A DNA stretch of 64,000 nt. Source: an uncultured Candidatus Saccharibacteria bacterium. GTDB taxonomy: Bacteria; Patescibacteriota; Saccharimonadia; Saccharimonadales; JAGQNJ01. The notes below the pieces were generated by a model, which was given only the letters and a program-made list of their open reading frames with translations, was not told where the DNA came from and searched no databases. Positions within the stretch are counted from its first letter, which is position 1; each line of letters opens with the position of its first letter. The position numbers and the translations under genes were made by a program. Positions 1 to 64,000 of this stretch are shown here, piece after piece. The stretch is taken from assembly GCA_964565615.1 (NCBI GenBank), contig CAZMFO010000001.1, forward strand, positions 19,513 to 83,512, read 5' to 3'.

Positions 1-2244
1 CGGTCATCGGTAGAAAAACTGGGTAAAAGTGCCGGTACCGCAAGTGGCCCACTAAGTTTTATGCGAGGGGCAGATGCCTCGGCTGGCGCAATTAAGAGTG
101 GAGGCAAGACTCGTCGAGCAGCCAAGATGGTAATCTTAAATGCAGATCACCCAGATATTGAGGAGTTTATTTGGGCTAAAGCTATAGAAGAGCGTAAAGC
201 AAGAGTTTTGCAAGAGGCTGGATTTGATATGAGTCTGGACGGAAAGGACTCCTTTTCGGTGCAGTATCAAAATGCCAACAATTCTGTTCGGGTAACAGAT
301 GAGTTTATGCAAGCAGTCATAGATGATGCCGATTGGGATCTTAAAGCAGTTACTACTGGCAAAACGGTTAAAACTATCAAAGCTCGTAAACTTATGCGTC
401 AGTTTGCTGAAGCAACATGGGAATGCGCCGATCCCGGTATGCAATTCGATACAACTATCAATAAGTGGCATACCGCACCGAACGCTGGTCGTATTAATGC
501 ATCAAATCCGTGTAGCGAATATATGCATCTTGATAATTCAGCCTGTAATTTGGCCTCTATAAATTTGTTAAAGTATTTAAATAAAGACGGCAGTTTTGAC
601 ATAGAGGCATTTAAGCATACTGTTGAGGTAATGTTTACTTCTCAAGAGATACTAGTCGGTTATTCGGAGTATCCAACCGAAGGGATTGGTAAAAATGCTC
701 GCGCTTATAGAGAGTTAGGTTTGGGTTATGCTAACCTAGGGGCGTTATTGATGGCTCAGGGCCTACCGTATGACTCTGATGAGGGGCGTGCACAGGCATC
801 AGCAATAACAGCCTTGATGACTGGTCATGCTTACGCTACCAGTGCAAGAATTGCCCGAAGAGTTGGCCCTTATAGTGGGTTTCATAAAGATAGAGAAGCA
901 ATGTTAAATGTGCTTAAGATGCATCGTCAAGAGGTATCAAAAATAGATGCCAGCTTAGTGTCTGAAGAATTACTTAGCTCTGCTACAGAGTCGTGGGATG
1001 ATGCAGTTGAGCTGGGCAATATGTTTGGTGTTCGTAATTCACAAGCTAGTGTTTTGGCGCCAACAGGTACCATTGGCTTGATGATGGATTGTGATACAAC
1101 GGGTATTGAGCCTGATTTAGGACTCGTTAAAGTGAAGAAGTTGGTTGGTGGCGGAACAATGCACATTGTCAACCAAACTGTTCCACGCGCCTTAAAAACA
1201 TTAGGTTACAATAAATCACAGATTGACGCCATTGTCAGCTACATAGACGCCGAAAAGACGATTATTGGCGCACCGCATATTAAAAAAGAACATCTAGCAG
1301 TCTTTGCTTGTTCTATGGGCGACAACGCAATACATTATATGGGGCATGTAAAAATGATGGGGGCGGTTCAGCCGTTTCTTTCGGGGGCGATCAGTAAAAC
1401 CGTCAATATGCCGGAAGATGTAAGTGTTGAGGATGTTGAACAGTTGCATATTGAGTCATGGAGGCTTGGGCTAAAAGCAGTCGCTATTTATCGCGATAAC
1501 TGTAAGGTAGCTCAACCGCTATCAATGGCCAAGAAAGATACCGCTACTAAAAAAGACGAAGAAGAAAAACCAAGCCTAGTAATTCAGTCAAACGATGACA
1601 AAATTGTTGTTAAGGGGGCCGTAAGAAGAAAACTACCGAAAGTACGATCTAGTAAAACCTATCATTTTGAGATAGCTGATCTTGATGGCTATTTTACAGT
1701 TGGAGAATACGATGATGGCACACCAGGAGAGATATTTATTAACATCTCTAAGCAGGGTTCAACATTATCGGGATTGATGGACTCTTTTGCGATATCTATG
1801 AGTCATGGCTTGCAGTATGGCGTGCCTCTAAAGAGTTATGTTAAGACTTTACGCGGTACAAGTTTTGCCCCTGCGGGCATTACTGATGATGCGGATATTC
1901 GCACAGCTACCTCAATTACAGATTACATTGTTAGAAGATTGGCGCTTGATTATTTGCCGTTTGATGATCGTTTAGAGCTTGGCTTAGCCCTGATTGACGA
2001 TATGCCAGATCAGCAGACGACATTAATAAACGAGCCTATAGAGAGTTCGCCGAAAAATGTGCCTAATACTGTTGGCGAGTCGGTCAGCAGAGCAGTTAGC
2101 CAAGCGAAGCCCCTCATAAGTAGCCAACAGTCATCTGTAAATGATGATAATGCTCCACTTTGTTTTAATTGTGGCAATCAAACACAGCGTTCGGGCAGTT
2201 GTTATGTGTGCACCAGTTGTGGTAGTACCACAGGATGTAGCTAG
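1..2244 (+). CDS. nrdJ: Ribonucleotide reductase, adenosylcobalamin-dependent class II (NrdJ-like); 5' end lies outside the window
   Basis: Frame is open back to nt 1 with no upstream stop. NPCSEY active-site loop. C-terminal Cys cluster CFNCGN...CYVCTSCGSTTGC is typical of class II RNR tails. Confidence 0.7.
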   Translation, partial: RSSVEKLGKSAGTASGPLSFMRGADASAGAIKSGGKTRRAAKMVILNADHPDIEEFIWAKAIEERKARVLQEAGFDMSLDGKDSFSVQYQNANNSVRVTDEFMQAVIDDADWDLKAVTTGKTVKTIKARKLMRQFAEATWECADPGMQFDTTINKWHTAPNAGRINASNPCSEYMHLDNSACNLASINLLKYLNKDGSFDIEAFKHTVEVMFTSQEILVGYSEYPTEGIGKNARAYRELGLGYANLGALLMAQGLPYDSDEGRAQASAITALMTGHAYATSARIARRVGPYSGFHKDREAMLNVLKMHRQEVSKIDASLVSEELLSSATESWDDAVELGNMFGVRNSQASVLAPTGTIGLMMDCDTTGIEPDLGLVKVKKLVGGGTMHIVNQTVPRALKTLGYNKSQIDAIVSYIDAEKTIIGAPHIKKEHLAVFACSMGDNAIHYMGHVKMMGAVQPFLSGAISKTVNMPEDVSVEDVEQLHIESWRLGLKAVAIYRDNCKVAQPLSMAKKDTATKKDEEEKPSLVIQSNDDKIVVKGAVRRKLPKVRSSKTYHFEIADLDGYFTVGEYDDGTPGEIFINISKQGSTLSGLMDSFAISMSHGLQYGVPLKSYVKTLRGTSFAPAGITDDADIRTATSITDYIVRRLALDYLPFDDRLELGLALIDDMPDQQTTLINEPIESSPKNVPNTVGESVSRAVSQAKPLISSQQSSVNDDNAPLCFNCGNQTQRSGSCYVCTSCGSTTGCS

Positions 2245-2257
2245 GAGATATAAATAG

Positions 2258-2295
2258 TAAGGTTCGGTGTCTGGGTATAGTCGCTCCGAACCTTA
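2258..2295 (+). terminator. Perfect 10-bp stem (TAAGGTTCGG / CCGAACCTTA) with an 18-nt loop just after the nrdJ stop; no U-tract follows
   Basis: Inverted repeat read directly. It ends 3 nt before the ATG of the next ORF. Confidence 0.3.
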
Positions 2296-2298
2296 CAG

Positions 2299-2601
2299 AT
2301 GATTACAATCAACTGTGGTACACTAAACTGTATGAGATTGCTTGTGCTTTATCGGCCTAATTCAGAATTTGCTCGTGGAGTTGAACGGTATGTACGCGAG
2401 TTTCACAACCGTACAGGTAAAGACATAGAGTTATTGAATATTGATACTCCAGATGGAGTCTCAAAAATGAGGCTATACGATATATTAGACCATCCAACTT
2501 TTTTGGCATTAGATAGCAGTGGGTCATTGTTGCAGAAATGGACTGGAAATCCATTGCCGTTGATCAACGAACTTTCAGCATACGGCGAAGTTAAGCAATA
2601 A
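2299..2601 (+). CDS. Hypothetical small protein, possibly thioredoxin/glutaredoxin-fold-like without a CxxC
   Basis: 100-aa ORF with no Shine-Dalgarno; its start abuts the upstream hairpin. Weak resemblance to an NrdH/glutaredoxin layout (LVLYRPNSEFARGVERYV ... LNIDTPDG) but redox cysteines are absent. Codon usage is coding-like. Confidence 0.3.
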   Translation: MITINCGTLNCMRLLVLYRPNSEFARGVERYVREFHNRTGKDIELLNIDTPDGVSKMRLYDILDHPTFLALDSSGSLLQKWTGNPLPLINELSAYGEVKQ

Positions 2602-2654
2602 ATTTGTTAATAGTCCCTGTTTACTATAAGATATTAATGTAAAGGCGTTCCATT

Positions 2655-2830
2655 TATGGATGAGTGGCTATCAACCACGAAGCTAGTGAGAAGAAAGCCG
2701 ATCGGCAAGTAGACCTCACCGGGCAAGCCCGTAATAGCCGTAAGTAAGAGCTAAAAAAGTGATCAGCACTTCTTTTAGAAATCGGATGGTACCGTCCTAG
2801 CGCGCTGGGATTCCGATAGCTAAAAGGAGT
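2655..2830 (+). promoter_or_regulatory. Candidate structured cis-regulatory leader, T-box-like and possibly Ile-specific, with SD-sequestering potential
   Basis: About 230 nt noncoding with nested helices (GGCTAT 2666-71 / ATAGCC 2734-39; GTGAG / CTCAC). 4-bp stem GTGG/CCAC (2664-2678) presents the loop CUAUCAA containing AUC-A. AGUGAGA at 2685-91. CCGUAA twice (2729-34, 2738-43). AAUCGGA-UGGUACC-GU...UCCGAU (2779-2817) resembles the T-box antiterminator: helix plus 7-nt UGGNACC bulge. CACUUCUUUU (2767-76) is complementary to SD AAAAGGAGUG (2822-31) and also to AAAAAAGUG (2753-61). Confidence 0.3.
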
Positions 2831-2846
2831 GCTTTTAATACAAAAT

Positions 2847-3455
2847 ATGGCTGTAGATAGAAGAAAACGAATTTTGATATATGGCGATTCCAATACATGG
2901 GGTCAAATGAACTTCGACGGACGTTATCCAGAAGAGAAGCAATGGTGTTGGATTCTTCAAGACAAACTCGGAGATTATTATCGTGTTGTTCAGGAGGGAT
3001 TGCCGGCGCGTGTTGCGGGAGCGTTTGAAACAAAAAAGCCAGAACTAAACGGCAGGGTGTCATTTGAGGTTGCGTATCGCACCGCATTACCTTTAGATTT
3101 TGTAATAGTTGCGCTAGGCACAAACGATCTTAAAGAGCGATACGCCAGATCGGCTTCACAGATTGTTGATGATATACTCTGGTATAAAGAGAAGATCAAA
3201 AAGATCAAAGACACAATGATTGTGAAGGTCCCAAAAGTTATATTTATTGCACCACCAAATTTTGTAAGTAAAGATGAATATTTTCAGGCAGATGAAGTAA
3301 AACGACAAGAAGTAATCATTGGCTTGCGACAAAAAGAACAATCTGTCATCGCTTTTAACGACCTTAAGCTAACTGATGACGGTGTTCATTTTTCAGAAAA
3401 TGCTCATCAAGTCGTTGCAGAAGAAATACATAAAGTAATCGAGGAGAGATGGTGA
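2847..3455 (+). CDS. SGNH/GDSL-family hydrolase (lipase/esterase-like)
   Basis: ILIYGDSNTWG (block I with Ser), GTNDL (block III), DGVHFS (block V DxxH). Start taken at ATG 2847; the track's GTG at 2829 overlaps the SD. Confidence 0.75.
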   Translation: MAVDRRKRILIYGDSNTWGQMNFDGRYPEEKQWCWILQDKLGDYYRVVQEGLPARVAGAFETKKPELNGRVSFEVAYRTALPLDFVIVALGTNDLKERYARSASQIVDDILWYKEKIKKIKDTMIVKVPKVIFIAPPNFVSKDEYFQADEVKRQEVIIGLRQKEQSVIAFNDLKLTDDGVHFSENAHQVVAEEIHKVIEERW

Positions 3456-3483
3456 GTTTATTAATAAAAAAAGGAGTCGTGAA

Positions 3484-3876
3484 ATGGCATTAATAAAAGT
3501 GTACACACTAGAACAGAATAAGGAATATTTACATAAAAGTGTTGCAAATACGGTTAAGCTGATAGGAGCAGCTGCGTTGAATGTCGATGAGTTGCCAACG
3601 ACGCCAGAAAATATTGAGATTGTTTATGGTGAGGGAATAGATCTGGTAGGCATAGACTTTATATTAGAGGTTATTGCCGTCAAGAGGCAAAATCAACAAG
3701 ATATTGCTAGGTCGATGATAAGAGGGCTAGGCGAGGTATTTCCAAATAAACTATTTAGCATATATTTTAACAATATATCAGAGTCAGGAATGGCTAATAC
3801 CCCTAGAGCTACAAGTTCTTCTACTCCAATAACTATGGAGGAGGCGATAATGCGTAGTAGAAGGGAGGAAATATGA
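3484..3876 (+). CDS. Hypothetical protein (130 aa)
   Basis: Strong SD AAAGGAG 7 nt upstream. Its stop overlaps the ATG of ileS-start copy A (ATGA), implying an ancestral coupled junction with ileS. Confidence 0.55.
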   Translation: MALIKVYTLEQNKEYLHKSVANTVKLIGAAALNVDELPTTPENIEIVYGEGIDLVGIDFILEVIAVKRQNQQDIARSMIRGLGEVFPNKLFSIYFNNISESGMANTPRATSSSTPITMEEAIMRSRREEI

Positions 3877-3932
3877 AGTTTAAGCACGGAACAAGGCGTA
3901 GGGCGTTAGAATACGAAAAAGATTGGGCGAAG
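3861..3932 (+). repeat. Direct repeat copy A: duplicated SD plus first 20 codons of ileS
   Basis: 3873-3932 matches 4438-4497 at 58/60 nt. The upstream AGGAGGAA SD-like segment is also shared. Confidence 0.9.
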
Positions 3933-3980
3933 ACTCGTCCTAGGGAAAAATATGGCACAGCGAATAATCATACCTACTGA
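3873..3980 (+). pseudogene. Remnant 5' fragment of ileS (MKFKHGTRRRALEYEKDWAK + 15 unrelated codons, then stop); potentially a translated 35-aa leader peptide
   Basis: First 20 codons are identical to the IleRS N-terminus, then the sequence diverges. It overlaps the start of the nuclease ORF by 29 nt. Confidence 0.5.
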
Positions 3981-4329
3981 TATAAATCCACGACCAGAGC
4001 GTTTTGAGATTGAGGCTGCGAGTATTGTAGCGGAATATTTTGGTGTAGATGCAACTTTTCTTGTTAGAAAAAATGGAAGTACTCCAGACTGCGAAATCAA
4101 TGGCATAGAATGGGAGATAAAAAGTCCATTAGGTCGAGACAAGCATGTGATTGAAAATCAAATAAAACGCGCCTCTAGACAATCACTTTATATCATTATT
4201 GATGCAAGACATTGTAGGTTGCATATCGCTAAGATTCGCTCGCATTTGAAGCATAATGTATCTTTAAGAAAACATCTTAAGAGCGTGTTACTTATTAATA
4301 AGCATGGAAGTGTTGAGGTTATCAAATGA
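3952..4329 (+). CDS. Small PD-(D/E)xK nuclease-fold protein, Hjc / restriction-endonuclease-like
   Basis: PERFEIEAASIVAEYFGVDATFLVRKNGSTPDCEINGIEWEIKSP gives E...PD...ExK in Hjc-like spacing (ER ... GxxV.R..GS.PD ... ExKS). 125 aa. Lies between the two ileS-start repeats. Confidence 0.5.
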   Translation: MAQRIIIPTDINPRPERFEIEAASIVAEYFGVDATFLVRKNGSTPDCEINGIEWEIKSPLGRDKHVIENQIKRASRQSLYIIIDARHCRLHIAKIRSHLKHNVSLRKHLKSVLLINKHGSVEVIK

Positions 4330-4348
4330 AAGTATATCTAAAAAAAGG

Positions 4349-4383
4349 AACCGATGCTGTGCATATTCATCACTGCATCGGTT
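4349..4383 (+). terminator. Hairpin (AACCGATGC...GCATCGGTT, 9-bp stem plus 3 more pairs) downstream of the nuclease ORF; weak U-tract
   Basis: Inverted repeat read directly. Confidence 0.3.
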
Positions 4384-4423
4384 CGCTGTTACGAATTATA
4401 TCAAACAAAAGTGTAAAAGTCAA

Positions 4424-4497
4424 TCAAGGAGGAAGTGATGAAGTTTAAGCACGGAACAAGGCGTAGGGCACTAGAATACGAAAAAGATTGGGCGAAG
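4424..4497 (+). repeat. Direct repeat copy B: functional SD plus start of ileS
   Basis: See copy A. Confidence 0.9.
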
Positions 4498-7335
4498 CGT
4501 TGGAAGGAAAACAAAACTTTTGAAAAGTCTGTAGACCAGCGCCCAGAAGACAACAAATGGGTGTTTTATGATGGCCCGCCATTTTTGACCGGTACACCAC
4601 ATCACGGACATTTGCTGGTATCAACAGTAAAAGATACTATGGGTCGATACCACACTATGAAAGGCCAGCGAGTTGAAAGACGATGGGGCTGGGATTGTCA
4701 TGGTTTGCCGGCTGAAGTCTTTGTTGAAAAACAGCTTGGTATCAAGAATAAAAAAGAAATTGGCACCAAAATTAGCATTTCTGAATATGTTAAACAATGT
4801 CGTTCGGCTATGGTAAAAACTGGTACGGAGTGGGAGGACACGATTGAGCGTCTGGGTCGCTGGGTTGAGTTTGAAGGCGCCTACAAAACCATGGACAAAG
4901 AGTACATGGAGAGTGTTTGGTGGGCGTTTAAGGAACTTTACGATAACGGCAAAATCTATGAGGGCGAAAAGATTTTGGTATATTGCACCAAAGATGCAAC
5001 ACCAATTAGCAAGTCCGAAGTAGCTATGGAAAACAGCTATCAAATGGATACGGACCCGAGCGTTTATGTATATTTCAAATTAGAAGATAGTGTCTCAAGT
5101 GAGCAGGCTACTGACGATCAGACTTACATGCTAGCATGGACAACTACACCATGGACACTTCCGGCCAATGTGGCAGTGGCTGTCAATCCAAAGATTGAGT
5201 ATTCTTTGATCGAGCACGAGGGCAAGAAGTTTTATGTTGCTACCGAGGCTGTAGAGCGGGTAATGCAAGACGCCAAGAAACAACCTTTAGATTATAAGTT
5301 GCTTAAAAAGATAAAAGGCAAAGAGCTTGTTGGTAAAAGATACGAGCCATTGTTTGAGAACCACGGCCCAGATGCTCATAGAGTGCTTTTGGCTGATTTT
5401 GTAACAGCAACTGATGGAACTGGTTTGGTTCACGAAGCGCCGGCCTATGGTGAAGAAGATTATGAGCTTTGCAAAAAAGAGGGAGTACCGGTTGTTTCGA
5501 TTGTAGACGAAAATGGCATCTATACCTCCGGCCGTTGGCTAGGTGAAAATATCTGGGAAATCAACAAAACTATCGCCAAGACTCTGGTGGAAGAGGGCAA
5601 GGCGCTTAAGGTTGAGTATATTCGGCATGAGTATCCGCATTGTCATCGTTGTGGCACCAAGTTGATGTATCGGGCGCACCCGAGTTGGTTTATGGATATT
5701 CAATCGCAAAAGAAAGAAATGCTAGAGGAAAACGCCAAGACCAATTGGGTGCCAGACAATCTACGCACTGGGCGGTTTCATAACATCATTGAACAAGCTC
5801 CAGATTGGAACTTATCTCGTGATCGCTATTGGGCAACGCCAATCCCTGTTTGGAGAGGTGAGCGCAACGATGGAACTGAGGTTATTAAGGTTTTTGGTAG
5901 CTATCAAGAATTTGAAGAGTTTACCGGCAAGTACATGGATGACTATCACTTGCCAGAAGTGATGAATGTCACCTTTGAGTTGGATGGTGTGCAGATGCAT
6001 CACATTGGCAAAGTTTTGGATTGTTGGTTTGAAAGTGGCTCAATGCCGTTTGCTCAATTCCACTATCCGTTTGAAAACAAGGCCAAGTTTGAGAGTATGT
6101 TCCCGGCAGATTTTATTATTGAGGCCATTGATCAGACTCGCGGATGGTTTTATAGCCTGATGGCAGTCAATGTTGGACTGTTTGGCAAGGCTCCATGGAA
6201 GAACTTGATCTGTACGGGGTTTATCAATGCGTCAGATGGTAAGAAAATGAGTAAAAAGCTCAAAAACTACACTAATCCGATGGATTTGATAGATCAATAT
6301 TCAGCAGATAGTTTTAGGTTTTTGATGCTTTCTAGTCCTCTAACTAATGGGGAAAACTTTAGTTTAGCTGATAAAGATGTCGGCGTAATTGCCAGAAAAC
6401 TTAGCATGGTTTGGAATATGTACGATTTCTTTACTATGTATGCCGAAGTTGACGGCTGGGAGTTTGATCCAACTAAACCATTTGGGTTAGACCCAAATAA
6501 GCTAGATAATTCGCTTGATGCCTGGATAGTTTCGAGGCTACATCAGCTGAATAAAGAAGTTACCGAGCAATTGGATAGTTATGATATAGCAAAAGCAATC
6601 GAGCCAATTTTACCATTTGTTGATGATGCATCTAACTGGTATGTAAGGCGAAGTCGCCGTCGTTTTTGGAAGAGTGAGGACGATGACGATAAATCAGATG
6701 CTTACAGGACATTGCATTATGTTTTATTAAAACTTGCAGTTATTCTAGCGCCATTTACGCCTTTTCTAGCAGAAGAACTGTATCAAAAACTTGGCGGAGG
6801 GGTAGAGTCGGTGCATTTGCTGGATTGGCCAGCAAATTATTCTGTTGATCAGACCATTTTGGACGAGATGGCAACTGTGCGTAAGTATATCAACGATGGT
6901 TTGGGCCAACGAGCCGAAGCTGGTATCAAGGTGCGTCAACCATTACTTAGCGTCAAGATACCCGGTATGGGTAAAAAGGTTGGTTTTGGGTCAATCCTGA
7001 TGGACGAACTTAATGTTAAGCAGGTTGTTGTTGGGAAAGAAGTAGCAATCGACACCAAGATTACAAAAGAGCTTAAACAAGAAGGCCTAATGCGTGAAGT
7101 AATTAGGCTTGTACAAAATGCTCGCAAGCAGGCCGAACTTAATGTAGATGAGCGTATTAACCTTAGCTTGCTAACTAACGATAAAGATCTAAAAGAAGCA
7201 ATACAGCAATATAGTCAGATTATAAAAACCGAAACCTTGGCTACTAATCTTTCTGTTGATAAAATTACAGATAATCACAATAAATTAAGTATAGATGGGG
7301 CAGAAATAGCCATAATGATAAAAGTAAATAAATAA
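4438..7335 (+). CDS. ileS: Isoleucyl-tRNA synthetase
   Basis: HIGH motif PHHGHLL, KMSKS motif KMSKKL, editing domain region. 965 aa. SD AAGGAGGA 5 nt upstream of ATG 4438. Confidence 0.95.
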   Translation: MKFKHGTRRRALEYEKDWAKRWKENKTFEKSVDQRPEDNKWVFYDGPPFLTGTPHHGHLLVSTVKDTMGRYHTMKGQRVERRWGWDCHGLPAEVFVEKQLGIKNKKEIGTKISISEYVKQCRSAMVKTGTEWEDTIERLGRWVEFEGAYKTMDKEYMESVWWAFKELYDNGKIYEGEKILVYCTKDATPISKSEVAMENSYQMDTDPSVYVYFKLEDSVSSEQATDDQTYMLAWTTTPWTLPANVAVAVNPKIEYSLIEHEGKKFYVATEAVERVMQDAKKQPLDYKLLKKIKGKELVGKRYEPLFENHGPDAHRVLLADFVTATDGTGLVHEAPAYGEEDYELCKKEGVPVVSIVDENGIYTSGRWLGENIWEINKTIAKTLVEEGKALKVEYIRHEYPHCHRCGTKLMYRAHPSWFMDIQSQKKEMLEENAKTNWVPDNLRTGRFHNIIEQAPDWNLSRDRYWATPIPVWRGERNDGTEVIKVFGSYQEFEEFTGKYMDDYHLPEVMNVTFELDGVQMHHIGKVLDCWFESGSMPFAQFHYPFENKAKFESMFPADFIIEAIDQTRGWFYSLMAVNVGLFGKAPWKNLICTGFINASDGKKMSKKLKNYTNPMDLIDQYSADSFRFLMLSSPLTNGENFSLADKDVGVIARKLSMVWNMYDFFTMYAEVDGWEFDPTKPFGLDPNKLDNSLDAWIVSRLHQLNKEVTEQLDSYDIAKAIEPILPFVDDASNWYVRRSRRRFWKSEDDDDKSDAYRTLHYVLLKLAVILAPFTPFLAEELYQKLGGGVESVHLLDWPANYSVDQTILDEMATVRKYINDGLGQRAEAGIKVRQPLLSVKIPGMGKKVGFGSILMDELNVKQVVVGKEVAIDTKITKELKQEGLMREVIRLVQNARKQAELNVDERINLSLLTNDKDLKEAIQQYSQIIKTETLATNLSVDKITDNHNKLSIDGAEIAIMIKVNK

Positions 7336-7413
7336 AGTCTTTACACAACAGGGGTAATTTGCTACACTTACTTGAGTAACTTTATTTTAAAGAATGGAAA
7401 ATACGAGAAATAT

Positions 7414-7725
7414 ATGAAGAAGGCAGTAATTGCCAGCGGCGGCAAGCAGTATTTAGTAACCGAAGGCGAAACTCTAGAAGTAGAACGCATCAAAGACGCA
7501 AAAGATAAATTAACTTTTGTGCCATTATTGGTAATTGATGGAGAAAAGGTTCTAGTCGGTACTCCAGAAGTAGAAGGCGCCAAAGTTAATGCCAAGATAG
7601 TTGAAGAATTAAAGGCAGACAAGGTTACTTCTATTCGTTATAAAGCCAAAAAACGCGTTAAAAAGGTGCGTGGTCATCGACAAATCAAAACTCGCATTTC
7701 TATTGAAAAAATCTCCACCAAGTAG
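7414..7725 (+). CDS. rplU: 50S ribosomal protein L21
   Basis: MKKAVIASGGKQYLV matches the L21 N-terminus. 103 aa from the internal ATG; the track's TTG start at 7372 is unlikely. Confidence 0.85.
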   Translation: MKKAVIASGGKQYLVTEGETLEVERIKDAKDKLTFVPLLVIDGEKVLVGTPEVEGAKVNAKIVEELKADKVTSIRYKAKKRVKKVRGHRQIKTRISIEKISTK

Positions 7726-7746
7726 ACTACAGCAGGGTATTTGTAT

Positions 7747-7775
7747 TTGACTAAAGTGCAATACTATACTATAAT
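7747..7775 (+). promoter_or_regulatory. Consensus sigma-70 promoter (TTGACT - 17 nt - TATAAT) ending 6 nt before the sigma-factor ATG; predicts a leaderless mRNA
   Basis: -35 at 7747-52 and -10 at 7770-75, read directly. Confidence 0.45.
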
Positions 7776-7781
7776 AGTATT

Positions 7782-8762
7782 ATGTTTGATGCAGAAAATA
7801 CCCCTGAAATTATTAGGGAGCATATGGAGTCCGACGAATATCAAGAGGGACTTATTCGAGACATAGAACTAACTAATAGAATAAAGGCTGGCTATACTCA
7901 GGCGGAGCCAACTGATGAAAATCCTAACCCAAAAATTGACGAGGGTATTTTAGATGATGATGCACGCGAGGCTTTGAGCGAGCTGAGTGGGGTTTACCAA
8001 CCATTAATGCGTAAAATACTAAACAAAGAATACCGCAAAGCAAAACAAGCCTCGCCTATGATTAGTAAAGATGATTTAGAGCAAGAAGCGTTCTGTGGAT
8101 TATTTAGAGCATCTTTAGCATGGGACCCGGAAAGAGGAAATGGTAGCTTTACTAGTTATGCTAGGCAATCCATTTGGGGTAGTGTTCGCAGATATGTTGA
8201 CGAAGTTAAAGGGGCGGTCAGGGTCCCCGCTTTGATGAGGAACAAGATTGATAGGGCAAGGAATACCTATTGGTCTATTTATGGCACAGAAGAACATTTA
8301 CCCATGAGAGAGCGTTTAGCTACAGCACTAGGCACTTCAATAGAGTGGGTAGTTGAGATTATGCAAGTTGAGGCTATGACTGATCAGATGGGTTCAATAG
8401 ATCAGGGCTACTTTAGGGACGATCGCGATCAACATAGTACTTACGGTAAGGGCGAAGGACTATGGCATCCAATTGATCCATCAGCTAGCGAAATGCAAAC
8501 TGTTGAAGAAGGGTTGATAATCAGTGAAATTAAACGGGTTGTTAACTCGGTGTTGGATGAAGCTAAAGGAGAAGGATTAACAGACCGACATATGAAAGTT
8601 ATTCAGATGAGATTTTTACGACCTGACAATGAAAGATTAACTTTAGAAGAAACGGGCAGGGTTTTAGGCATTACTAGAGAGAGTGCGCGTCAAATTGAAG
8701 CAAAAGCCTTAGCCAAACTTAGACATCCAAGAGTTAGGGATAAGTTAGAAGCATTATTGTAA
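7782..8762 (+). CDS. RNA polymerase sigma-70 family factor (RpoD/SigA-like; regions 2, 3 and 4 recognizable)
   Basis: Region 2 LEQEAFCGLFRASLAWDPERGNGSFTSYARQSIWGSVRRYV. Region 4 HTH LTLEETGRVLGITRESARQIEAKALAKLRHP. Confidence 0.8.
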   Translation: MFDAENTPEIIREHMESDEYQEGLIRDIELTNRIKAGYTQAEPTDENPNPKIDEGILDDDAREALSELSGVYQPLMRKILNKEYRKAKQASPMISKDDLEQEAFCGLFRASLAWDPERGNGSFTSYARQSIWGSVRRYVDEVKGAVRVPALMRNKIDRARNTYWSIYGTEEHLPMRERLATALGTSIEWVVEIMQVEAMTDQMGSIDQGYFRDDRDQHSTYGKGEGLWHPIDPSASEMQTVEEGLIISEIKRVVNSVLDEAKGEGLTDRHMKVIQMRFLRPDNERLTLEETGRVLGITRESARQIEAKALAKLRHPRVRDKLEALL

Positions 8763-8831
8763 TAACTTATATGAATTTGGTTGAGTTTGAGGTGTGAAAA
8801 TGCTACTCTAAAGAGTGAAAAGTATGAGGGT

Positions 8832-9587
8832 ATGAGACATATAATTGCGATATTGAATCAAAAAGGTGGCGTTGGCAAAACGACTAGCACTATAAATATT
8901 GGTGCATATCTAGCAAAAATGGGTCGCTCGGTTTTGATAGTCGATCTTGATCCTCAAGGAAATGCTACTAGTGGGCTAGGTAAAAGCGGTCAGTTTACTG
9001 CCTCTACTTACGATTTATTATTAGGGGGTGCGACTTTGAGTGATGCAATTATAGATGTAGATGGAGCAGATTTGTCTTTAGTGCCAGCAAATGCCCATCT
9101 TGCAGGAGTAGAGGTTGAATTAGTATCTCAGCATAATCGGGAGAGTCGCTTGAAGACTGTTTTAGCTCAAGCCTCACAAGATTATGTCTTGATTGATTGT
9201 CCGCCATCGTTAGGCTTATTGAGCGTAAATGCTTTGACTGCTTGTGATTCGGTAATTATTCCAGTCCAGGCTGAATATTATGCACTTGAGGGGCTAACAC
9301 AATTGCTCGGAACAATTCAAAAAGTAAAAAAAGGATTAAATCCAGATTTGGATTTATTAGGAGTGGTAGTAACGATGTACGATAGTCGGACATCTTTGTC
9401 AGACAGCGTTTATAAAGAACTACAAAAGCATTTTGGGCAGAAATTGTTTAAGACAGTTATCCCCAGAAATGTTCGTTTAGCAGAAGCGCCAAGCTATGGT
9501 AAAACAATTGCTGACCACGATAAATGGTCGCGAGGCGCTAGGGCTTATAAGTCATTAGCAAAGGAGATTGATAAGTATGTCAACTAA
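8832..9587 (+). CDS. parA: Chromosome partitioning ATPase ParA/Soj
   Basis: Deviant Walker A NQKGGVGKTT. Start placed at MRHIIAI by homology; the track's TTG at 8781 is unlikely. Confidence 0.85.
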   Translation: MRHIIAILNQKGGVGKTTSTINIGAYLAKMGRSVLIVDLDPQGNATSGLGKSGQFTASTYDLLLGGATLSDAIIDVDGADLSLVPANAHLAGVEVELVSQHNRESRLKTVLAQASQDYVLIDCPPSLGLLSVNALTACDSVIIPVQAEYYALEGLTQLLGTIQKVKKGLNPDLDLLGVVVTMYDSRTSLSDSVYKELQKHFGQKLFKTVIPRNVRLAEAPSYGKTIADHDKWSRGARAYKSLAKEIDKYVN

Positions 9588-10437
9588 AACTGGGTTAGGT
9601 AAGGGATTGGATGCTTTAATTCCAGAGGAATTTGATTCTTCTATTTTGGAGAGCAATGAGCGTATTCAAAAATTACCTATTAAAGCGGTTGTCCCAAATC
9701 CAGATCAGCCACGAAAGCATTTTGACGAAGAATCCTTAAGTGAATTGGCAAAATCTATTAAGTCGCACGGCATAGTTCAGCCATTGATAGTAACAAAAAA
9801 TGGCGAAAAGTATCGCATTATTGCTGGCGAACGACGATGGCGATCGGCTCAACTAGCTGGTCTTAAAGAAGTCCCGGCTGTGGTGAGGTCGCTAGAGCTA
9901 ATTGAGGAACTTGAGGTAGCAATAATTGAGAATGTTCAAAGAGTGGATTTATCGCCTTTAGAGCAGGCTCTGTCAATTCAGCGATTGCATAATCAGTTTA
10001 ATCTTAGTTATGCCGAAATAGCCGAAAAACTTGGGAGGGCAGTACCAACCATACATAATACAGTTCGCTTATTGCAGTTACCGCAAATAGCAAAGGAGGC
10101 GCTAGAAAAGAGCCAAATAACAGAAGGTCACGCCCGGGCAGTTTTGGCACTGAAGGATGACACTCAGAGACAGAAGGAGTTGTTAGAATCTATCTTAAAA
10201 TATGGCTGGACTGTCCGTCAGGCCGAACAGTTTGTGACGGCCAGTCGTCAAGAAGAAAAGCAATCTACAAGTAAAGTTAAAGCCCATATGGCAACTACTA
10301 ACACTCAAACCGAAGTACTCGCTAAAAAACTCAAGACTTCTATTAATATACGGCGAACAGCTAAGGGTGGCAAATTAGAAGTATATTTTAAGGATGATGC
10401 TGACCTTGACAGAATAACCACTGTGCTGATAGGTTAG
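9577..10437 (+). CDS. parB: Chromosome partitioning protein ParB/Spo0J
   Basis: KGLDALIP, IVQPLIV, IIAGERRWRSAQLAGL ParB-box motifs. SD AAGGAG 10 nt upstream of ATG 9577. Overlaps parA. Confidence 0.85.
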   Translation: MSTKTGLGKGLDALIPEEFDSSILESNERIQKLPIKAVVPNPDQPRKHFDEESLSELAKSIKSHGIVQPLIVTKNGEKYRIIAGERRWRSAQLAGLKEVPAVVRSLELIEELEVAIIENVQRVDLSPLEQALSIQRLHNQFNLSYAEIAEKLGRAVPTIHNTVRLLQLPQIAKEALEKSQITEGHARAVLALKDDTQRQKELLESILKYGWTVRQAEQFVTASRQEEKQSTSKVKAHMATTNTQTEVLAKKLKTSINIRRTAKGGKLEVYFKDDADLDRITTVLIG

Positions 10438-11120
10438 AATGTTTGAGCTTTGTTAAGAGGGAATATCCGTAAGCCTAATTTTCCGACAATCGTTTTGTCG
10501 GCAATTGGGCCAAAATAGCGGGAGTCCAACGAGTTGTCGCGGTTGTCTCCCATTACAAAAACATATCCATCCGGCACCGTAACATCAACATTGCCTTTGG
10601 TGGAAGAAAAAGATTTACTATATTCTTGACCTTTGTCGGGGTTAAAGCCGTTGGGGTGTTTAGAACTGTAAATTGTCACGACTCCATCTTTAACGACTAC
10701 TCGCTCGTCGGGGAGGCCGATAACTCGTTTTACTAATTGACGAGCAGACCCTGATTCATTAAGTGAAAAAATAATAACTTGATATCTAGGAGGGGCATAA
10801 TCTCGGCTGGTGATGCGGGCTAGTGTTCGGTCTATCTTGTTGACAATTAGCAGGTCCTTGTCTTGGAGTGTCTGTTGCATACTTGGGCCATCGACTTCGT
10901 AGGATTGAATAACAAAAGTGATCAAAAAAAGTGCCAGTAGTGGTGCGGCAAGGAATAGCATAACTGTAGAGATGATATTGCGCATAGTATCAGATTTAGA
11001 GTTGGTATCTTTTTGCGCAACATCTGTTTCTACGGGGGCAGTGGGTTGCTGTTCGGGCTGGCTAGTGGGCTGAGGGTTGTTCGTATTATTGTTTAATTGC
11101 GGTGAGTTCGTATTAGACAT
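10434..11120 (-). CDS. lepB: Signal peptidase I
   Basis: GPSMQ.TL catalytic Ser box, VKRVIGLPDERV, GDNRDNSLDSRYFG. One TM. Low-complexity N/P/Q-rich N-terminal tail. Confidence 0.85.
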   Translation of the reverse strand: MSNTNSPQLNNNTNNPQPTSQPEQQPTAPVETDVAQKDTNSKSDTMRNIISTVMLFLAAPLLALFLITFVIQSYEVDGPSMQQTLQDKDLLIVNKIDRTLARITSRDYAPPRYQVIIFSLNESGSARQLVKRVIGLPDERVVVKDGVVTIYSSKHPNGFNPDKGQEYSKSFSSTKGNVDVTVPDGYVFVMGDNRDNSLDSRYFGPIADKTIVGKLGLRIFPLNKAQTF

Positions 11121-11224
11121 ATCAGCCTATAACTATACTTTAATCAGGCAAAAATAGCCATAAAAAGATATCTCTTTTGGTTTTGAAAATATCAGCCATA
11201 ACGCTATACTAGAGTACGCGTGTT

Positions 11225-12877
11225 ATGGATAATTTTCGAAGAATAAAGCGTGTTAAGTCAGATAGCATAGATGGTTTTGTAAGGAGCGATTATAGTAGTC
11301 GCCCGCTTGACTCAAAACACAATAAAAGACCTAATTCATTTGAAGGTCTTCGGATTAAATCTCCACAAACAAGAATTGGCAACTTTTCTGGAGGCGATGG
11401 CTTTATTGCTCGTAAAACAAAGTCAATTTTACCCGATGGGAGATCTTTGGGGCGTAAACCCCACAAAGTTGTTAAGCCATTGGATATGAGTCTAGGGGAT
11501 GATAGCTCACCAAAAAAAAGGCGAAGCAAGAAACCCAAAAAACTCCTTAAACATCTCTTACGAGGCAGTATCGCTTGTTTGTTAGTGGCTCTAATAATTG
11601 GTAGCTATATTGGTGTTAGGGGTTATTTACGAGCTAGAGAAATTTTTAAGGGAGGTGGTGACTCTGTTGCATGGAAGTGTCAACCAGATCCAGCAATCTT
11701 AAAACAAGAGGGTGATGGTCGGATGAACTTTTTGTTACTTGGAAAGGGGGGGCCAGAACAGTCTGATGGGCCAGACCTAACAGATACAATCATTGTTGCT
11801 AGCGTAGATCCTTGCAATAAAGAGGCGGGCTTATTAAGTATTCCTCGAGATTTAGCAGTCAAGATGGAAAGCGGAGAAACGCAAAAAATAAATGCAGTTT
11901 ATGCCTTAACAAAAATGTCTAGTAATAATGCCGGGAAGCCCGATGAGGAAGTTGAAAAGGCTGGAATAAAGGCAATAGAGGATGTCGTAGAGAATGTAAC
12001 GGGGCTAAACATTAATTACTATGCCATGATTGACTTTGAGGCCTTTGAAAAGGCCATCAACTCGGTGGGTGGCATTGATATTAATGTCAAGGAGTCAGTA
12101 TCAGAAAATATGTTACTAAAAGGCAAACCATATCGCTTAAATGTTCCTGTAGGCAATGTGCACTTTGATGGCCTTAAGGCCTTAGCCTATTCTAGATGTC
12201 GGCACTGTGATAACAGAAATGATTTTGGCAGATCCGAACGCCAAAGAGAGATAATCATTGCTCTTAAGGGGAAAATTATTAGTTTAGGGACTTTTAGTAA
12301 CCCGGTTAAGGTGTCTCAATTGATTGATAGCTTTGGGTCGCGAGTTATTACTAATCTTTCGGTGCCCGATGATGCTATGAAGCTCTATGCATTAGGTCAG
12401 GAAATTAACGAATCAAACATTAAATCGGTTAGTTTGGTTGATGAACCCAATGTCTTAATAGGTTCGGGGGGCGCTAACTTGGGGCTGGGTTCGGTTCAGG
12501 TGCCTAAAGCCGGGCTGTATAAGTATACAGATATTCAAAACTTTGTTAGAGCAACTTTTGTTGACGGATTTATTAAAAAAGAAAATGCTGGGGTGGTGGT
12601 TTATAATGGGACCTCTGTTGGTGGTTTGGCAAGTAATAAGGCAAATGTGCTAAAAGGTTATGGATACAATGTTGTAGATGTAGGCGATGCTCCGTCAAAG
12701 AGTAATGCCAGCACAATAATCGTTGATCTTAAGAAAAAAGATACGAAATATACCAAAAAGTATTTAGAATTGAGATATAAAACTACTGCCACAACGACAT
12801 TGCCAGACGGCATTATTCCTCCAGAAAATGCAGACTTTGTTATAATACTAGGACAGAATGAAACGAGTAACCGATAA
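11225..12877 (+). CDS. LytR-CpsA-Psr (LCP) family cell-envelope polymer ligase with a LytR_C domain
   Basis: DTIIVASVD ... LLSIPRDLAV ... KINAVYAL core. C-terminal VVVYNGTSVGGLA ... GYGYNV. Basic N-terminal extension of about 110 aa plus a TM. Confidence 0.8.
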   Translation: MDNFRRIKRVKSDSIDGFVRSDYSSRPLDSKHNKRPNSFEGLRIKSPQTRIGNFSGGDGFIARKTKSILPDGRSLGRKPHKVVKPLDMSLGDDSSPKKRRSKKPKKLLKHLLRGSIACLLVALIIGSYIGVRGYLRAREIFKGGGDSVAWKCQPDPAILKQEGDGRMNFLLLGKGGPEQSDGPDLTDTIIVASVDPCNKEAGLLSIPRDLAVKMESGETQKINAVYALTKMSSNNAGKPDEEVEKAGIKAIEDVVENVTGLNINYYAMIDFEAFEKAINSVGGIDINVKESVSENMLLKGKPYRLNVPVGNVHFDGLKALAYSRCRHCDNRNDFGRSERQREIIIALKGKIISLGTFSNPVKVSQLIDSFGSRVITNLSVPDDAMKLYALGQEINESNIKSVSLVDEPNVLIGSGGANLGLGSVQVPKAGLYKYTDIQNFVRATFVDGFIKKENAGVVVYNGTSVGGLASNKANVLKGYGYNVVDVGDAPSKSNASTIIVDLKKKDTKYTKKYLELRYKTTATTTLPDGIIPPENADFVIILGQNETSNR

Positions 12878-13607
12878 GATCAAGCCAGTAGCTGGCTTCT
12901 CGCATATATTTCACCTGCTATTGACGGTGGTGATGCCGTTATCTATTTATGTTCTGATACGCCTAAACTTGGTGCCGTTGGCAATAATCTTGGTGTTTTT
13001 AAGTAAATGGCGGATGTTCTCGGTGCGTCCCAGATATTGGCTACCTTTAATTAGGGCCAATGCCGTAGATATGATTGTTGGTGTGGCGACTATTATATTT
13101 ATGGTCAACACTTCTAGTGGGTTAACGCAATTAATTTGGGCGGTAGCTTATGCACTTTGGTTGGTGTTGATCAAGCCTAGCTCAAGTGTGTTTGGGATAT
13201 CGCTTCAAGCTTTTTTGGCGTTTGTTTATGGTTTAGTCGCAGTGTACTTAGAGTGGGGGGGTTCAACAGCAGGTGTCATTATGTTTATGACATGGATTGT
13301 TTGTTACTCTGTTGCGCGACATTATTTTTCTAGTTTTGATGAATCTCATTCGGCGTTTCTTTCAAATGCATGGGGCTTGTTTGGAGCAGGGCTTTCTTGG
13401 ATAATGTCGTTTTGGTTACTGTATTATCAGGTATTTTCGCAGGTTTCATTGTTACTTATTGTATTAGGATTTGGTCTCGGAACATTGTATTACCTAGAAA
13501 AAGCTGATCGTTTATCTATTTTAATTAGAAGACAGATTGTTTTTGTTATGATTGCCGTCGTAATCATAACATTGGTATTTTCTGATTGGGGTAATCAATT
13601 AACATAA
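12858..13607 (+). CDS. Polytopic membrane protein, hypothetical
   Basis: About 7 hydrophobic segments. Overlaps the LCP stop by 20 nt. Confidence 0.5.
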   Translation: MKRVTDKIKPVAGFSHIFHLLLTVVMPLSIYVLIRLNLVPLAIILVFLSKWRMFSVRPRYWLPLIRANAVDMIVGVATIIFMVNTSSGLTQLIWAVAYALWLVLIKPSSSVFGISLQAFLAFVYGLVAVYLEWGGSTAGVIMFMTWIVCYSVARHYFSSFDESHSAFLSNAWGLFGAGLSWIMSFWLLYYQVFSQVSLLLIVLGFGLGTLYYLEKADRLSILIRRQIVFVMIAVVIITLVFSDWGNQLT

Positions 13608-13618
13608 AAGGGAGGTGT

Positions 13619-14845
13619 ATGGAAGATAAGAACAAAATTGAGAACGGTAATGTTGCAGTACGGCAAAAAATAAAAGACACTAAACCTAAGTTAGGTTTAC
13701 CTAGCAAAGGTGGAGTTTTGGCTGTTTTAGTTTTGTTTTTTATTAGCACTAGTTTGGGGTTTGTTGGTGGATATATTGGTGCCAGTAGGCGGGTAGAAGA
13801 TAATAATTCCAATGTCAGTATTGAGCAAGGACGACAAGCAGTCCAAGAACAGAGTAATCTAATCAGTAGTTTGGCAAAATCTGTCGGTCCGAGCGTAGTT
13901 TCTATTAGTGTTGTTAGTCAAGATGTACAAAATAGTTTATTTGGGCCACGCGCTATAGAACAGCAGAGTGCTGGAACGGGGTTTATTATAAGTGATAGTG
14001 GCTATGTAGTAACTAATCGTCATGTATTGCCTAAGGGAGCCTCACAGGTTAGTTTGACTATGTCTGACGGCACGGTACTAGATGATGTAACCGTGGTGGG
14101 GACAACATCCTCTTCTGATTCGTTAGATGTAGGTTTTTTAAAGATAAATGACACGAAGGGCAAGAAGCTAACGGCTGTTAAGTTAGGAGATTCTAGCAAG
14201 GCGCAGGTTGGGGATACTGTCATAGCTATCGGTAATGCTCTTGGGCAGTTTCAGAATACCGTAACATCGGGTATTGTGTCGGGTTACGGGCGGAATTTAC
14301 AGGCCTCAGACGGAACAGGAGCAAGTGCCGAGAACTTACAAAATCTGTTTCAAACAGATGCCGCTATCAATCAAGGCAATTCGGGAGGGCCTTTAGTTAA
14401 TGCTAACGGCGAGGTTATTGGCATAAACACGGCTGTGGCGGGTGATGGAGCGCAAAACATTGGTTTTGCTATTCCGATAAATGATGCTAAAGGACTAATT
14501 AATGGCGTGTTGACCTCTGGAAAATTGCAAAGACCATATCTTGGAGTCCGTTATGTACAGCTAAATCCTACTGTGGCGTTAGAGCTTAATGTTAAAACTG
14601 AGCAAGGGGCGTATATTAATGGCTCCGAAGGATCTTCTGGTGTCGTTGCTGGTGGTCCAGCAGAAAGTGCAGGACTAAAAGATAAAGACATCATTACTAA
14701 AGTAAATGATCAGTCTGTTGATGAAAACAATACGCTTTCGTCGGTAATCGGTAGATTTACTGTTGGCGAAACAGTAACAGTAACCATCGTACGAGAAAGC
14801 AAAGAACAAACTGTTCAAGTAAAACTTGGCGAATTGCCTAACTAG
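13619..14845 (+). CDS. htrA: HtrA/DegP-family serine protease with PDZ domain
   Basis: GTGFII ... TNRHV (His), GNSGGPLVN (Ser). N-terminal TM. C-terminal PDZ. Confidence 0.85.
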   Translation: MEDKNKIENGNVAVRQKIKDTKPKLGLPSKGGVLAVLVLFFISTSLGFVGGYIGASRRVEDNNSNVSIEQGRQAVQEQSNLISSLAKSVGPSVVSISVVSQDVQNSLFGPRAIEQQSAGTGFIISDSGYVVTNRHVLPKGASQVSLTMSDGTVLDDVTVVGTTSSSDSLDVGFLKINDTKGKKLTAVKLGDSSKAQVGDTVIAIGNALGQFQNTVTSGIVSGYGRNLQASDGTGASAENLQNLFQTDAAINQGNSGGPLVNANGEVIGINTAVAGDGAQNIGFAIPINDAKGLINGVLTSGKLQRPYLGVRYVQLNPTVALELNVKTEQGAYINGSEGSSGVVAGGPAESAGLKDKDIITKVNDQSVDENNTLSSVIGRFTVGETVTVTIVRESKEQTVQVKLGELPN

Positions 14846-15665
14846 AAGGTCGTTTGAATACTTGAACCAACCCATCAGAATCTATTAGTCTAAACCCTAT
14901 ATTATTGGCAAGATCTTCCATCTCTTGATGTTGAAGAGCAAGGCTCTCTGTCAAGACTAGATTGACTGAATTGTTTTTTGATATTTGATCCCAAAGCTGT
15001 TTGTAGAGTTGCATACCATTATCTTTGGCAAACAATGCAACCGAGGGTTCATATTGCAACTCTGGCTGGACATTTATATCCGTCGGGACATAAGGCAAAT
15101 TTGCTACTATTATGCTTGCGTCTATATCTTTCGGTATTAAATTTGCTTTTATTGTTTGGCAGTCAAGAGAGTACTTTTTTAAATTCTCAACAGTAACTTT
15201 CAAAGCTTTGGCACTAACATCTGACAAAATAACTGTGTTTGAAGGGGACTCAAGTTTAATGGTTATGCCTAATATCCCAGAACCGCAACCCACATCAATA
15301 ATGGTTTGGTTTTGGGGGTTGAGTTTTTTAAAGAGATCAATAAAACTCTCTGATTCGGGGCGAGGAACCAGTGTGTTTGCTGTAACTAAAAATGGTCGTC
15401 CATAGAACTCTTTTTGTTCAATAATATATGCAAGCGGTTCGCGCGACAGTCGACGACGAAGTAGTTTGTTAAGCAGGGTAGTCTGTCGGCGCGAAAGTTG
15501 CCTATTGAGATTGGCAAGAATATGGGCTTTTTCGAGCAACAAGATATATTCAACCAGAACTAAGCTGTCTAAATTGTAGGAGGCAACACCAGCTTTTGCT
15601 AGCTGATGGCGAGATCTTTTTAACCAATTGCCTATTTGCATACTGGATAATAGTATACAGTCCAT
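14838..15665 (-). CDS. prmC: Release-factor glutamine N5-methyltransferase PrmC/HemK
   Basis: IIDVGCGSGILG (motif I), VANLPYVP (NPPY-type motif IV). Confidence 0.8.
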   Translation of the reverse strand: MDCILLSSMQIGNWLKRSRHQLAKAGVASYNLDSLVLVEYILLLEKAHILANLNRQLSRRQTTLLNKLLRRRLSREPLAYIIEQKEFYGRPFLVTANTLVPRPESESFIDLFKKLNPQNQTIIDVGCGSGILGITIKLESPSNTVILSDVSAKALKVTVENLKKYSLDCQTIKANLIPKDIDASIIVANLPYVPTDINVQPELQYEPSVALFAKDNGMQLYKQLWDQISKNNSVNLVLTESLALQHQEMEDLANNIGFRLIDSDGLVQVFKRPSS

Positions 15666-15729
15666 TGCGACTTAACACATATAATTGTGTAATATTGAGA
15701 AAACATAATAAATTTGTTAAAATGAACCA

Positions 15730-17196
15730 ATGATTGATAAGCTAGCCGTTACTTCGCCTAACCCAGAAATTATTCGTAATCCAGAAAGCTCAATGGGTCT
15801 TCAGACCTACGAGTATCTTGCTGGTGGAGGGGAGCGAACTGATAGAATAGAAGAGTTTCTTGCTGGTAAAGTCGCTGGGCTTAATCTTGATTATCCAAGG
15901 CTAGAATTAGCAGAGATTGATGAGCATATTTCAAATTTGTCTAGTTTGGTGCCAAAGGAATATGCAGGATCTGCATCTGCTGAGTTTAGGTTGGCCGAAG
16001 CATATTTTTTAAAAGCCTGTCAGCAGATAAAGGTTTTGGGTAATCCATCACAGCCAATCGTTGATCAGTTTCAAGAAATTAACGAATCAATTTATGGTCG
16101 ACCAGATGAAGCTGTTGTTGATCAAATGTTGGCTGGTTTATGGGCGCAATTAGAGGCAAAAAAAGGTGGAATAGCAGACGATCTAATCGCTAAACTAGAG
16201 AGTGGCTGGACATTTACTGCACAGGATGGGTCAGAGGTTGCGATCCCCGCTTTGCCAAAACCAAGTGAATCAAGCCCAGAACCCTTGCCGACTTTAACCG
16301 AAGAAGCTAAGCAATGGATATTTGACCTGTTAACTACCGAGTATGCACCAGTTAGGGAGGTGTTTGAAGAATATTATCATCAACAAGTAGAGTCGCGAGA
16401 TGACCCATCTCTTACCCCGGCTGACATAGTTGCTATGTTTAATAAAGGTGTAGAGGTTATGAATCTACAAAATGTTGCAATCTTAGAAGACGAGAATGCT
16501 ACCGCATTAAGTTGGTCATCTATAGATAGCGCAGTTGTTGTGGGTATGAAGCGTAATCCGCTGTCTAGCATTGATGAGGCTTTGGGTGTTTTTGTTCACG
16601 AAGTTGGTGTTCATGGCAGACGGTATGCTAGCGGAAAAGACCTAGGAGATAGCTCCTTGACCAATGGCTTATTTACCGAAGCGGATGAGGGAGAAGTGCC
16701 AGATTATTTAACATTTGAGGAAGGCTTAGCCGGAACTTTACAAAAAATAATGCAGGGCGACGAAGAGAAATGGGGGTTAGCTAGCACAGCGTTGTATCTA
16801 AATGTTGCTTTTGCTCATATGGGTTGGACTCCTCGGCAAGTTCAAGAAGTTATGACGCAGGTAAGGGTTGTGTTGGGGTTGTCGCCCGAAGACCAGCAAA
16901 TTCCTGATAGCTTGGTGGCAAAATCAAGTAAAACAACAGCCACAGGAGCAGTGCGTATTTTTAGGGGTACACCCACATCTAGAGAACTCAAAACGACAGA
17001 AGGCGTAACTTTGCATTATGCTAAGGATTTAGCCTATGCTTCTGGCAAAATAAAGGCAATACCACTATTAAATAAAATTGCTTCATTACCTGAACCTGAT
17101 AGGTCGGATTTATGGAATAGTTTATTCTTGGGTAAATATGACCCTACTAACCGTCGCCATAAAGACTACGCCTTACGAGTAGCAGGCAAAGTATGA
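15730..17196 (+). CDS. DUF1704 / QEGLA-motif (MATCAP-like) putative zinc metallocarboxypeptidase
   Basis: HEVGVHGRRY (HExxxH) and FEEGLAG (QEGLA-like motif). 488 aa. Confidence 0.45.
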   Translation: MIDKLAVTSPNPEIIRNPESSMGLQTYEYLAGGGERTDRIEEFLAGKVAGLNLDYPRLELAEIDEHISNLSSLVPKEYAGSASAEFRLAEAYFLKACQQIKVLGNPSQPIVDQFQEINESIYGRPDEAVVDQMLAGLWAQLEAKKGGIADDLIAKLESGWTFTAQDGSEVAIPALPKPSESSPEPLPTLTEEAKQWIFDLLTTEYAPVREVFEEYYHQQVESRDDPSLTPADIVAMFNKGVEVMNLQNVAILEDENATALSWSSIDSAVVVGMKRNPLSSIDEALGVFVHEVGVHGRRYASGKDLGDSSLTNGLFTEADEGEVPDYLTFEEGLAGTLQKIMQGDEEKWGLASTALYLNVAFAHMGWTPRQVQEVMTQVRVVLGLSPEDQQIPDSLVAKSSKTTATGAVRIFRGTPTSRELKTTEGVTLHYAKDLAYASGKIKAIPLLNKIASLPEPDRSDLWNSLFLGKYDPTNRRHKDYALRVAGKV

Positions 17197-17210
17197 GTGA
17201 TAGAAAATTA

Positions 17211-18263
17211 TTATTCTTGATCTAACAAATCGTGTTCGGCTTTTTGTAGTTGTTCAAAGATGTCATCAATATTGCCATCAAGAGCACTAGGTAGGTTACT
17301 GCGAGAGTAGCCAATACGATGATCGGTTATTCTGTCTTGTGGGAAGTTGTAAGTGCGAATTTTTTCGCTACGATCTCCAGAGCCAATGAGTTTTCTGCGG
17401 GCGTTAGATAGTTGTTTTTGTTCTTCCTCTATTTTTTGTTGAAGCAGTCGTGAACGCAAGACTCCTAAAGCCTTATCTTTATTTTTTATTTGAGATTTCT
17501 CATCTTGGCAGGTAACTACTAGGCCCGTGGGGAGGTGAGTTATCCTGACGGCCGAATCGGTAGTGTTGACTGATTGACCACCGTGACCACTTGACCGGTA
17601 AACATCAATCCTAAGATCCGAAGGTTTAATTTCTATATCACTTTCTTCCGCTTCCGGTAAAACAGCAACGGTAGCTGTTGAGGTATGAACGCGTCCTTGA
17701 CTTTCGGTAACAGGAATTCTTTGAACACGATGTACGCCTGCTTCAAACTTAAAGTTTTTATAGGCATCTTGTCCGTGTATAGCTACAGTTATCTCTTTAA
17801 AACCTCCAGCCTCACTAGGGCTTTCGTTTATAAGCTCTAATTTATAACCATGATTTTCTGCCCATCGGGCGTACATTCTGTATAAGTCACCAGTAAAAAG
17901 CGAGGCTTCATCCCCACCCGCTGCCGAGCGGATTTCTAAAATCGCATCGCGCTCGTTATTGGGGTCTTTGGGGAGCAGAGCATCACTTAGTTTAGCCTGA
18001 TTACTGATGATTAGCTTCTCTGTTTCCTGAAGTTCTTCTTTGGCAAGTTCTGCCAGATCACCGCCACTAGTTATGATATCTAGGGCATCATTTTTGATGT
18101 TTTCTAGACGATGCAATTCATCAAAAAGACTAACAATTGATTCTAGCTCGCTTTGTCGGCGGGCTATTTTAGGGTATTTTGGATCATTAAAAATGCTAGG
18201 AACCTCAAGCTGTTTGTTGAGATTGGCTAGTTCATCACGCAAGGACTGTTCTTTATTGTTCAT
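17211..18263 (-). CDS. prfA: Peptide chain release factor 1
   Basis: GGQ motif [26 protein letters not shown] tripeptide (RF1-type PxT). Confidence 0.9.
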
Positions 18264-18339
18264 AAGCTATTTTAGTATAACTAAACTTTAGTTTTGGCAC
18301 AAAAAGTAGTCGTAGACAGTAGTTACGAGAGGGGATTTA

Positions 18340-18681
18340 TTATTTAGTAGTTGCCTGTTTTTTGGATTTTTCTTCTTTGGCTTGTTTTTGGGCAATTTTA
18401 TTTTGGGCTGATTTTACGCGAGCCTCTTGAGCTTTCTGGGCCACTTTACGGCGTGCCTCAAATTTGTCAACACGACCTTCTATATCAAGGAGTTTCTCTT
18501 GACCGGTATAAAATGGGTGGGATGAGCTAGAGATATGTACTTTAACCAAAGGATATTCAACGCCATCAATCTTGATGGTATCGTCTGTTGCTACAGTCGA
18601 GCGAGTCAAAAATGTAGTGTTGTCGTTGAGATCTTGGAACACAACCAATCTATAGTCTTTAGGATGCAAATCTTTTTTCAT
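18340..18681 (-). CDS. rpmE: 50S ribosomal protein L31 with a Lys-rich C-terminal extension
   Basis: [15 protein letters not shown] ... HPFYTG L31 signature. No Zn Cys pairs, so type B-like. Confidence 0.8.
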
Positions 18682-18858
18682 ACAGACTGTTAGTATAGCC
18701 TAACAGATTAAATAGGTCAATAGATATTGCATAAATGTAAGAATTTGCTACAATAATGTTTACAATAAATTAAACAGGAGAGCTAACAATCCTTCCCGGT
18801 CAAGTCTATGTAAGATTGATATGGGTCGTGGCTCTACCGAAGATGAAAGGATTTATCA

Positions 18859-19575
18859 ATGGCAACAGTAGATGTTGATATCAAAAAATTGCTTGAGGCG
18901 GGAGCTCACTTTGGACACAAGACTAGTCGATGGCATCCCAAAATGGCACCGTATATCCACTCCAAGCGAGAGGGCACATACATTATAGATCTGACAAAAA
19001 CCGTTATAGCTTTGGAGTCAGCGACTGCCTTTTTAGAAAAAACCGTAGCTTCTGGTAAACAGGTCTTAATTGTTGGCACAAAGCGCCAAGCACGAGAAAT
19101 TGTTAAAAAACTAGCCGAAGAAACTAAGATGCCCTATGTTTCGGAGCGTTGGCTGGGGGGTATGCTAACTAACCAAAATACAATTGGTGGTCGAGTTAAG
19201 TATTTGAAGGATCTAGAGCTTAAAATGGAATCTGGCCAACTGGCCTCAAAGTACAATAAGCTGGAGCTTCAACGCTATCAAGAAGAAATTGACAGTATGA
19301 ATCATCTCTATGGAGGGATAAAAAATATGTCAATTAGACCCGGTGCTGTAGTGGTGTTTGATGTAATCAACGACCACAATGCCGTTAAGGAATCTATTAA
19401 ACTTGGCATACCAGTTATTGGATTGACAGATACAAATGCCGATCCTACCGACATAACTTATCCGGTTCCAGCAAACGACGATGCTATAAAGACATTACAA
19501 CTAATTGCTGATTATTTTAAACTGGCAATTGAGGCAGGTAAAGCAAAAACAAAACAAGCTACAGATAAGAATTAA
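18859..19575 (+). CDS. rpsB: 30S ribosomal protein S2
   Basis: LLEAGAHFGHKTSRWHPKM. Candidate promoter TTGCAT-16-TACAAT at about 18727-18754. Confidence 0.95.
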   Translation: MATVDVDIKKLLEAGAHFGHKTSRWHPKMAPYIHSKREGTYIIDLTKTVIALESATAFLEKTVASGKQVLIVGTKRQAREIVKKLAEETKMPYVSERWLGGMLTNQNTIGGRVKYLKDLELKMESGQLASKYNKLELQRYQEEIDSMNHLYGGIKNMSIRPGAVVVFDVINDHNAVKESIKLGIPVIGLTDTNADPTDITYPVPANDDAIKTLQLIADYFKLAIEAGKAKTKQATDKN

Positions 19576-19593
19576 TAAGTAGAGGAGTATAAA

Positions 19594-20193
19594 ATGGTAG
19601 ATATCTCAATAGAAGACATTAAGCGTTTGCGAGGACTAACAGGTGTTGGCATTACTGATGCAAAAAAAGCTTTAGTAGAGTCGCAGGGCAACTTTGATAA
19701 AGCACTTGAAGCAATGCGCAAGAAAGGCTTAACTAAAGCCGAAAAACGAGGTGAACGAGAGGCCCGTGCGGGTGTTATCGGAACATACAACCATGATAAT
19801 CGTATCGGTGTTCTAGTAGAGGTAAATTGCGAAACCGATTTTGTTGCTCGGAACGAGATTTTTACAGAACTTGTTAAAGATATTAGTATGCATATTGCCG
19901 CTAGTGCACCACAGTATATTAGTGAGCAAGATGTCCCAACAGAGGAACAAGAAAAAATTAAGTTAGAGCTTAGCGAAAAAGCAAGGGCGGAGGGTAAGCC
20001 AGAGCAGATGCTGGATAAAATTGTTGAAGGTATGCTTAAAAAGCATTTTGCCGAGCGTTGTCTGATGGATCAGCCATTTGTAAAAAATCCCGATCAAACA
20101 GTTCAAGATTTAGTTAAGGAGCATATTGCTAAATTGGGGGAGAATATAGTCGTTCGCCGTATTTGTAGGTTTCAGCTTGGTGAAGTAGAATAA
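19594..20193 (+). CDS. tsf: Elongation factor Ts (short form)
   Basis: IKRLRGLTGVGITDAKKALVESQGNFDKALEAMRKKG. Confidence 0.9.
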   Translation: MVDISIEDIKRLRGLTGVGITDAKKALVESQGNFDKALEAMRKKGLTKAEKRGEREARAGVIGTYNHDNRIGVLVEVNCETDFVARNEIFTELVKDISMHIAASAPQYISEQDVPTEEQEKIKLELSEKARAEGKPEQMLDKIVEGMLKKHFAERCLMDQPFVKNPDQTVQDLVKEHIAKLGENIVVRRICRFQLGEVE

Positions 20194-20256
20194 TTCTTTG
20201 TTACAAATCATCGCGATGTCTGATACAATATCTGTTAAATAACAGGGAGTATTTGT

Positions 20257-20820
20257 ATGGAAGTAGCACAGATAGTTAGTCAAACGCAAAACAAGCTTAC
20301 TGTGGCGATAGAAAGACTTAAAACGGAGTTATCAAAAATGCGAACCGGCCGAGCAAACTCGGCGATGTTGGACGGTGTAATGGTGGAGGCCTATGGTTCA
20401 CCAATGCCCTTAAATCAGTTAGCAAACATAACAGCACCAGAAGTTCAGCTACTGCAGATTACTCCCTTTGATCCAAATAACCTACAAGCTATTAGCACAG
20501 CAATAAGAGAGAACCAGTCTTTAGGGCTAAATCCTAGTGATGATGGCAGGGTAGTGCGGGTTCCGATCCCCCCATTAACAGAGGAGCGTCGCCGTGAAAT
20601 TACCAAGCAAGTTAGCGCCAAGCTAGAAGAAGCGATGATAGTAACTAGGGGAATTCGCCATGAGGCCATTGACGCAATTGAGCAAGCTAAAAAGAGTAAA
20701 GAAATAGGTGAGGATGAAGCCAAGCGATTTGTTTTGCAGGTGGAAGAGGCTATGGCTCGAACAAAAGCTCAGGCAGAATCAATAGAGAAAGAAAAAATTC
20801 AAGAAGTAATGACTGTATAA
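20257..20820 (+). CDS. frr: Ribosome recycling factor
   Basis: LSKMRTGRANSAMLDGVMVEAYGSPMPLNQLANI. Confidence 0.9.
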   Translation: MEVAQIVSQTQNKLTVAIERLKTELSKMRTGRANSAMLDGVMVEAYGSPMPLNQLANITAPEVQLLQITPFDPNNLQAISTAIRENQSLGLNPSDDGRVVRVPIPPLTEERRREITKQVSAKLEEAMIVTRGIRHEAIDAIEQAKKSKEIGEDEAKRFVLQVEEAMARTKAQAESIEKEKIQEVMTV

Positions 20821-20861
20821 GTCTGGTTTAGGATGGTTCTTTTAGAGTATAATATAGGCTA

Positions 20862-21560
20862 ATGGTTAAGCAAGAGTTATTAGTTCCCGAACATATCGGT
20901 ATTATCCTTGATGGCAATCGTAGGTGGGCAAAGAATCGTGGATTGCCAACCCTTGAAGGTCATAGGCAAGGGTCAGAAGTGTTTAAAGAGGTAGCACTAT
21001 CGGCATTTAATAATGGAGTAAAATATCTTAGTGCTTATGTATTCTCTACGGAAAACTGGACTCGCACCAAAGAAGAAGTTTCTTACTTAATGCAATTAAT
21101 TACAAAAGCTGTAGAAAAATATCTGGATGATTTTCATCAATATAATATAAAGATTCAAATTATCGGGCGGACCGATAGATTAAGCAAAAAAGTTCTGCAG
21201 GCAATTGATAAAACAGAGACTACGACAAAACATAATACAGGAGGGACTCTAATTATTTGTTTAGATTACGGTGGTCAGCAAGAAATAATTGACGCCACAA
21301 GACAGATAATAGATAGTAAAGTCCAAAGTCAAGCGGTTTCTAAGGAAATAATTGAGCAAAATTTGTATGCTCCAGAAGTTCCGGCAGTAGATTTGTTGAT
21401 TAGAACTTCTGGAGAGAAAAGGATCAGTGGGTTTATGTTGTGGAGATCCGCTTATGCTGAATTGTATTTTTCTGATAAGCTATGGCCAGACTACACAGCA
21501 GATGATCTAAACGAGGCGATAGTAGAATATAGTAAACGACAAAGGAGGTTCGGAAGTTAG
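20862..21560 (+). CDS. uppS: Undecaprenyl-diphosphate synthase
   Basis: HIGIILDGNRRWAK, ENWTR. Confidence 0.9.
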   Translation: MVKQELLVPEHIGIILDGNRRWAKNRGLPTLEGHRQGSEVFKEVALSAFNNGVKYLSAYVFSTENWTRTKEEVSYLMQLITKAVEKYLDDFHQYNIKIQIIGRTDRLSKKVLQAIDKTETTTKHNTGGTLIICLDYGGQQEIIDATRQIIDSKVQSQAVSKEIIEQNLYAPEVPAVDLLIRTSGEKRISGFMLWRSAYAELYFSDKLWPDYTADDLNEAIVEYSKRQRRFGS

Positions 21561-22685
21561 ATGTCATTGTTTTTGATATTTGTTGGATTTGTATTATTTG
21601 TGATGTTGGTAGTTGTTCACGAATTTGGGCATTTTATTATGGCGAGGCGCAATAATGTAGATGTTGAGGAGTTTGGCATTGGTTTTCCGCCCCGAATGTG
21701 GGGCAAGAAACTCAAAGGGGGTATGTGGTTTACCGTTAATTGGCTTCCTTTGGGAGGGTTTGTTCGGCTCAAAGGCGAACATGATGACGATAAAGAAAAG
21801 GGTAGTTATGGTGCAGCAAGTTTATGGGCAAAAACTAAGATAATCGGGGCAGGGGTGGCGATGAATCTGTTTGTTGCAGTCCTGATGTTTACCCTCCTGG
21901 CGTTATTCGGAATACCAAAACTGATTGATGATCAGTTTACAGTAGCTAGTGATACAAAAATTGTTAAAAATGAAGTGTTGGTTGGGGTGGTTGAAGATGA
22001 TTCGCCGGGTTCAAAAGCAGGGCTTATACAGCGCGATCGGCTTGTCTCAATTAGTAACGCACAGCTGTCTAAAGATGTAGTTAGCGCCTCTACTCTACCC
22101 GATATAACTAAAGAGTTCGCCGGCGAAACAGTAAAAATATCGTACATTAGGGATGGACAAACTAAAACAGCAGAGGTGAGGTTACGATCTGTTGAAGAGG
22201 TAGAATCCAGTAAAAAAACGGATAATCCAAAAGGATATTTAGGTATTGTTCCGGCAGAGTTTACACTACAGAGATCTACATGGTCGGCACCAATTGTCGG
22301 AGTTGGGGTTACGAAACAATTTACGGAGCTCACTTTAAAAGGGTTGGGTTCTATAGTCGTGGGGTTGTTTAGAGGAGACACTAAAGAAGCGACAAGTCAG
22401 GTTTCGGGGCCAATTGGAGTGTTTGTTTTGATAAAGGAGGGTAGTAAATTGGGTATTCAATTTATTTTGATGATTATTGCAGTGATATCATTAACCTTAG
22501 CCATAATGAATGTTTTGCCAATTCCGGCTCTTGATGGTGGACGATTATTTGTAACCTATCTGTATAGAGTGCTACGCAAACCCCTAACAGCTAAGGCAGA
22601 AGATGCCATTCATGGTACCGGTTTTGCTTTGTTGATGATACTTTTTGTCTTAATCTCGGTAGTTGATATTAAGAGATTCTTCTAA
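21561..22685 (+). CDS. rseP: Site-2 protease RseP (M50) with PDZ
   Basis: HEFGHFIMARR (HExxH). LDGG motif near the C-terminus. PDZ in the middle. Confidence 0.8.
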   Translation: MSLFLIFVGFVLFVMLVVVHEFGHFIMARRNNVDVEEFGIGFPPRMWGKKLKGGMWFTVNWLPLGGFVRLKGEHDDDKEKGSYGAASLWAKTKIIGAGVAMNLFVAVLMFTLLALFGIPKLIDDQFTVASDTKIVKNEVLVGVVEDDSPGSKAGLIQRDRLVSISNAQLSKDVVSASTLPDITKEFAGETVKISYIRDGQTKTAEVRLRSVEEVESSKKTDNPKGYLGIVPAEFTLQRSTWSAPIVGVGVTKQFTELTLKGLGSIVVGLFRGDTKEATSQVSGPIGVFVLIKEGSKLGIQFILMIIAVISLTLAIMNVLPIPALDGGRLFVTYLYRVLRKPLTAKAEDAIHGTGFALLMILFVLISVVDIKRFF

Positions 22686-22687
22686 CT

Positions 22688-23470
22688 ATGACAAAAGAGT
22701 TAAATGACTTGCCAGTGGAGGTTATCCGAAAGCACCGACTATTAAATAATCCTGTGGTTGTCGTACTAAGTACAATCGGTCTTTTTTTTGGAGCACAGGT
22801 TGTTGCTAGCTCTATTGTTTTGTTAGCATTATTGCTTGGTCAACAATATACACAGATTATTGACTGGATTGAAGGGACGGCTTTCCCGACATTTGTTTTT
22901 GTATTAATTTCGGATATCTTGATAGTACTGGGTGTTATCAAGCTCTTAAAAGTTAAAGGCTGGAAGTTAAAAAACATTGGCTTAGCTAAGCCTCAAAAAA
23001 GTGATGTCGGCAGAGCAATAGTAGGTTATTTGGTTTATCTCATTACCTTTATTTTTATATCTATTGTTATCAAAAAGTTAGTACCGTCGCTAGATCTTGA
23101 ACAAGATCAGCAACTGGGATTTGATGCACATAATAAGAGTGTGGTAAATATTCTTTTATCAGGCGTTAGTTTAGTGATTTTGCCACCTATTGCCGAAGAG
23201 ATACTGTGTCGGGGGTATTTGTATAGTAGCCTAAAAATCAGGTACAGAAAGGTTGTATCAGCGATAATAACAAGCGGAGTATTTGCTATGGCTCATCTTC
23301 AGTTTGGTAGTAATGCCCCTTTGCTTTGGATAGCCGGGCTGGACACATTTATATTATCTTTAGTGCTAGTAGATTTACGAGAGAGAACGGGGCGATTAGT
23401 GGCACCTATGATTATTCATTGTATTAAAAACTTAGTAGCTTTTAGCGCACTCTTTTTATTGACAACTTAG
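22688..23470 (+). CDS. CPBP-family (CAAX protease / Abi) intramembrane metalloprotease
   Basis: EEILCRGYLY, FAMAHL, polytopic. Confidence 0.7.
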   Translation: MTKELNDLPVEVIRKHRLLNNPVVVVLSTIGLFFGAQVVASSIVLLALLLGQQYTQIIDWIEGTAFPTFVFVLISDILIVLGVIKLLKVKGWKLKNIGLAKPQKSDVGRAIVGYLVYLITFIFISIVIKKLVPSLDLEQDQQLGFDAHNKSVVNILLSGVSLVILPPIAEEILCRGYLYSSLKIRYRKVVSAIITSGVFAMAHLQFGSNAPLLWIAGLDTFILSLVLVDLRERTGRLVAPMIIHCIKNLVAFSALFLLTT

Positions 23471-23527
23471 TAATTGGACTACACTGGTGTATAATTATCT
23501 GCTAGATTAAATTAAGATGTTAAAAAA

Positions 23528-23878
23528 ATGATAAATGAGTTTGAGAGCTCGGGATATGAGAATCTATCAAGACTGAACAAAGAGGTTGAGCAATGTTTTG
23601 TACTGGACGAAAATATGGTGGTCAAAATAGCTGAGTGTGTTGCCGTGGCTTCGCAGTACGAGTTAGATAGGCGTATTCACTACTTGGCAACGATGAAGCA
23701 TCCGGGATTAAAGCAACAGATAGCCGAATCGATATGTGGTGGGGATCAACAAGAGCTAGCCGGGTTGGTAGAGACAGCTCAGAGGCAGGCGATTATCGGC
23801 ACAGAGCTTCGTTTTTGCCGAAAAGCAGTGTCGCAAATTATGTATCGCAACCGATACGAAATTGGCGATAGGGGTTAA
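23528..23878 (+). CDS. Hypothetical protein (116 aa)
   Basis: ORF only; no recognizable motif. Confidence 0.4.
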   Translation: MINEFESSGYENLSRLNKEVEQCFVLDENMVVKIAECVAVASQYELDRRIHYLATMKHPGLKQQIAESICGGDQQELAGLVETAQRQAIIGTELRFCRKAVSQIMYRNRYEIGDRG

Positions 23879-23916
23879 TAGTTGTATAATCAGGGTGGTA
23901 TAAGATTTTTTCAAAT

Positions 23917-25170
23917 ATGAGATACTCACAGATATTTACAAAAACACGCAAGGATGTTCCATCCGACGAAACGGCACGAAATGCTCAATTATTGATACAG
24001 GCAGGCTATGTTCATAAAGAGATGGCCGGTGTCTATGCTTATTTGCCACTAGGATTGAGAGTGATTGAAAAAATTAAAACTATTATTAGAGAGGAAATGA
24101 ACGCTATTAAGGGGCAAGAGCTATTAATGACCAACCTGCAGTCGCAAGATGTTTGGGAATCTACAACAAGGTGGGACGATACAGTCGTAGATATTTGGTT
24201 TAAAACAAAACTAAAGGACGAAACTGATGTGGGGCTGGCATGGTCGCACGAGGAGCCGATCTTACGAATGGTTCAACAACATATCAAAAGTTATAAAGAT
24301 CTACCAGTTAGTGTTTATCAATTTCAGACTAAGCTCCGCAATGAGCTTCGGGCAAAAAGTGGAGTTATGCGGGGCCGTGAGTTTTTAATGAAGGATATGT
24401 ATTCTTTACACAGAACCGCAGAAGATCTAGACAGATATTATCAGATGGTTAGTGATGCCTATGAACGAATTTTTAGCAGATTAGGTATTGGTGATACGAC
24501 TTATGTTACTTTTGCCAGCGGAGGGGCATTTACCAAGTTTAGTCACGAGTTTCAGACAATTTGCGATGCCGGCGAGGATATTTTATACATTCATAAAGAA
24601 AAGAATATCGCTGTCAACGAAGAGGTTCTAGACGAGGCAATTAAAGAACTTGGAATAGAAAAAAGTGAACTTAAAAAAACCAAAAGCGCCGAAGTTGGTA
24701 ACATATTTAACTTTGGAATAGATAAGTCCAAACAAATGGGTATAACATTTACTGATGAGAACGGCGAAAACAAACCCCTTTATCTTGCCTCTTATGGTAT
24801 TGGTGTAAGCAGGGTGATGGGAGTGATTGTTGAGAAGTTTTCTGACGAAAGAGGATTAGTTTGGCCAGATAATATCTCACCTTTTAAGATAGTAATCTGC
24901 CAGTTAGGGGACGATAGCAAAGTGGCAAAAAAGGCCGAAGATCTATTTAACCAGTTACAAAAAATGGGAGTAGAAGTATTGTTTGATGATCGCGATGTTC
25001 GCCCCGGAGAAAAGTTTGCCGACGCAGATTTGCTAGGGATACCTCATCGAATTGTTATTAGCCAAAAGACGGTATCAAATCAAGTAATTGAGTACAAAAA
25101 AAGAACAAGAGCAGATGTAGAAATCATTGCCGAAAAAGATATGAATAATGTACTAGATTCTATTGTCTAA
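23917..25170 (+). CDS. proS: Prolyl-tRNA synthetase, compact form without an insertion/editing domain
   Basis: SQIFTKTRKDVPSDETARNAQLLIQAGYVHKEMAGVYAYLPLGLRV matches the ProRS N-terminus. Class II motifs. 417 aa. Confidence 0.85.
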   Translation: MRYSQIFTKTRKDVPSDETARNAQLLIQAGYVHKEMAGVYAYLPLGLRVIEKIKTIIREEMNAIKGQELLMTNLQSQDVWESTTRWDDTVVDIWFKTKLKDETDVGLAWSHEEPILRMVQQHIKSYKDLPVSVYQFQTKLRNELRAKSGVMRGREFLMKDMYSLHRTAEDLDRYYQMVSDAYERIFSRLGIGDTTYVTFASGGAFTKFSHEFQTICDAGEDILYIHKEKNIAVNEEVLDEAIKELGIEKSELKKTKSAEVGNIFNFGIDKSKQMGITFTDENGENKPLYLASYGIGVSRVMGVIVEKFSDERGLVWPDNISPFKIVICQLGDDSKVAKKAEDLFNQLQKMGVEVLFDDRDVRPGEKFADADLLGIPHRIVISQKTVSNQVIEYKKRTRADVEIIAEKDMNNVLDSIV

Positions 25171-25191
25171 GGTTGCTATAATACAGCGACT

Positions 25192-25228
25192 CACCGTAAA
25201 CAATAAGACTGCTTTAATGTTTGCGGTG
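25192..25228 (+). promoter_or_regulatory. 11-bp hairpin (CACCGTAAACA / TGTTTGCGGTG) between proS and greA, downstream of a TGCTATAAT -10-like box
   Basis: Inverted repeat read directly. No U-tract. Confidence 0.25.
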
Positions 25229-25257
25229 ATATTAAATAACAGATATAAGGATGGTAT

Positions 25258-25719
25258 ATGAAGAAACAATTCCATTTAACCAAAGAAGGTGTTGCCGAAC
25301 TTAAAGTTGAACTTAAAACCTTAATTGGTCAACGAGGATCCATTGCCGAGAGAATTAAAACAGCTCGTGAGTTTGGTGACATTGCCGAAAATGCCGAGTA
25401 CGATTCGGCTCGTAATGAACAAGCCCAGAACGAAAGCCGTATTGCCGAGATAGAGAATATCCTGCAAAATGTTAAGCTAATTACTAAACCTAAGGGTGAT
25501 AGCAAGGTACAGCTAGGTTCTGTAGTTGAGTTATTAAGTGAAGCCGGTCAAAAAAGGCAGTTCCAGATTGTTGGTACTGTTGAGGCAGATCCAATAAACG
25601 GCAAGATATCTGACGAATCGCCCATCGGTAAAGCATTAATTGGTAAAAAAGAAAACGAGGCAGTAGAGATTGTTACACCAATAGATACGACTACCTATAG
25701 GATAGTTGATATTAAATAA
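25258..25719 (+). CDS. greA: Transcription elongation factor GreA
   Basis: LTKEGVAELKVEL ... AREFGDIAENAEYDSARNEQ. Confidence 0.9.
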   Translation: MKKQFHLTKEGVAELKVELKTLIGQRGSIAERIKTAREFGDIAENAEYDSARNEQAQNESRIAEIENILQNVKLITKPKGDSKVQLGSVVELLSEAGQKRQFQIVGTVEADPINGKISDESPIGKALIGKKENEAVEIVTPIDTTTYRIVDIK

Positions 25720-25834
25720 TTTGTCGTGAGCCAGTAAACTAAAGAGAGTAGAAGAATGATAACATCACAATTACAGTCACTATCAAAGTACAAGCTTCGG
25801 TCGTAAATACCGGAGCCCTCTAGATATTTATAAA

Positions 25835-25876
25835 AACTTCCCGGGTATTTGCGACTAACCTAGTGCGGGAAGTTTT
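25835..25876 (+). terminator. 9-bp perfect hairpin (AACTTCCCG ... CGGGAAGTT) followed by TTT, downstream of greA
   Basis: Read directly. The 22-nt loop makes it atypical. Confidence 0.35.
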
Positions 25877-25896
25877 ACATATTTAAAGGAGATATT

Positions 25897-26208
25897 ATGG
25901 AAAGAAACGAGTTTTTAAAAAGATGTGATGAGATTATTGCTATGTCATTTGATGAGGCACTTGCAGAGAGTAGTCAGATGACACAACAAGAAAGACAGCC
26001 GATTTTTACAATTTTTGGTAGGTCAGAAGATGTAGCCAGTATATTTTGGAAGGAGTCAGTACACAAAATTGACGAGGGCGATGTTTTGGCCCCCCATATA
26101 ATTACCCAGCAGGGCGTTAGTTTGCTTGGTTTAGCTATTTGGCGAAATATAGAGCTAGAACCTCTGTATGATAGAGATGTTCAAGAAATGGCAGAGATTT
26201 CTTCGTAA
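25897..26208 (+). CDS. Hypothetical protein (103 aa)
   Basis: Good SD AAAGGAGA. No motif. Confidence 0.4.
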   Translation: MERNEFLKRCDEIIAMSFDEALAESSQMTQQERQPIFTIFGRSEDVASIFWKESVHKIDEGDVLAPHIITQQGVSLLGLAIWRNIELEPLYDRDVQEMAEISS

Positions 26209-26227
26209 GTCGAGTATAATAGAAACG

Positions 26228-27748
26228 ATGGCAAATCTAAAAGAACTAAGAGATGAACGATTACGAAAGCTAACAGAAATAAAAAAGCTGGGTATCCAAC
26301 CGTACCCAGCTAGGTCTAGCAGGACTAATTGTATAGAAGAGATAACATCGGGTTTTGATGCTTTAAAGAATAAAAGCGTTACGCTGGCGGGGAGGCTAAT
26401 TAGTACAAGAAAGTTTGGGAAAATAGCCTTTTTTGTACTAAAAGATAACTCAGGACAGATACAGCTTTTTCTTAAACACGATTTGGTTGAACCTTTGAGC
26501 TCTGGTGGTTCCAGTATTGGTTTTGAAAACATTAATCTGCTTGATCCGGGTGATTTTATTGAAGCTAGTGGTCGGGTAATAAAGACGCAAACTAACGAAA
26601 TATCAATAGAAGTTAAGACCCTGCGCTTACTGACAAAATCACTTCGTCCAATGCCAACTATACAGGATGGATTTACCAACAAAGAAGAGAGGTTACGACG
26701 GCGATATATTGATATGAATGTCAATATAGGCGTTAAGGAGCGATTTGTCCGACGGAGTAAGTTCTGGCAAGCGACCCGTGACTTTTTAAATAAAAATGGC
26801 TTTACAGAAATCAATATACCTGTCCTTGAACATACTGCTGGCGGTGCTGACGCCAACCCATTTGTAACTCATATGGATGCCCTAGATCAGGACTTTTATC
26901 TTCGTATTAGTCATGAGTTGCCTTTAAAAAGATTACTTGGGGCAGGTTTTGAGAAAGTTTACGACATTGGACCTCGGTTTAGGAACGAGAACTACTCCGA
27001 CGAGCATTTACCAGAACATATAGCTATGGAGTGGTACTGGGCATATGCAGACTGGCAACAGGGGATGGATTTTACTCAAAGATTTATCAGATATATTGCT
27101 GATACTACTTGGGGGAAGCGAAGGTTTACTCTGGCTAACGGACAAGTGGTAGATTTGGGTAGCGATGAAACGAACTGGCCAAGAGTTAGTTTTGTTAAGT
27201 TAATCAAGGACAGATATGGGTTAGATGTGTTTGACTGTAGTCTAGAGTCAGCGGTTGAGCAGTTGAAGAAAATTGGGGGCGAGGTAGAAAAGATAGACAA
27301 TCGTTCTCGGGTTATTGATAAGCTCTGGAAGAAAATACGGGTAGAGATTGAAGGTCCGGCCTTTTTGATTGATGTACCTGATTTTCTCCAGCCACTAGCA
27401 AAATTACAGGCTAACGATACTAGACTCACAGAGCAGTTTAATCTATTGTTGGGTGGGACAGAGGCTTGCAAAGCTTACAGCGAACTCAATGATCCAGTAG
27501 ATCAACTGGGCAGATTTAAAGAGCAACAAACAATGCGAGATGCGGGTGATAACGAGGCAATGATGATGGATATAGACTTTATTGAAATGCTAGAATACGG
27601 TATGCCTCCTGCTTGTGGTTATGGTCATTCTGAACGACTCTTTTGGATGCTAGAAGGTGTTACGGCGCGTGAGGGAGTGCCGTTTCCTCAACTTCGGGCA
27701 GAGATTGATGAAGTAACCAAGAACATCTATAAGGACATTAGGCTGTAA
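26228..27748 (+). CDS. lysS: Lysyl-tRNA synthetase, class II
   Basis: MANLKELRDERLRKLTEIKKLGIQPYP N-terminus, OB anticodon-binding domain, class II core. Start at ATG 26228; the track start is further upstream. Confidence 0.9.
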   Translation: MANLKELRDERLRKLTEIKKLGIQPYPARSSRTNCIEEITSGFDALKNKSVTLAGRLISTRKFGKIAFFVLKDNSGQIQLFLKHDLVEPLSSGGSSIGFENINLLDPGDFIEASGRVIKTQTNEISIEVKTLRLLTKSLRPMPTIQDGFTNKEERLRRRYIDMNVNIGVKERFVRRSKFWQATRDFLNKNGFTEINIPVLEHTAGGADANPFVTHMDALDQDFYLRISHELPLKRLLGAGFEKVYDIGPRFRNENYSDEHLPEHIAMEWYWAYADWQQGMDFTQRFIRYIADTTWGKRRFTLANGQVVDLGSDETNWPRVSFVKLIKDRYGLDVFDCSLESAVEQLKKIGGEVEKIDNRSRVIDKLWKKIRVEIEGPAFLIDVPDFLQPLAKLQANDTRLTEQFNLLLGGTEACKAYSELNDPVDQLGRFKEQQTMRDAGDNEAMMMDIDFIEMLEYGMPPACGYGHSERLFWMLEGVTAREGVPFPQLRAEIDEVTKNIYKDIRL

Positions 27749-27803
27749 ATAGCACATTTCTTGCTCTGATGGTAGAGGTTCCTTGTGATACAATAGAGAA
27801 ATA

Positions 27804-28046
27804 ATGTTTAATGAGCAGTTTATCAGCGATCATATTTGGCTCTTTCTGGGTATCTTGTTTACAGATTATCTCTTAAAGGCAATTGCGTTGTGGGTTGCCG
27901 CGCGAAAAAACTCAAAAGTATGGTTTATATTATTGTTCTTGCTAAATACTATCGGTATACTACCTCTGTTTTATCTTTTTTACTTTAGTAAAAAAGAAGA
28001 TTCTACAAAGGATATTGCCGATAATTCTACCAAAGAGCCAAGCTAA
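27804..28046 (+). CDS. Small two-TM membrane protein, PLDc_N-like
   Basis: FILLFLLNTIGILPLFYLFYF pattern. 80 aa. Preceded by a TGaTACAAT -10 box. Confidence 0.35.
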   Translation: MFNEQFISDHIWLFLGILFTDYLLKAIALWVAARKNSKVWFILLFLLNTIGILPLFYLFYFSKKEDSTKDIADNSTKEPS

Positions 28047-28059
28047 TAAAAGGATAAGT

Positions 28060-28869
28060 ATGTTAAATAAATCTAAAAAGATATCAAAACATAAAAAACA
28101 AGTAACGAGCGAACCAAAAGCCAAAAGAGTACATTTATTTTTAGCATTTTTTTATGCTGTTCAAGCTAGTTTATTGACGCTTTTCGCTTCTACTCGTCAG
28201 TATTCTTTAGTTACAAACTATCTGGTTAAAGATCCACTTATTAGCACCAACAATAATACTGTTTTAGTATCGGCGACAAAAACAGTTGTTGATGTTAGCC
28301 TAGCCAATGTTCTTTTGGCTATTTTGTTATTTGCTGTTTTTTATCATCTATTTCTTGCCACATTGCTGAAGAAGCGTAGTGCAGTGCAGATCAAGGCGGG
28401 AGTCAATAAATATCATTGGCTTGATGTAGCTATTAGTAATTCTTTAATTGTTTTTGCTCTTTGTTTGATGTTTGGGATTTTTGATCTGGTAGCCATCTTG
28501 ATGCTAATTGCTTTGAGTATAGTATTTGCTTGCGCAGGTGTGATAACAGAGGACACAAAAGCAACTCAAAAGGTCTTAAACCGTCAGGCTTTCTTTTTGG
28601 GATGGGGTAGCTGGTTGGTTTCTTGGTTGGTGTTTGCTATAAGTATCTGGAATAGCTTAGTAATTGGCGGTAGTCAATTTAGCTTGTACACCTATCTTTC
28701 GGCTCTAGTGGTACTACTATCGGGGTGTATTTTACTGCTTGGGCTGTATTATTCTGTTGTTAGGCAGGGGAAGTGGGCTAATTATAACTTTGTAACAAAA
28801 CGCTATTTAGTGTTAAGTGTTGCAACAAAAGTACTGTTGGTTTGGTTGGTGTTTGCGAGCTTATCGTAG
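28060..28869 (+). CDS. Polytopic membrane protein, hypothetical
   Basis: Multiple TM helices. SD AAAGGA before ATG 28060. Confidence 0.45.
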   Translation: MLNKSKKISKHKKQVTSEPKAKRVHLFLAFFYAVQASLLTLFASTRQYSLVTNYLVKDPLISTNNNTVLVSATKTVVDVSLANVLLAILLFAVFYHLFLATLLKKRSAVQIKAGVNKYHWLDVAISNSLIVFALCLMFGIFDLVAILMLIALSIVFACAGVITEDTKATQKVLNRQAFFLGWGSWLVSWLVFAISIWNSLVIGGSQFSLYTYLSALVVLLSGCILLLGLYYSVVRQGKWANYNFVTKRYLVLSVATKVLLVWLVFASLS

Positions 28870-28936
28870 GGTTTGTTAAAAGTAAGACATCACAAAACAA
28901 ATTAGTGTTATGGAATGACCTCTGTATAATAGACTT

Positions 28937-29551
28937 ATGAAGTATGTGATTTTTGATTTTGACGGCACCCTAGCAGATAGTCTGCCGATAGTGATTGACA
29001 TTGCAAAAAACGCTTTCAATATAAAAATTAACAATAATCAGATAGAGAAATACAGAAATATGACAGCCAAGCAAGTCCTAAAAGAGGCCGGTATTCCGAT
29101 CTACAAAGTGCCTGGATTGCTTGTTAAAGGTCGCCCTTTGTTGCAAAAAAGAATGCCTGATGTCCAGATGTTTCCGGAGTTGTTGGAGGTTATTGAGTTT
29201 TTGCATAAAAAAGGCCATAGTCTTTATGTGGTTAGCTCAAATAGTGCCGGGATAATTAATCAGTTTTTAGAGAACTATCGTGTTCGGCAGTATTTTAGGG
29301 GCGTTTATGGTAATGTTGGAGTTTTTAGTAAGGCACAGGCATTAAAGAAAGTGATCAAGCGGGAGGGCCTGGCGTTAAACGACGCAGTTTATGTAGGGGA
29401 TGAAGTTAGAGACATTGAGGCATCAAAAAAAATCGGGTTACCGATAATTAGTGTAACTTGGGGCTATAACGGTAAAGAGGTTTTATCTAACTATCATCCA
29501 GATTATATGGTCAATAAAGCCAAAGATCTCCTAAAGATAATAAATGGATAA
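28937..29551 (+). CDS. HAD-superfamily hydrolase (subfamily IA, phosphatase-like)
   Basis: FDFDGTLADS (motif I). VGDEVRDIEA (motif IV). Confidence 0.8.
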   Translation: MKYVIFDFDGTLADSLPIVIDIAKNAFNIKINNNQIEKYRNMTAKQVLKEAGIPIYKVPGLLVKGRPLLQKRMPDVQMFPELLEVIEFLHKKGHSLYVVSSNSAGIINQFLENYRVRQYFRGVYGNVGVFSKAQALKKVIKREGLALNDAVYVGDEVRDIEASKKIGLPIISVTWGYNGKEVLSNYHPDYMVNKAKDLLKIING

Positions 29552-30800
29552 AGAGGCAGTAAGAGTTGATAAGCTGGTGTTTGGCGGGCAAGGATTGGCC
29601 AAATTTGCAAATGGTAAAAAGGTGTTAATTTGGGGAGTTTTGCCCGGTGAACTAGTTAGGGTGAGGGTAATTAAAAATAGGCGAGATTATGCCGAAGCAA
29701 TTGCCGAAGAAATTATTCAGTCTAGCCCAGAACGCATTAAACCAAAAGAGATAAATTATCTTTCTACATCACCTTGGCAGATTATGTCATTTGAGGCAGA
29801 AAATAAATATAAGAAGCAAATAATAAAAGAAGTTTTTAGACGAGAGAAGGTTGCATTGCCAGAATTTCGGTTTGTTTTTAACAATATGCCGTATGGGTAT
29901 CGTAATAAGATGGAGTATTCGTTTTGGGGCGACGAGCAAGGCCTACATCTGGCACTTCATAAACGGGGCAGTCGCGGGAAGAACATTGTGTCGGGCAGTG
30001 CATTGGCTATGCAGTTTGTTGATAAAGGCGCAAACGCTATTCTTAAGGAGCTTAGCAAACATAATGTACGAGCTGGAGACTTAAAGACAGTAGTAGTTCG
30101 GGCAAGCCAAAAGGGTGATACTGTGGCAAGTTTGTTTGTAAAAATTAAGCATTTTATTAAGCTAGACTTGCCCAGTGATATAAAAGGACTAACAGTTAAT
30201 TATTCTAACCCAAAAAGCCCAGCGTCGGTGATCACTAGCAACATTTATGAGTTGGGGCAGGTAACCTTAACAGACCAACTTTTAGGTACTGATATTGAAT
30301 ACAATAGTGACTCATTTTTTCAGGTTAATATACCTATTTTTAATACTGTTCTTAAGGTGATTAAACAACATATTGAGGGCGATGAGGTTGTTGATATGTA
30401 CGGTGGCGTAGGAAGTATTGGTTTAAGTGTTGCTAGCAAAGCAACTATTGTAGAACCAGATAAAAGTGCGGTAAAAATGGCTAAAATAAATGTTCAAAAT
30501 ACGGTTTCAAATGTGGTGCTTGCGTCTGCTGAAGACGCCTTAAGTTACATCTTAAAAGATAAAGTGCTGATAGTTGATCCGCCCCGTGCTGGATTGCATA
30601 AAAATGTAATAACTAGCATATTACAGCAAACCCCAAAGCAGATTATTTATTTAAGCTGTAACTCAACGACGCAAGCCAGAGACACTACATTACTAAAAGA
30701 GAAATATGATATTAGTTATTTTGAAGGCTATAACTTTTTCCCGCGAACTCCACACATTGAAACCCTTGCAATTTTACAACGAAGCAGTACGAGCAAGTAG
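29544..30800 (+). CDS. TRAM-domain RNA (uracil-5)-methyltransferase, RlmD/RumA/TrmA family
   Basis: N-terminal TRAM beta-barrel (VRVDKLVFGGQGLAKF). DMYGGVGSIGL (motif I). DPPRAGL. Confidence 0.75.
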   Translation: MDKEAVRVDKLVFGGQGLAKFANGKKVLIWGVLPGELVRVRVIKNRRDYAEAIAEEIIQSSPERIKPKEINYLSTSPWQIMSFEAENKYKKQIIKEVFRREKVALPEFRFVFNNMPYGYRNKMEYSFWGDEQGLHLALHKRGSRGKNIVSGSALAMQFVDKGANAILKELSKHNVRAGDLKTVVVRASQKGDTVASLFVKIKHFIKLDLPSDIKGLTVNYSNPKSPASVITSNIYELGQVTLTDQLLGTDIEYNSDSFFQVNIPIFNTVLKVIKQHIEGDEVVDMYGGVGSIGLSVASKATIVEPDKSAVKMAKINVQNTVSNVVLASAEDALSYILKDKVLIVDPPRAGLHKNVITSILQQTPKQIIYLSCNSTTQARDTTLLKEKYDISYFEGYNFFPRTPHIETLAILQRSSTSK

Positions 30801-30819
30801 AGGTATAATTACCAGTATT

Positions 30820-31605
30820 ATGAGTTATATGAGAAGTCGGCCGTACCAATCCGGCCAAAAAACAGCATTTAGATTGAGTCGCAGTAAGCTAGAGCTGTTT
30901 ATGCAATGTCAACGGTGTTTTTGGTTAGATACAAGATTAAAAATTTCCAGACCGAGTAGCCCACCGTTTAATATCAATAAAGCCATTGACGAGTTATTCA
31001 AGAAAGAGTTTGATGCCTATCGAGCCAAAAAGGAGCCTCATCCACTAATGAAGCAAGCCAAAATAACGGCTACTCCGTTTGCTCATAAACAGTTAGATAA
31101 GTGGCGCCAAAGTTTTGGTGATAATGCGGGGATTGATTATCTAGATACGGACACAAATCTACATATTTTTGGGGCTGTTGATGATGTGTGGGTAGATAAC
31201 AAGGAGCAATTGATAGTTGTTGATTATAAGGCGACTGCCAAAGACAAGCCGGTTGCATCTTTGGGGCCAGAAGGGTCGTGGCACGATATGTACAGAAGGC
31301 AGATGGAGATTTACCAGTGGCTATTTAAAAAAAATGGCTTTAAGGTTAGCGATACGGGGTATTTTGTCTATGCAACAACCAATTCGCTGGCAGATAGATT
31401 TGATAATCAACTAAAGTTTGAGACTTGTGTTTTTCCTCATAAGGGTAGTACAGATTGGGTGGACAAACTTATACCAGAAATTAAGGGGGTTTTAGATAGC
31501 GATACTATGCCAGCAGTTGGACTATCTGCAATGGGTGGAGCTTGTGAATTTTGTACTTACGCCAAGGCTCGCACCAAACTAACCTTGGATCACTTGAATA
31601 AATAG
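30820..31605 (+). CDS. Cas4/RecB-like PD-(D/E)xK nuclease family protein (stand-alone)
   Basis: N-terminal LSRSKLELFMQCQRCFWL (Cas4-type Cys motif). VVDYKAT (D..YK). C-terminal CEFCTYAKAR. The track's longer start overlaps the previous gene; ATG 30820 is preferred. Confidence 0.6.
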   Translation: MSYMRSRPYQSGQKTAFRLSRSKLELFMQCQRCFWLDTRLKISRPSSPPFNINKAIDELFKKEFDAYRAKKEPHPLMKQAKITATPFAHKQLDKWRQSFGDNAGIDYLDTDTNLHIFGAVDDVWVDNKEQLIVVDYKATAKDKPVASLGPEGSWHDMYRRQMEIYQWLFKKNGFKVSDTGYFVYATTNSLADRFDNQLKFETCVFPHKGSTDWVDKLIPEIKGVLDSDTMPAVGLSAMGGACEFCTYAKARTKLTLDHLNK

Positions 31606-31633
31606 AGTCCGACAATGGTGGTATAATAAAGGT

Positions 31634-32929
31634 ATGTTAGATATACAGTTTATTAGGGAGAATCCACAGCTGGTTAAAGAAAAGTCAAGACAAAAAGGCT
31701 ATGACATTGATATTGAACAGTTGCTTGGTTTTGATAAAAAACGCCGTGAGCTACAAAGCCAGACAGATATTTTGCGTCAAGAACGAAATAAAATAGCCGA
31801 TTCTATGAAGGGCGCAAAACCAACAGCCGAGGTTATTGAACAAGGTCGCCAAATTAAAGAGCAACTAGCGGATTTAGAACATCAATTTACGGCAATTGAC
31901 CAAGAATACAGCGAGCTACTTAGAGCGGTCCCAAATATGTCCCTTGATAGTGTGCCGATAGGTGATTCTGAAAAGCAAAATAAAGTTATTAAAACGGTTG
32001 GCGAGAAGCCTAACTTTGATTTTACGCCAAAAAACCATGCCCAGATTGCCGAAGCAAAGGGTTGGCTAGATAAAGAGCGAGCCACTAAAATTGCTGGAGC
32101 AAGATTTGTTTATACTAAGGGCGATTTAGTTAGGCTAGAATTTGCCTTGTGGCAGTATGGTATGGATGTTTTGGGTGATCAAAAAATACTAGAGCAAATT
32201 ATTCAAGACAATGGCTTAACAGTTAGCGCTAAGCCTTTTGAGCCTCTTTTGCCACCGGCAGTTGCTAAAAAATCGGTTTTTGAGGCAACCGGCAGGTTAA
32301 ACCGCGAAGAGCAAACTTATAAATTTGAAGATGAAGATTTGTGGGTTAACGCTAGTGCCGAACACACAATTGCCCCAATCTACTTAGACGAGATACTGCC
32401 AGAAAACGAATTACCGATCCGTTATGTTGGCTATACTACTGCGTTTCGTAAAGAGGCGGGGACTTATGGCAAAGATACCGAAGGCATTTTCCGCCTACAT
32501 CAATTTAATAAGCTAGAGATGGAGAGCTTTGCGACTGCCGAGTCAGCATTAGAGGAGCATCTTTTTATGGTGGCTATTCAGGAATATTTAATGCAACAGC
32601 TCGGTCTGCCTTATCAAGTACTAGAAAAATGCACCGCCGATATCGGAAGGCCAAATGCTAAAGGAGTTGATATTGAGGTGTGGCTACCGAGTCAGCAGAC
32701 TTATCGTGAAACTCATACGGCAGACTATATTGGAGATTATCAAGCCAGAGCTATGAAGACACGGATGCGCTGTCAAGACGGGGCTATTGAGTTGGTACAT
32801 ACAAACGATGCAACCGTTTTTTCGCAACGACCGTTAATTGGCATTATTGAGAATTACCAGACAGCAACAGGAGATGTTCGAGTCCCAGAAGTGTTAAGAA
32901 AGTATTTAAATGGAAAGGAGATAATATAA
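31634..32929 (+). CDS. serS: Seryl-tRNA synthetase
   Basis: MLDIQFIRENPQLVKEK coiled-coil arm. Class II core. Confidence 0.95.
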   Translation: MLDIQFIRENPQLVKEKSRQKGYDIDIEQLLGFDKKRRELQSQTDILRQERNKIADSMKGAKPTAEVIEQGRQIKEQLADLEHQFTAIDQEYSELLRAVPNMSLDSVPIGDSEKQNKVIKTVGEKPNFDFTPKNHAQIAEAKGWLDKERATKIAGARFVYTKGDLVRLEFALWQYGMDVLGDQKILEQIIQDNGLTVSAKPFEPLLPPAVAKKSVFEATGRLNREEQTYKFEDEDLWVNASAEHTIAPIYLDEILPENELPIRYVGYTTAFRKEAGTYGKDTEGIFRLHQFNKLEMESFATAESALEEHLFMVAIQEYLMQQLGLPYQVLEKCTADIGRPNAKGVDIEVWLPSQQTYRETHTADYIGDYQARAMKTRMRCQDGAIELVHTNDATVFSQRPLIGIIENYQTATGDVRVPEVLRKYLNGKEII

Positions 32930-33297
32930 TGATAGAACGGCTAGAAATTGATGGTATTCATATGGAGGTTGGTGATGAACTGCGTCGCTATGTAGTTAAA
33001 AAAATCGGTAAATTAGATAAGTATCTCCCTCGACGAGCAAAGGGCGTGGCTCACCTTGAGGTTAAGTTAAAGTCTTCAAGCAACAAAGGCAAGAAGCAGT
33101 ATACCTGTGAGGTTATTCTTACAGTACCGCACGATATCATTACCACCAAAGAAACCACCGTTAATATGTTTGCGGCGATTGATATTGTAGAGACAAAATT
33201 AAAAAATCAGATTCGTCGATACAAAGATCAACATTCTGTACTTAGGGGGCACACCAGACGACTTATTGGCAAATTTCGTTCGCAATCGGGCGAATAA
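32929..33297 (+). CDS. hpf: Ribosome hibernation promoting factor (HPF/RaiA family, short)
   Basis: MIERLEIDGIHMEVGDELRRYVVKKIGKLDKYLP. Confidence 0.85.
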   Translation: MIERLEIDGIHMEVGDELRRYVVKKIGKLDKYLPRRAKGVAHLEVKLKSSSNKGKKQYTCEVILTVPHDIITTKETTVNMFAAIDIVETKLKNQIRRYKDQHSVLRGHTRRLIGKFRSQSGE

Positions 33298-33359
33298 ATA
33301 CTGTACAATAAAGACTCGGTGGGACAGACTAATCAAATTGAGGGGAACAACAACAATAT

Positions 33360-35975
33360 ATGAAGAAAGTGCTTAAAAGAATACTTGGTGATCCACAGGC
33401 TAAGACGCTTAAGCGTCTAAAAAAACGGGTTAAAGAGATAAATGCTCTTGCTGATCAGTATAAAAAAATGTCAGACAAAAAGCTAAAAGAGCAAACTGCC
33501 GAGCTAAAAAAACAACTAAAAACCCAATCACTAGATAAGCTATTACCAGAGGCATTTGCGACGGTGCGCGAAGTAGCCACCAGAACATTAAAGCAGAGGC
33601 ATTTTGATGTTCAGTTAATAGGTGGGATGGTATTGCACGAAGGCAATGTTGCCGAAATGAAGACGGGTGAAGGCAAGACGCTAGTTGCTACTTTGCCGGT
33701 GTATTTAAATGCCTTGACTGAAAAGGGTGTGCATGTAGTAACAGTAAACGATTATTTAGCACAACGAGATGCTGGCTGGATGGGGCAGATTTATAACTTT
33801 TTGGGGTTAAGTGTAGCTGTAATTATTCCAGATGCGTCATTTATGTATGATCCAGAGTACATTAGCGATAAGCACGAGGACGAGCGTATGAAACACTTGC
33901 GTCCATGCACCAGACAGGAAGCATATCTTGCCGATATTACTTACGGAACAAATAACGAGTACGGTTTTGATTATTTGCGAGACAATATGGTGCGAGAAGA
34001 GCTTCAACTCCGCCAGAGGGATTTACATTTTGCCATTGTTGATGAGGTTGACTCTATTTTAATTGACGAGGCCAGAACCCCACTGATTATTTCGGCACCT
34101 GCGTCGGCCAGTGCAACAGCTTATGAGCAGTTTTCTAAGATAGTGCGAACTCTAGAAAACGAAAAACATTACGAAATTGACGAAAAGCGCCGAACTGTTG
34201 TTTTGAAGGATGAGGGTGTTGAAGCAATAGAAAAAAAGCTAGGCATAGACAACCTTTATGCCAGCGAAAACATCAGAACAATTTATCATCTTGATCAAGC
34301 CCTCAAAGCACAAGCCATCTTTAAGCGAGACAAAGATTATGTTGTAACCAAAGACGGGGAGATTGTAATTGTTGATGAGTTCACTGGCCGATTGCTAAAA
34401 GGACGACGATACAATGAAGGGCTTCATCAGGCAATAGAGGCTAAAGAGGGTGTAGAAGTTAAGGAAGAATCTATGACTCTGGCAACAATTTCGTTTCAGA
34501 ACTATTTTCGTCTATACGAAAAACTATCTGGTATGACTGGAACGGCCGAGACAGAGAGTGAGGAATTCCACCAAATTTATAAGCTAGAGGTTATTGTTGT
34601 GCCCTCAAATAAACCGTTATCACGAATAGATCGTGGCGATCGCATATACAAAACAGAAGAGGGTAAGTTTCGGGCGATTATTAAAGAAGTCCAGATGTTA
34701 CACACTAAAGGTCAACCTGTCTTGATTGGTACAGCATCAATTGAGAAGAATGAAGTGCTTAGTAGTTTATTAAAAAAGGCAGGCATTCCTCATCAAGTAT
34801 TAAACGCTAAGAATAACGAGAAAGAGGCTACTATTGTCGCTAAGGCTGGGCAAAGAGGGGCTGTTACTTTGGCAACCAATATTGCCGGTCGTGGTACAGA
34901 TATTGTTCTTGATGAAGAAACAAAAAAACTCGGGGGCTTGTTTGTCTTGGGGTCGGAGCGACATGAATCTCGCCGAATTGACAATCAATTGAGGGGCCGT
35001 TCTGGCCGACAAGGCGATCCCGGTATGACTCAATTTTTTGTTAGTTGTGAGGACGATCTAATGCGAGTTTTTGGCGGTGATCGGATTCGTACTATGATGG
35101 AAAGATTAAAAGTAGATGACGAAACACCAATAGAGAACCGAATTATTTCGCGCAGTTTAGAGGCGGCCCAAAAAAAGGTAGAGGGTTTTAACTTTGATCA
35201 ACGAAAAAATGTCGTACAGTATGACGATGTAATGAATCGTCATCGTAAGGCAACTTATGCTATTCGTAAAGAAATACTAAAAGATGGCGATATTAGCAAA
35301 AGGATACGGGCGTTTATTAAAGACGAGGCAAAGCTAGTTAGTGGATCGCCAGAGTCGCATCACCCAGATTTTGAGGACATACTAACAGAGGTCTTTCCAT
35401 TTGATGAGGCGACGCTAGATATTATATTTGATGCTGACCACGATAAATTTGCTGATGTATTAACGACAAAAGCCCTAGAGTTGTATGAAGCAAGAGAATC
35501 AGCCTTTGGCGATAAAATTATGAGGGCAATAGAGCGCGAAATATATTTACAAATACTGGATAATTTGTGGATGCAACACCTAGAAAGTATGGCTCATTTG
35601 CGAGAAGGCATTAATTGGATTAGTGTCGGGCAAAAGGATCCACTGGTTGAATATAGAAGAAAATCGCAACAACTTTTTGAGGAGATGCAACTTAGATTAA
35701 GGTCTGACATTGTTCGGGCTATATTTTCTGCTCAACCTGTTGAACACGAACACCCTGTGGATACTGATTTAACTCGCGCCGCCAAGCACTCGGTTGACAA
35801 TGCCGATAAAATTTTAGAGGTCGAGGAACTACATGAAGAAGATTTTGCTACGCCAAGAGCAGATAGTCATCTTTTGGCAGACAATAGGTCAACAAAAAAA
35901 CAAATAACCGCCAAAACAAGAAAGAAATCACGAAAAGCAGAACGAAAGCGTCGTACTAAGGGCCGAAAAAAGTAA
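33360..35975 (+). CDS. secA: Preprotein translocase ATPase SecA
   Basis: N-terminal MKKVLKRILGDPQAK, DEAD-like motor motifs, 871 aa. Confidence 0.95.
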   Translation: MKKVLKRILGDPQAKTLKRLKKRVKEINALADQYKKMSDKKLKEQTAELKKQLKTQSLDKLLPEAFATVREVATRTLKQRHFDVQLIGGMVLHEGNVAEMKTGEGKTLVATLPVYLNALTEKGVHVVTVNDYLAQRDAGWMGQIYNFLGLSVAVIIPDASFMYDPEYISDKHEDERMKHLRPCTRQEAYLADITYGTNNEYGFDYLRDNMVREELQLRQRDLHFAIVDEVDSILIDEARTPLIISAPASASATAYEQFSKIVRTLENEKHYEIDEKRRTVVLKDEGVEAIEKKLGIDNLYASENIRTIYHLDQALKAQAIFKRDKDYVVTKDGEIVIVDEFTGRLLKGRRYNEGLHQAIEAKEGVEVKEESMTLATISFQNYFRLYEKLSGMTGTAETESEEFHQIYKLEVIVVPSNKPLSRIDRGDRIYKTEEGKFRAIIKEVQMLHTKGQPVLIGTASIEKNEVLSSLLKKAGIPHQVLNAKNNEKEATIVAKAGQRGAVTLATNIAGRGTDIVLDEETKKLGGLFVLGSERHESRRIDNQLRGRSGRQGDPGMTQFFVSCEDDLMRVFGGDRIRTMMERLKVDDETPIENRIISRSLEAAQKKVEGFNFDQRKNVVQYDDVMNRHRKATYAIRKEILKDGDISKRIRAFIKDEAKLVSGSPESHHPDFEDILTEVFPFDEATLDIIFDADHDKFADVLTTKALELYEARESAFGDKIMRAIEREIYLQILDNLWMQHLESMAHLREGINWISVGQKDPLVEYRRKSQQLFEEMQLRLRSDIVRAIFSAQPVEHEHPVDTDLTRAAKHSVDNADKILEVEELHEEDFATPRADSHLLADNRSTKKQITAKTRKKSRKAERKRRTKGRKK

Positions 35976-35978
35976 CCT

Positions 35979-37271
35979 ATGAAGCATAGTGTAACTCATC
36001 TTGATTTATCAAATGGAGCAAAAGGCTTGTTGGTAAATATCCCTGACGCCACAGTAATGACCTTTGAAATAAATTTTCGGGCAGGAGAGTATTTGGTTGA
36101 GCAACAAAAATGGGAAACGCCACATTTAATGGAGCATGTGCTACTAGGTGCTAATGAAGCCTACAGAAAATCTCGCGATTTTCAGGCAGAACTTGAAAAA
36201 AATGGAGCATACGCCAATGCTAGCACGGGCAGTTATGATATAACATACGAGGCAGAATGTGCTGATTTTGAGTGGGATAGAATTTTGGGCTTGCTGGTTT
36301 TGGCGATCTCTAAGCCCCTTTTTTTACAAGAAGAATTTGATTCGGAGTCTCGCAATGTGCGAGAGGAATTGTTCTCTCGTTCTAACAACCACTTTAGGCA
36401 TCTAAACCTAGCGCTTCGTAAGGAGTATGGGTTTGTGGCGTTAACCGATCAAGAGAGATTAAAGCTGATGGACAATGTAACAATTACCGATATCATTGAG
36501 CATTACAAAAAAACTCATCGGGCGCCAAATATGCGTTTTGTGATTGCTGGCAACTTAACAAAGTCTCGAAAAGAAATAATAGAAAAGTTACTGGGGAATA
36601 TTGAACTACCCGAAGAGGGTTATCGCACTCCTTTGCCAGACGAAACTCCAATATCTCAAAAAAAACCATTATTTATCAAGAACCCGACGGTAGAGAACTT
36701 ATATTTCTATCTAGATACATTTATTCGTCGACGACTTACTGATAGCGAGAGCTATGCTATGATGTTAACCAATGCTATCTTAACGGAGACCCTACACTCA
36801 CGGATTTATGGTCAAGCACGAGAAAAAGGTTTAATTTACGGCGTTAGCTCAAATTATGCTAGATTACTGGGTTCGTCAAATTTTTGGCTAGGAGCTCAAG
36901 TTATGCCGAGCAATGTAGAGGGGTTGTTTAAAATAATAACGACCGAGATTACCCAATTAAAAAATGGAAAGTTTAGTGATGATGAGCTAAAGTCTGCAAA
37001 ATTATTTGCTTTAGGCCGTTTTCAACGAAGCGCCCAAACCGTTTCTAGCACAGCAAACTTATACAGTAGTCGGTATTTTTACGAGGAAGAGGTTGAAGGT
37101 TACTATGAAGTACCAGATAAAATACAAGCAGTATCTAGAGACCAACTTGAGGCCGTCATTAACGCAATGTTTTCTGAAGGAATTAGGGGTTTTGGAGTTT
37201 TGGGGAGCTGTGGTTATGATTTTGCCGTTCATGCGAATAAACAGCTAGATAGTCTTTGGCGAAACGAGTAG
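35979..37271 (+). CDS. M16-family (pitrilysin-like) zinc peptidase
   Basis: Inverted zinc motif HLMEH (HxxEH) near the N-terminus. Confidence 0.75.
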   Translation: MKHSVTHLDLSNGAKGLLVNIPDATVMTFEINFRAGEYLVEQQKWETPHLMEHVLLGANEAYRKSRDFQAELEKNGAYANASTGSYDITYEAECADFEWDRILGLLVLAISKPLFLQEEFDSESRNVREELFSRSNNHFRHLNLALRKEYGFVALTDQERLKLMDNVTITDIIEHYKKTHRAPNMRFVIAGNLTKSRKEIIEKLLGNIELPEEGYRTPLPDETPISQKKPLFIKNPTVENLYFYLDTFIRRRLTDSESYAMMLTNAILTETLHSRIYGQAREKGLIYGVSSNYARLLGSSNFWLGAQVMPSNVEGLFKIITTEITQLKNGKFSDDELKSAKLFALGRFQRSAQTVSSTANLYSSRYFYEEEVEGYYEVPDKIQAVSRDQLEAVINAMFSEGIRGFGVLGSCGYDFAVHANKQLDSLWRNE

Positions 37272-37278
37272 AGGTTTT

Positions 37279-38373
37279 ATGTCAGAATTAACCGTAAATA
37301 TAAAGAGCTTACTTGACGAAATAAATAATGCTTATCGTCAGTTGGGTATAGATAATTTACAGGTTGAGATAAAGAGGCTAGAGCAAGAAAGTACTCAACC
37401 AGAGTTTTGGAATAATCCTAACAATGCTCAAAATATAATGAAGGATATTTCTAGCTTGCAAGCTCGCGCAAATCCGTGGCTAGAGTTAAAAAAGTCAACC
37501 GAGGAGTTGGTAGATCTAGAAGCACTAGATGATTTATCTCTAAAACAAGAGCTACAAAATACATATTCTAAGCTTTTGGACGAATATCAGGTTTTAAAAA
37601 AGCAACTAGCTTTTAGTGGGCCGTATGATGACCACGATGTCATTTTGTCAATATATGCAGGGGCTGGCGGAACGGATGCACAGGACTGGGCATCAATGTT
37701 GTTGCGGATGTATGTACGCTGGGTTGAGTCCGAGGGCGGTCAGGTAGAGATTATTGAACAGTCAGTAGCCGACGAGGCCGGAATAAAAAGTGCCACCTGT
37801 AGCATTTCGGGGATCTCTTTTGGGTATGGAAGGCTAAAAAGTGAGCATGGTGTACATAGACTAGTTAGGCTTAGTCCTTTTAATTCTGATAATTTGCGAC
37901 AGACTAGCTTTGCTAAAGTTGATATTATCCCTAAAATTGATAAACCGAACGAGGTTAAGATTAGCGATGACGATCTTAAAGTAGATGTTTTTCGGTCGGG
38001 TGGGCACGGTGGTCAATCGGTAAACACTACCGATTCGGCGGTGCGAGTAACTCATCTGCCAACTGGCATTACGGTAAGTATTCAAAATGAGCGGTCGCAA
38101 TTGCAGAACAAAGAAACAGCGTTAACCATTTTAAGGTCAAAACTGGCTCAACTTCAGCTTATTCAACATAAAGATAAGCTACAGGATATCAAGGGGCCAA
38201 ATCAATCGGCGGAATGGGGTAATCAGATTAGAAGTTATGTACTGCACCCTTATAAACAGGTTAAAGACTTACGGACTCAATATGAAGCAAGCGACCCTGA
38301 TAAAATACTAAATGGTGATATTAATGGGTTGATAAACGCCTATATTGAGCAAAACTTGGGTTCTCAAGCATAA
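37279..38373 (+). CDS. prfB: Peptide chain release factor 2 (single uninterrupted ORF)
   Basis: SPF tripeptide (RLSPFNSDN). GGQ ([23 protein letters not shown]). Confidence 0.9.
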   Translation: MSELTVNIKSLLDEINNAYRQLGIDNLQVEIKRLEQESTQPEFWNNPNNAQNIMKDISSLQARANPWLELKKSTEELVDLEALDDLSLKQELQNTYSKLLDEYQVLKKQLAFSGPYDDHDVILSIYAGAGGTDAQDWASMLLRMYVRWVESEGGQVEIIEQSVADEAGIKSATCSISGISFGYGRLKSEHGVHRLVRLSPFNSDNLRQTSFAKVDIIPKIDKPNEVKISDDDLKVDVFRSGGHGGQSVNTTDSAVRVTHLPTGITVSIQNERSQLQNKETALTILRSKLAQLQLIQHKDKLQDIKGPNQSAEWGNQIRSYVLHPYKQVKDLRTQYEASDPDKILNGDINGLINAYIEQNLGSQA

Positions 38374-38397
38374 TCAATTTGGTATAATAGAGTTTGA

Positions 38398-39081
38398 ATG
38401 ATTTTATTGGATAGAGTTACAAAAGTTTATGGCAAATCTAACACGGCGCTTGATAGGGTTAGCCTACATGTTGAGCCCAAAGAGTTTGTGGTGATTGTGG
38501 GGCAAAGTGGTGCCGGCAAGTCAACCTTTTTGAAGTTACTCACCAGAGAGGAACGCCCAACGAGTGGAAAAATTATTGTCGGAGGAGTGGATTACGAACA
38601 TCTAAAGGATAAAAAAATACCTTTATTACGGCGAAAGATAGGGGTGGTGTTTCAAGATTTTAAATTATTGCCAAATAAAAATGTTTTTGAAAATGTTGCC
38701 TTTGCGCTAGAAATTGTTGGTATGGGTAACAAAGAAATACAATACACCGTACCTCGTGTTTTGAATATCGTCGGTTTAAGTGGTAAAGAAAAGAGCTATC
38801 CAAAAGAATTGTCTGGTGGCGAACGGCAACGCGTCGCTATCGCTAGAGCTATTGCTCGGCAACCTAAGATATTGATTGCCGATGAGCCTACCGGCAATTT
38901 GGACCCTAAACATGCTTGGGATGTAATAGCAGTTTTAGAAAAGATTAACAAGTACGGAACAACTGTTTTGCTGACCACTCATAATCAAGATATTGTCAAT
39001 AAATTAAAGCGTCGTGTTGTAACCATAACCGATGGGAAGATAGTGAGTGATAAGGTCGGCGGGGGTTACAAATTATTATGA
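38398..39081 (+). CDS. ftsE: Cell-division ABC ATPase FtsE
   Basis: GQSGAGKST Walker A, LSGGERQRVAIARA, Walker B ILIADEPTGNLD. Confidence 0.9.
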   Translation: MILLDRVTKVYGKSNTALDRVSLHVEPKEFVVIVGQSGAGKSTFLKLLTREERPTSGKIIVGGVDYEHLKDKKIPLLRRKIGVVFQDFKLLPNKNVFENVAFALEIVGMGNKEIQYTVPRVLNIVGLSGKEKSYPKELSGGERQRVAIARAIARQPKILIADEPTGNLDPKHAWDVIAVLEKINKYGTTVLLTTHNQDIVNKLKRRVVTITDGKIVSDKVGGGYKLL

Positions 39082-40022
39082 AGCGAAAGTTAATCACCTT
39101 GTCTAGAATCTTTAAGGGCGGACTGACTAATTTTGTGCGTAATGCTTGGTTAGCAATTGCCGCAATTGCTGTGATGGTCATTACCTTAACTATTGTACTT
39201 TTTTCGGTTATTGCCAACGCTACCTTTACAAACACTATAAAACAGATTACCGATAAAGTTGATATATCAATATATTTAAAAGACGAAACAAGCGATAAAG
39301 ACAAAGATCAAATACTTGAGAAACTAAAGTCCTTAACTAATGTAGAGAGCGTTTCGTATCTATCTAAGGATGATGCCAAAAACCAATTTATTGAAAAAAA
39401 CAAAGAAGACATAGAACTTAGATTATCTATCGGTCAGTCTGACGGCAATCCAATTCCGGCAACAATTCGGATTAAGCCCAAAGACATCAATAAGCTAGAA
39501 GAGCTAAGTAACGAGATCAACAATCAAGGCTGGGAGAGGTTCATTTTAAAGATTTCTTACCAAAAAGACAGAAAAACAGCTATTGATAATATCGCTAAAG
39601 CAACAACATTTTTCAAAAAGGCTAGTTTAGCAGGAGTTGTAGTATTTGCCATAATCTCTATGCTGATAATTTTTAACACTATTAGAATGGCTATCTTTAA
39701 TAGGCGAGAAGAGCTGGATATTATGCGCTTGCTGGGTGCCAGCACTTGGTATATTCGGGGCCCGTTTGTGGTTGAGACGGTGCTTTACGGTGTGATAGCG
39801 GCGTTGATCTCGGTATCGTTATGTAGGTTGTCACTAGAAGTTGCAGTATCGGCCTTTGGTGCTAACAGTTTAGGATTATTAGATATAGAATATGCCACTC
39901 AGTATTTCTCTAGACATTTTTGGTATGTTTCGGGTATTCAGTTAGCGGTTGGAGTACTAATCGGGGCAGTATCGTCTATGGTTGCTACCAGACGATATCT
40001 GAAGTTTAAAAGCAGTAAATAA
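39078..40022 (+). CDS. ftsX: Cell-division permease FtsX
   Basis: Four-TM FtsX layout with a large extracellular loop. Start overlaps the ftsE stop. Confidence 0.85.
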   Translation: MKRKLITLSRIFKGGLTNFVRNAWLAIAAIAVMVITLTIVLFSVIANATFTNTIKQITDKVDISIYLKDETSDKDKDQILEKLKSLTNVESVSYLSKDDAKNQFIEKNKEDIELRLSIGQSDGNPIPATIRIKPKDINKLEELSNEINNQGWERFILKISYQKDRKTAIDNIAKATTFFKKASLAGVVVFAIISMLIIFNTIRMAIFNRREELDIMRLLGASTWYIRGPFVVETVLYGVIAALISVSLCRLSLEVAVSAFGANSLGLLDIEYATQYFSRHFWYVSGIQLAVGVLIGAVSSMVATRRYLKFKSSK

Positions 40023-40099
40023 GACATTATTTTGTCAAGTAAGAGAGCCAATACTTAATTGGGGAGTTGTGATTATCAAATTTGGAGGTCTATGTTATT

Positions 40100-41260
40100 A
40101 TGTCAGTAGGTAGCTTTACCAAAAGAAAAATGAAAAACAAGTTAAACCAATGGTTAAAAATGTCTGGCGGTGCACTGCGACACCTATTTTTAGCTGTGCT
40201 TATGTTGGTAGTTGTGGCTGGTTTTGGCTTTGGTACTGCTTTACAGGTACGGGCTCAATCTCTTCAAGACCAGATAGATACATTAAAAAAGCAAAACATA
40301 GAGAATAAAAACAATGTTGAAAAACTGCAGGAAGTCGCCATCAGTTACCAGAATGCTATAGAAACCCTAGAACACGATATTGCCGAGACACAACAAGCAA
40401 TTGAGGCGAGCCATAAGCGTCAAGCAGAACTAGAAGCCCAGATTAAACAGGCAGAAGCTGATCTTGTTTTGCAAAAAGATTTTTTGAGCAAGAATATCAG
40501 AGCTATGTATTTAGAGGGGGATATTTCAACCCTAGAAATGTTAGCCTCTAGCAATAATTTAAGTGAATTTGTTGATAAACAACAGTATCGCAACTCTGTA
40601 AAAGAAAAGATAAGTCAATCTGTTAGTAAAATTAGCGATCTAAAACATCAATTACAAGCTCAAAAAGAGCAGGTGGAAGTAGAGCTAAAAGAGCAAAACA
40701 GCAGTAGAGTGCAGTTAGCCAGAAGTCGTGCCGAACAAAGTAGGTTGCTAACTATGAACGGAACGGAGCAAGCAGAGTTTAATAATAAAACAAAAGCAAA
40801 CGAGCAAAAAATTAAAGAATTACAGGAGGCTCAGAGGGCGCTTGAGCGGAGTATCGCATCTGGGAAGTTGGTTAGTCAAGGTCCGGTTAAGCGAGGTGAT
40901 GTAGTTGGAACGGTTGGCAATACCGGATTTTCAACAGGCCCACACTTGCATTTTGAAGCCCGAAACAGTGAGGGAGTAGATATGAACCCAAATAATTATA
41001 TTGGAAGTGGTTGGGACAGACCTGTTGAAGGTGGCTACATTTCTCAAAACTATGGTAATCCCGATTCGGTTTATTATAAAGGCTATCATACTGGGATTGA
41101 CTATGCTGGAGTGTCGGGTCGTCCTGTTAGGGCGGTTGCCGATGGCGAGATTGTCTGGCGAGGATGCAAGGGGTCCTGTAACCTTAATTATGGATATTAT
41201 GTTATGATACAACATACTAACGGCATAATTAGTTTATATGCCCATATGGTTCCAAACTAA
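40100..41260 (+). CDS. EnvC-like coiled-coil protein with a C-terminal M23 (LytM) domain whose halves appear in reversed order
   Basis: Long coiled coil. GTVGNTGFSTGPHLHFE (normally the C-terminal M23 HxH box) comes before YHTGIDYAG...RPVRAVADGEIV...LYAHM (normally the N-terminal HxxxD box). SD GGAGG 11 nt before ATG 40100. Confidence 0.7.
   Translation: MSVGSFTKRKMKNKLNQWLKMSGGALRHLFLAVLMLVVVAGFGFGTALQVRAQSLQDQIDTLKKQNIENKNNVEKLQEVAISYQNAIETLEHDIAETQQAIEASHKRQAELEAQIKQAEADLVLQKDFLSKNIRAMYLEGDISTLEMLASSNNLSEFVDKQQYRNSVKEKISQSVSKISDLKHQLQAQKEQVEVELKEQNSSRVQLARSRAEQSRLLTMNGTEQAEFNNKTKANEQKIKELQEAQRALERSIASGKLVSQGPVKRGDVVGTVGNTGFSTGPHLHFEARNSEGVDMNPNNYIGSGWDRPVEGGYISQNYGNPDSVYYKGYHTGIDYAGVSGRPVRAVADGEIVWRGCKGSCNLNYGYYVMIQHTNGIISLYAHMVPN
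40525..40610 (+). repeat. Gene-conversion-like tract shared with the downstream paralog (41666-41751), including a 48-nt identical core
   Basis: 40543-40590 is identical to 41684-41731. Both encode TLEMLASSNNLSEFVDKQQYRNSVKEKIS. Confidence 0.85.
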
Positions 41261-41273
41261 GAAGGTAGTGAAT

Positions 41274-42425
41274 ATGTCGTCAATTAAACTTCTATCAAGA
41301 AAAATCATAAGACCAAGCATAAGGATACTCTTAATGGGTTTAGTGATTATGATGATGGTTGCTTCTAGTTCGTTATGGATTAGTAGCGTAACGGCTGAAT
41401 CCACTCAAGAAGAGATAAGTAGATTAATACAAGAGAACTCCAATAATCAAAGCACAGTTTCTCGCTTGCAGGTTGAGGCTACTAGTTATCAGGATGCAAT
41501 TAATAAAATGCAGTCCGAGATTGCCGATTTAGAGGCCAAGTTACAGATAAATATCACCGAGCAGAATAGGCTTTCGGAGGAGATAAAAAAAGCCGAAGAG
41601 GAGCTGGCTAAGCAAAGGGATTTACTTGGTAAGAACATTAGGGCAATGTATGTAGAGGGTGAAATGTCAACCTTAGAAATGCTAGCCTCTAGCAATAATT
41701 TAAGTGAATTTGTTGATAAACAACAGTATCGTAACTCTGTTAAAGAGAAAATTAGCGAAACAGTCGTTAAAATTAACGACTTAAGACATCGGCTTAATGC
41801 GCAAAAAGAGCAAGTTGACAAACTGGTTGCCGAGCAAAACCAACAAAGAGAAAAACTGGCAATTAGTAAAAACGAGCAAAATCAGCTTCTCGCTTATAAT
41901 CAAAACCAGCAAACGGACTTTAATAACAAGATCAAAGCTAACTCTAGTCGGCTTCAACAGTTAATTGCCTCGCAACGCAATGCTAACTTTGCCGATGGTG
42001 GATATTACTTTATTCGTTTTTCTGGGCCGGTCGGAGAAATTAATCCGGCAAATTATGAGTATCGCGACTATGGGCATAGTCAGGCAGATGCACCTTGTCC
42101 CGGCCCTCCTGTTAGTGCAGATTCTATTGATCGGTGGGGTTATTGTACTCGGCAGTGCGTGTCTTATGCGGCATGGGCAGTGATGGCATCTGGAAGGTCA
42201 GCGCCTATAAGGTGGGGAGATGCTAAGAATTGGGTGGCTTCGGCATACGCCAATGGAGTGCCCGTTCTTCGCTCTGATCCAAAAAAAGGCGATGTAGCCA
42301 TTAGTACAAATGGATATTGGGGTCATGCTATGTATGTAGAAAGCGTTAACGGCAATCAATTTACTACATCCGAGTATAATACTAACCTAGACGGAAAACT
42401 GTACTTTAGAACAAGAACTTTCTAG
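41274..42425 (+). CDS. PcsB-like coiled-coil protein with a C-terminal CHAP amidase/peptidase domain
   Basis: Coiled coil paralogous to the upstream gene. CHAP Cys in GYCTRQCVSYAAW. His in GHAMYVESV. Confidence 0.75.
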   Translation: MSSIKLLSRKIIRPSIRILLMGLVIMMMVASSSLWISSVTAESTQEEISRLIQENSNNQSTVSRLQVEATSYQDAINKMQSEIADLEAKLQINITEQNRLSEEIKKAEEELAKQRDLLGKNIRAMYVEGEMSTLEMLASSNNLSEFVDKQQYRNSVKEKISETVVKINDLRHRLNAQKEQVDKLVAEQNQQREKLAISKNEQNQLLAYNQNQQTDFNNKIKANSSRLQQLIASQRNANFADGGYYFIRFSGPVGEINPANYEYRDYGHSQADAPCPGPPVSADSIDRWGYCTRQCVSYAAWAVMASGRSAPIRWGDAKNWVASAYANGVPVLRSDPKKGDVAISTNGYWGHAMYVESVNGNQFTTSEYNTNLDGKLYFRTRTF

Positions 42426-42492
42426 AAAAACACTAGAACTTCTGGGGATTAATCTACTATAATAAGAAGCGAAAACAGAAGGGAGTTTTTTG

Positions 42493-43695
42493 GTGCAGGA
42501 TGAAAAAAAACGAGGAATCAGTAAGGGTATCTTTAAGGCTTGGTTAGTTGGTCTAGGTCTTTTTGCGATATTTAGTTTTGGTTATGGTTTGGGGTCGGGC
42601 AATCTTAAGATAGGGGTTAGGCAATCAAAACAGAACAGTCAACTATCATCAAGTCTTGATTTTGCGTCTGTAGAGAAGGTTTATGATTTATTGCGGAATA
42701 ATTTTGATGGTCAGCTTGATTTTACAAAGCTAACAGACGGTATGAAGCAGGGGCTGGTCAATGCAATAGGCGACCCCCATACCGAGTTTATGACAGTCGA
42801 ACAAACTAAGGAATTTAACGATGATCTTAATGGAACATTTAGCGGAATAGGTGCTGAACTTAGCAAAGAAAAAGATATGATTGTTGTGGTTTCGCCAATT
42901 TCTGGGTTTCCTGCCGAGAAAGCCGGACTTAAGGCTAAAGATGCAATAGTTGAGGTTGACGGAGAGAATACTTATGGATTAAGTCTAACAGAGGTAGTAA
43001 GCCGAATTCGGGGTCCTGAAGGAACCGATGTTAAATTGAGGGTAGTTCGTAATCAGCAAGAAGATTTAAAGTTTACAATAAAGCGCGCTAACATCACTAT
43101 TGCTAGCACCGAAGGAAAGATGCTTGAGAATAATACCGGGTATATTAAAATAACTAGATTTTCTGACGATACAACTCAGTTAACAAGAGATCTGGCCAAG
43201 ACTTTGAAGCAACAAGGTGCCAAAGACTTCATCTTAGATCTTAGGGGTAATCCGGGAGGATTGCTTGATAGTGCAGTTGATGTTTCAAGTATTTGGTTGT
43301 CAAGCGGAAAGACCGTTTTACAAGAAAAGCGTGATGGGGTTGTCATTAAGACATATAAAGCAAAGGGAAACGCTTTACTAGAGGGAGTGCCAACCATCGT
43401 TCTGATAGATGGCTCTAGTGCTAGTGCAAGCGAAATAGTTGCCGGAGCTTTAAGGGATAATAATGCCTCAAAATTACTTGGCGTAAAGAGTTATGGCAAG
43501 GGCAGTGTTCAAACTGTTGAAGAATTAGCAGACGGTTCATCATTAAAAGTGACTGTCGCTCACTGGTTTACTCCTAATGGTCAAACAATTGATAAGCAAG
43601 GTTTAGATCCAGATATTAAAGTCGAGTCGTCTTCGGATTCGGAAAGTGATGTTCAATTAAAGTCAGCCCAAGAAGAACTCTTAAAGCAACGATAA
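42493..43695 (+). CDS. C-terminal processing (tail-specific) S41 peptidase with PDZ
   Basis: FSGIGAEL, PDZ (PAEKAGLKAKDAIVEVDG), DLRGNPGG catalytic Ser region. Confidence 0.85.
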   Translation: MQDEKKRGISKGIFKAWLVGLGLFAIFSFGYGLGSGNLKIGVRQSKQNSQLSSSLDFASVEKVYDLLRNNFDGQLDFTKLTDGMKQGLVNAIGDPHTEFMTVEQTKEFNDDLNGTFSGIGAELSKEKDMIVVVSPISGFPAEKAGLKAKDAIVEVDGENTYGLSLTEVVSRIRGPEGTDVKLRVVRNQQEDLKFTIKRANITIASTEGKMLENNTGYIKITRFSDDTTQLTRDLAKTLKQQGAKDFILDLRGNPGGLLDSAVDVSSIWLSSGKTVLQEKRDGVVIKTYKAKGNALLEGVPTIVLIDGSSASASEIVAGALRDNNASKLLGVKSYGKGSVQTVEELADGSSLKVTVAHWFTPNGQTIDKQGLDPDIKVESSSDSESDVQLKSAQEELLKQR

Positions 43696-43784
43696 TAAGA
43701 TTTGCTGGGTATGATAATCTTGTGGTAGTATCATAACAGTTGAGTTTAACATTAATGTTAATTTGCATAGAAGAGGAGTGAATA

Positions 43785-45395
43785 GTGGCGCTGAAGAAGC
43801 GACAGACAAGATATATTTTTGTAACAGGTGGCGTGCTTTCGGGTTTGGGCAAGGGCATTACCGCCGCCTCAATCGGTAACATACTAAAAGCTCGTGGGCT
43901 ATCTATTAACATCCAGAAACTTGACCCTTATCTAAATGTTGATGCGGGTACTTTAAATCCGGCCGAGCATGGTGAATGTTTTGTGACGGCAGATGGAGCC
44001 GAGACCGATCTAGATCTTGGCCATTATGAGCGTTTTTTAGATATAGAAACAACTCAACAAAGTTCGGTTATGAGCGGGCGAATATTACGCCGATTAATTG
44101 AAGACGAACGAGCCGGCAAGTTTTTAGGTAAAACCGTGCAGGTTGTTCCGCATTTAACTGATGCTATTCAAGAGTATATCAAAGAGGCCAGCCAGAACTA
44201 CGATGTTCATATTGTTGAGATTGGTGGAACGGTCGGCGATTATGAGAGCCCAGCATTTTTTGAGGCAATTAGAGAATTTGCTAACCAAGTGGGGCGTGAT
44301 AACTGCCTTTATGTTCAGGTCGTTTATCTGCCATACCTAGAGGCCAGCAAAGAGATAAAAACTAAGCCAGCTCAAAATGCTACAAGGGAGTTAAGGAGCA
44401 TCGGAATCGTGCCAGATTTGTTAGTAGCCCGTTGTGAGCAATCAACGAGTGACGAAGTTCGGCATAAGTTGAGTGCTTTTTGTGGGGTTCCAAAAGAGGG
44501 GATTGCCATATTGCCCAATGCCAAAACGGTTTACGAAGTCCCTTTGACGCTTGAAGATCAAGGTATCGGAGAGTATGTAGCAAATAGGTTAGGGTTACGA
44601 ACCAAACGACCACAGTTAAAACCGTGGCATCAAGTAGTTAACCGAGCATTAACTAAGTTTGATGACAAGGTAACTGTCGGGGTTGTTGCTAAATATATGG
44701 ACAATCAAGATACTTATATGTCCGTTTTTGAGGCATTAAAATCGGCATCTTGGTGGTTGGGAGTCAATTTAAGTATTTTGTGGATAGATGCCGAGAAACT
44801 TGAAGGTGTTGGCTCAAATTTGTCTGGCAAATTGCGTAAAGTTGATGGAATTGTTGTGCCGGGTGGATTTGGCTCACGGGGGGTAGAGGGCAAGATTAGG
44901 TCTGCTCAATGGTCTCTCAAGCATAACTTGCCATACTTAGGTATTTGCTTAGGGTTACAGGTAGGGGTTATTGCTTCGGCGCGGAACGCTGGCCTGCACG
45001 ATGCAAGCTCAACAGAGATCAACCCTAGCACATTACACCCAGTTATTCATACTATGGAAGAGCAGAAAGGCAAGGAAGGTACCGGCGGGAGTATGCGATT
45101 AGGTAATTATCCTTGCGTTTTGATTAAGGGTAGTATCGCAGAGCGAGCTTATGCCAAGAAAAATATAATCGAGCGACATCGACATCGGTACGAGTGTAAT
45201 AATGATTATCGTGATCAATATGATTCGTGGGGGATTTTTGCATCAGGAACATCGCCAGATAATCATTTAGTAGAGGTTATTGAGGCAAAAGATCATAAGT
45301 TTTTTGTAGCCAGTCAGTTTCATCCTGAGTTTACTTCTCGTCCAAATCGTCCACAGCCATTATTTGTGGAGTTTATAAAGAGTTGTAAAAAATGA
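43785..45395 (+). CDS. pyrG: CTP synthase
   Basis: RYIFVTGGVLSGLGKGITAASIG. Glutamine amidotransferase Cys (LGICLGLQ). Confidence 0.95.
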   Translation: MALKKRQTRYIFVTGGVLSGLGKGITAASIGNILKARGLSINIQKLDPYLNVDAGTLNPAEHGECFVTADGAETDLDLGHYERFLDIETTQQSSVMSGRILRRLIEDERAGKFLGKTVQVVPHLTDAIQEYIKEASQNYDVHIVEIGGTVGDYESPAFFEAIREFANQVGRDNCLYVQVVYLPYLEASKEIKTKPAQNATRELRSIGIVPDLLVARCEQSTSDEVRHKLSAFCGVPKEGIAILPNAKTVYEVPLTLEDQGIGEYVANRLGLRTKRPQLKPWHQVVNRALTKFDDKVTVGVVAKYMDNQDTYMSVFEALKSASWWLGVNLSILWIDAEKLEGVGSNLSGKLRKVDGIVVPGGFGSRGVEGKIRSAQWSLKHNLPYLGICLGLQVGVIASARNAGLHDASSTEINPSTLHPVIHTMEEQKGKEGTGGSMRLGNYPCVLIKGSIAERAYAKKNIIERHRHRYECNNDYRDQYDSWGIFASGTSPDNHLVEVIEAKDHKFFVASQFHPEFTSRPNRPQPLFVEFIKSCKK

Positions 45396-45439
45396 GAACA
45401 AAATTGTCAGAACACTAAAAAAGGTGTAGCATTATCAAT

Positions 45440-45829
45440 ATGGATAGTAATGACATAAAGCTAAAGAAGATACTATTAGTAGAGGACGATGATAACTTAG
45501 CTAATGTATATCAGGCTAGGTTAGAAGTAGAAGGTTTTGAGGTTAGGCGCGTACCAAATGGAGAGGATGCTTTGGCGGTAGCCACAGAGTATAAGCCGGA
45601 TCTGGTGTTATTAGATGTAATGATGCCCAAAGTTGACGGCTTCGATGTTCTTGATATTCTAAGAAACACGCCAGCAACAGCCAATCTTAAAATTATTATG
45701 CTTACGGCACTTAGTCAGGAGAATGATCGAGCTCGTGCCACCCAGTTGGGCGTAGATGATTACTTGGTGAAATCTCAGGTAGTTATTGCAGATGTTGTTG
45801 AGCGTATCAAGCAACATCTTGGCATGTAA
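45440..45829 (+). CDS. Stand-alone response-regulator receiver domain (CheY-like)
   Basis: LLVEDDDNLA, LDVMMP (phospho-Asp), KIIMLTA. 129 aa with no output domain. Confidence 0.8.
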   Translation: MDSNDIKLKKILLVEDDDNLANVYQARLEVEGFEVRRVPNGEDALAVATEYKPDLVLLDVMMPKVDGFDVLDILRNTPATANLKIIMLTALSQENDRARATQLGVDDYLVKSQVVIADVVERIKQHLGM

Positions 45830-45851
45830 ACAGAATCAATTTTAAAGAAAA

Positions 45852-45882
45852 GCAATAGCAGTAACACGCTATTGCATTTTTG
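45852..45882 (+). terminator. Rho-independent terminator (GCAATAGC-8-GCTATTGC followed by ATTTTTGT)
   Basis: Read directly. Confidence 0.5.
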
Positions 45883-45923
45883 TAATCTTTATGCTAACAT
45901 ATACCTATTAAGTATAAACAAAT

Positions 45924-47375
45924 ATGCAAGAACCAGACTTTGAAGAATCCTCAAGGCAACAGCCTGAAATAACACCAGCAGAACAGCTTGGGTTGCCAAA
46001 ACAGGTTAATGTGGTACGCACTTCTGGGGAAGTTCAAAGTGATTGGCGCGTCCATAGTTTTAGTGATTTTAATGACCCAAATACCAATGAGGTTAACAGA
46101 TTCGTAAATGTAGTAAGAGCTAACCCGGATGGTAGGGAGTTGCTCAAGACAGTTAGACTAAGTGATCTGCAACAATGGAACGCTCAGCCAGACCAGCCAG
46201 AACTTAATGACGATACGGTTCCTCTAGAGGCGGGTAGGGTTATGGGCGATAGAGTAAAAGAACCGGACCTTGAGCCCAACAGCGAGATTAAAGAAGCAAA
46301 AATCGTCAATTTATCAGGGGATGTAGCATTGAGAGGTGCTGGCATAGAGCTACCTGAGCCAGTACAGCAAGAAGTGGATAATCCCAGAGTACATAGGGCA
46401 ATGGTTGAACTCAACGAAAGTTGGGGACTTCCAGAGGGCACAACCGCAGAGCAGGCGGCAGTCAAGATAGAGACAGAGTTAGAGCGTGTCAACGGGGTTT
46501 TGAAGTTATTACATGGATTTGATGGTGTTAGAGGTTCAGTGGTTAATCAATTGCACGCTAGCTTGAATGAAGGCAAAATGTTGTTGACTGGTTCCGGTAG
46601 ACGAGCACTGGAAGAGATGGTTTATGACAAACGATTTGCAGGCCTACAACGACTAGCTTCAGGCGGAGACAAGGCATTTTTGCCCGCAAAGATTAGTGGT
46701 CGGCTAAAAGACTTTGAGCGAAGTCTCAACGGCTTAAGGTATGGACTTGACGAGATGAATAGTCGCGGACCAAACTTTATCGATACTGAAGGTGCTCAGA
46801 TTACCCTAAGGTCGTTGCGTCAAATGCCAGAAATCACAGCTTTATTGTCTCAGGCGCGTTCGCGTCTTGAGGAGGCTCGCCAGGACCTAGTTGGCTACAA
46901 AGAGACAGAGCGAAGTACAGAGACAGAGACGATAAAGTATCGTAATGAACGGATTGAGATGTTGTCGCAGGAACTCGTGGGGGAAGTTACACCAGAAAGA
47001 TTAGAAGAAATAATTCAGGAAACAGAGGCTTCTATTACTCTTGAGGTTGGTATGGTTGATGATCCAAATTCACCACACCGATGGTTCGGAGATAGAATTC
47101 TTGCCAACACAAATAAAGATCGTGCACGAGTTGATATTACCGGACGCCAAGAACATAAAAAAGCATCTTCGAGACGCTATGTTGCCGAGCTTATGGTTGA
47201 TATGATGAGAGGTATGTTTAGGGCAGACTTGGCATATGATGCGATTGTATTGAGCAACAAGAGCGTTGGTGGTGTAAAGCTTGGACAGCATAGAGCGGCA
47301 GCTTTGGCGATGCTGTATGGTAATGAATGGCCTAAGATAGTTGATAAACTTGGCCACAAGGTTGAAAGAGAGTAG
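45924..47375 (+). CDS. Hypothetical acidic protein (483 aa) with predicted coiled-coil segments
   Basis: ORF with coding-like composition. No recognizable motif, no TM, no signal peptide. Confidence 0.5.
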   Translation: MQEPDFEESSRQQPEITPAEQLGLPKQVNVVRTSGEVQSDWRVHSFSDFNDPNTNEVNRFVNVVRANPDGRELLKTVRLSDLQQWNAQPDQPELNDDTVPLEAGRVMGDRVKEPDLEPNSEIKEAKIVNLSGDVALRGAGIELPEPVQQEVDNPRVHRAMVELNESWGLPEGTTAEQAAVKIETELERVNGVLKLLHGFDGVRGSVVNQLHASLNEGKMLLTGSGRRALEEMVYDKRFAGLQRLASGGDKAFLPAKISGRLKDFERSLNGLRYGLDEMNSRGPNFIDTEGAQITLRSLRQMPEITALLSQARSRLEEARQDLVGYKETERSTETETIKYRNERIEMLSQELVGEVTPERLEEIIQETEASITLEVGMVDDPNSPHRWFGDRILANTNKDRARVDITGRQEHKKASSRRYVAELMVDMMRGMFRADLAYDAIVLSNKSVGGVKLGQHRAAALAMLYGNEWPKIVDKLGHKVERE

Positions 47376-47431
47376 TATCTAAGAATCACTATAGGAATGT
47401 GGTGATTATGTGATAAATCTCAAGCTTTGGT

Positions 47432-47704
47432 TTATTCGACGGTAACTTCGGTTCGGCGAACCGACTTGCCGGTAAAGAGTCTAACTTTTCGGGTGTTATA
47501 CTGAACTACGCCGTCTTTTGAGGCATGAATTGTAAAGTTTCGGCTCATATAGGTACCTTCGCCCGGTCGTTTTGTAGCTCCGACTTGCCGAACAATAACT
47601 TGACCATTTTTAACCTTTTGTCCGCCAAATAACTTAACACCAAGTCGTTGACCCGGACTGTCATGGACATTTTTACTACTACCGCCTGCTTTAACTTTTG
47701 ACAT
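47432..47704 (-). CDS. rpmA: 50S ribosomal protein L27
   Basis: MSKVKAGGSSKNVHDSPGQRLGVKLFGGQKV...IVRQVGATKRPG matches L27. Confidence 0.9.
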   Translation of the reverse strand: MSKVKAGGSSKNVHDSPGQRLGVKLFGGQKVKNGQVIVRQVGATKRPGEGTYMSRNFTIHASKDGVVQYNTRKVRLFTGKSVRRTEVTVE

Positions 47705-47705
47705 A

Positions 47706-48881
47706 TTACTTCCTTGCTAAAATTACTAGTTCACGACCAACAATCTGATTATCTCGATGATAAATCAAATCCTTATCTTGAGTATGAACAAAACTTATAC
47801 GAGTATACCCCATATCTGTTAGTCGGTCAAGCACCGGCAAGCGTTTAAGTCCATTTTTGGTAAACCAAGCGGGGACAGCTAGGCACATTCTAAAACCCGG
47901 CTTAGTTTGTTTGGCGACATTTTGTAAAAACTTGGCAATGATCGTGTTGGCATCGTTAATAACTTTTTTTAATCTTTCTTGGTTTGGTTCGGTTGAGAAG
48001 GGGCTCCCTAGGTAGGTTTCTGTGGCGATGGTGTCAAATATTTGCCACGAAAAGCTACAACTATCACCAACTTCTAGTAGATACGATTGTTTAAGTTTAC
48101 TAAATTCGGGGCGCTCACCTAGCCAATCAAGGTTGATTTTTGCATAGTCAATCATTTTTTTATTAATATCGGTGCCGTAGGCATCGTGTCCCATAATTAG
48201 AGCTTCTTGAAGTATTACCCCAGTTCCACAAAAAGGATCAAGCACCTTTTGCTGTTGATGTGGCGAGGCGAGGTTGATGATTGATTGCGCCAGTTTAGGG
48301 GGCAACATACCAACTCGGGCATCTCGCTTGGGTCGTTTTTGATCGCGCGAGGCGTAAGCGTTGATATTTTGAATCTGTCGGGTTTTGGCAATAATACAAT
48401 TCTGGCCGTTGCTAGCAATAACTATCTCTAGCCCAAGAGTAGAGGTTAGCTTGTTGTAAATGACTTGTGCAGTATTTAGGGTAATGGTTTTATTTGGAAT
48501 AATCCTTACCGAACGATTTTCCGCTCTTAGCTTGTTTTTAATCTGTAGCCCAGTTGCACTAAGGGTTCTGGGGTTGGTCGTCAGCCCATAAACACTAAAA
48601 CCAAGATTAATTTTACCTGCCGGCAAGGTAGAGGTCAGCTTAATGACTTCGTCGGAAACCAATTCTGCTACAGAGTTCCAAGAAGTTGTTTGCGTTTGAG
48701 CTAAAACCTGACAAACTTTTAGGGTACCACCCAAGCAATCAAGGCGAACTTCTTGATACGGCTGGTTAATAAGTGCTGTTGTTTGACCATAGGGCAAAAG
48801 ATTATTGGCTCCGAAGATACTTTCTAGTTCGGCTAATGAAATGGGCGGTTGGCGACCAAGAATCAATAAACTCTGATACAT
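47706..48881 (-). CDS. Class I SAM-dependent methyltransferase, RlmL/Trm-like (COG0116-type) with a non-canonical motif IV
   Basis: VLDPFCGTGV (motif I). TETYLG sits where (D/N)PPY is expected. Upstream of, and translationally coupled to, rpmA. Confidence 0.45.
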   Translation of the reverse strand: MYQSLLILGRQPPISLAELESIFGANNLLPYGQTTALINQPYQEVRLDCLGGTLKVCQVLAQTQTTSWNSVAELVSDEVIKLTSTLPAGKINLGFSVYGLTTNPRTLSATGLQIKNKLRAENRSVRIIPNKTITLNTAQVIYNKLTSTLGLEIVIASNGQNCIIAKTRQIQNINAYASRDQKRPKRDARVGMLPPKLAQSIINLASPHQQQKVLDPFCGTGVILQEALIMGHDAYGTDINKKMIDYAKINLDWLGERPEFSKLKQSYLLEVGDSCSFSWQIFDTIATETYLGSPFSTEPNQERLKKVINDANTIIAKFLQNVAKQTKPGFRMCLAVPAWFTKNGLKRLPVLDRLTDMGYTRISFVHTQDKDLIYHRDNQIVGRELVILARK

Positions 48882-48918
48882 ACTAGCTTATAGTATACCT
48901 GTTATAATAGGATTATCT

Positions 48919-49959
48919 ATGTCAGAAGAAAAAAAGCAGAAGCGCTGGAAGATGATTGTTAATGTTGTGACGCTTTCGGCACTAGGACTGCTAATCTATT
49001 TAGTTAGGAATGATGTAGTAGAGACTATTAATAAGATAGATGATATTCGCTGGTGGGTGTTGTTATTGATGGTTCCTGTGCAAGCTCTTAATTTTTACAC
49101 CTACACACTTATGTATTATGGTTTGTTGCGGTTTCTTGGTTTTAAACTTAAAGTCCGAGAACTGTTTAAAATAGCGTTGGAGCTTAATTTTGTAAATCAT
49201 GTTTTCCCAAGTGGGGGCGTTTCTGGGTTCTCGTATTTTAGTTTAAGATTACGACCACTAGGTGTTACAACCGGGACATCCACACTTATTCAATTAATGC
49301 GCTTTGTTTTGGTTTTTGTTTCGTTTCAGGTTTTGTTGGTAGTCGGAGTGCTGGCTTTAGCCTTTTCTGGTGCCGTCAATAATTTTGTGATGTTGATATC
49401 TGGATCAATAGCTACAATGTTGATAATCGGAACACTCATTTTGGGATATGTTATTGGTAGCAAGCAACGAATTAATATGTTCTTTACAGGTATAACACGG
49501 CTCATCAATAAGTTGGTTAGTGTTGTTCACCCCAAAAGACCAGAGGCAATAAGCATAGATAGAGCCCAAAAAGTCTTCCGCGAACTGCACGAAAACTATC
49601 TATTGTTAAAAAAAGACCTCAGTGCTCTTAAAAAACCACTAATTGATGCTTTGTTTTCTAACATTACAGAGATAATAACTCTGTATCTTGTGTTTGTGGC
49701 GTTTGATTTTTGGGTCAATCCCGGGGCGGTGATTTTGGCCTATGCCGTAGCTAACTTTGCCGGGCTGATTTCTATTTTGCCCGGTGGTGTTGGAGTTTAC
49801 GAGGCTTTGATGACCGCTGTACTAACCTCAACAGGCGTGCCTGCTGGTGTTAGTTTTCCGATAGTCTTAATGTATCGGATAACTACTATGATTATGCAGT
49901 TACCGCCGGGATATTTGTTGTACCATAAGGCAGTGCAAGAAAACGCAATTAAGCTATGA
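48919..49959 (+). CDS. Flippase-like / LPG-synthase-TM (UPF0104) family membrane protein
   Basis: Polytopic. N-terminal KRWKMIVNVVTLSALGLLIYLV ... pattern. Confidence 0.45.
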   Translation: MSEEKKQKRWKMIVNVVTLSALGLLIYLVRNDVVETINKIDDIRWWVLLLMVPVQALNFYTYTLMYYGLLRFLGFKLKVRELFKIALELNFVNHVFPSGGVSGFSYFSLRLRPLGVTTGTSTLIQLMRFVLVFVSFQVLLVVGVLALAFSGAVNNFVMLISGSIATMLIIGTLILGYVIGSKQRINMFFTGITRLINKLVSVVHPKRPEAISIDRAQKVFRELHENYLLLKKDLSALKKPLIDALFSNITEIITLYLVFVAFDFWVNPGAVILAYAVANFAGLISILPGGVGVYEALMTAVLTSTGVPAGVSFPIVLMYRITTMIMQLPPGYLLYHKAVQENAIKL

Positions 49960-51074
49960 ATAAAGATATGGTTTATCAGGTTACTGACTTTGTGGCGATT
50001 TGTAATCAGGTTTTAGAGGTGGCTTTTGGGAGCATTCAGATTAGCGGAGAGCTGGCTAGTTTTAAAGTGAGCAAGAACAAGTGGCTTTTCTTCAACATTA
50101 AAGATCAGTATTCTTCATTACGTTGTTTTGGAACAGTCAATGAGCTACCGGGTCCTCTTGAGGATGGAATGACAGTAATTATTAGTGGAACACCAAAGCT
50201 TCATCCAAAATATGGGTTTAGCGTTACGGTTCAGTCTATTAGATTATCTGGCGAGGGATCAATAAAAAAAGCTCAAGTCTTGCTGGAGCAGAAGCTGGCA
50301 AAAGAGGGGCTATTTGATACCACACGAAAAAGAACACTACCGTTTGCACCCACAAAAGTAGGCCTAATAAGCTCATCAGAATCTGCTGGCTATACAGATT
50401 TTATGAAGATCGTTAACGAGCGATGGTCGGGTTTAGAGATTAAGCTAATTGATGTCCTTGTTCAAGGAGAAGACTCGCCGAAGCAAATTATCCAAGCCGT
50501 CGATTATTTTAATCAGCACCATCCAGAAATTGAGGTATTGGTGATAACAAGGGGTGGGGGAGGCGATGATGATCTTCAGACCTTTAATCACGAAGGAGTT
50601 GTTAGGGCAATCTCGGCAAGTCGTATTCTTACAATGGTAGCTATTGGTCACGAGAAAGATGTTACCTTAGCTGAACGAGTGGCTGATGTTCGAGCAAGCA
50701 CTCCTAGCAATTGTGCCCAACTGCTGGTGCCAGATAAGTTGGTAGAGCTAGAGAAGTTACTAGCCGTAAAAGATCAGCTGGAGGTGGGTGTGCTTCAAAA
50801 CTTGGCTCAATGGGCAAACAACTTGCAGAAGGCGGGACAGCAATTGAGCGAAAACACTTTTGTCTCGTTACAACAACAGAGTAGTAGCTTAGCTTTAAGA
50901 AGTCAGATACTAGAAGCATTTAATCCAACTGTCGCTTTGAAGCGAGGCTATGCCATCTTGCGATTAAATAATAGGGTAATTAAATCGGTTAGATCACTGC
51001 GGTTGGGGCAAATGGTTGGACTAGAGTTGTATGATGGTCAGGCCGAAGCAACCATAACTAGCATTGCGGGATAG
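49956..51074 (+). CDS. xseA: Exodeoxyribonuclease VII large subunit
   Basis: N-terminal OB fold (ISGELASFKVSKNKWLFFNIKD). Catalytic region (ITRGGGGDDDL). Confidence 0.85.
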   Translation: MNKDMVYQVTDFVAICNQVLEVAFGSIQISGELASFKVSKNKWLFFNIKDQYSSLRCFGTVNELPGPLEDGMTVIISGTPKLHPKYGFSVTVQSIRLSGEGSIKKAQVLLEQKLAKEGLFDTTRKRTLPFAPTKVGLISSSESAGYTDFMKIVNERWSGLEIKLIDVLVQGEDSPKQIIQAVDYFNQHHPEIEVLVITRGGGGDDDLQTFNHEGVVRAISASRILTMVAIGHEKDVTLAERVADVRASTPSNCAQLLVPDKLVELEKLLAVKDQLEVGVLQNLAQWANNLQKAGQQLSENTFVSLQQQSSSLALRSQILEAFNPTVALKRGYAILRLNNRVIKSVRSLRLGQMVGLELYDGQAEATITSIAG

Positions 51075-51112
51075 TTTAGATTATAATCTCCGTAACGAAA
51101 GCGAGAGATTTT

Positions 51113-51673
51113 ATGGATTTATCAATATTTGAGGCTGGCAGAGAGATTTTAGCTTGGCACAATCAGAACAAATTTGCCGTATGGCAAACGGCACAAGAAG
51201 AGAAAGATCGCAAAATTGAGGAGACTAAGAGATTGCACAAAGAGAGACTTGCCAGAGAACCTCTTGACTTAGCTCTAAAATTAATCGAAAGGCACGAAGA
51301 GGCTGTTGGTAAAGGCCTGGTTTTAAACAAAGACGACTACAGATTTGCACTAAAAGATTCCAGCAATAATACCTGTGTCTGGCTTCGACTTAAGCCGGCA
51401 TACTATTTACCCGTAGATGTCCCCCAATTACATTCTATAGAATTTAGCTTAGGTATGGTGGATGTGTTTGGTTATCAATCCGAACATCACTTGGCTACAG
51501 CAGTCTATGGTTCTGATAACCCTAAAGAGGGCACTTTGATACACGAGCCAGGAGTACGAGCAGATATTGTAGATCCAGATAATGACCAGAGCTTGTTGAG
51601 TGCAATTATACGCGAGGCCTCTATGTTGCAAGGCATACCAATTCTGCCTCTCAGGCCTCCTATAAATGAGTAG
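51113..51673 (+). CDS. Hypothetical protein (186 aa) inserted between xseA and xseB
   Basis: ORF only. Confidence 0.45.
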   Translation: MDLSIFEAGREILAWHNQNKFAVWQTAQEEKDRKIEETKRLHKERLAREPLDLALKLIERHEEAVGKGLVLNKDDYRFALKDSSNNTCVWLRLKPAYYLPVDVPQLHSIEFSLGMVDVFGYQSEHHLATAVYGSDNPKEGTLIHEPGVRADIVDPDNDQSLLSAIIREASMLQGIPILPLRPPINE

Positions 51674-51693
51674 GCTACAGTATAATAGAGTGT

Positions 51694-51885
51694 ATGACCA
51701 AGATTAATTACAAACAACTCAATAAAGAGCTGGATGAGATATTGGCAAAATTACGATCTCCAGATTTGGATGTAGATGATGCTGTACTACTTTACCAACG
51801 GGGTATGCAGATTACTAAAGAACTAGAATTGTATATCAAAAACGCCACAAACAAAGTAAGCAAAATAAAGGCAAAGTTTGAATAA
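51694..51885 (+). CDS. xseB: Exodeoxyribonuclease VII small subunit
   Basis: 63-aa helical protein. LDEILAKLRSPDLDVDDAVLLYQRGMQITKELELYIKNATNKV matches the XseB pattern. TATAAT 7 nt upstream of its ATG. Confidence 0.7.
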   Translation: MTKINYKQLNKELDEILAKLRSPDLDVDDAVLLYQRGMQITKELELYIKNATNKVSKIKAKFE

Positions 51886-51891
51886 CTACAT

Positions 51892-52392
51892 ATGATCCTA
51901 GTCTGGAATATAATTTTGCTAGTTGTCTTTTTGCTATTTTTGTCTTTTGCTTTTGTGATTGCCTTTGGGGCACCGTATTTGCCAACTTTAAAGAATAGAG
52001 TTTCGGATATTGTTAAGCTGGCAGAGCTTAAATCTGGACAGACCGTACTAGAGCTTGGTAGTGGTGACGGTCGGGTTCTGCTAGCATTTGCTAAGCAGGG
52101 AATAAATGTCGTCGGCTATGAACTTAATCCAGTTTTGGTTTTGTATTCTAAGATAATTACTTTTAAGTATAGGAGCAAGGTGCAGGTTAAGTGGGGTAAT
52201 TATTGGAAAGAAGAGTGGCCAGATGCAGATGTGGTTTTTGTGTTTTTGTTGCAAAGATATATGCAAAAACTAGATCAGCAAATTATCCAAAGATACTCTA
52301 AGGGAGTAAAGCTCATTAGTTTTGCCTTTAAGATACCGGGTAAAGCAATTCGCAGGCAAAAAAAAGGTATGTATTTGTATGATTACAATTAA
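51892..52392 (+). CDS. Small class I SAM-dependent methyltransferase with an N-terminal TM helix
   Basis: VLELGSGDGRVLLAFAKQG (motif I). Confidence 0.6.
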   Translation: MILVWNIILLVVFLLFLSFAFVIAFGAPYLPTLKNRVSDIVKLAELKSGQTVLELGSGDGRVLLAFAKQGINVVGYELNPVLVLYSKIITFKYRSKVQVKWGNYWKEEWPDADVVFVFLLQRYMQKLDQQIIQRYSKGVKLISFAFKIPGKAIRRQKKGMYLYDYN

Positions 52393-52431
52393 TGATTGAA
52401 AAAGGCTAGTCGGTAGGTTAACATAAACATT

Positions 52432-53109
52432 ATGGTATTGATATCAAAACTGTCAAGGAACCAACAGGGCGTCATCAATGCCTTATTGATCCCTTTGATA
52501 TTGATGACGATATTATTCTTGTCGGTAAGTGGCTTTGCTATATGGGCTTTTACTAGCCGACAAGAGTATAAAAATAACACAGACGGTATCGTTGCTAAAC
52601 AGGTTGAAATTGCCAAGAAGGAAACTGCTACTCAAAAAGACAACGAATTTATCGAAAAGGAGAAGAACCCCTTAAAACAGTATCAAGGTCCTGCGTCGTT
52701 TGGCAGGGTATCTGTTGAGTTCCCAAAAACATGGAGTGCTTATGTGGATGATACCGGCAAAGGCAGTTTTTCTTTGGATGGATATTTTAATCCTGTTACT
52801 GTTCCAGGTGTTCAGAGTGGTTCCTCTTACGCTCTAAGGTTACAGGTAGTCAATAAAGAGTTTTCGGAAGAAGCGCGTAGCTATGATAGTCAGATTAAGA
52901 GTGGTAAGGCGCGGTCTTCGGCATATAGTGCCAAGAAAGTACCCGGAGTAGTAGGGATTAAGATAGAGGGCGAGATAAGTAGTAAACAGCAAGGAATTGT
53001 AATTTTATTGCCTATTAGAGATAAAACAATAAAGATATTTACAGAGTCCGATCAGTTTTATAATGATTTTAACAACATTATTTTGCCGAACTTATCATTT
53101 ACGCCCTAG
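52432..53109 (+). CDS. Membrane-anchored hypothetical protein
   Basis: N-terminal TM, then an extracytoplasmic domain. Confidence 0.45.
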   Translation: MVLISKLSRNQQGVINALLIPLILMTILFLSVSGFAIWAFTSRQEYKNNTDGIVAKQVEIAKKETATQKDNEFIEKEKNPLKQYQGPASFGRVSVEFPKTWSAYVDDTGKGSFSLDGYFNPVTVPGVQSGSSYALRLQVVNKEFSEEARSYDSQIKSGKARSSAYSAKKVPGVVGIKIEGEISSKQQGIVILLPIRDKTIKIFTESDQFYNDFNNIILPNLSFTP

Positions 53110-53865
53110 TTGTTCGGCTGGTATCATTTAACTAGTGAGGAGTATGATAGTTTAATGACCAGCAAGGGTAATTTTGATAATAGCCAGCAGGCACTCGGTC
53201 TATTGTATAATGTTGCCGAAGACTTAAAAGTACCGTTTTATAGAATACTTAATGAGCTAACTGTTGGAGAGTGTGATTACGGACATAGTCAAGCACATAT
53301 TATTGCCGAAGCATCGCTAAAGATGCTCGATAGTTACTTAGTTAGCACTCAAATCTACACAGGTCAGCAAACCCTTGTTATAGAGCCGGTATCTGCCCAT
53401 GCAATTCTTTACGACACAGGGCAACAACTATCTAATTTGGCTCGCTTGCATAATTTTGATATACAACTAAATATTCAACGCAATGTCGGACAGATTATGG
53501 CAAACTACCAGGCATTACAATCTGCAATTACTAGTATCGGCTATAGTTTTTTGTATAATTACGATGCCTCAAAACGCAACAAGAAAACTCTTTTGCTTAG
53601 CTTGCAGGCAAAACAAAATAGGGCAGAAATTGGGGTGTATAGTAGCGACAGTTATTTGTCGGCCAATAGTTTACAAAGAGTGCGCCAACTGCGAGGGCGT
53701 GCTCGGGTTCCGATTACAGAATTTTCGCACGGCAGTAGTAGCGGTTTAATCATTGCCGATGAATTATTTAATGTTATGGCTACCAAGATGCAAGCCAGCA
53801 AGTTCAACAATTTGCGTGGGGTAAAAGCATCCTTACTCCCCAGCAGGCAGTTGAGTCTAATATGA
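53110..53865 (+). CDS. Hypothetical protein (251 aa)
   Basis: ORF only. Its end overlaps the next gene. Confidence 0.45.
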   Translation: MFGWYHLTSEEYDSLMTSKGNFDNSQQALGLLYNVAEDLKVPFYRILNELTVGECDYGHSQAHIIAEASLKMLDSYLVSTQIYTGQQTLVIEPVSAHAILYDTGQQLSNLARLHNFDIQLNIQRNVGQIMANYQALQSAITSIGYSFLYNYDASKRNKKTLLLSLQAKQNRAEIGVYSSDSYLSANSLQRVRQLRGRARVPITEFSHGSSSGLIIADELFNVMATKMQASKFNNLRGVKASLLPSRQLSLI

Positions 53866-54257
53866 CAAACTCCTCAAATAAGCCACTTGATATTTTTTTG
53901 ATAGAACCCGACGGTATAATTGGGGAGCTGTTTCAAAAAGCGTTGACAGTAGAGGGTTATAAAACAAAATATGTTACTTCTGCACAGCAGGCCGTCGAGT
54001 TTTTAGACCGAAGAAAAGTAAAGCTGATAATTTTAGAGCTTCAATTAAGGCTCCACAACGGAATAGAGTTAATAAACGAAATACGATCTTATCCAGACAC
54101 AAACGATATTCCGGTTATCGTATTATCTTATGTCCCAGAACAAGATGTTTCTGCCTTGATCCAGACAAGGCAATATAAAATAGTTAAGTACTTATACAAA
54201 CCTCAGACATCATTTAGTCGTTTACTTAAGGCAATAAAAGAAGTGTTAGATAAATGA
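53862..54257 (+). CDS. Receiver-like (pseudo-receiver) domain protein
   Basis: REC-fold pattern, but the phospho-acceptor position reads LIILELQL (Glu instead of Asp). Confidence 0.55.
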   Translation: MTNSSNKPLDIFLIEPDGIIGELFQKALTVEGYKTKYVTSAQQAVEFLDRRKVKLIILELQLRLHNGIELINEIRSYPDTNDIPVIVLSYVPEQDVSALIQTRQYKIVKYLYKPQTSFSRLLKAIKEVLDK

Positions 54258-54937
54258 GGCAGATTGTAACAACCGGAGTTATTCTGGGCAGAACAAATTA
54301 TCGGGAGGCCGATCGCATACTTAATGTTATTACGCCAGACAATGGTAAGGTACATTTGCTGGCGCGTGGAGTAAGAAAGGTAAAGAGCAAGCTAGCCGGT
54401 GGTATTGAGTTTTTTAGCATTAGTTCGTTGAGCTATATTATGGGGCGGGGGAGCGTTTCAACTTTGACATCAGCTAGGCTTCAGACACATTTTAGCAATA
54501 TAGTTTTAGACTATTCGCGAACAATGGTTGGTTACGAGATATTAAAGATTATAGATAAATCAACACAAGATAACTGCGAAGAAGCCTACTATCATATATT
54601 GATACAAGCGTTAATGTATCTCAATAATACTGCTGTTGATATCAATGTAACAAAATGTTGGTTTTTTGCACAGCTACTTAAGACGCTTGGTCATTATCCA
54701 AATACAGAAACAGATAGTAGCCAAGAAAAGCTAAAGGTTGAATTAAAATATACTTTTGATCTTCAAGAGATGAGTTTTGTTAAAAGCAGTAAAGGAGAAT
54801 ATAACCATAAGCACATTAAATTCTTGAGGTTGTTAATTAAAGAAAGCCCCCAAAAATTGCAATCTATAAGAGATATTGGTGGTATATTATCACCTGTTTC
54901 GGAGCTACTTTTAAATTGTTTAACTTACCAAAATTAG
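54254..54937 (+). CDS. recO: DNA repair protein RecO
   Basis: N-terminal OB fold TTGVILGRTNYREADRILNVITPDNGKVHLLARGVRK. Confidence 0.8.
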   Translation: MRQIVTTGVILGRTNYREADRILNVITPDNGKVHLLARGVRKVKSKLAGGIEFFSISSLSYIMGRGSVSTLTSARLQTHFSNIVLDYSRTMVGYEILKIIDKSTQDNCEEAYYHILIQALMYLNNTAVDINVTKCWFFAQLLKTLGHYPNTETDSSQEKLKVELKYTFDLQEMSFVKSSKGEYNHKHIKFLRLLIKESPQKLQSIRDIGGILSPVSELLLNCLTYQN

Positions 54938-54992
54938 TCTATTTGGTAAAATATTGACTTGAAATTGTGCGACTGTCTGGCATTATGTAACA

Positions 54993-55415
54993 ATGGGTTT
55001 GTTTAAAAAAGCTGGTATCGCAGTAGCGATATCTTTACCAATAGTGGCGGGTATTTCTAGTGAGCTTGAATCGAAACCTAAGGTTTTGGAGGGTCTGTCC
55101 TACGATGCAACAACATCTAACGAGGAGGTTAGTCAGATAGTGGATGATGATTTGGCCTATTCACCAAGTGGGACAGCAGAGAGCTCAGAAGATTATTCGG
55201 ACGGTCTTAAATATATCCTAATTGTCGGAGTTAGTGGATGTATTGCAGTAGCAGGGGCTGGAGTGCTGTTGCTAAGGAGAGCGAATAATATAATCAGTAA
55301 TCAGCCACCAGATATTGAAGCCGAAATGCCGGACTTGTATTATTTTCTTGCCATAAATCGTCTTGATCCTATTGGGCCAGAGGACGATCCTAACTTTTGG
55401 CCACCAAAATCATAA
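54993..55415 (+). CDS. Hypothetical exported/membrane protein with an acidic domain and a C-terminal TM
   Basis: Signal-peptide-like N-terminus. TM (ILIVGVSGCIAVAGAGVLLL), then RRAN. Confidence 0.4.
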   Translation: MGLFKKAGIAVAISLPIVAGISSELESKPKVLEGLSYDATTSNEEVSQIVDDDLAYSPSGTAESSEDYSDGLKYILIVGVSGCIAVAGAGVLLLRRANNIISNQPPDIEAEMPDLYYFLAINRLDPIGPEDDPNFWPPKS

Positions 55416-55451
55416 AACCGTTGAGAACATAATCTGTTATAATTGGCTAAT

Positions 55452-56777
55452 ATGAGTAAAGAAGTAAAAATGGAAGATATAGTTAGCTTGTGTAAAAGGC
55501 GTGGGTTTGTTTTTCAGGGGAGCGAGGTTTACGGTGGATTAAGTGGGACTTGGGATTATGGTCCGCTTGGTTTAATGCTCAAAAAGAATATTCAGAATCT
55601 ATGGTGGCAAACATTTGTAGATAATCGAGATGATATGTATGGGGTGGATGCGTCTATTTTGATGAACCAAAAAGTCTGGCAGGCCAGTGGCCATGTTGAT
55701 ACCTTTTCTGATCCTTTGGTTGAGTGCGCAAAATGTAAGGTACGATTAAGGGCAGATAAGCTTGATGGAACAGAAAAATGCCAAAAGGGTGGTGCTCACG
55801 AGTTTGGTGAAGCTCGGCAATTTAATATGATGTTCCGCACCCAAATTGGTCCGGCAGAAGATTTTGATAATCAGCATTCTGGCGACAATCCAAGTAGGGT
55901 GTACTTAAGGCCAGAAACTGCACAGGGCATTTTTACAAACTTTCGTAATATCGTAGATACATTTTACCCAGACCTACCTTTTGGTATTGCTCAAATTGGT
56001 AAGGCCTTCCGTAACGAGATCTCGCCACGAGACTTTGTTTTTCGGTCACGCGAGTTTGAACAAATGGAGATAGAATATTTTATTCATCCAGATAATTGGC
56101 AAAAAGAATTCGAGCAATGGATTGATGCTATTGTAGCCTTTTTGGATAAACTTGGTTTACCAAAAGATAAGGTCCATCAACTTGAAGTGTCAAATGATGA
56201 GAGGGCACATTATTCAAAACGAACAGTAGATTTTGAATTTGATTTTCCAATTGGTAGGGAAGAGCTACTAGGTCTAGCTTATCGTACTGATTTTGATTTG
56301 ATGAATATCCAGCGAGTGAGCGGAAAGAGTATGGATTATCTAATTAAAGGTACTAACGAACGACTTGTTCCGCATGTTATTGAGCCGAGTTTTGGGGTTG
56401 AGAGGTTAATTATGGCGGTTCTTTCAAGTGCTTACGAAGAGGATCAGCAGAACGGTGAGAAGCGTGTATTTTTAGCACTGCCAAATAATCTTGCACCAGT
56501 TAGATTGGCTGTTTCGCCACTATTAAAGAACAAGCCAGAGCTGGTGCAAAAGGCTCAAGAAGTTTATAAAACCCTAAAGAACGAGTTTGGTAATGTTATG
56601 TGGGACGACAACGGCAATATCGGTAAGCGTTACCGTCGCCAAGACGAGATCGGCACACCGTATTGCGTAGTGATAGATTTCCAAACCTTAGAGGACGACA
56701 CCGTGACTGTCCGCAACCGCGACACCACCAAACAAGAACGAGTACAAATTGTAGAATTAAAATCTAAACTAGGCTGA
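55452..56777 (+). CDS. glyS: Glycyl-tRNA synthetase, alpha2 (archaeal/eukaryal-like) type
   Basis: RRGFVFQGSEVYGGLSGTWDYGPLG; class II. Start at ATG 55452; the track's TTG at 55443 lies inside the TATAAT box. Confidence 0.9.
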   Translation: MSKEVKMEDIVSLCKRRGFVFQGSEVYGGLSGTWDYGPLGLMLKKNIQNLWWQTFVDNRDDMYGVDASILMNQKVWQASGHVDTFSDPLVECAKCKVRLRADKLDGTEKCQKGGAHEFGEARQFNMMFRTQIGPAEDFDNQHSGDNPSRVYLRPETAQGIFTNFRNIVDTFYPDLPFGIAQIGKAFRNEISPRDFVFRSREFEQMEIEYFIHPDNWQKEFEQWIDAIVAFLDKLGLPKDKVHQLEVSNDERAHYSKRTVDFEFDFPIGREELLGLAYRTDFDLMNIQRVSGKSMDYLIKGTNERLVPHVIEPSFGVERLIMAVLSSAYEEDQQNGEKRVFLALPNNLAPVRLAVSPLLKNKPELVQKAQEVYKTLKNEFGNVMWDDNGNIGKRYRRQDEIGTPYCVVIDFQTLEDDTVTVRNRDTTKQERVQIVELKSKLG

Positions 56778-57020
56778 ATTACGCAAGATGTCAATCATTA
56801 GAGATTCGGATGTTTTTGTACGCAGTTGTATGCAAAGATGACAAACATGATTGATTGCTTCAGAAATCGAAACAGTTGCTATGGCGTTTGATGTATTTGA
56901 CAATTTTTGGCCGATGTATAGATTTGAAACAGTAGATTTGCGACTTTGAGTTTTTTGGTCTGTTAGGCTTTTTATCTGTGTTAAAATTTGTTAAGAAGGT
57001 TTGGAATTTAGGATAAACAT

Positions 57021-57482
57021 ATGAGCAGGGAATTTGTTGATATTGATGAACTAGAATCAATGGCTGGGACAGTTTGTACAGTTTTTGGTTTTGCCCCAGA
57101 AGAACTTTTTTTGGATCAAGACCTTCTAGCAAGTTTAATTGACCCTATAAGATCTAGCGCCCAACAGCTTTTGGGGCAATGGGTTCATAAAGTTGTGCCG
57201 GGCTATTATTTGGGTTGTAGTGTATTGGGCGAAAACGATTTGGTTAATGCTGGTGAAGAGGACTTATTTTACGGTATCTATAGAGGAATTGATATGATAG
57301 GAGGTAAAGAGCCTTTGTTGTCTGGTAATCACACTGCCACATTTTATCCGAGCATTGTGTTTGAGACGATTGACAATGATGAGCCTCCTTATAGTCTGGC
57401 GCAAACATACTTGCATATTGCCGTACCTTTGGTTGACAACATTGTGGCTATTGAAAAGATTGGATTTGGTTATGCAAACTGA
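57021..57482 (+). CDS. Hypothetical acidic protein (153 aa)
   Basis: ORF only. Confidence 0.4.
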   Translation: MSREFVDIDELESMAGTVCTVFGFAPEELFLDQDLLASLIDPIRSSAQQLLGQWVHKVVPGYYLGCSVLGENDLVNAGEEDLFYGIYRGIDMIGGKEPLLSGNHTATFYPSIVFETIDNDEPPYSLAQTYLHIAVPLVDNIVAIEKIGFGYAN

Positions 57483-57497
57483 AGCAGAGTCAAAATT

Positions 57498-58019
57498 ATG
57501 AGATCTGATTTAGAATTACCAAGTATTGAAGAATATGAACTTCTTCGGGGAGCTTTTGAAGAACTTAGATACTCTGAATGGTCAAGAACCAAGTGCGTTA
57601 AGGGCGATTTGAGCGCTCTTTATATTCGTGCCGAAAAGCTCTGTTCTGATTTAGATTTTTTAGCGTGGCCACCGTTTACCTTGTGTATTAACGGAATAAT
57701 TAGGTCTTATACTGGAGGTAGCAGTCTAGTAGTTACTTATCGAGAACTCGCACATAACTCTAAGACCGAGAACTCTTCTGTTAATCATAATTACACCTTA
57801 AGAGAAGAAGGTGGAATATTAGTAGAGTTTGGGCAAAGTATTCTGGCTTGTCCGCAAATTTTGCCCCCAACAACCGATGTTGACATAAGAAGCTCTGACG
57901 CTTTACTTGATCAAGTCGCAGAGGGCGAGAAGATTCTGCGACAAAATACAGGCAACCAGCTAGAGCTTGCGAGTGGTGATTGTGGGATATTGTTTGATAG
58001 AATTACCGAATTTTTATAA
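57498..58019 (+). CDS. Hypothetical protein (173 aa)
   Basis: ORF only. Confidence 0.4.
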   Translation: MRSDLELPSIEEYELLRGAFEELRYSEWSRTKCVKGDLSALYIRAEKLCSDLDFLAWPPFTLCINGIIRSYTGGSSLVVTYRELAHNSKTENSSVNHNYTLREEGGILVEFGQSILACPQILPPTTDVDIRSSDALLDQVAEGEKILRQNTGNQLELASGDCGILFDRITEFL

Positions 58020-58104
58020 ACTGATTAGGCAAAAAATACAGCAACAGATTCTCTATTCTTAGAGTAAAATGTACAAAGATTACTAATATCAAAATAGGAG
58101 AAAT

Positions 58105-59136
58105 ATGGAAGCAAAAACCCTCACAAATGCTGATAGTAAAACCCCAAAAAAAAGCGATGATTTAGAACAAGAAACAGATGTCTTTGCTTGGGCAAATAAC
58201 CTAGTGCAGATTAAAGAAGAATTGACTATTGAGCTATTTTTGTTTAGCAAGAATTTCGTTGTCTATCGGGCACAGGTTGGTAAATCACTTCATCGCAATT
58301 TAGAGACTTTGCTTCTAGATAATTTGCTAGAAGCAGTCTTAGATGGTGCCGACAGTGGTCTAGTAGTACGAAATTTTGAAGACGCCGAAGAAGAAAAGAA
58401 TATACTGCAACGGACACGATTAAAAAATGTTGAGAACGCTCATATGGTGTTAAATTGGTTAAAAACTCAAGAACACGAGATAGAACCATTTGTTGAGGAG
58501 GAACACGATTTTAAGAGAATTAAGGGGTTGGTAGCGCGATGTAGCCACAAAGATTTACCTAAACCATTTTATGTTATTAAGGCTTTGCCTCAATCACAAA
58601 TTATGAAGGGCAGTGCAGGGTGGATGTTGCGAGGCGGTAGGTTTGTACCTTTTGATGCCGAAGGAGCATTGCGTATTCCGGCAGATAACCAACTTTTGGT
58701 GCTAGAGGGTGACATTTATGTCTTTAATCAAGCCAAGTTGGCTAGTTTGTTTGGCTATGATGCAAAAAAATATACCATTGCCGAACAAAAGCTAAAACTA
58801 ATTGCCGAACATTTTAAACTAAGTATTGATACAGATCAGACCATAGAACAAATGGTCAAAGGTAAGAAGGCACTAGTAAATAAACTCCAAAAAATTGATC
58901 CGACAAAGGTCACGCAAGAAAGGCTTATGCAACAAGCTAACGAGCTTGATTTGCCACTAATGGTTGATGGAGCGGGGGCAATAATTATTATGGATAGCAA
59001 AGATCTTAGCGTGTTTGTTAATCTTTTGAATGATGATTATATTGAGTCACCGATAACTAACGAGCGATACGAAATAACTGGTAAAAAACCCTTAAAACCA
59101 CCTTCTGATGACGACCTTTTAAAGCAAGTCTTGTAG
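58105..59136 (+). CDS. Hypothetical protein (343 aa)
   Basis: SD AGGAG. No motif I can name with confidence. Confidence 0.5.
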   Translation: MEAKTLTNADSKTPKKSDDLEQETDVFAWANNLVQIKEELTIELFLFSKNFVVYRAQVGKSLHRNLETLLLDNLLEAVLDGADSGLVVRNFEDAEEEKNILQRTRLKNVENAHMVLNWLKTQEHEIEPFVEEEHDFKRIKGLVARCSHKDLPKPFYVIKALPQSQIMKGSAGWMLRGGRFVPFDAEGALRIPADNQLLVLEGDIYVFNQAKLASLFGYDAKKYTIAEQKLKLIAEHFKLSIDTDQTIEQMVKGKKALVNKLQKIDPTKVTQERLMQQANELDLPLMVDGAGAIIIMDSKDLSVFVNLLNDDYIESPITNERYEITGKKPLKPPSDDDLLKQVL

Positions 59137-59178
59137 TTAGACGATAATAGTCGTTTGGTAGTGATATAATGTTAGTAA

Positions 59179-59760
59179 ATGAGATTTAGAAGAAAGCCCA
59201 AAACAGCAGAGAAAAAATCGGATGTTTATGCTTTTATAGATAGTCAAAATCTCAATCTTGGTGTCCAGCGTGTTGGCTGGAAGATGGACTGGAGAAAATT
59301 GCGACAATTTTTGGCAAACAAATACGGTGTAACAAAGGCTTATATGTTTATTGGCTACATATCTGACAACGAGGATATGTACAACCAGCTTTATGAAGCG
59401 GGCTATTTAATTGTACTAAAGCCAACGGTTGAGTCCTCTGCGTCAACAGAAGAAAGCCAGTCAAAACCACAAGTTAAGGGTAATATCGACGCCGAATTGG
59501 TGCTTTATGCGATGAAAGAAATGCCAAATTACGCGCAGGCGATTATTGTTTCTGGTGACGGTGATTTTTATTGCTTGGCAGAATATCTTGAGTCTAAAAA
59601 CCGGCTTAAGCATATTATGACTCCAAACTGGAAGTATTCTACACTATTAAAACCATACGAAAAATTTATTATTCGTCTTGACCAAAAACGCAAAGAACTA
59701 GAGCACATAGACTACCATCCCAAAAACAAAAATCTAAAAAGATCAAAGAAAACTGGTTAA
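59179..59760 (+). CDS. NYN-domain (LabA-like, PIN-fold) putative ribonuclease
   Basis: YAFIDSQNLN, KGNIDAELV, SGDGDF acidic triad layout. Confidence 0.65.
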   Translation: MRFRRKPKTAEKKSDVYAFIDSQNLNLGVQRVGWKMDWRKLRQFLANKYGVTKAYMFIGYISDNEDMYNQLYEAGYLIVLKPTVESSASTEESQSKPQVKGNIDAELVLYAMKEMPNYAQAIIVSGDGDFYCLAEYLESKNRLKHIMTPNWKYSTLLKPYEKFIIRLDQKRKELEHIDYHPKNKNLKRSKKTG

Positions 59761-59845
59761 GTTGGCGTCGGCTGAGTGATTGGCGTACCATAGTGCACCT
59801 ATGCCGATAGCAAGTAAAATAAGTAAAATGATTGTTCTTAGCTTT

Positions 59846-60463
59846 TCATTCATCGTTACTTTGATTATCCTCTATTAGTTTTGCAATAACAACTAACCTT
59901 TGTTTGGAGGTCCACATTGGGGTACAGGTGTATAGGGTTAGGGTAGGGTCAGCTGTTTTCTGCTCTACCTCAATCTGGTGGGGTTCAACAATTTTTGTTT
60001 CGACGACTTGATACAAATATTCTTTGCCCCGCCAATAAAGTGCCAGTTTATCGCCTGTTTTAATTTTATCTAGATGATAAAAAACCGCCGGATCATTGTA
60101 AGTAAAGCGATGTCCAACGATTACTGTGTTGCTATCTTTGTCTGGGGTAGAAGTTTGTGGCCTTCTCCAGACTCCTTTTTTTAATGCGTCGGCATACTTA
60201 CCTTCGTTTATCGGTTCGTCTAATCCAATTTGAGGAATCACTAAACGATTATCTTGGGGGATTGGTTTGGTACCCGGTTTGTTGTCATCTGAATAAGCCG
60301 AACTACTAGATATCTTGCCAGTTTTCAGATTAATCCAAAAAGTTAGCTGTGGCAGTAAGGGCATAGCGATAAGATATATCCCAAGTCCAATGACAACAAC
60401 CGACAAAAAATCGTTAAATAATCGTAGCTTCTTATCTTTATGCTTGTATTTAAACTCTCGCAC
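59846..60463 (-). CDS. Sortase-family transpeptidase
   Basis: N-terminal TM. VIVGHRFTYND (His). TLTLYTCTP (catalytic Cys in TLxTC). Confidence 0.8.
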   Translation of the reverse strand: MREFKYKHKDKKLRLFNDFLSVVVIGLGIYLIAMPLLPQLTFWINLKTGKISSSSAYSDDNKPGTKPIPQDNRLVIPQIGLDEPINEGKYADALKKGVWRRPQTSTPDKDSNTVIVGHRFTYNDPAVFYHLDKIKTGDKLALYWRGKEYLYQVVETKIVEPHQIEVEQKTADPTLTLYTCTPMWTSKQRLVVIAKLIEDNQSNDE

Positions 60464-60512
60464 ATTATAAGTATAACAATTTTAAGAAGAAAGTTAGTGG
60501 TATTATTAAGTT

Positions 60513-61211
60513 ATGACGGCAAAAGATGTACAGAGTGAGCTGGATAAGCACGAAAGCCCAAGCGACGCTGTCTTTTTACAAAGATTTTTTAAAACAGGTA
60601 AGGGTCAATATGGGGAGGGAGACATATTTATTGGCGTGAGAGTGCCTGTTTTGCGCTCTATCGCCAAGCAATACATTTCGCTATCTTTAAAAGAGATAGA
60701 GGTGTTGCTAGAAAGCCCCGTTCACGAACATCGTTTGGTAGCTTTAATTATTATGACTTACCAAATTAAGAAGGCAGACCAAGCTACTGGCGAGGCTATT
60801 TATCGGCTATATTTAAGACGAACCGATAGAATTAACAATTGGGACTTGGTTGATGTAAGCTGTCGAGATATTATTGGCAGATACCTAACAGATAAAGATC
60901 GTAGCATATTATATGATTTGGCTAGGTCAACCAACCTTTGGGAGCGTCGTATTGCAATTGTTAGTACATGGTGGTTTATTCGTCAGGGGCAGTTAGAGGA
61001 TACCTTTAAATTAGCCAACATATTATTGCAAGATAAGTATGATTTAATACAGAAGGCAGTTGGCTGGATGTTACGCGAAGCGGGCAAGAAGGATCAACAA
61101 GAGTTACTTTTGTTTTTAGAAAAAAATGCACATTTAATGCCCAGAACAATGTTGCGCTATAGCATTGAGAGACTTGATCAAACAGACAAAAATAGGTTTA
61201 TGGCTCAGTAA
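60513..61211 (+). CDS. DNA alkylation repair glycosylase, AlkC/AlkD (HEAT-like repeat) family
   Basis: FLQRFFKTGKGQYGEGDIFIGVRVP ... NNWDLVD ... WMLRE. Confidence 0.7.
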   Translation: MTAKDVQSELDKHESPSDAVFLQRFFKTGKGQYGEGDIFIGVRVPVLRSIAKQYISLSLKEIEVLLESPVHEHRLVALIIMTYQIKKADQATGEAIYRLYLRRTDRINNWDLVDVSCRDIIGRYLTDKDRSILYDLARSTNLWERRIAIVSTWWFIRQGQLEDTFKLANILLQDKYDLIQKAVGWMLREAGKKDQQELLLFLEKNAHLMPRTMLRYSIERLDQTDKNRFMAQ

Positions 61212-61260
61212 TCTACCATTTAAATTGGGTTTTAGCTAAGCATAAGTTAAAGTATAAAAG

Positions 61261-62529
61261 ATGGATAAATACAAAACGCGATTTCCTAAGAACTTCCTTT
61301 GGGGGGCAAGTACTGCCAGCCATCAGGTAGAGGGTGGAAATCATAATCAGTGGTCTGTTTGGGAGTTACAGGTAGCTAACGAGCATGCAAAAATGTCCAG
61401 TCAGCATTTAGGTTGGTTGCCCAACTGGGGTGAGATTAAGACTCAAGCAGAGGATGCCAATAATTATATCTCTGGTAAAGGGGTAGAACATTATAAACGA
61501 TACAAGGAAGACTTTAAGTTAATCAAACAGCTCAACTTAAATTCGTATCGTTTCGGGATTGAATGGTCGCGTATCCAGCCAACAGAAGATGAGTGGAAAC
61601 AAGAAGCAATCAGCCATTACAGAACATATATTCAAGAACTAAAAAAGGCGGGAATAGAACCAATGCTTAATATCTGGCATTGGACATTGCCAGTTTGGTT
61701 TACCGAAAAAGGTGGTTTTGTAAATAAGGCAAATTTAAAGTATTGGGACAAGTTTGTTGAAGTAATTGCCAATGAGCTTTCCTCTCAAGTAAAAAATGTA
61801 ATCACGCTTAACGAGCCGAACGTCTATGCTAGCCACTCTTATGCTTTGGGTTGGTGGCCACCGCAACAGACTAGCTGGATAGAGGCGTCTAGGGTTTATT
61901 TAAATCTGGTAAGAGCACATAAGCGAGCTTATCGGATTCTAAAGGCTAAGAAGCCGAGCTTAAATATCGGAATTGCTCAACAACTGGCGAATATACAGGC
62001 TAAAAGGCCTCACAATTTTTTTGATCAGGCAATGACAAAATGGATGAGATTTTTTTGGAACTGGTGGTTTTACAATCGTATTAGTAAACAGCAAGATTTT
62101 ATTGGGTTTAATTATTACTTTACTGATTACTATAAGGTAAATAAAAGATCTAACCCAAAGTTGCCAACAAACGATCTGGGATGGTATATGGAGCCAGAGG
62201 GGCTGTACCCTTTGCTACTAAGAGTCTGGGCGCGTTATAGAAAGCCGATAATTGTAACAGAAAACGGTGTAGCTGATGCTAATGACCAATATCGTAGATG
62301 GTGGATAGAAGAAACACTTATTGCAATGGAGAAGGCTCTAAGCGAGGGCGTTGGGTTGGTTGGATACTTCCACTGGAGTTTGCTGGATAACTTTGAGTGG
62401 GCGTATGGATGGTGGCCAAAATTTGGTTTAATAGAAGTCGACAGGAAAACGATGAAGCGTACTATTCGCCCAAGTGCAAAATGGTTTGCCGAGCAGATCA
62501 AACAGATAAAGGTCATAAAACGAAATTGA
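61261..62529 (+). CDS. Glycoside hydrolase family 1 (beta-glucosidase-like)
   Basis: FLWGASTASHQVEGG. Acid/base TLNEP. Nucleophile VTENG. Confidence 0.85.
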   Translation: MDKYKTRFPKNFLWGASTASHQVEGGNHNQWSVWELQVANEHAKMSSQHLGWLPNWGEIKTQAEDANNYISGKGVEHYKRYKEDFKLIKQLNLNSYRFGIEWSRIQPTEDEWKQEAISHYRTYIQELKKAGIEPMLNIWHWTLPVWFTEKGGFVNKANLKYWDKFVEVIANELSSQVKNVITLNEPNVYASHSYALGWWPPQQTSWIEASRVYLNLVRAHKRAYRILKAKKPSLNIGIAQQLANIQAKRPHNFFDQAMTKWMRFFWNWWFYNRISKQQDFIGFNYYFTDYYKVNKRSNPKLPTNDLGWYMEPEGLYPLLLRVWARYRKPIIVTENGVADANDQYRRWWIEETLIAMEKALSEGVGLVGYFHWSLLDNFEWAYGWWPKFGLIEVDRKTMKRTIRPSAKWFAEQIKQIKVIKRN

Positions 62530-62561
62530 CAAAACAACGTACTTATGCTATCATTTAATTT

Positions 62562-62942
62562 ATGGCTAAACAAGAAAGAATTTTTACTAAAGAGAATCCA
62601 AAGACAAAAGAAGTAGCTCATGCTCGTCAGCTCATTGCTTTAGGTGCGGTTGTTTTGTCAGCACTTGGAGTAGGCTGGGGTGTCAAGCATACATTATCTG
62701 ACGAAGAAAAGCCTTCGCGACCAACTCGTTCAGTATTAGTTAAGCCTGGCGATACGGTTTTTGGTTATGCAGAACAAATTGTAGAGGGATTAGACAAACC
62801 TGTTGATGTGAGAGAGATAGTGGACGAAATTATTGCGCTGTCTCCAGATGCTCAAGACGGTGTGCTACACCCTGGTGATGAGCTTAATGTTCCGTTAAGC
62901 GATGCCGAGATTGTTAGCAAGCAAGATTCTTCACAAAAGTAG
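62562..62942 (+). CDS. Small membrane-anchored protein with a LysM-like C-terminal segment
   Basis: TM (LIALGAVVLSALGVGW), then VKPGDTVFGYAEQI. Confidence 0.35.
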   Translation: MAKQERIFTKENPKTKEVAHARQLIALGAVVLSALGVGWGVKHTLSDEEKPSRPTRSVLVKPGDTVFGYAEQIVEGLDKPVDVREIVDEIIALSPDAQDGVLHPGDELNVPLSDAEIVSKQDSSQK

Positions 62943-62973
62943 ACATATTTGATATTTGCGTACTGTCAGTAGT

Positions 62974-63009
62974 CCGCCACGCTAGATGTAGTGGCGGTTT
63001 TTTTATTTT
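62974..63009 (+). terminator. Rho-independent terminator (CCGCCAC-10-GTGGCGG plus a T11 tract)
   Basis: Read directly. Confidence 0.65.
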
Positions 63010-63062
63010 GGTGATTACCTGTGGAAAACTCGACAAAATATGTAAAAAAGTAAAAAAAGTAC

Positions 63063-63114
63063 TTGCATGTGGGTAGGGGTGGGTTGTAGACTCAGGTTAG
63101 TGGGTAAACGTGGG
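63063..63114 (+). promoter_or_regulatory. mraZ promoter (TTGCAT-18-TAGACT) overlapped by four GTGGG direct repeats, a putative MraZ operator
   Basis: GTGGG at 63069, 63079, 63100 and 63110 (10/21/10-nt phasing) inside and just downstream of the -35/-10 spacer. Confidence 0.5.
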
Positions 63115-63184
63115 TAACCCATCGTAAGCAAAAAATAAAAACAACCACGAGAGAATATTAATAATAAGAGACCAAATAATTCAT

Positions 63185-63538
63185 ATGGTGGACTACTTCG
63201 AAAGAAAACTTGACGACAAGCGAAGGCTGACAATTCCAGCCGAACTACGAGCCGAGTTTGAGAGCGGAGCAGTCGTTACCCGTGGATTTAAGCAGTATCT
63301 GCATATCTACCCCAAAAGTGTCTGGGACGAGCAGGTCGAGCCTCAACTTCAAGGAAGTATTCTTGATGAGCAGGTCGCCGATCTTAATGTTCAGTTTCGG
63401 TTCGGTAAGGTAGAGAGCAGTATAGATGCTAAGCAGGGTCGAGTCACAATAGAACAGCATTTGTTAGATTATGCTGGTATCCGTAAGAACATTGTGGCGG
63501 TGCGTGCTGGGCGTTATTGGCGTATCCAAGCAGGCTAA
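63185..63538 (+). CDS. mraZ: Transcriptional regulator MraZ
   Basis: Two DxxxR motifs: DDKRRLTIPAELR and DAKQGRVTIEQHLLDYAGI. Confidence 0.85.
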   Translation: MVDYFERKLDDKRRLTIPAELRAEFESGAVVTRGFKQYLHIYPKSVWDEQVEPQLQGSILDEQVADLNVQFRFGKVESSIDAKQGRVTIEQHLLDYAGIRKNIVAVRAGRYWRIQAG

Positions 63539-63877
63539 AGTGGCTGTTCCCACAGTACATTAACAAATAATAGTAACCAGTAAGCATTACAGAATGCTTG
63601 AGGTCAGCTATTCGGTAGTCAACAAGTGGATCGAGGGTTAACCACTCAAAAAACCCTAGCACCTTTCATAAAACACCTCCCAAAACTCCACCTCACACTA
63701 AGTCTCTCAAACTGCAAAGTCAGTAAAAGGTATGAGCACAATCAAACCAAGATTGTACTCGTTGTTGTTAGCCTTCTACAAAAAAACTTGGCAGTCTAAC
63801 AAAAACAAAAACGATAAAAACAAAAAGTTGACTACTGAATAGGTGACCTTACAAAAACAAAAATGTAAAATAAAAAA

Positions 63878-64000
63878 ATGGTAAGTAATCACCACACAAA
63901 CCAACATATTCCTGTATTGCTTCAAGAAGTATTGCAATATCTTGCGCCAGAGAAGGGCGAAACGCTCTTAGACGCGACAGCTGGATACGGCGGACACGCA
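63878..64000 (+). CDS. rsmH: 16S rRNA m4C1402 methyltransferase RsmH (MraW); 3' end lies outside the window
   Basis: MVSNHHTNQHIPVLLQEVLQYLAPEKGETLLDATAGYGGHA. Not in the ORF track because it is cut off at the window edge. Confidence 0.8.
   Translation, partial: MVSNHHTNQHIPVLLQEVLQYLAPEKGETLLDATAGYGGHA

Follow-up and report, generated by a model that had tools for sequence, protein, structure and literature searches.

The 64-kb window (the whole stretch of DNA that we analysed) carries at positions 2661-2839 what is, in our estimation, likely to be an isoleucine-specific T-box riboswitch belonging to an ileS leader family of Saccharibacteria, and the output domain and switch described below are part of the same proposal. 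At the level of sequence and structure its identity as an Ile-specific T-box is secure, because the AAGxG-Stem III-AA motif and the G-U wobble match the discriminator of structurally characterised T-boxes. A preliminary description of this DNA had proposed a T-box-like leader here, and that reading is borne out by the match to Rfam family RF00230, by strong covariation among 63 homologues and by invariant tRNA-contacting motifs. By homology with the characterised T-boxes, the leader would bind tRNA. The coordinates of the leader and of the surrounding genes are collected in Table 1.

Table 1. Features of the putative T-box leader and its locus; positions are those of the window, read 5' to 3'.
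Feature	Position	Strand	Details
Leader-bearing gap			245 nt, between a 100-aa ORF (2299-2601) and the GDSL-family hydrolase gene (ATG 2847)
Small 5' hairpin	2650-2659	+	CCAUUUAUGG; just 5' of the AUGAG preceding Stem I
Ultrashort Stem I	2662-2680	+	GUGG (2664-2667) / CCAC (2675-2678), 7-nt loop CUAUCAA
Specifier in Stem I loop	2670-2672	+	AUC, then purine A2673
Flanks of Stem I helix	2662-2663, 2679-2680	+	GA and GA
Stem II	2686-2719	+	GUGAG 2686-2690 / CUCAC 2715-2719
S-turn-type purine motifs in Stem II	2690-2696, 2708-2713	+	GAAGAAA and AGUAGA
Stem IIA, F-box-like element and IIB 3' strand	2720-2738	+	Stem IIA CGGG 2720-2723 / CCCG 2728-2731
F-box-like element	2729-2734	+	CCGUAA
IIB pseudoknot, 3' strand	2737-2738	+	GC
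Discriminator, 5' half	2746-2780	+	AAGAG (2746-2750), Stem III (2751-2778), AA (2779-2780)
Stem III	2751-2778	+	CUAAAAAAGUG / CACUUCUUUUAG
T-box (antiterminator-type) element	2781-2817	+	A1 AUCGGA 2781-2786 / UCCGAU 2812-2817
Bulge	2787-2793	+	7 nt, UGGUACC
Helix A2	2794-2811	+	closed by G2794-U2811 wobble
Terminator-like compound hairpin	2766-2836	+	GCACUUCUUUUAG (2766-2778) / CUAAAAGGAGUGC (2820-2832), then UUUU (2833-2836)
GDSL-family hydrolase gene	2847-3455	+	Pfam PF00657 and PF13472; first gene 3' of leader
hyp130	3484-3876	+	130-aa ORF without a Pfam family; stop overlaps (ATGA) first copy of ileS start
Insertion at ileS start	3873-4437	+	61-nt duplicate of ileS 5' end, then CdiA_C-like ORF
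Duplicate of ileS 5' end	3873-3933	+	61 nt
CdiA_C-like ORF	3952-4329	+	125 aa, Pfam PF18451
ileS	4438-7335	+	IleRS (type 2), complete; Pfam tRNA-synt_1, Anticodon_1 and DUF5915

A leader family upstream of ileS

The IleRS encoded in the window has IleRS entries (8c8v/8c8u) as its best PDB matches, and its closest genome matches, at 64-84% identity, are from Saccharibacteria (TM7), so the window belongs to that lineage. Our comparison set consisted of 80 Saccharibacteria ileS loci. An nhmmer search with the leader returned a same-strand homologue upstream of ileS in 67 of these loci, and a covariance model built from 58 of the nhmmer homologues (R1, 175 positions) found exactly one copy per locus, on the same strand and upstream of ileS, in 71. 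On the window R1 gives a single match, 2661-2839, whose 155.8 bits place it among the best-scoring family members, and every invariant family position is intact in this copy. The sole further match in 937 kb is weak (22.5 bits, E = 0.15), lies on the opposite strand and partly overlaps the leader of one relative, L003. Nine loci have no R1 match, most of them with short or cargo-filled upstream sequence, and in three loci with at least 2 kb upstream of ileS (L020, L054 and L066) the leader is apparently absent within the available upstream sequence. The position upstream of ileS across loci indicates that the leader belongs to ileS and not to GDSL hydrolases; the case raised in the preliminary description, a leader that accompanies GDSL hydrolases unrelated to ileS, is not what we find, given same-strand linkage to ileS in 71 of 80 loci.

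Only some of these leaders stand next to the gene. The leader directly adjoins ileS in 37 loci, and elsewhere 230-2800 nt of other genes intervene. GDSL homologues occupy the equivalent position between leader and ileS in L021, L025, L057 and L078, with the ORF running into the ileS start, and a homologue of the CdiA_C-like ORF (74% identity) sits between leader and ileS in L061. Unrelated cargo fills this interval in other loci: an inositol monophosphatase; GNAT acetyltransferases, one of them fused to a SET domain; an EcoRI-like methylase followed by a GmrSD/HNH nuclease; and a T5orf172 protein, a DUF4145 protein and a NUDIX hydrolase. Both GDSL and hyp130 are cargo genes that were inserted into the leader-ileS interval, and the earlier suggestion that GDSL, hyp130 and ileS formed one unit behind the leader fits the relatives, where the leader adjoins ileS in 37 and a GDSL gene intervenes in 4. 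Control of ileS itself by the leader is uncertain in the window, because the CdiA_C-like cassette, which has its own hairpin, is inserted at the ileS start and forms part of a leader-to-ileS distance of ~1.6 kb.

The structure of the orthologous leaders, which the preliminary description had proposed to examine for covariation, does covary. In an unbiased MAFFT alignment of 63 sequences, 89% of cells pair, as against 37-46% in controls in which the pairing partners were slid by 1-3 columns, and 35 of the 42 pairs have changes on both sides. RNAalifold recovers Stems I, II and IIA together with the A1 and A2 helices de novo. The conserved sequence begins at about 2661. In roughly two thirds of 70 homologues a hairpin whose sequence is unrelated ends where the small 5' hairpin of the window does. 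The window hairpin is a weak one (-3.1 kcal/mol over a 32-nt stretch), and it may delimit the leader on its 5' side. The plus strand of the window leader folds with z = -2.3 relative to shuffles. A minus-strand structure was also considered and was set aside, as folding there is weaker (z = -2.05) and every homologue lies on the ileS strand.

The Rfam comparison, which the preliminary description had put forward as a check, gave a divided answer. At gathering thresholds no family matches anywhere in the whole 64-kb window. With an E-value threshold, RF00230 is the sole Rfam match on the leader (2589-2818, 29.2 bits, E = 6.8e-5), and the same match is the top match of the 64-kb window among all 4227 families (E = 0.013). 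The score is nevertheless far below the gathering score of 93. Among relatives, RF00230 scores two at 36-39 bits and has no match at E <= 1 in three. The poor fit is located in Stem I, while the T-box element region aligns to RF00230 positions 185-219. The long Stem I that RF00230 would place at 2589-2660 was rejected: homologues do not conserve this stretch, and the proposed pairing includes several non-canonical pairs.

Predicted decoding and sensing domains

The decoding half of the leader begins with an ultrashort Stem I that presents the specifier in its terminal loop. The small GUGG/CCAC hairpin with the loop CUAUCAA that had been picked out earlier is found at 2664-2678, and its reading as an Ile specifier-like arrangement holds up well: in 58 sequences the AUC is invariant and the A that follows is at least 90% conserved, and 71 of 80 loci have the element upstream of ileS. 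This specifier (AUC = Ile) agrees with the amino acid that the ileS product handles. All four Stem I pairs covary, 97.6% of cells pair, and one pair is UA in 33 sequences and CG in 27.

Stem II follows, with five of five basal pairs covarying and 92.7% of cells paired, and its AAGAA and A-UAGA motifs are invariant or nearly so in the family. The AGUGA here had been read as an AG box; we assign it instead to the 5' strand of Stem II (GUGAG, 2686-2690). Stem IIA also covaries in the MAFFT alignment. As for the two CCGUAA elements that had been described as F-box-like, the first (2729-2734) is conserved and the second is not. The IIB pseudoknot amounts to only 2 bp (GC/GC) in the window copy. Across homologues the loop and its own downstream segment form a mean of 3.6 bp, compared with 2.35 bp for cross-sequence combinations; this mean is attained in 0 of 2000 register-constrained, cross-sequence permutations, and the helix exists in many distinct compensatory types. 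A simpler test of the pseudoknot, which compared the longest helix with that in shuffles, was uninformative (3.7 vs 3.2 bp).

The sensing half comprises Stem III, its purine-rich flanks and the T-box element proper. The AAG-G and G-AA around Stem III are invariant or at least 90% conserved, 92.2% of Stem III cells pair, and seven of its eight pairs have changed on both sides. In characterised T-boxes, an RRRxG-Stem III-AA motif and a G-U wobble are discriminator features (PMC7583486), and a RAG linker has likewise been described (PMC11297988). The A1 helix with its 7-nt UGGUACC bulge, the feature that had first suggested a T-box, is present as proposed (AUCGGA 2781-2786 / UCCGAU 2812-2817): all A1 cells pair, four of six A1 pairs covary, GAUGG-A-C is invariant in 63 sequences, and the GAUGGUACC bulge is invariant or nearly so. 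In A2, 93% of cells pair, and the basal pair is G-U in 45 of 63 sequences. The bulge reads UGGA in three lineages. A scan for tRNA-Ile genes in the window and in the first 60 loci (L001-L060) found none.

Output domain and proposed switch

The leader closes with a terminator-like compound hairpin, which is the MFE fold of the window leader. Its 13-bp base helix encloses an intact A1/A2 and takes its 5' strand from the loop and 3' strand of Stem III, such that the alternative helix excludes Stem III and not A1/A2. The earlier observation that CACUUCUUUU (2767-2776) can pair either with upstream AAAAAAGUG or with downstream AAAAGGAGUG was a sound one: both pairings are present, and the alternatives covary. 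The base helix has 94.1% of its cells paired and 123 cells that differ on both sides; on the unbiased MAFFT alignment, with A1 included in the count, the paired fraction is 90.6%. In three homologues (L052, L056 and L062) Stem III and the base helix are altered coherently. Both alternative helices are under selection.

We differ from the preliminary description in its statement that there is no intrinsic terminator, as the 13-bp helix (2766-2778 / 2820-2832) runs into an invariant U-tract and makes a terminator-like element. Across the family the U-tract, which directly follows the helix, has two invariant positions and a third with at least 90% conservation; the U-run measures 3-7 nt, with 4 U in the window copy and 3 in its closest relative. 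The family consensus of the 3' strand is CAAAAGAGGUGAU. As a terminator candidate the element is atypical, with an AU-rich base helix around a ~40-nt structured domain, and a simple terminator pattern scan did not call it. In the 37 leader-adjoining ileS loci 18-55 nt lie between the end of the helix and the start, and 36 of these loci have a separate SD downstream of the U-tract, at a median distance of 6 nt from the start codon. Judged from these sequence features, the output is most likely transcription attenuation and not SD sequestration, because the U-tract directly follows the helix and the SD of the relatives lies downstream of the U-tract.

In the window copy an SD-like AAAGGAG (2823-2829) is part of the 3' strand of the helix, and 17 nt separate the end of its GGAG from the GDSL ATG at 2847. 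In the translational T-box that the preliminary description had favoured, the helix 2766-2778 / 2820-2832 would sequester this AAAGGAG as the SD of the GDSL gene, and uncharged tRNA-Ile would free it, as in the actinobacterial ileS T-boxes. The AAAGGAG is indeed the only SD-like sequence before that ATG, the 3'-strand consensus AAAAGAGGUGAU looks like an extended SD, and AUCACUUCUUUU, the 5' strand, is similar to the 3' tail of 16S rRNA. An ultrashort Stem I has also so far been tied to translational T-boxes (PMC7583486). However, a GGAG 17 nt from the ATG is too distant for a good SD, the U-tract directly 3' of the helix is invariant, and the functional SD is outside the helix in all but one of the 37 leader-adjoining loci, such that we consider SD sequestration unlikely.

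A little less probable again is a dual mechanism peculiar to the window copy, in which attenuation is retained and the freed 3' strand additionally gives the inserted GDSL gene a weak SD or standby site. Between the U-tract and ATG 2847 the window copy holds no further SD, whereas its closest relative (L001) has a GGAGGA downstream; but the 17-nt spacing is long for such a role, and three of the loci with GDSL cargo (L021, L025 and L057) have their own SD-like sequences after the U-tract. Finally, that the leader is a relic, regulating nothing since the cargo was inserted, or a structured and conserved 5' UTR insensitive to tRNA, seems to us very improbable: ileS is 1.6 kb off behind three ORFs and the inserted cassette, and the leader is dispensable in that L020, L054 and L066 lack it, but the window copy is among the family's best at 155.8 bits with its invariant positions all intact, these are exactly the tRNA-contacting positions of characterised T-boxes, and selection has kept both alternative helices.

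For the attenuation that we prefer, folding of the homologues suggests where the switch would lie. Stem III alone has a median of -6.9 kcal/mol, and once the 3' strand is added the terminator state becomes more stable than the Stem III state, by a median of 7.9 kcal/mol. In 58 of 59 evaluable homologues the MFE fold has A1 intact together with the base helix, and with the 3' strand removed Stem III and A1 form in all 59. Since A1 is kept alongside the base helix and Stem III forms once the 3' strand is taken away, the competition would be between Stem III and the base of the terminator. A canonical terminator drawn from the 3' strands of A1/A2 was also considered and rejected: MFE folds keep A1/A2 paired, and the 3' strand pairs with that of Stem III.

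Two observations on other T-boxes are relevant to such a switch: an antiterminator without Stem III does not appreciably bind tRNA (PMC7583486), and when the tRNA is charged, the linker comes undocked and Stem III shifts away (PMC12647780). We hypothesize that tRNA-Ile(GAU) is recognised through pairing of its anticodon with AUC-A (2670-2673) in the loop of the ultrashort Stem I, a contact that the Stem II S-turn motifs and the IIA/B pseudoknot would support, and that the 3' NCCA of uncharged tRNA pairs with UGGU (2787-2790) of the bulge within the AAGAG/Stem III/AA/A1/A2 discriminator. CUAAAAGGAGUGC (2820-2832) would compete by pairing with the loop and 3' strand of Stem III, extending A1 into a long hairpin that ends at the U-tract. 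Uncharged tRNA, for which Stem III has to be docked on the discriminator, would lock Stem III, the 3' strand would stay single-stranded, and transcription would read through into GDSL, hyp130 and ileS; without uncharged tRNA, the 3' strand would displace the 5' strand of Stem III and transcription would stop. We infer tRNA binding, termination and the direction of the switch, as well as the coupling of tRNA binding to a switch in which A1/A2 persist in both states.

Relation to known T-boxes and significance

The closest published counterparts are the ileS T-boxes of Actinobacteria (M. tuberculosis, M. smegmatis and N. farcinica; 'class II' of TBDB), which precede the same gene. Drawing on published descriptions, both groups have a Stem I cut down to the specifier region without the distal elbow-binding (IDTM) module, a Stem II S-turn and IIA/B pseudoknot, a purine linker (RAG / RRRxG), the Stem III-AA motif and a UGGN bulge between A1 and A2. 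They differ in host phylum and in output. The actinobacterial leaders act on translation, and their sequestrator excludes the antisequestrator in a large-scale refolding (PMC12647780), whereas in the Saccharibacteria family a U-tract follows the helix, the SD lies outside it, A1/A2 persist and it is Stem III that competes. The two may share ancestry, Actinobacteria being the hosts of these bacteria, and the SD:anti-SD-like look of the terminator helix hints at descent from a translational sequestrator.

With the transcriptional T-boxes of Firmicutes (RF00230; for example B. subtilis tyrS and glyQS) the family shares the T-box sequence, a specifier followed by a purine, Stem II/IIA/B, Stem III, a cognate aminoacyl-tRNA synthetase gene downstream and, if our reading of the output is right, a terminator-type hairpin with a U-tract as the off state. 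In contrast, the long Stem I of Firmicutes leaders includes a K-turn, an internal specifier loop, an AG bulge and a distal loop, whereas in Saccharibacteria this stem is a hairpin of 4 bp that carries the specifier in its terminal loop. The competing strands also differ: the 5' strand of the Firmicutes terminator is formed by the A1/A2 3' strands (PMC7583486), and that of the Saccharibacteria hairpin by the Stem III 3' strand. The RF00230 model gives 29-39 bits (GA 93) on the Saccharibacteria leaders, or no match.

In this family an ultrashort Stem I, a terminator and a different competing helix appear to come together. It has generally been held that long Stem I modules are necessary for transcriptional T-boxes, and ultrashort ones have been linked with translational control (PMC7583486). 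We put at about even the chance that these leaders constitute a distinct T-box class, one that attenuates with an ultrashort Stem I and keeps A1/A2 in both states (a 'Stem III lock'), and the first T-box family to be described in CPR/Patescibacteria. If true, an attenuating T-box with an ultrashort Stem I would contradict the need for a long, elbow-binding Stem I, and the family would offer a natural test of whether a transcriptional T-box works without Stem I elbow contact. It would likewise be a natural test of Stem III docking alone as the switch, a direction in which single-molecule work on the M. tuberculosis ileS T-box points (PMC12647780).

The preliminary description had remarked that T-boxes are poorly documented in CPR-like lineages, and a full-text search returned no paper pairing a T-box with Saccharibacteria, TM7, Patescibacteria or the Candidate Phyla Radiation. 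The short-Stem-I model of TBDB was run only on Actinobacteria genomes and on sequences that the class I model had already detected, and RF00230 fails to detect the Saccharibacteria family even in loci that were scanned.

Saccharibacteria are epibionts that draw building blocks from their host. Regulation in Patescibacteria has been described as virtually unknown (PMC11665869). At ~180 nt the leader is a compact candidate regulatory part for Saccharibacteria genetic tools, and a native sensor of uncharged tRNA-Ile before ileS, reading isoleucine supply, would rank among the first concrete regulatory devices of Patescibacteria.

Variation of the T-box leader among relatives

The Ile-specific T-box leader seems to occur in structural sub-variants around Stem I, its ultrashort specifier hairpin, to judge from sequence comparison across 80 Saccharibacteria ileS loci (L001-L080), because a hairpin 5′ of Stem I, a closing helix and an extra hairpin differ among loci. 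Approximately two-thirds of the homologues carry a hairpin that ends at one fixed position, immediately 5′ of the AUGAG preceding Stem I, and whose sequence is not conserved. By eye, some other loci appear to have a short closing helix (e.g. AUCC...GGAU in L074 and L077-L079), an additional hairpin between Stem I and the next helix downstream, Stem II (L007, L033, L052, L053, L061, L062 and L067), or a combination of the two.

The UGGUACC bulge of the T-box helix also varies, being UGGUAAC in L065 and UGGAACC in three family members (L014, L067 and L069), where A replaces U at the fourth position. As this position pairs with tRNA base 73, these three would be predicted either to have another discriminator base in tRNA-Ile or to tolerate a mismatch. 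In both the window and the family consensus, the helix at the base of the terminator is similar to an SD:anti-SD duplex: its 5′ strand, AUCACUUCUUUUGG, is close to the 16S rRNA 3′ tail, and its 3′ strand, AAAAGAGGUGAU, comes close to an extended SD. The likeness may have been inherited from an ancestral translational sequestrator.

Some lineages appear to have lost the T-box: no leader was found in L020, L054 or L066, in each of which the sequence extends 2 kb or more upstream of ileS, and in L054 and L066 ileS lies directly 3′ of another gene.

Type of the window IleRS

By our reading of its sequence matches, the window IleRS is of the type-2 (eukaryote-like) form, on the basis of what we take to be the types of the PDB entries concerned. 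Among PDB entries it scores highest with 8c8v/8c8u and cytoplasmic IleRS structures (~650-675 bits), compared with 330 bits for Staphylococcus aureus 1ffy.

Cargo genes and duplicated ileS 5′ ends

The interval between the leader terminator and ileS is a hotspot of unrelated cargo genes on the same strand across the 80 loci, including GDSL hydrolase, inositol monophosphatase, GNAT (with or without SET), EcoRI-like methylase plus GmrSD/HNH nuclease, T5orf172, DUF4145 and NUDIX genes, many of which reach the ileS start. In the window, the 61-nt 5′ end of ileS is present twice, and the two copies bound a 565-bp insertion.

Features of the window by position
Feature	Position	Strand	Remark
Hairpin 5′ of Stem I	2650-2659
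Terminator base helix	2766-2778 / 2820-2832
ileS 5′ end, first copy	3873-3933
CdiA_C-like ORF	3952-4329		125 aa; within insertion
Near-perfect hairpin	~4349-4386		within insertion
Sigma-70-type promoter	4423-4395	−	TTGACT-17 nt-TATAAT
ileS 5′ end, second copy	4438-4498
ileS (IleRS)	4438-7335		C-terminal DUF5915 domain
ALIL pseudoknot match	8108-8229	+	within sigma-70 gene

The promoter is near-consensus (11/12 matches, with TG in front) and is directed into the inserted cassette, away from ileS. Further downstream, the Rfam model of the ALIL pseudoknot matches only weakly (20.2 bits, GA 50, E = 0.51), most likely by chance.

The ileS 5′ end is also duplicated, over a shorter length, in L018 (26 nt, 532 nt upstream) and L020 (29 nt, 828 nt upstream), and in L061 an ORF 74% identical to the CdiA_C-like ORF is located between leader and ileS. 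Together with the duplication in the window, these suggest that the ileS start codon is a site of recurrent insertion.

Follow-up and report, generated by a model that had tools for sequence, protein, structure and literature searches.

A 505-bp segment at positions 3933-4437 of the DNA analysed here very probably represents a mobile cassette that entered the 5' end of the essential gene ileS with duplication of its target. This DNA (the window) is a stretch of 64,000 nucleotides from an uncultured Candidatus Saccharibacteria bacterium. For the locus as a whole, we lean towards an explanation in which such a cassette would be spread by recombination and would carry both a toxin and an RNA.

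The duplicated ileS start and its empty allele

The original prediction described a 60-nt ileS start that occurs twice (58/60 nt), each copy behind a Shine-Dalgarno sequence, with an ATGA overlap between the upstream gene hyp130 and copy A, a 35-codon remnant of copy A that overlaps a 125-aa ORF by 29 nt, a 505-bp segment containing this ORF between the copies, and copy B as the start of an intact ileS with its own Shine-Dalgarno sequence. This description was borne out by the features of the locus, which are:

3484-3876, plus strand: hyp130, which originally lay upstream of ileS and whose TGA stop overlaps the copy A ATG (ATGA)
3863-3870, plus strand: Shine-Dalgarno sequence GGGAGGAA, which formerly belonged to the hyp130-ileS junction and now serves the remnant ORF (sequence reading)
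3873-3932, plus strand: copy A of ileS nt 1-60, the left direct repeat, 58/60 identical to copy B
3873-3980, plus strand: 35-codon remnant or leader ORF, 20 IleRS codons plus 15 new ones, with a 29-nt overlap with the nuclease start
3933-4437, plus strand: 505-bp inserted cassette between the repeats, missing from the otherwise identical contig L010
3952-4329, plus strand: 125-aa stand-alone PD-(D/E)XK nuclease, Pfam CdiA_C (PF18451)
4326-4448, plus strand: 40-codon bridging ORF that begins with an ATG overlapping the nuclease stop, crosses the hairpin and ends 11 nt inside ileS
4340-4388, minus strand: putative small antisense RNA, ~50 nt, composed of the hairpin and a U7 tail; ends inferred
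4348-4384, no strand assigned: conserved hairpin with a 9-nt loop and a 14-bp stem in which a T.T (U.U) mismatch is invariant
4395-4423, minus strand: sigma-70-type promoter, TTGACT, 17 nt, TG-extended TATAAT
4426-4434, plus strand: Shine-Dalgarno sequence AAGGAGGAA at the right cassette edge, serving the intact ileS (sequence reading)
4438-4497, plus strand: copy B of ileS nt 1-60, the right direct repeat and start of the functional gene
4438-7335, plus strand: intact ileS, 965 codons from the ATG

The two copies, both preceded by a GGAGGAA Shine-Dalgarno motif, differ only at positions 33-34, which read GT in copy A and AC in copy B, and dinucleotide shuffles of the window gave no match to the 60-mer repeat. 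Both differences are synonymous in the IleRS frame; this alone is not significant, because one is the third position of an Ala codon and the other a C/T first position of a Leu codon. Copy A runs into the cassette as ACTCGTCC, a junction that is unique sequence, and the cassette runs into copy B through GTCAATCAAGGAGGAAGTG. hyp130 was found in this species only and matched nothing in Pfam, NCBIfam or PADLOC. The window IleRS is 70-94% identical over its first 400 aa to those of 80 Saccharibacteria species.

The empty-site allele that the original prediction had anticipated exists in a public contig, L010, in which hyp130 abuts an uninterrupted ileS across the ATGA, with a single 60-mer and flanks otherwise identical to the window; the ATGA can be taken, as had been proposed, for the ancestral hyp130-ileS junction. 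L010 corresponds to window positions 3314-3904 joined to 4470-5742, at 100% identity outside the repeat and its Shine-Dalgarno sequence, and reads hyp130, the 60-mer in its AC version and then CGTTGG. The hairpin is missing from it as well. L010 is a short-read contig assembled at k=31, and an exact 32-mer is common to copies A and B; instead of a naive target, the contig may therefore reflect a secondary loss of the cassette or, with lower probability, an artefact of the graph.

The same 32-mer bears on whether the occupied arrangement is itself an assembly artefact, a collapsed or chimeric repeat from the co-assembly of two strains, as the linkage of hyp130 to copy A in the window depends on how the assembler resolved it. 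Two Logan contigs behave like the branches of a graph, L009 ending exactly 30 nt into copy A, and the exact nuclease protein is recorded in one NCBI assembly alone; exact-sequence look-ups with the nuclease, the 965-aa IleRS and the 35-aa remnant returned no record and no second assembly with the occupied allele. We nevertheless consider an artefact exceedingly improbable. No mis-join in a graph can create the junction between copy A (nt 60) and the cassette or the GT variant, both of which are unique, and an ileS fragment precedes the nuclease whatever DNA stands upstream.

Moreover, start duplications are found in other genomes. Locus L073, which comes from a different assembly, has the same architecture with diverged copies: its positions 1061-1123 correspond to ileS nt 1-63 and match its own ileS at 52/63 positions (the local score is 76, and shuffles reach no more than 24), and its remnant ORF ends in a TGA that overlaps the GTG of the nuclease. 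We read the L073 duplication as an event that is independent of the one in the window and older, with the same border. Shorter duplications occur in L013, which has a 27-nt copy of its own ileS Shine-Dalgarno sequence and start (score 35 vs 28), and in L176, where the Shine-Dalgarno sequence and start of a CYTH gene are duplicated (score 32 vs 26). No start duplication was detected at the site between type III mod and res described below and no direct repeats in L001, L002, L005 and L006, and most cassettes show no recognisable ileS relic any more.

A nuclease of a toxin family and its 3' module

The 125-aa protein matches the Pfam family CdiA_C (PF18451) with 48.8 bits (cutoff 26.6, E 8.2e-13) over 80 of 81 profile positions, and all 39 of its 39 homologues have a precomputed match to the same family. 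The predicted E...PD...ExK motif is conserved in 32 homologues, with E19, P45, D46 and K57 invariant and E55 present in at least 90%. The supposed nuclease fold was found too: a PD-(D/E)XK core is present, the closest structure is CdiA-CT of strain 1026b, and the solved proteins most closely related to it are two tRNase toxins, CdiA-CT of Burkholderia pseudomallei 1026b and CdiA-CT of E479. A search of the PDB with the single sequence found no match, and with a profile the top match was 4g6v_A, weak at E 0.2, in which the PD motifs align. The resemblance to the archaeal Holliday-junction resolvase Hjc that had been proposed did not extend beyond the shared superfold. Comparisons with PADLOC and NCBIfam gave no match, in PHROGs only the C-terminal part matched, to a single family annotated as head maturation protease (E 3.8e-5), and a scan of IMG/VR with the nuclease alignment found no relatives.

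CdiA-CTII of Bp1026b and SitA3 are the characterised members of PF18451 and both are tRNases; within the family, Mg-dependent tRNase activity is known for these two only (PMC9990079, PMC9086364). The window nuclease would be a toxin-type RNase, probably a tRNase. The gene is under purifying selection, with pN of 0.10-0.35 and a pS of ~0.8, which is saturated. The family matches ~1,150 clusters defined at 50% identity; nearly all of the 150 top-scoring representatives are free-standing and 85-180 aa long. Homologues below ~45% identity occur in varied accessory contexts and lack the 3' module described below.

CdiA-CTII of Bp1026b (PDB 4G6V) and SitA3 of Myxococcus xanthus are, like the window nuclease, PF18451 proteins, and they are PD-(D/E)XK tRNase toxins. 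However, each of them is the C-terminal domain of a large delivered toxin, with an adjacent immunity protein to neutralise it, whereas the window nuclease, only ~20% identical to them, is a free-standing protein of 125 aa that sits before housekeeping or restriction-modification genes and has an RNA-like 3' module and no conserved protein partner. A contact-dependent or polymorphic toxin system was rejected on this ground, the nuclease being a stand-alone ORF and not the C-terminal domain of a large delivered protein. We also rejected a cognate immunity gene: the gene downstream is ileS, res or CYTH, with only the non-conserved bridging ORF between. No conserved protein partner was found, the neighbours differing in every cassette context, and hyp130 does not qualify as an immunity protein, since the empty allele has it and no other cassette does.

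The hairpin that had been predicted after the nuclease is present, with its 14-bp stem and 9-nt loop at 4348-4384; as a correction to the prediction, it belongs to a conserved 3' module of ~105 nt whose nucleotide conservation lies far above that of synonymous sites of the nuclease gene. Read on the minus strand, the module consists of a sigma-70 promoter, ~10 nt, the covarying hairpin and a U-tract. Across 14 distinct cassettes, 92% of the cells of the hairpin alignment are paired, with double-sided changes in 7 of 13 pairs, against at most 47% in slid controls. The promoter matches 11 of 12 consensus positions and is the best promoter-like site within 3300-5000; in 17 cassettes, which occupy different sites in the genomes, the element, its spacing and its distance to the hairpin are constant. 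For the minus-strand RNA, the computed folding energy is -20.2 kcal/mol (z -4.8), and the fold is followed by U7, a U-tract kept in all cassettes. The promoter and terminator calls are consensus matches, although conserved ones. From this arrangement, the module is predicted to encode an antisense RNA of ~50 nt, antisense solely to the region 3' of the nuclease stop, with no overlap with the nuclease ORF or its ribosome-binding site. The covariation is equally compatible with a palindromic double-stranded DNA site for a dimeric protein; a folded single strand is favoured, though not proven, by the asymmetry of the invariant T.T. We regard the combined reading of the cassette as a toxin-like nuclease with an RNA regulator as tentative, although plausible.

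The module is single-copy in the window. Throughout L001-L090 and the first 12 kb of the window, it lies directly upstream of ileS only and accompanies the nuclease or, in L012, a nuclease remnant; it is also found behind the nuclease at the mod/res and CYTH sites. An equivalent of the bridging ORF exists in 7 of 9 cassette loci and its reading frame across the hairpin is not conserved, which makes a functional peptide product improbable. That the hairpin region codes for a conserved peptide or an immunity protein was rejected for the same differences of frame among loci and because the ORF is missing from two of them. In a search of 3400-4700 against Rfam 15, the hairpin remained unmatched and three hits elsewhere were at chance level (E 4.6-9). 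An IleRS operator, a mimic of the tRNA-Ile anticodon arm and a T-box were dismissed, as the loop does not fit, the hairpin is missing from the empty allele and from 77 species, and it moves with the nuclease to non-ileS sites. One arm matches the XerC arm of E. coli dif at 9/10 positions; an attC-like or dif-like recombination site was set aside, a second arm and an integrase being absent.

Distribution, exchange and alternative origins

Among the loci of 80 related Saccharibacteria species, defined by at least 70% identity to the window IleRS, the nuclease occurs in three (L013, L069 and L073), each time just 5' of ileS. The nearest relative of each carrier is without it, as is the closest relative of the window, L011 (IleRS 94-96%). 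Linkage to ileS was seen in ten distinct contexts; the breakpoint is at nt 60 for the window and at nt 63 for L073. Cassettes are also found elsewhere: close homologues (67%) with the same 3' module lie between type III mod and res, and a 48% homologue lies ahead of a CYTH gene, at an NT5C-CYTH junction, which falsifies the idea that the nuclease is always next to ileS.

The nuclease and its neighbour have diverged to very different degrees. L005 and L073 are 84% identical in the nuclease and 45% in IleRS, and the window and L001 are 80% and 50% identical, respectively. The nucleotide sequences of L001 and L002 agree at 100% over a tract that begins at nuclease nt ~11 and ends 4 nt ahead of the ileS ATG, while their upstream DNA is unrelated and their ileS genes are mostly 80-96% identical where alignable, with different inserted domains. 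Judged by these comparisons, the nuclease phylogeny is in conflict with the IleRS phylogeny.

These data bear on the view that the nuclease is an ancient, vertically inherited operon partner of ileS, an RNA-processing or regulatory nuclease with a leader hairpin that was often lost, the duplication being an unrelated local rearrangement. The strong purifying selection with saturated synonymous sites would fit such a partner, as would the tight packing, the apparent translational coupling to ileS through the bridging ORF in 7 of 9 loci and the wider FtsZ-NrdR-RNR ... ileS-L21 neighbourhood common to the loci. However, we hold it to be highly unlikely, because the nuclease is missing from 77 of the 80 species, including the nearest relative of each carrier, its identities are strongly discordant with those of IleRS, the cassette is 100% identical across differing ileS genes, and it also resides at non-ileS sites. 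In addition, ileS does not need the hairpin, which is missing from the empty allele too.

The main competitor is a true free-standing homing endonuclease that would cut cassette-free ileS near nt 60, beside the conserved EYEKDW-coding block, followed by repair from a cassette-bearing allele with copy A and ileS as homology arms. The breakpoints are nearly equal in two events of very different age (window and L073), and the target lies within a conserved stretch of an essential gene. The patchy distribution, the incongruent phylogeny and the empty site would all be expected, and decay and re-invasion have left traces: in L069, a 3' relic of the nuclease stands before a second hairpin, and in L012 only the nuclease tail and the 3' module are left. 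Furthermore, a T5orf172 gene, of an unrelated nuclease type, occupies the same ileS junction in 8 other species, and the first ~130 nt of ileS in L073 are closer to L001 (91-100%) than to its closest relative L023, like a co-conversion tract. Homing endonucleases of the PD-(D/E)XK type exist, as exemplified by I-Ssp6803I.

Several observations nonetheless make homing less likely. The two best structural matches to the nuclease are tRNases rather than DNases, and the same holds for both members of PF18451 that have been characterised. The occupied allele keeps the complete empty-site sequence, unprotected by disruption or polymorphism: relative to L010, it is intact from hyp130 to nt 32 at copy A, and copy B with 1.3 kb downstream is identical. 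Owing to the duplication, any empty-site stretch shorter than ~60 nt persists in the occupied allele, except where a site extends from the hyp130 flank across nt 33-34. Close homologues reside at mod/res with the same 3' module and a more distant one before CYTH, and the 100% identity tract of L001 and L002 stops sharply at the ileS ATG, without trailing into ileS. The proposal that a selfish cassette inserted into the 5' end of ileS and duplicated its target is largely supported as to the insertion, while classical homing is not the reading that we prefer.

Proposed mechanism and known systems

An insertion sequence or transposon was rejected, as the insert comprises the nuclease, the bridging ORF and the hairpin only, with no transposase or recombinase gene. 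There are no terminal inverted repeats at the insert ends, and a duplication of 60 nt far exceeds the usual target-site duplications. In the recombination model that we favour, the cassette is portable by double crossover because ileS sequence lies on both of its sides. The left crossover would fall in copy A, which holds the very conserved GAATACGAAAAAGATTGGG block, and the right one in ileS proper, so that the cassette could be placed before any sufficiently similar ileS, regardless of the upstream DNA. Recombination through the ileS flanks would yield a constant right neighbour, a variable left neighbour and the near-identical breakpoints, and recombination between the repeats would delete the cassette precisely. 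The origin of the first duplication is left unexplained by this model.

Within the occupied locus, copy A keeps the old ATGA junction and Shine-Dalgarno sequence and heads a 35-codon leader ORF that enters the nuclease start. The nuclease may be restrained by the RNA hairpin encoded in cis, acting either as an antisense to its 3' UTR or as a protein-binding decoy, in which case the cassette would be a selfish module that acts by addiction and not a classical homing endonuclease.

Free-standing homing endonucleases such as the seg and mob genes of T-even phages propagate by 'intronless homing'. The cassette resembles them in being a small nuclease gene beside a conserved essential gene, patchy among close relatives, with an empty allele, horizontal spread and decay. 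In contrast, its nuclease belongs to a different family whose known members are RNases, its target is duplicated and not disrupted or polymorphic, it also occupies unrelated sites, and it carries an antisense-RNA-like module.

Type I toxin-antitoxin systems with convergent or 3'-overlapping antisense RNAs include par/Fst RNAI-RNAII, with its shared bidirectional terminator, txpA/RatA and bsrG/SR4, while RalR/RalA and SymE/SymR have nuclease toxins. Similarly, the cassette would pair a toxin-type gene with a predicted small convergent RNA gene that has its own putative promoter and terminator and overlaps the 3' region of the toxin mRNA; it lacks a protein antitoxin and is small, mobile and patchy. 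However, the predicted RNA is only ~50 nt long, essentially a terminator hairpin, and overlaps the 3' UTR only, and the toxin candidate is a PD-(D/E)XK enzyme, not a membrane peptide.

Integrative islands and prophages insert into the end of tRNA or tmRNA genes and carry a replacement copy of it. The likeness lies in the direct repeats of the target gene that flank the element, in the duplicated end that it supplies to keep the gene functional and in the restoration of the empty site by recombination between the repeats. The cassette differs in having no integrase and a size of only 0.5 kb, and in targeting the 5' end of a protein gene, so that it must supply a ribosome-binding site; moreover, the leftover 5' fragment would be reused to translate the cassette's own gene.

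It is tempting to speculate, as a doubtful extension of these comparisons, that the cassette represents an undescribed toxin-antitoxin or selfish module, in which a stand-alone CdiA-CT-type tRNase and a cognate convergent hairpin RNA of ~50 nt, antisense or protein-binding decoy in its action, form a recombinase-free cassette of ~0.5 kb that spreads by 'start duplication'. Such a cassette would enter genes at their 5' ends, with a preference for the essential ileS, and bring a replacement start; the orphaned original start would be reused to translate the cassette, and the target-derived flanks would allow its transfer to any related genome by ordinary recombination.

The locus offers a concrete and testable case in which a tiny, recombinase-free selfish element would colonise an essential gene of a reduced Saccharibacteria genome, the host surviving the insertion through the duplicated gene start. 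It also shows that the CdiA_C toxin fold reaches into a large family whose members are free-standing proteins, and the candidate RNA partner could represent a new type of antitoxin. Finally, the 5' junction of ileS appears to be a landing pad for at least two unrelated families of nuclease genes, which is relevant to annotation, where spurious short 'IleRS' ORFs and mis-called ileS starts may result, and to strain-level markers in Saccharibacteria.

Duplication of the ileS start and an empty-site allele

The first 60 nt of ileS occur twice in the window, on either side of 505 nt that comprise a 19-nt leader, a 125-codon ORF and a 108-nt spacer. Everything the original prediction described here, namely this duplication, the ATGA junction with an upstream 130-aa hypothetical gene (hyp130), a 35-codon remnant and an intact ileS, was reproduced from the sequence.

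Features of the locus
3484-3876, plus strand: hyp130, whose terminal TGA overlaps the ATG at 3873
3873-3932, plus strand: copy A, a 60-nt repeat matching copy B
3873-3980, plus strand: 35-codon ORF headed by copy A
3952-4329, plus strand: nuclease ORF of 125 codons, between the copies
4326-4448, plus strand: bridging ORF; its ATG and the nuclease stop overlap (AATGA)
4348-4384: 14-bp hairpin, within the 108-nt spacer
within the spacer, minus strand: promoter-like site TTGACT-17-TGaTATAAT (11/12 match, the best in 3300-5000)
4438-4497, plus strand: copy B, the start of the 965-codon ileS

Besides the hairpin, the spacer contains a AAGGAGGAA Shine-Dalgarno (SD). The copies differ at two adjacent positions (33-34, GT versus AC), and both changes are synonymous in the IleRS frame, which is of little evidential value given the codon positions occupied. 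Dinucleotide shuffles of the window gave no 60-mer match with three or fewer mismatches.

The exact hyp130 protein was found on two Logan contigs. One of them, L010 (SRR25435999), is the empty-site allele that had been predicted: it reads hyp130-ATGA-ileS with a single 60-mer, and both its flanks match the window at 100% identity except for the repeat variant (AC) and the SD. The other, L009 (SRR36479851), ends exactly 30 nt into copy A, which fits a break in a k=31 graph if the 32-mer common to both copies had two left contexts. L010 may never have received the cassette, or may have lost it secondarily by deletion between the repeats; a crossover inside nt 1-32 would yield exactly its sequence. 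Whichever its origin, presence and absence of the cassette coexist at near-zero flank divergence.

A CdiA_C-family nuclease and its 3' module

The 125-aa protein had been proposed to be an Hjc-like PD-(D/E)xK nuclease. The restriction-endonuclease fold holds, but the resemblance is not to Hjc: the protein matches Pfam CdiA_C (PF18451; E 8e-13, above the curated cutoff), and its AlphaFold2 model (pLDDT 93) has a single significant PDB match in Foldseek, the CdiA-CT toxin of B. pseudomallei 1026b (4g6v_A; E 1.4e-5, TM 0.65). The same Pfam hit is returned by all 39 homologues (44-80% identity, 124-156 aa), which come from Saccharibacteria wherever the source gives the organism. E19, P45-D46 and K57 are invariant in the alignment, and E55 is present in at least 90% of sequences. 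Both characterised PF18451 members are tRNases (PMC9086364; PMC9990079), and on these family grounds RNA is a likelier substrate than DNA. Pairwise pN of 0.10-0.35 against a saturated pS of ~0.8 indicates that the gene is old and under purifying selection. An all-against-all profile search gave 1,154 clusters at 50% identity, the best 150 being almost all free-standing proteins of 85-180 aa. The nuclease (3952-4326) also aligns with PHROG 13257, annotated as head maturation protease, over the C-terminal ~110 positions of that family (E 3.8e-5), a hint that the domain may also be fused to phage proteins; no relatives were found in IMG/VR contigs.

Between cassettes with saturated synonymous sites, the spacer hardly varies. 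Pairing in the hairpin is 92% over 14 distinct copies, with double-sided changes in 7 of 13 pairs and an invariant T.T mismatch, against at most 47% in slid controls; Rfam returned no matching family. On the minus strand, the hairpin lies ~10 nt downstream of the -10 element and is followed by U7 (-20.2 kcal/mol, z -4.8). Promoter, spacing and U-tract are alike in 17 cassettes, the ones at other genomic sites included, and are absent from homologues below ~45% identity. This conservation predicts an antisense RNA of ~50 nt, convergent with the nuclease gene. The hairpin noted originally is present, and its role is revised to that of one part of a conserved 3' module.

In 7 of 9 loci a short plus-strand ORF bridges the spacer: its ATG overlaps the stop codon of the nuclease gene, and its own end falls at the ileS start or slightly inside it. 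Equivalents of the bridging ORF occur in L001, L002, L005, L006, L012 and L013, ending in ATGA in L001, L006 and L012 and in frame with ileS in L002. Neither its frame across the hairpin nor, over all loci, its peptide sequence is conserved, and from these comparisons it is probably a translational-coupling relay across the hairpin, not a peptide gene.

Distribution and horizontal exchange

Among 80 Saccharibacteria loci (one genome per species, IleRS 70-94% identical), the nuclease is present in only L013, L069 and L073, each time at a distance of 105-366 nt upstream of ileS. The closest IleRS neighbour of every carrier in this clade lacks it, as does L011, the nearest relative of the window genome. 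Nuclease and IleRS identities are discordant (84% and 45% for L005 versus L073, 80% and 50% for the window versus L001, 61% and 77% for the window versus L073), which we count toward horizontal exchange. Moreover, the nuclease proteins of L001 and L002 are identical, and a tract of 100% nucleotide identity extends from about nt 11 of the nuclease gene to a point 4 nt short of the ileS ATG. Upstream of it the two sequences are unrelated, and ileS, where it can be aligned, mostly shows 80-96% identity and differs in its inserted domains. The limits of this tract define the exchanged unit as nuclease ORF plus spacer. The inserts, LMWPc phosphatase-like in L001/L003 and Ser_hydrolase/alpha-beta hydrolase in L002/L004 (genes L001:5485-8871 and L002:5375-8923, from two related genomes), account for IleRS lengths of 1128-1182 aa.

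Ten distinct ileS-linked contexts were found (the window, L001/L003, L002/L004, L005, L006-L008, L013, L069, L073, L177-L179 and L180-L182), with unrelated upstream genes (methyltransferase, AAA_33, CBU_0592, GNAT/SET, GmrSD/HNH). The commonest nuclease cluster, P0020 (67% identical, represented in 90 collection blocks), shares the 3' module; in L171-L175 (e.g. L171:3001-3497) it separates mod (N6_N4_Mtase) from res (ResIII/RE_endonuc) in a type III R-M system. P0020 loci have a 38-codon bridging ORF, and L175 has an additional, different spacer module in tandem. Cluster P0038 (48% identical) lies upstream of a CYTH gene, and more distant homologues occupy varied accessory regions.

More generally, the junction 5' of ileS is a hotspot, with 23 unrelated neighbour families among 52 loci that have a close upstream ORF. 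A second, unrelated nuclease-type family uses it: T5orf172/MUG113 (GIY-YIG superfamily; Pfam E 1e-7) lies 26-27 nt upstream of ileS in eight other Saccharibacteria species, as a 199-200 aa gene in seven (L036, L041, L044, L049, L050, L054, L056) and truncated in L034. L012 (5694-6000) holds a hybrid in which the first ~63 codons of T5orf172 run directly into the final codons of the PD-(D/E)XK gene. Downstream of these lie a complete hairpin/promoter module, whose stem carries compensatory changes, and then ileS; we read this hybrid as a deletion scar of an ancestral order T5orf172, cassette, ileS. A GDSL lipase-like gene directly adjoins ileS (6-9 nt gap) in four related species (L025, L026, L028, L067), while hyp130 separates its homologue (2829-3455) from ileS in the window, which points to hyp130 as an earlier insertion at this junction that is particular to the species.

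Recurrent start duplication and movement of the cassette

Duplication of the ileS start is a recurring feature of the cassette. Just upstream of its nuclease, L073 carries a copy of ileS nt 1-63 (1061-1123; 52/63 identical to its own ileS start; local score 76 versus a shuffle maximum of 24), forming a 22-codon ORF whose TGA overlaps the nuclease GTG. The copies have diverged by ~17%, marking a separate, older event or an old flank. In L013, 27 nt covering the SD and initial codons of the genome's ileS are repeated, and the nuclease starts from this copy (score 35 versus 28); MK.K(H/G) N-terminal extensions in several homologues look like further decayed relics; no ileS relic was found in the older cassettes L001, L002, L005 and L006. 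Similarly, the start of the L176 nuclease repeats that of the CYTH gene downstream of it, SD included (32 versus 26). Upstream of its 48%-identical nuclease, L176 (3930-4000, 4385-4520) also repeats the promoter half of its 3' module (TATAGCA...GTCAAG...AAGGAGGAAAAATG), placing the gene between direct repeats that include the CYTH SD and start.

Breakpoints at nt 60 in the window and nt 63 in L073, no more than one codon apart, raise the main rival, nuclease-driven homing at ileS nt ~60. It would explain a recurring breakpoint in a conserved target, a possible co-conversion tract in L073, and scars of decay and re-invasion; in L069 (5640-6000), two hairpin modules fill the 366-nt gap between nuclease and ileS, the second preceded by a relic resembling the nuclease gene's last codons, which suggests two successive insertions at one site. 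However, the occupied allele retains the whole empty-site sequence, known CdiA_C members are tRNases, and the cassette uses other sites too; we regard homing as the less likely reading.

The insertion reading is supported by the empty site, the patchy carriers, the horizontal exchange and the recurring duplication, and we are confident that the window unit, nuclease plus module, is a mobile cassette whose insertion duplicated the beginning of ileS, and that a cassette-free allele exists in the population. The first duplication may have arisen by template switching or by one-sided homologous plus illegitimate joining. Once bracketed by ileS sequence, the cassette could be moved by a double crossover into any related ileS, and recombination between the repeats could remove it; this model explains why the right neighbour is constant and the left one variable, and why the breakpoint is conserved. 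We found no description of such a cassette in the searchable literature, and liken it to known selfish nuclease or toxin cassettes. The SD and start of copy A would drive the leader ORF into the nuclease start, and the right edge of the cassette would give ileS its SD. The nuclease is a predicted toxin-type RNase, with the hairpin RNA as its putative regulator or antitoxin.

Follow-up and report, generated by a model that had tools for sequence, protein, structure and literature searches.

Genes and features of the locus

The window, as we call the whole 64,000-nt stretch of DNA analysed here, comes from an uncultured Candidatus Saccharibacteria bacterium and contains the genes ftsE and ftsX followed by two genes for coiled-coil proteins, one with an M23 and the other with a CHAP catalytic domain (Table 1). 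This order had been proposed in the first-pass annotation, which also considered that the two domains might prove to be neither M23 nor CHAP; profile searches bore out the order, and Pfam profiles identified both domains (M23, PF01551, 3.5e-22; CHAP, 2.2e-14). FtsEX is a type VII ABC complex of cell-division signalling. FtsE scores above its equivalog cut-off (NCBIfam TIGR02673, 280.7 bits versus 264.85), whereas the top NCBIfam match of FtsX, FtsX_Gpos, stays under its own (209.5 bits versus 225). FtsX has the architecture of its family: its extracellular domain lies between TM1 and TM2, its permease domain is C-terminal, and its gene adjoins ftsE.

The open reading frame of the M23 gene opens at a TTG (40082-41260) and matches Pfam Peptidase_M23 in two stretches, and that of the CHAP gene opens at an ATG (41238-42425) and also matches CC_PcsB (28.0 bits, cut-off 27). 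The true starts are likely the ATG at 40100, with a GGAGG upstream at 40084-40088, and the ATG at 41274, 13 nt past the M23 stop, with a GAAGG at 41261. The resulting M23 protein matches P0001 (386 aa, 100% identical). Given the short intergenic gaps, the ribosome-binding sites and the absence of any internal terminator, ftsE, ftsX and the M23 and CHAP genes fit a single operon. The order M16-prfB-ftsE-ftsX-M23-CHAP-S41-pyrG recurs in about ten related Saccharibacteria loci (L081-L090 and L093), and the M23 gene alone follows ftsEX in some Saccharibacteria (L091, L092). The S41 protease scores 324 bits against NCBIfam TIGR00225 (cut-off 218.6); across phyla, most related loci have an S41 gene behind that of the hydrolase.

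Table 1. Features of the ftsEX locus, in window coordinates
Feature	Position	Strand	Remarks
ftsE, FtsEX ATPase	38398..39081	+	Pfam ABC_tran 1.9e-37; 4-nt overlap with ftsX
ftsX, permease-like subunit with extracellular domain	39078..40022	+	Pfam FtsX_ECD 1.9e-16 (aa 61-149), FtsX 8e-13
Coiled-coil M23 gene, product N-terminally anchored or secreted, M23 domain circularly permuted	40100..41260	+	
Antiparallel coiled-coil hairpin, M23 protein aa 61-259	40262..40858	+	AlphaFold2 helices 61-144 and 166-259
Shared tract, copy 1 (M23 gene)	40525..40610	+	Exact core 40542-40590; hairpin tip and start of returning helix; predicted FtsX-docking segment
C-terminal half of canonical M23, placed first: GNTGFSTGPHLHFE, HxH motif	40874..40996	+	Profile 253-293 = 3slu 301-340
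N-terminal half of canonical M23, placed second: HTGID (HxxxD), YAHM	41015..41251	+	Profile 302-381 = 3slu 222-297
Coiled-coil CHAP gene, PcsB-like architecture	41274..42425	+	Full-length alignment to PcsB 4cgk
Shared tract, copy 2 (CHAP gene)	41666..41751	+	Exact core 41683-41731
CHAP catalytic domain	42132..42380	+	Cys (RQCVSY), His (WGHAMYVE); Pfam CHAP 2.2e-14
S41 C-terminal processing protease with PDZ, conserved neighbour	42490..43695	+	Pfam Peptidase_S41 9e-50

A permuted M23 domain and a CHAP domain

The permutation of the M23 domain was read from an hmmsearch against the PDB chain 3slu, a solved M23 peptidase. Instead of the canonical motif order (HxxxD, His, HxH), the HxH half precedes the HxxxD half, and the protein terminates 4 residues past the YAH histidine. 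Five residues (H288, H290, H336, D340 and H388) align to the catalytic motifs of 3slu and are invariant in 34 homologs. The permuted order was found in 108/108 M23-bearing proteins among the best 120 homologs and in two other lineages of the Candidate Phyla Radiation (CPR) as well, and the M23 domains of the loci from other phyla show the canonical order. No description of a permuted M23/LytM domain was found in the literature searched.

The M23 protein, earlier described as EnvC-like, deserves this name for its stalk but not for its catalytic domain, which is circularly permuted and keeps all the catalytic residues, so that no degenerate LytM domain of the EnvC type, devoid of zinc ligands, is present. 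It is predicted to be catalytically competent. A different reading takes the protein for an EnvC-type activator, whose target would be its CHAP neighbour or an amidase encoded at another locus; the homology of the stalk to EnvC, the name 'septal ring factor EnvC' that several sources give to its homologs and the common occurrence of LytM-type activators (PMC7668044) all speak for it. Such a role seems rather unlikely to us, considering that the five catalytic residues are invariant whereas EnvC lacks the zinc ligands (PMC11627006), that the protein reaches 21.4 bits against the EnvC equivalog NF008644 (cut-off 270), and that in L091 and L092 the M23 gene follows ftsEX without a CHAP companion.

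The CHAP protein shows a PcsB-type architecture, with a coiled-coil stalk and a C-terminal CHAP domain whose Cys and His are covered by alignments to the solved domains 2lrj and 2k3a. It aligns full-length to PcsB 4cgk (E 7.6e-6) and scores 31.7 bits against the PcsB equivalog NF046104, well under the cut-off of 450. Its CC_PcsB match lies directly upstream of, and runs into, the tract shared with the M23 gene. The CHAP protein is likewise a predicted active enzyme.

The coiled-coil stalk and its predicted FtsX docking

The full-length AlphaFold2 model of the M23 protein has a mean pLDDT of 77.1, with values <50 at the hairpin tip (residues 150-154 and 156-163). In a profile alignment, its stalk matches residues 40-242 of E. 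coli EnvC without gaps and with an E value of ~3e-5, both being low-complexity coiled coils, and the alignment is persuasive mainly for being ungapped from end to end; residue n of the window protein corresponds to EnvC residue n-18. The top structural match of the stalk in Foldseek is 8tzl_E, from the Vibrio cholerae FtsEX-EnvC complex (1.8e-6).

The FtsX interfaces on EnvC comprise residues 114-128 and 141-160 (PMC7668044), and the tip loop of RipC also touches FtsX (PMC11627006). Through the EnvC mapping, the tract shared by the two window genes falls on EnvC residues 131-159, which form the hairpin tip and the second FtsX interface. This supports the earlier proposal that the tract may mark the FtsX-contact segment; by the same mapping, the 204-nt tracts described below cover both FtsX-binding sites. 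Among 34 homologs, conservation along the coiled coil peaks in the tract segment, where the values for aa 136-170 (0.79-0.83) are comparable to that of the HxH core (0.87). From the operon context and the homology mapping we infer that the CHAP protein would also interact with the FtsX extracellular loop.

Gene conversion and constraint in the shared tract

The two hydrolase genes had been claimed to be paralogs sharing a 48-nt identical core within an ~85-nt similar stretch. The paralogy extends through the coiled coils (4e-67), and the tract stands as described, with 79/86 nt identical and the same 30-residue peptide, STLEMLASSNNLSEFVDKQQYRNSVKEKIS, encoded in both genes; the exact core, however, is 49 nt long. 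This 49-nt run is present just twice in the window, with 0 occurrences expected from shuffles, and the whole tract is surrounded by a 238-nt direct repeat of 78% identity. The 7 differences within the 86-nt tract are all synonymous and scattered in the flanks of the exact core.

Comparison across genomes, all of them metagenome assemblies, sets a floor of ~75% for the identity of the tract (mean 0.75, sd 0.05), whereas paralogs of the same genome reach 0.92 in the window, 0.85 in L082 and 1.00 in L088. Exact matches between paralogs extend for at most 49 nt in the window, 200 nt in L088 and 204 nt in L093. In each of these last two genomes the paralogs show 0/198 differences, yet a comparison of L088 with L093 gives 44/198, and in the flanks their paralogs differ at 70-84/165 sites. 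Several residues are lineage-specific and common to both paralogs of a genome (SVEDKI in L082, YRTSVKNKIVSTLEKI in L088, DVSTLVML in L093). Outside the tract, flank nucleotide identity between paralogs is 48-59% in 7/8 genomes, with lower values (39-44%) in L089, and the flanks of each M23 copy are closest to those of M23 orthologs; as the flanks keep this orthology signal, the duplication predates speciation. Within the bounded tract, therefore, paralogs of the same genome resemble each other more than orthologs of different genomes do in the window, L082, L088 and L093. The initial choice between gene conversion and strong constraint thus resolves into both: with a cross-genome floor of ~75% and same-genome identities of 92% here and 100% in two genomes, these comparisons of sequences indicate that gene conversion recurs, atop a strong protein constraint. 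Since paralog identity lies at the floor in 5/8 of the genomes first compared, conversion is episodic.

For the window genome itself, the 49-nt run could be explained without any conversion, by strict amino-acid conservation combined with the biased codon usage of an AT-rich genome. The strong conservation of this segment within the stalk, the five genomes that do not rise above the floor and the fact that identical residues outside the tract share their codon 50% of the time are all in line with this explanation, which we nevertheless regard as quite unlikely. In cross-genome M23-CHAP comparisons, 48% of the identical residues in the tract are also encoded by identical codons, and at this empirical rate (0.48) 16 consecutive identical codons have a P of ~1e-4, or of 1.3e-6 from codon usage alone; moreover, the longest exact run between genomes is 40 nt, the next is 23, and 0/112 comparisons reach 49 nt. 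Conversion at the same place is beyond doubt in L088 and L093, and the CHAP tract of the window carries M23-type residues (STLEML, YRNSV), whereas the CHAP orthologs of L081, L082, L084 and L086 have STIEML. These M23-type residues make the M23 gene the probable donor in the window event. The window's own case for conversion is built on one 49-nt run (P ~1e-4).

The identity could also arise from assembly, if a repeat had been collapsed or joined chimerically in a metagenome-assembled genome. All the sequences derive from metagenome assemblies, the search for another assembly of the window genome found none, and a run of N directly upstream of the tract in the L090 CHAP gene shows that assemblers struggle at this place. 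Against such an origin, which would be very improbable, the same phenomenon occurs with different sequences in independent assemblies from different samples, the exact core grades into scattered synonymous differences (7/86 nt), unlike a k-mer collapse, and both genes retain their frame and their full length. A lack of the identical tract in close relatives had been put forward as a sign of artefact. The closest relative found, L081, does lack the identical DNA tract, but this criterion was mis-specified: other lineages have longer tracts of their own, so that its absence in L081 reflects lineage-specific conversion.

Finally, the exact nucleotide run shared by two genes of the operon might be kept at the DNA or RNA level, as a regulatory element or RNA structure needed in both. 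This we consider extremely improbable, because the tract is just ~75% identical across genomes, with differences mostly at third codon positions of the codon alignment, and because orthologs are no closer than cross-paralog pairs, which limits the conservation to the protein sequence.

A model for two hydrolases on one FtsEX

The most probable explanation, in which we have fairly good confidence, is that of one FtsEX operon with two direct hydrolases on a shared type of stalk, whose FtsX-docking segment undergoes recurrent conversion. Both hydrolases would share a stalk of the EnvC/PcsB coiled-coil hairpin type and would descend from an old tandem duplication, followed by a catalytic-domain exchange in one copy that would have left one paralog with a permuted M23 and the other with a CHAP domain. 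The hairpin tip and the adjoining helix ends would dock between the two FtsX extracellular domains. This docking segment would be under the strongest protein constraint within the stalk and, because it stays similar, it would offer a substrate for recurrent short conversion between the adjacent genes; the latest event in the window, probably from M23 into CHAP, would have left the 49-nt identical core.

According to a mechanism drawn from published FtsEX structures, ATP binding by FtsE would move the FtsX extracellular domains, which would pull the bound stalk, one per FtsX dimer, and free the catalytic domain from autoinhibition. One EnvC is bound per FtsX dimer. We infer that FtsEX is shared by the two stalks and, as an FtsX dimer would pull one stalk at a time, the two enzymes would alternate on the same docking site, cutting different bonds in the septal peptidoglycan.

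Two further readings go beyond this model and, though possible, are held only tentatively. In the first, the tract would act as a portable FtsX-docking cassette of adaptive value. A minimal genome has a single FtsX that both hydrolases would have to fit, and conversion limited to the two FtsX interfaces would preserve their co-adaptation while that interface drifts; elsewhere the stalks, like the catalytic domains, would be free to diverge. If so, the FtsX-binding module could be mapped from the tract boundaries without any experiment. In the second, the permuted M23 may represent a previously unrecognised topological class across the CPR. In that case, the returning stalk helix would lead almost directly into the HxH-bearing strand, and FtsEX could gate the enzyme by pulling the active site itself, not via an EnvC-style restraining arm.

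Comparison with known systems

Among known systems, the locus was compared with the FtsEX-EnvC structures of E. coli (6TPI, 8HD0), Vibrio cholerae (8TZK/8TZL) and Pseudomonas aeruginosa (8I6O). Like EnvC, the M23 protein is linked to ftsEX and combines an N-terminal export signal or anchor with a long antiparallel coiled-coil hairpin and, at its C-terminus, an M23/LytM domain. However, EnvC activates the amidases AmiA and AmiB through a LytM domain that has lost its metal ligands, whereas the window M23 keeps its catalytic residues in a permuted arrangement, and the segment matching the EnvC restraining arm is much shorter. The CHAP protein resembles PcsB of the Streptococcus pneumoniae FtsEX-PcsB system (4CGK) in its coiled-coil stalk and C-terminal CHAP, in a cell without an outer membrane. 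In this case, the match is very distant, the window gene is part of the ftsEX operon and adjoins a paralog whose catalytic domain differs, and PcsB has been described as the sole partner of FtsEX.

RipC of Mycobacterium tuberculosis (8IDC) and CwlO of Bacillus subtilis are also direct hydrolases on a coiled-coil hairpin, but their catalytic domain is NlpC/P60 and FtsEX has one partner, not two. CwlO also requires the cofactors SweC and SweD. In these two systems, the tip loop and adjacent helix ends of the hairpin lie between the FtsX extracellular domains (PMC11627006).

On a wider scale, ftsE-ftsX-(coiled-coil M23)-S41 operons of Firmicutes, Actinobacteria and other phyla have the same order, often with prfB upstream, and some carry two tandem M23 genes after ftsEX (L053, L070). 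Their M23 domains are canonical, with HxxxD before HxH, and the pairing of M23 with CHAP was found in 0 of the ftsEX loci retrieved from other phyla. For the permutation of a peptidoglycan-hydrolase domain there is a precedent in the permuted NlpC/P60 families (YaeF/poxvirus G6R, LRAT-like; PMC6403190), which differ from the window M23 in both fold and catalytic type.

Operon organization and domain architecture

Profile searches upheld the ftsE, ftsX, M23 and CHAP domain calls of the first-pass annotation, which fall on four closely packed genes on one strand (38398-42425). The naming of homologs and of related loci assigns the organism to Saccharibacteria. The start codon of the CHAP gene lies 13 nt beyond the stop of the M23 gene, and a search for terminator-like sites within the ftsE-ftsX-M23-CHAP cluster found none. 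An S41/PDZ protease gene and then pyrG lie downstream, prfB and an M16 peptidase gene lie upstream of ftsE, and the G+C content of the window is 40%. Programmed +1 frameshifting in prfB is common to many bacteria; here the gene (37279-38373, release factor 2) is one unbroken 364-aa reading frame with no sign of it. The order M16-prfB-ftsE-ftsX-M23-CHAP-S41(-pyrG) recurs, as far as the contigs reach, in all 11 related Saccharibacteria loci, gathered by exact-protein look-ups (L081-L090, ten loci, and then L093).

The M23 and CHAP proteins can be aligned throughout their N-terminal two thirds, at 38% identity (4e-67). Beyond this coiled-coil stalk their catalytic domains are unrelated.

Features of the ftsEX operon and its downstream protease gene (window coordinates)
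Feature	Position	Strand	Domains	Remarks
ftsE	38398-39081	+	ABC_tran; FtsE equivalog cut-off passed	overlaps ftsX by 4 nt
ftsX	39078-40022	+	FtsX_ECD + FtsX	
M23 gene (third)	start ATG 40100; ORF opens TTG 40082	+	Peptidase_M23 (3.5e-22)	386 aa; GGAGG at 40084
CHAP gene (fourth)	start ATG 41274	+	CHAP (2.2e-14) + CC_PcsB	383 aa; GAAGG at 41261
S41/PDZ C-terminal processing protease gene	42490-43695	+		downstream of CHAP gene
Near-identical tract, M23 and CHAP copies	40525-40610 / 41666-41751			86 nt
Exact repeat, M23 and CHAP copies	40542-40590 = 41683-41731			49 nt
M23 domain	40874-41251			

Gene conversion and constraint in the shared tract

Both paralogs carry a near-identical tract that encodes the peptide STLEMLASSNNLSEFVDKQQYRNSVKEKIS in each of them. 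Its exact core, for which the first-pass annotation had given 48 nt, is indeed identical but extends to 49 nt. It has two occurrences in the window, where chance would give none, and lies in an 86-nt stretch (79/86 identical) which is itself part of a 238-nt direct repeat at 78%. Codon bias acting together with protein constraint could in principle produce such identity; however, the window tract contains 16 consecutive identical codons, with P ~1e-4 at the empirical same-codon rate of 0.48, which makes this explanation unlikely. The copy in the CHAP gene bears M23-type residues, so the M23 gene was probably the donor.

Codon alignment of eight M23/CHAP pairs places this event in a longer history. 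In the stalk flanks, paralogs of the same genome show 48-59% nucleotide identity (39-44% in L089, the most divergent genome), and in the eight genomes the nearest relatives of each M23 copy are M23 orthologs (62-75%), so the duplication is old and predates the split of the compared lineages. Over the 87-nt tract, M23-CHAP pairs from different genomes are no less alike (0.75, sd 0.05) than orthologs are (0.75), which is the expected floor for fixed amino acids with saturated synonymous sites and no DNA-level conservation as such. A functional element in the DNA or RNA, which could also have kept the two copies alike, is excluded because the tract lies at this saturation floor between genomes. 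Within genomes, identity rises above the floor in the window (0.92), L082 (0.85) and L088 (1.00), with longest exact paralog runs of 49, 22 and 200 nt, respectively, against a median of 13-14 nt per class in 112 between-genome comparisons, 111 of which give runs of 23 nt or less. The single outlier is a 40-nt exact run (89% tract identity) between the M23 copy of L084 and the CHAP copy of L087, which may be the legacy of an older conversion or a product of exchange between lineages.

The related genomes L088 and L093 offer the clearest case, since their paralogs differ at 0/198 tract positions within each genome, whereas the two genomes differ from each other at 44/198. The flanks differ at 70-84/165 positions between paralogs and at 27-48/165 between orthologs. 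The two tracts are nearly co-extensive (200 and 204 nt, same residues), and codon bias with constraint is excluded for both. These figures show concerted evolution going on beyond the split of the lineages, as do lineage-specific residues common to both paralogs of one genome. Conversion is episodic, since no recent event is seen in five genomes. Constraint at the protein level is strong in its own right: among 34 homologs, residues 136-170 reach conservation scores of 0.79-0.83, near the 0.87 of the catalytic HxH core. The first-pass annotation had proposed gene conversion or constraint; the comparison of paralog pairs across related genomes shows that both act, the constraint being strong and the conversion recurring across lineages.

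Misassembly is another conceivable source of the identity. No second assembly of the window genome was found, two exact-pattern scans of JGI metagenomes gave no match, and the CHAP gene of L090 contains a run of N (~5425-5530) just upstream of the tract, where the repeat between the paralogs probably interrupts assembly from short reads. However, an artefact is unlikely, because assemblies made independently carry tracts of differing sequence at this same position.

The stalk tip as a predicted FtsX docking module

A profile of diverse stalks (alignment A4) aligns without gaps to residues 40-242 of Escherichia coli EnvC; only this diverse profile recovered EnvC, and a narrower one built from 12 close sequences matched generic coiled coils only in the PDB. 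The full-length M23 protein model likewise finds its best structural match in EnvC, as solved in the FtsEX-EnvC complex of Vibrio cholerae. The AlphaFold2 model shows two long helices (61-144 and 166-259, counted from the TTG that opens the reading frame) with a low-confidence tip between them.

Under the ungapped alignment, M23 residue n of the window corresponds to EnvC residue n-18. The window tract (M23 residues 149-177) thus maps to EnvC 131-159, and the 204-nt tracts of L088 and L093 (window residues 124-191) to EnvC 106-173. The two FtsX-binding sites in the EnvC-FtsX crystal structure are EnvC 114-128 and 141-160, with predicted PcsB counterparts at 101-114 and 130-148 (PMC7668044), and in RipC the loop between two helices also touches FtsX (PMC11627006). 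On this mapping the window tract takes in the hairpin tip together with the second site, whereas the long tracts span the two sites and extend slightly beyond them. Homology mapping in this way supports the earlier proposal that the tract is the FtsX-contact segment, as a predicted rather than a demonstrated contact. Recurrent conversion limited to ~200 nt whose counterpart in EnvC includes the two FtsX interfaces would clearly exemplify concerted evolution that is confined to a site of protein-protein contact, here defined by homology, and the tract offers a sequence-only prediction of a docking module open to mutagenesis or complex modelling.

A circularly permuted M23 domain

The Pfam match to the M23 domain falls in two stretches, and the motifs follow the order GNTGFSTGPHLHFE (HxH, aa 279-292), GYHTGIDYAG (HxxxD, aa 334-343) and YAHM (aa 386-389), just after which the protein ends. 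In a profile search of solved structures, the M23 peptidase 3slu was matched at residues 222-297 by query positions 302-381 and at residues 301-340 by query positions 253-293, so the chain would start about two thirds of the way through the canonical domain. As judged from the sequence, the domain is circularly permuted, with the HxH half before the HxxxD half. A model of window 40847-41257 (m1598139e7679) is a confident all-beta fold (pLDDT 88.4, pTM 0.85) without a PDB match in Foldseek, perhaps through its altered topology or perhaps because the search itself is limited; at the sequence level, the profile does find solved M23 structures (7.6e-27).

The five catalytic residues are invariant in 34 homologs. 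EnvC has lost its metal ligands (PMC11627006), and a similar role as activator for the M23 protein is disfavoured by its intact catalytic residues. Consequently, the earlier label of EnvC-like holds for the stalk, but not for the catalytic domain, which is an intact, permuted M23.

The permuted order occurs in 108/108 M23-bearing proteins among the best 120 homologs, and permuted M23 genes also adjoin ftsEX in one Berkelbacteria and one Gottesmanbacteria locus (L004, L008). Coiled-coil M23 genes have the canonical order both where they follow ftsEX (Firmicutes, Actinobacteria, other phyla) and where they are unlinked to it (Cyanobacteria, some Saccharibacteria). When 1.84 billion representatives were searched, 68,702 proteins matched at E <=0.001, and among the 144 best further representatives, beyond the homologs already collected, 64 had a single permuted motif order. 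Some representatives contain two full tandem M23 domains, such as P0136 (302 aa) and P0137 (290 aa), whose domain junction mimics the permuted order. Tandem full domains are the classic precursor of circular permutation, and these proteins plausibly represent such a precursor state, the route being duplication followed by loss of both ends. More distant permuted homologs (P0039-P0094, columns 480-500 of alignment A2), unlike the window protein, end in a short additional tail, e.g. GGPAACNYNTYY, in which a Cys and aromatic motif is conserved.

Searches of open-access papers and preprints brought up none that describes an M23/LytM domain in permuted form; permuted NlpC/P60 families are known (PMC6403190). 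The permutation affects annotation, since Pfam gives two partial stretches, as well as structure-based searches, and it suggests that the fold tolerates new chain termini.

Operon states and evolutionary history

Three states follow ftsEX in Saccharibacteria: a permuted M23 gene only (L091, L092), a CHAP gene only (L001-L003, L005-L007, L009-L013 and L017, including a Nanosynbacter genome), and both in tandem (the window clade, L081-L090 and L093). Taken together, the states resemble successive stages in the replacement of one catalytic domain by another, the intermediate having survived. In the simplest reading, the stalk-M23 gene would have duplicated in tandem, the second copy would have acquired a CHAP domain, and some lineages would later have lost the M23 gene. 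The CHAP-only genes were also considered as deletion chimeras with an M23-type left half, produced by tract-tract recombination, an origin that is not supported, since both stalk halves score nearer the CHAP type.

Two tandem coiled-coil M23 genes also follow ftsEX in the Firmicutes Ruminococcus (L053:3531-6766) and Faecousia (L070:1944-4508), so duplication of FtsEX partners is not unique to Saccharibacteria. Downstream of the hydrolase gene linked to ftsEX there is an S41/PDZ gene not only in Saccharibacteria but also in Firmicutes and Actinobacteria, often with prfB upstream (the window, L019, L025, L027, L029, L031, L032, L040, L050-L052, L057, L059, L060, L063, L068, L070 and L074), which hints at a conserved functional link between protease and hydrolases.

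Proposed mechanism and comparison with known systems

By analogy with solved FtsEX complexes, ATP binding by FtsE would shift the extracellular domains of FtsX, which would grip the stalk tip, and their movement would free the catalytic domain. The M23 enzyme would be expected to cleave peptide cross-links, and the CHAP enzyme to be an amidase or endopeptidase. In EnvC, one stalk binds per FtsX dimer (PMC7668044), so the M23 and CHAP enzymes probably take turns at a single FtsX site. Finally, the conserved adjacency of the S41 protease gene suggests that its product may have a part in processing the two hydrolases or in removing them.

The observation of the first-pass annotation is thus confirmed and its interpretation supported, to which the present analysis adds that the EnvC-like stalk is joined to an intact, permuted M23 domain and that conversion recurs across lineages. 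These results bear on cell division, on the hydrolases of peptidoglycan and on Candidate Phyla Radiation biology; no description of PcsB-like proteins in Saccharibacteria was found in open-access papers and preprints. How FtsEX controls coiled-coil hydrolases is under active structural study, the known partners being EnvC, PcsB, RipC and CwlO. To our knowledge, each FtsEX system studied has one such partner; here, in a bacterium with a reduced genome and no outer membrane, two putative partners of different chemistries are encoded in the ftsEX operon itself.
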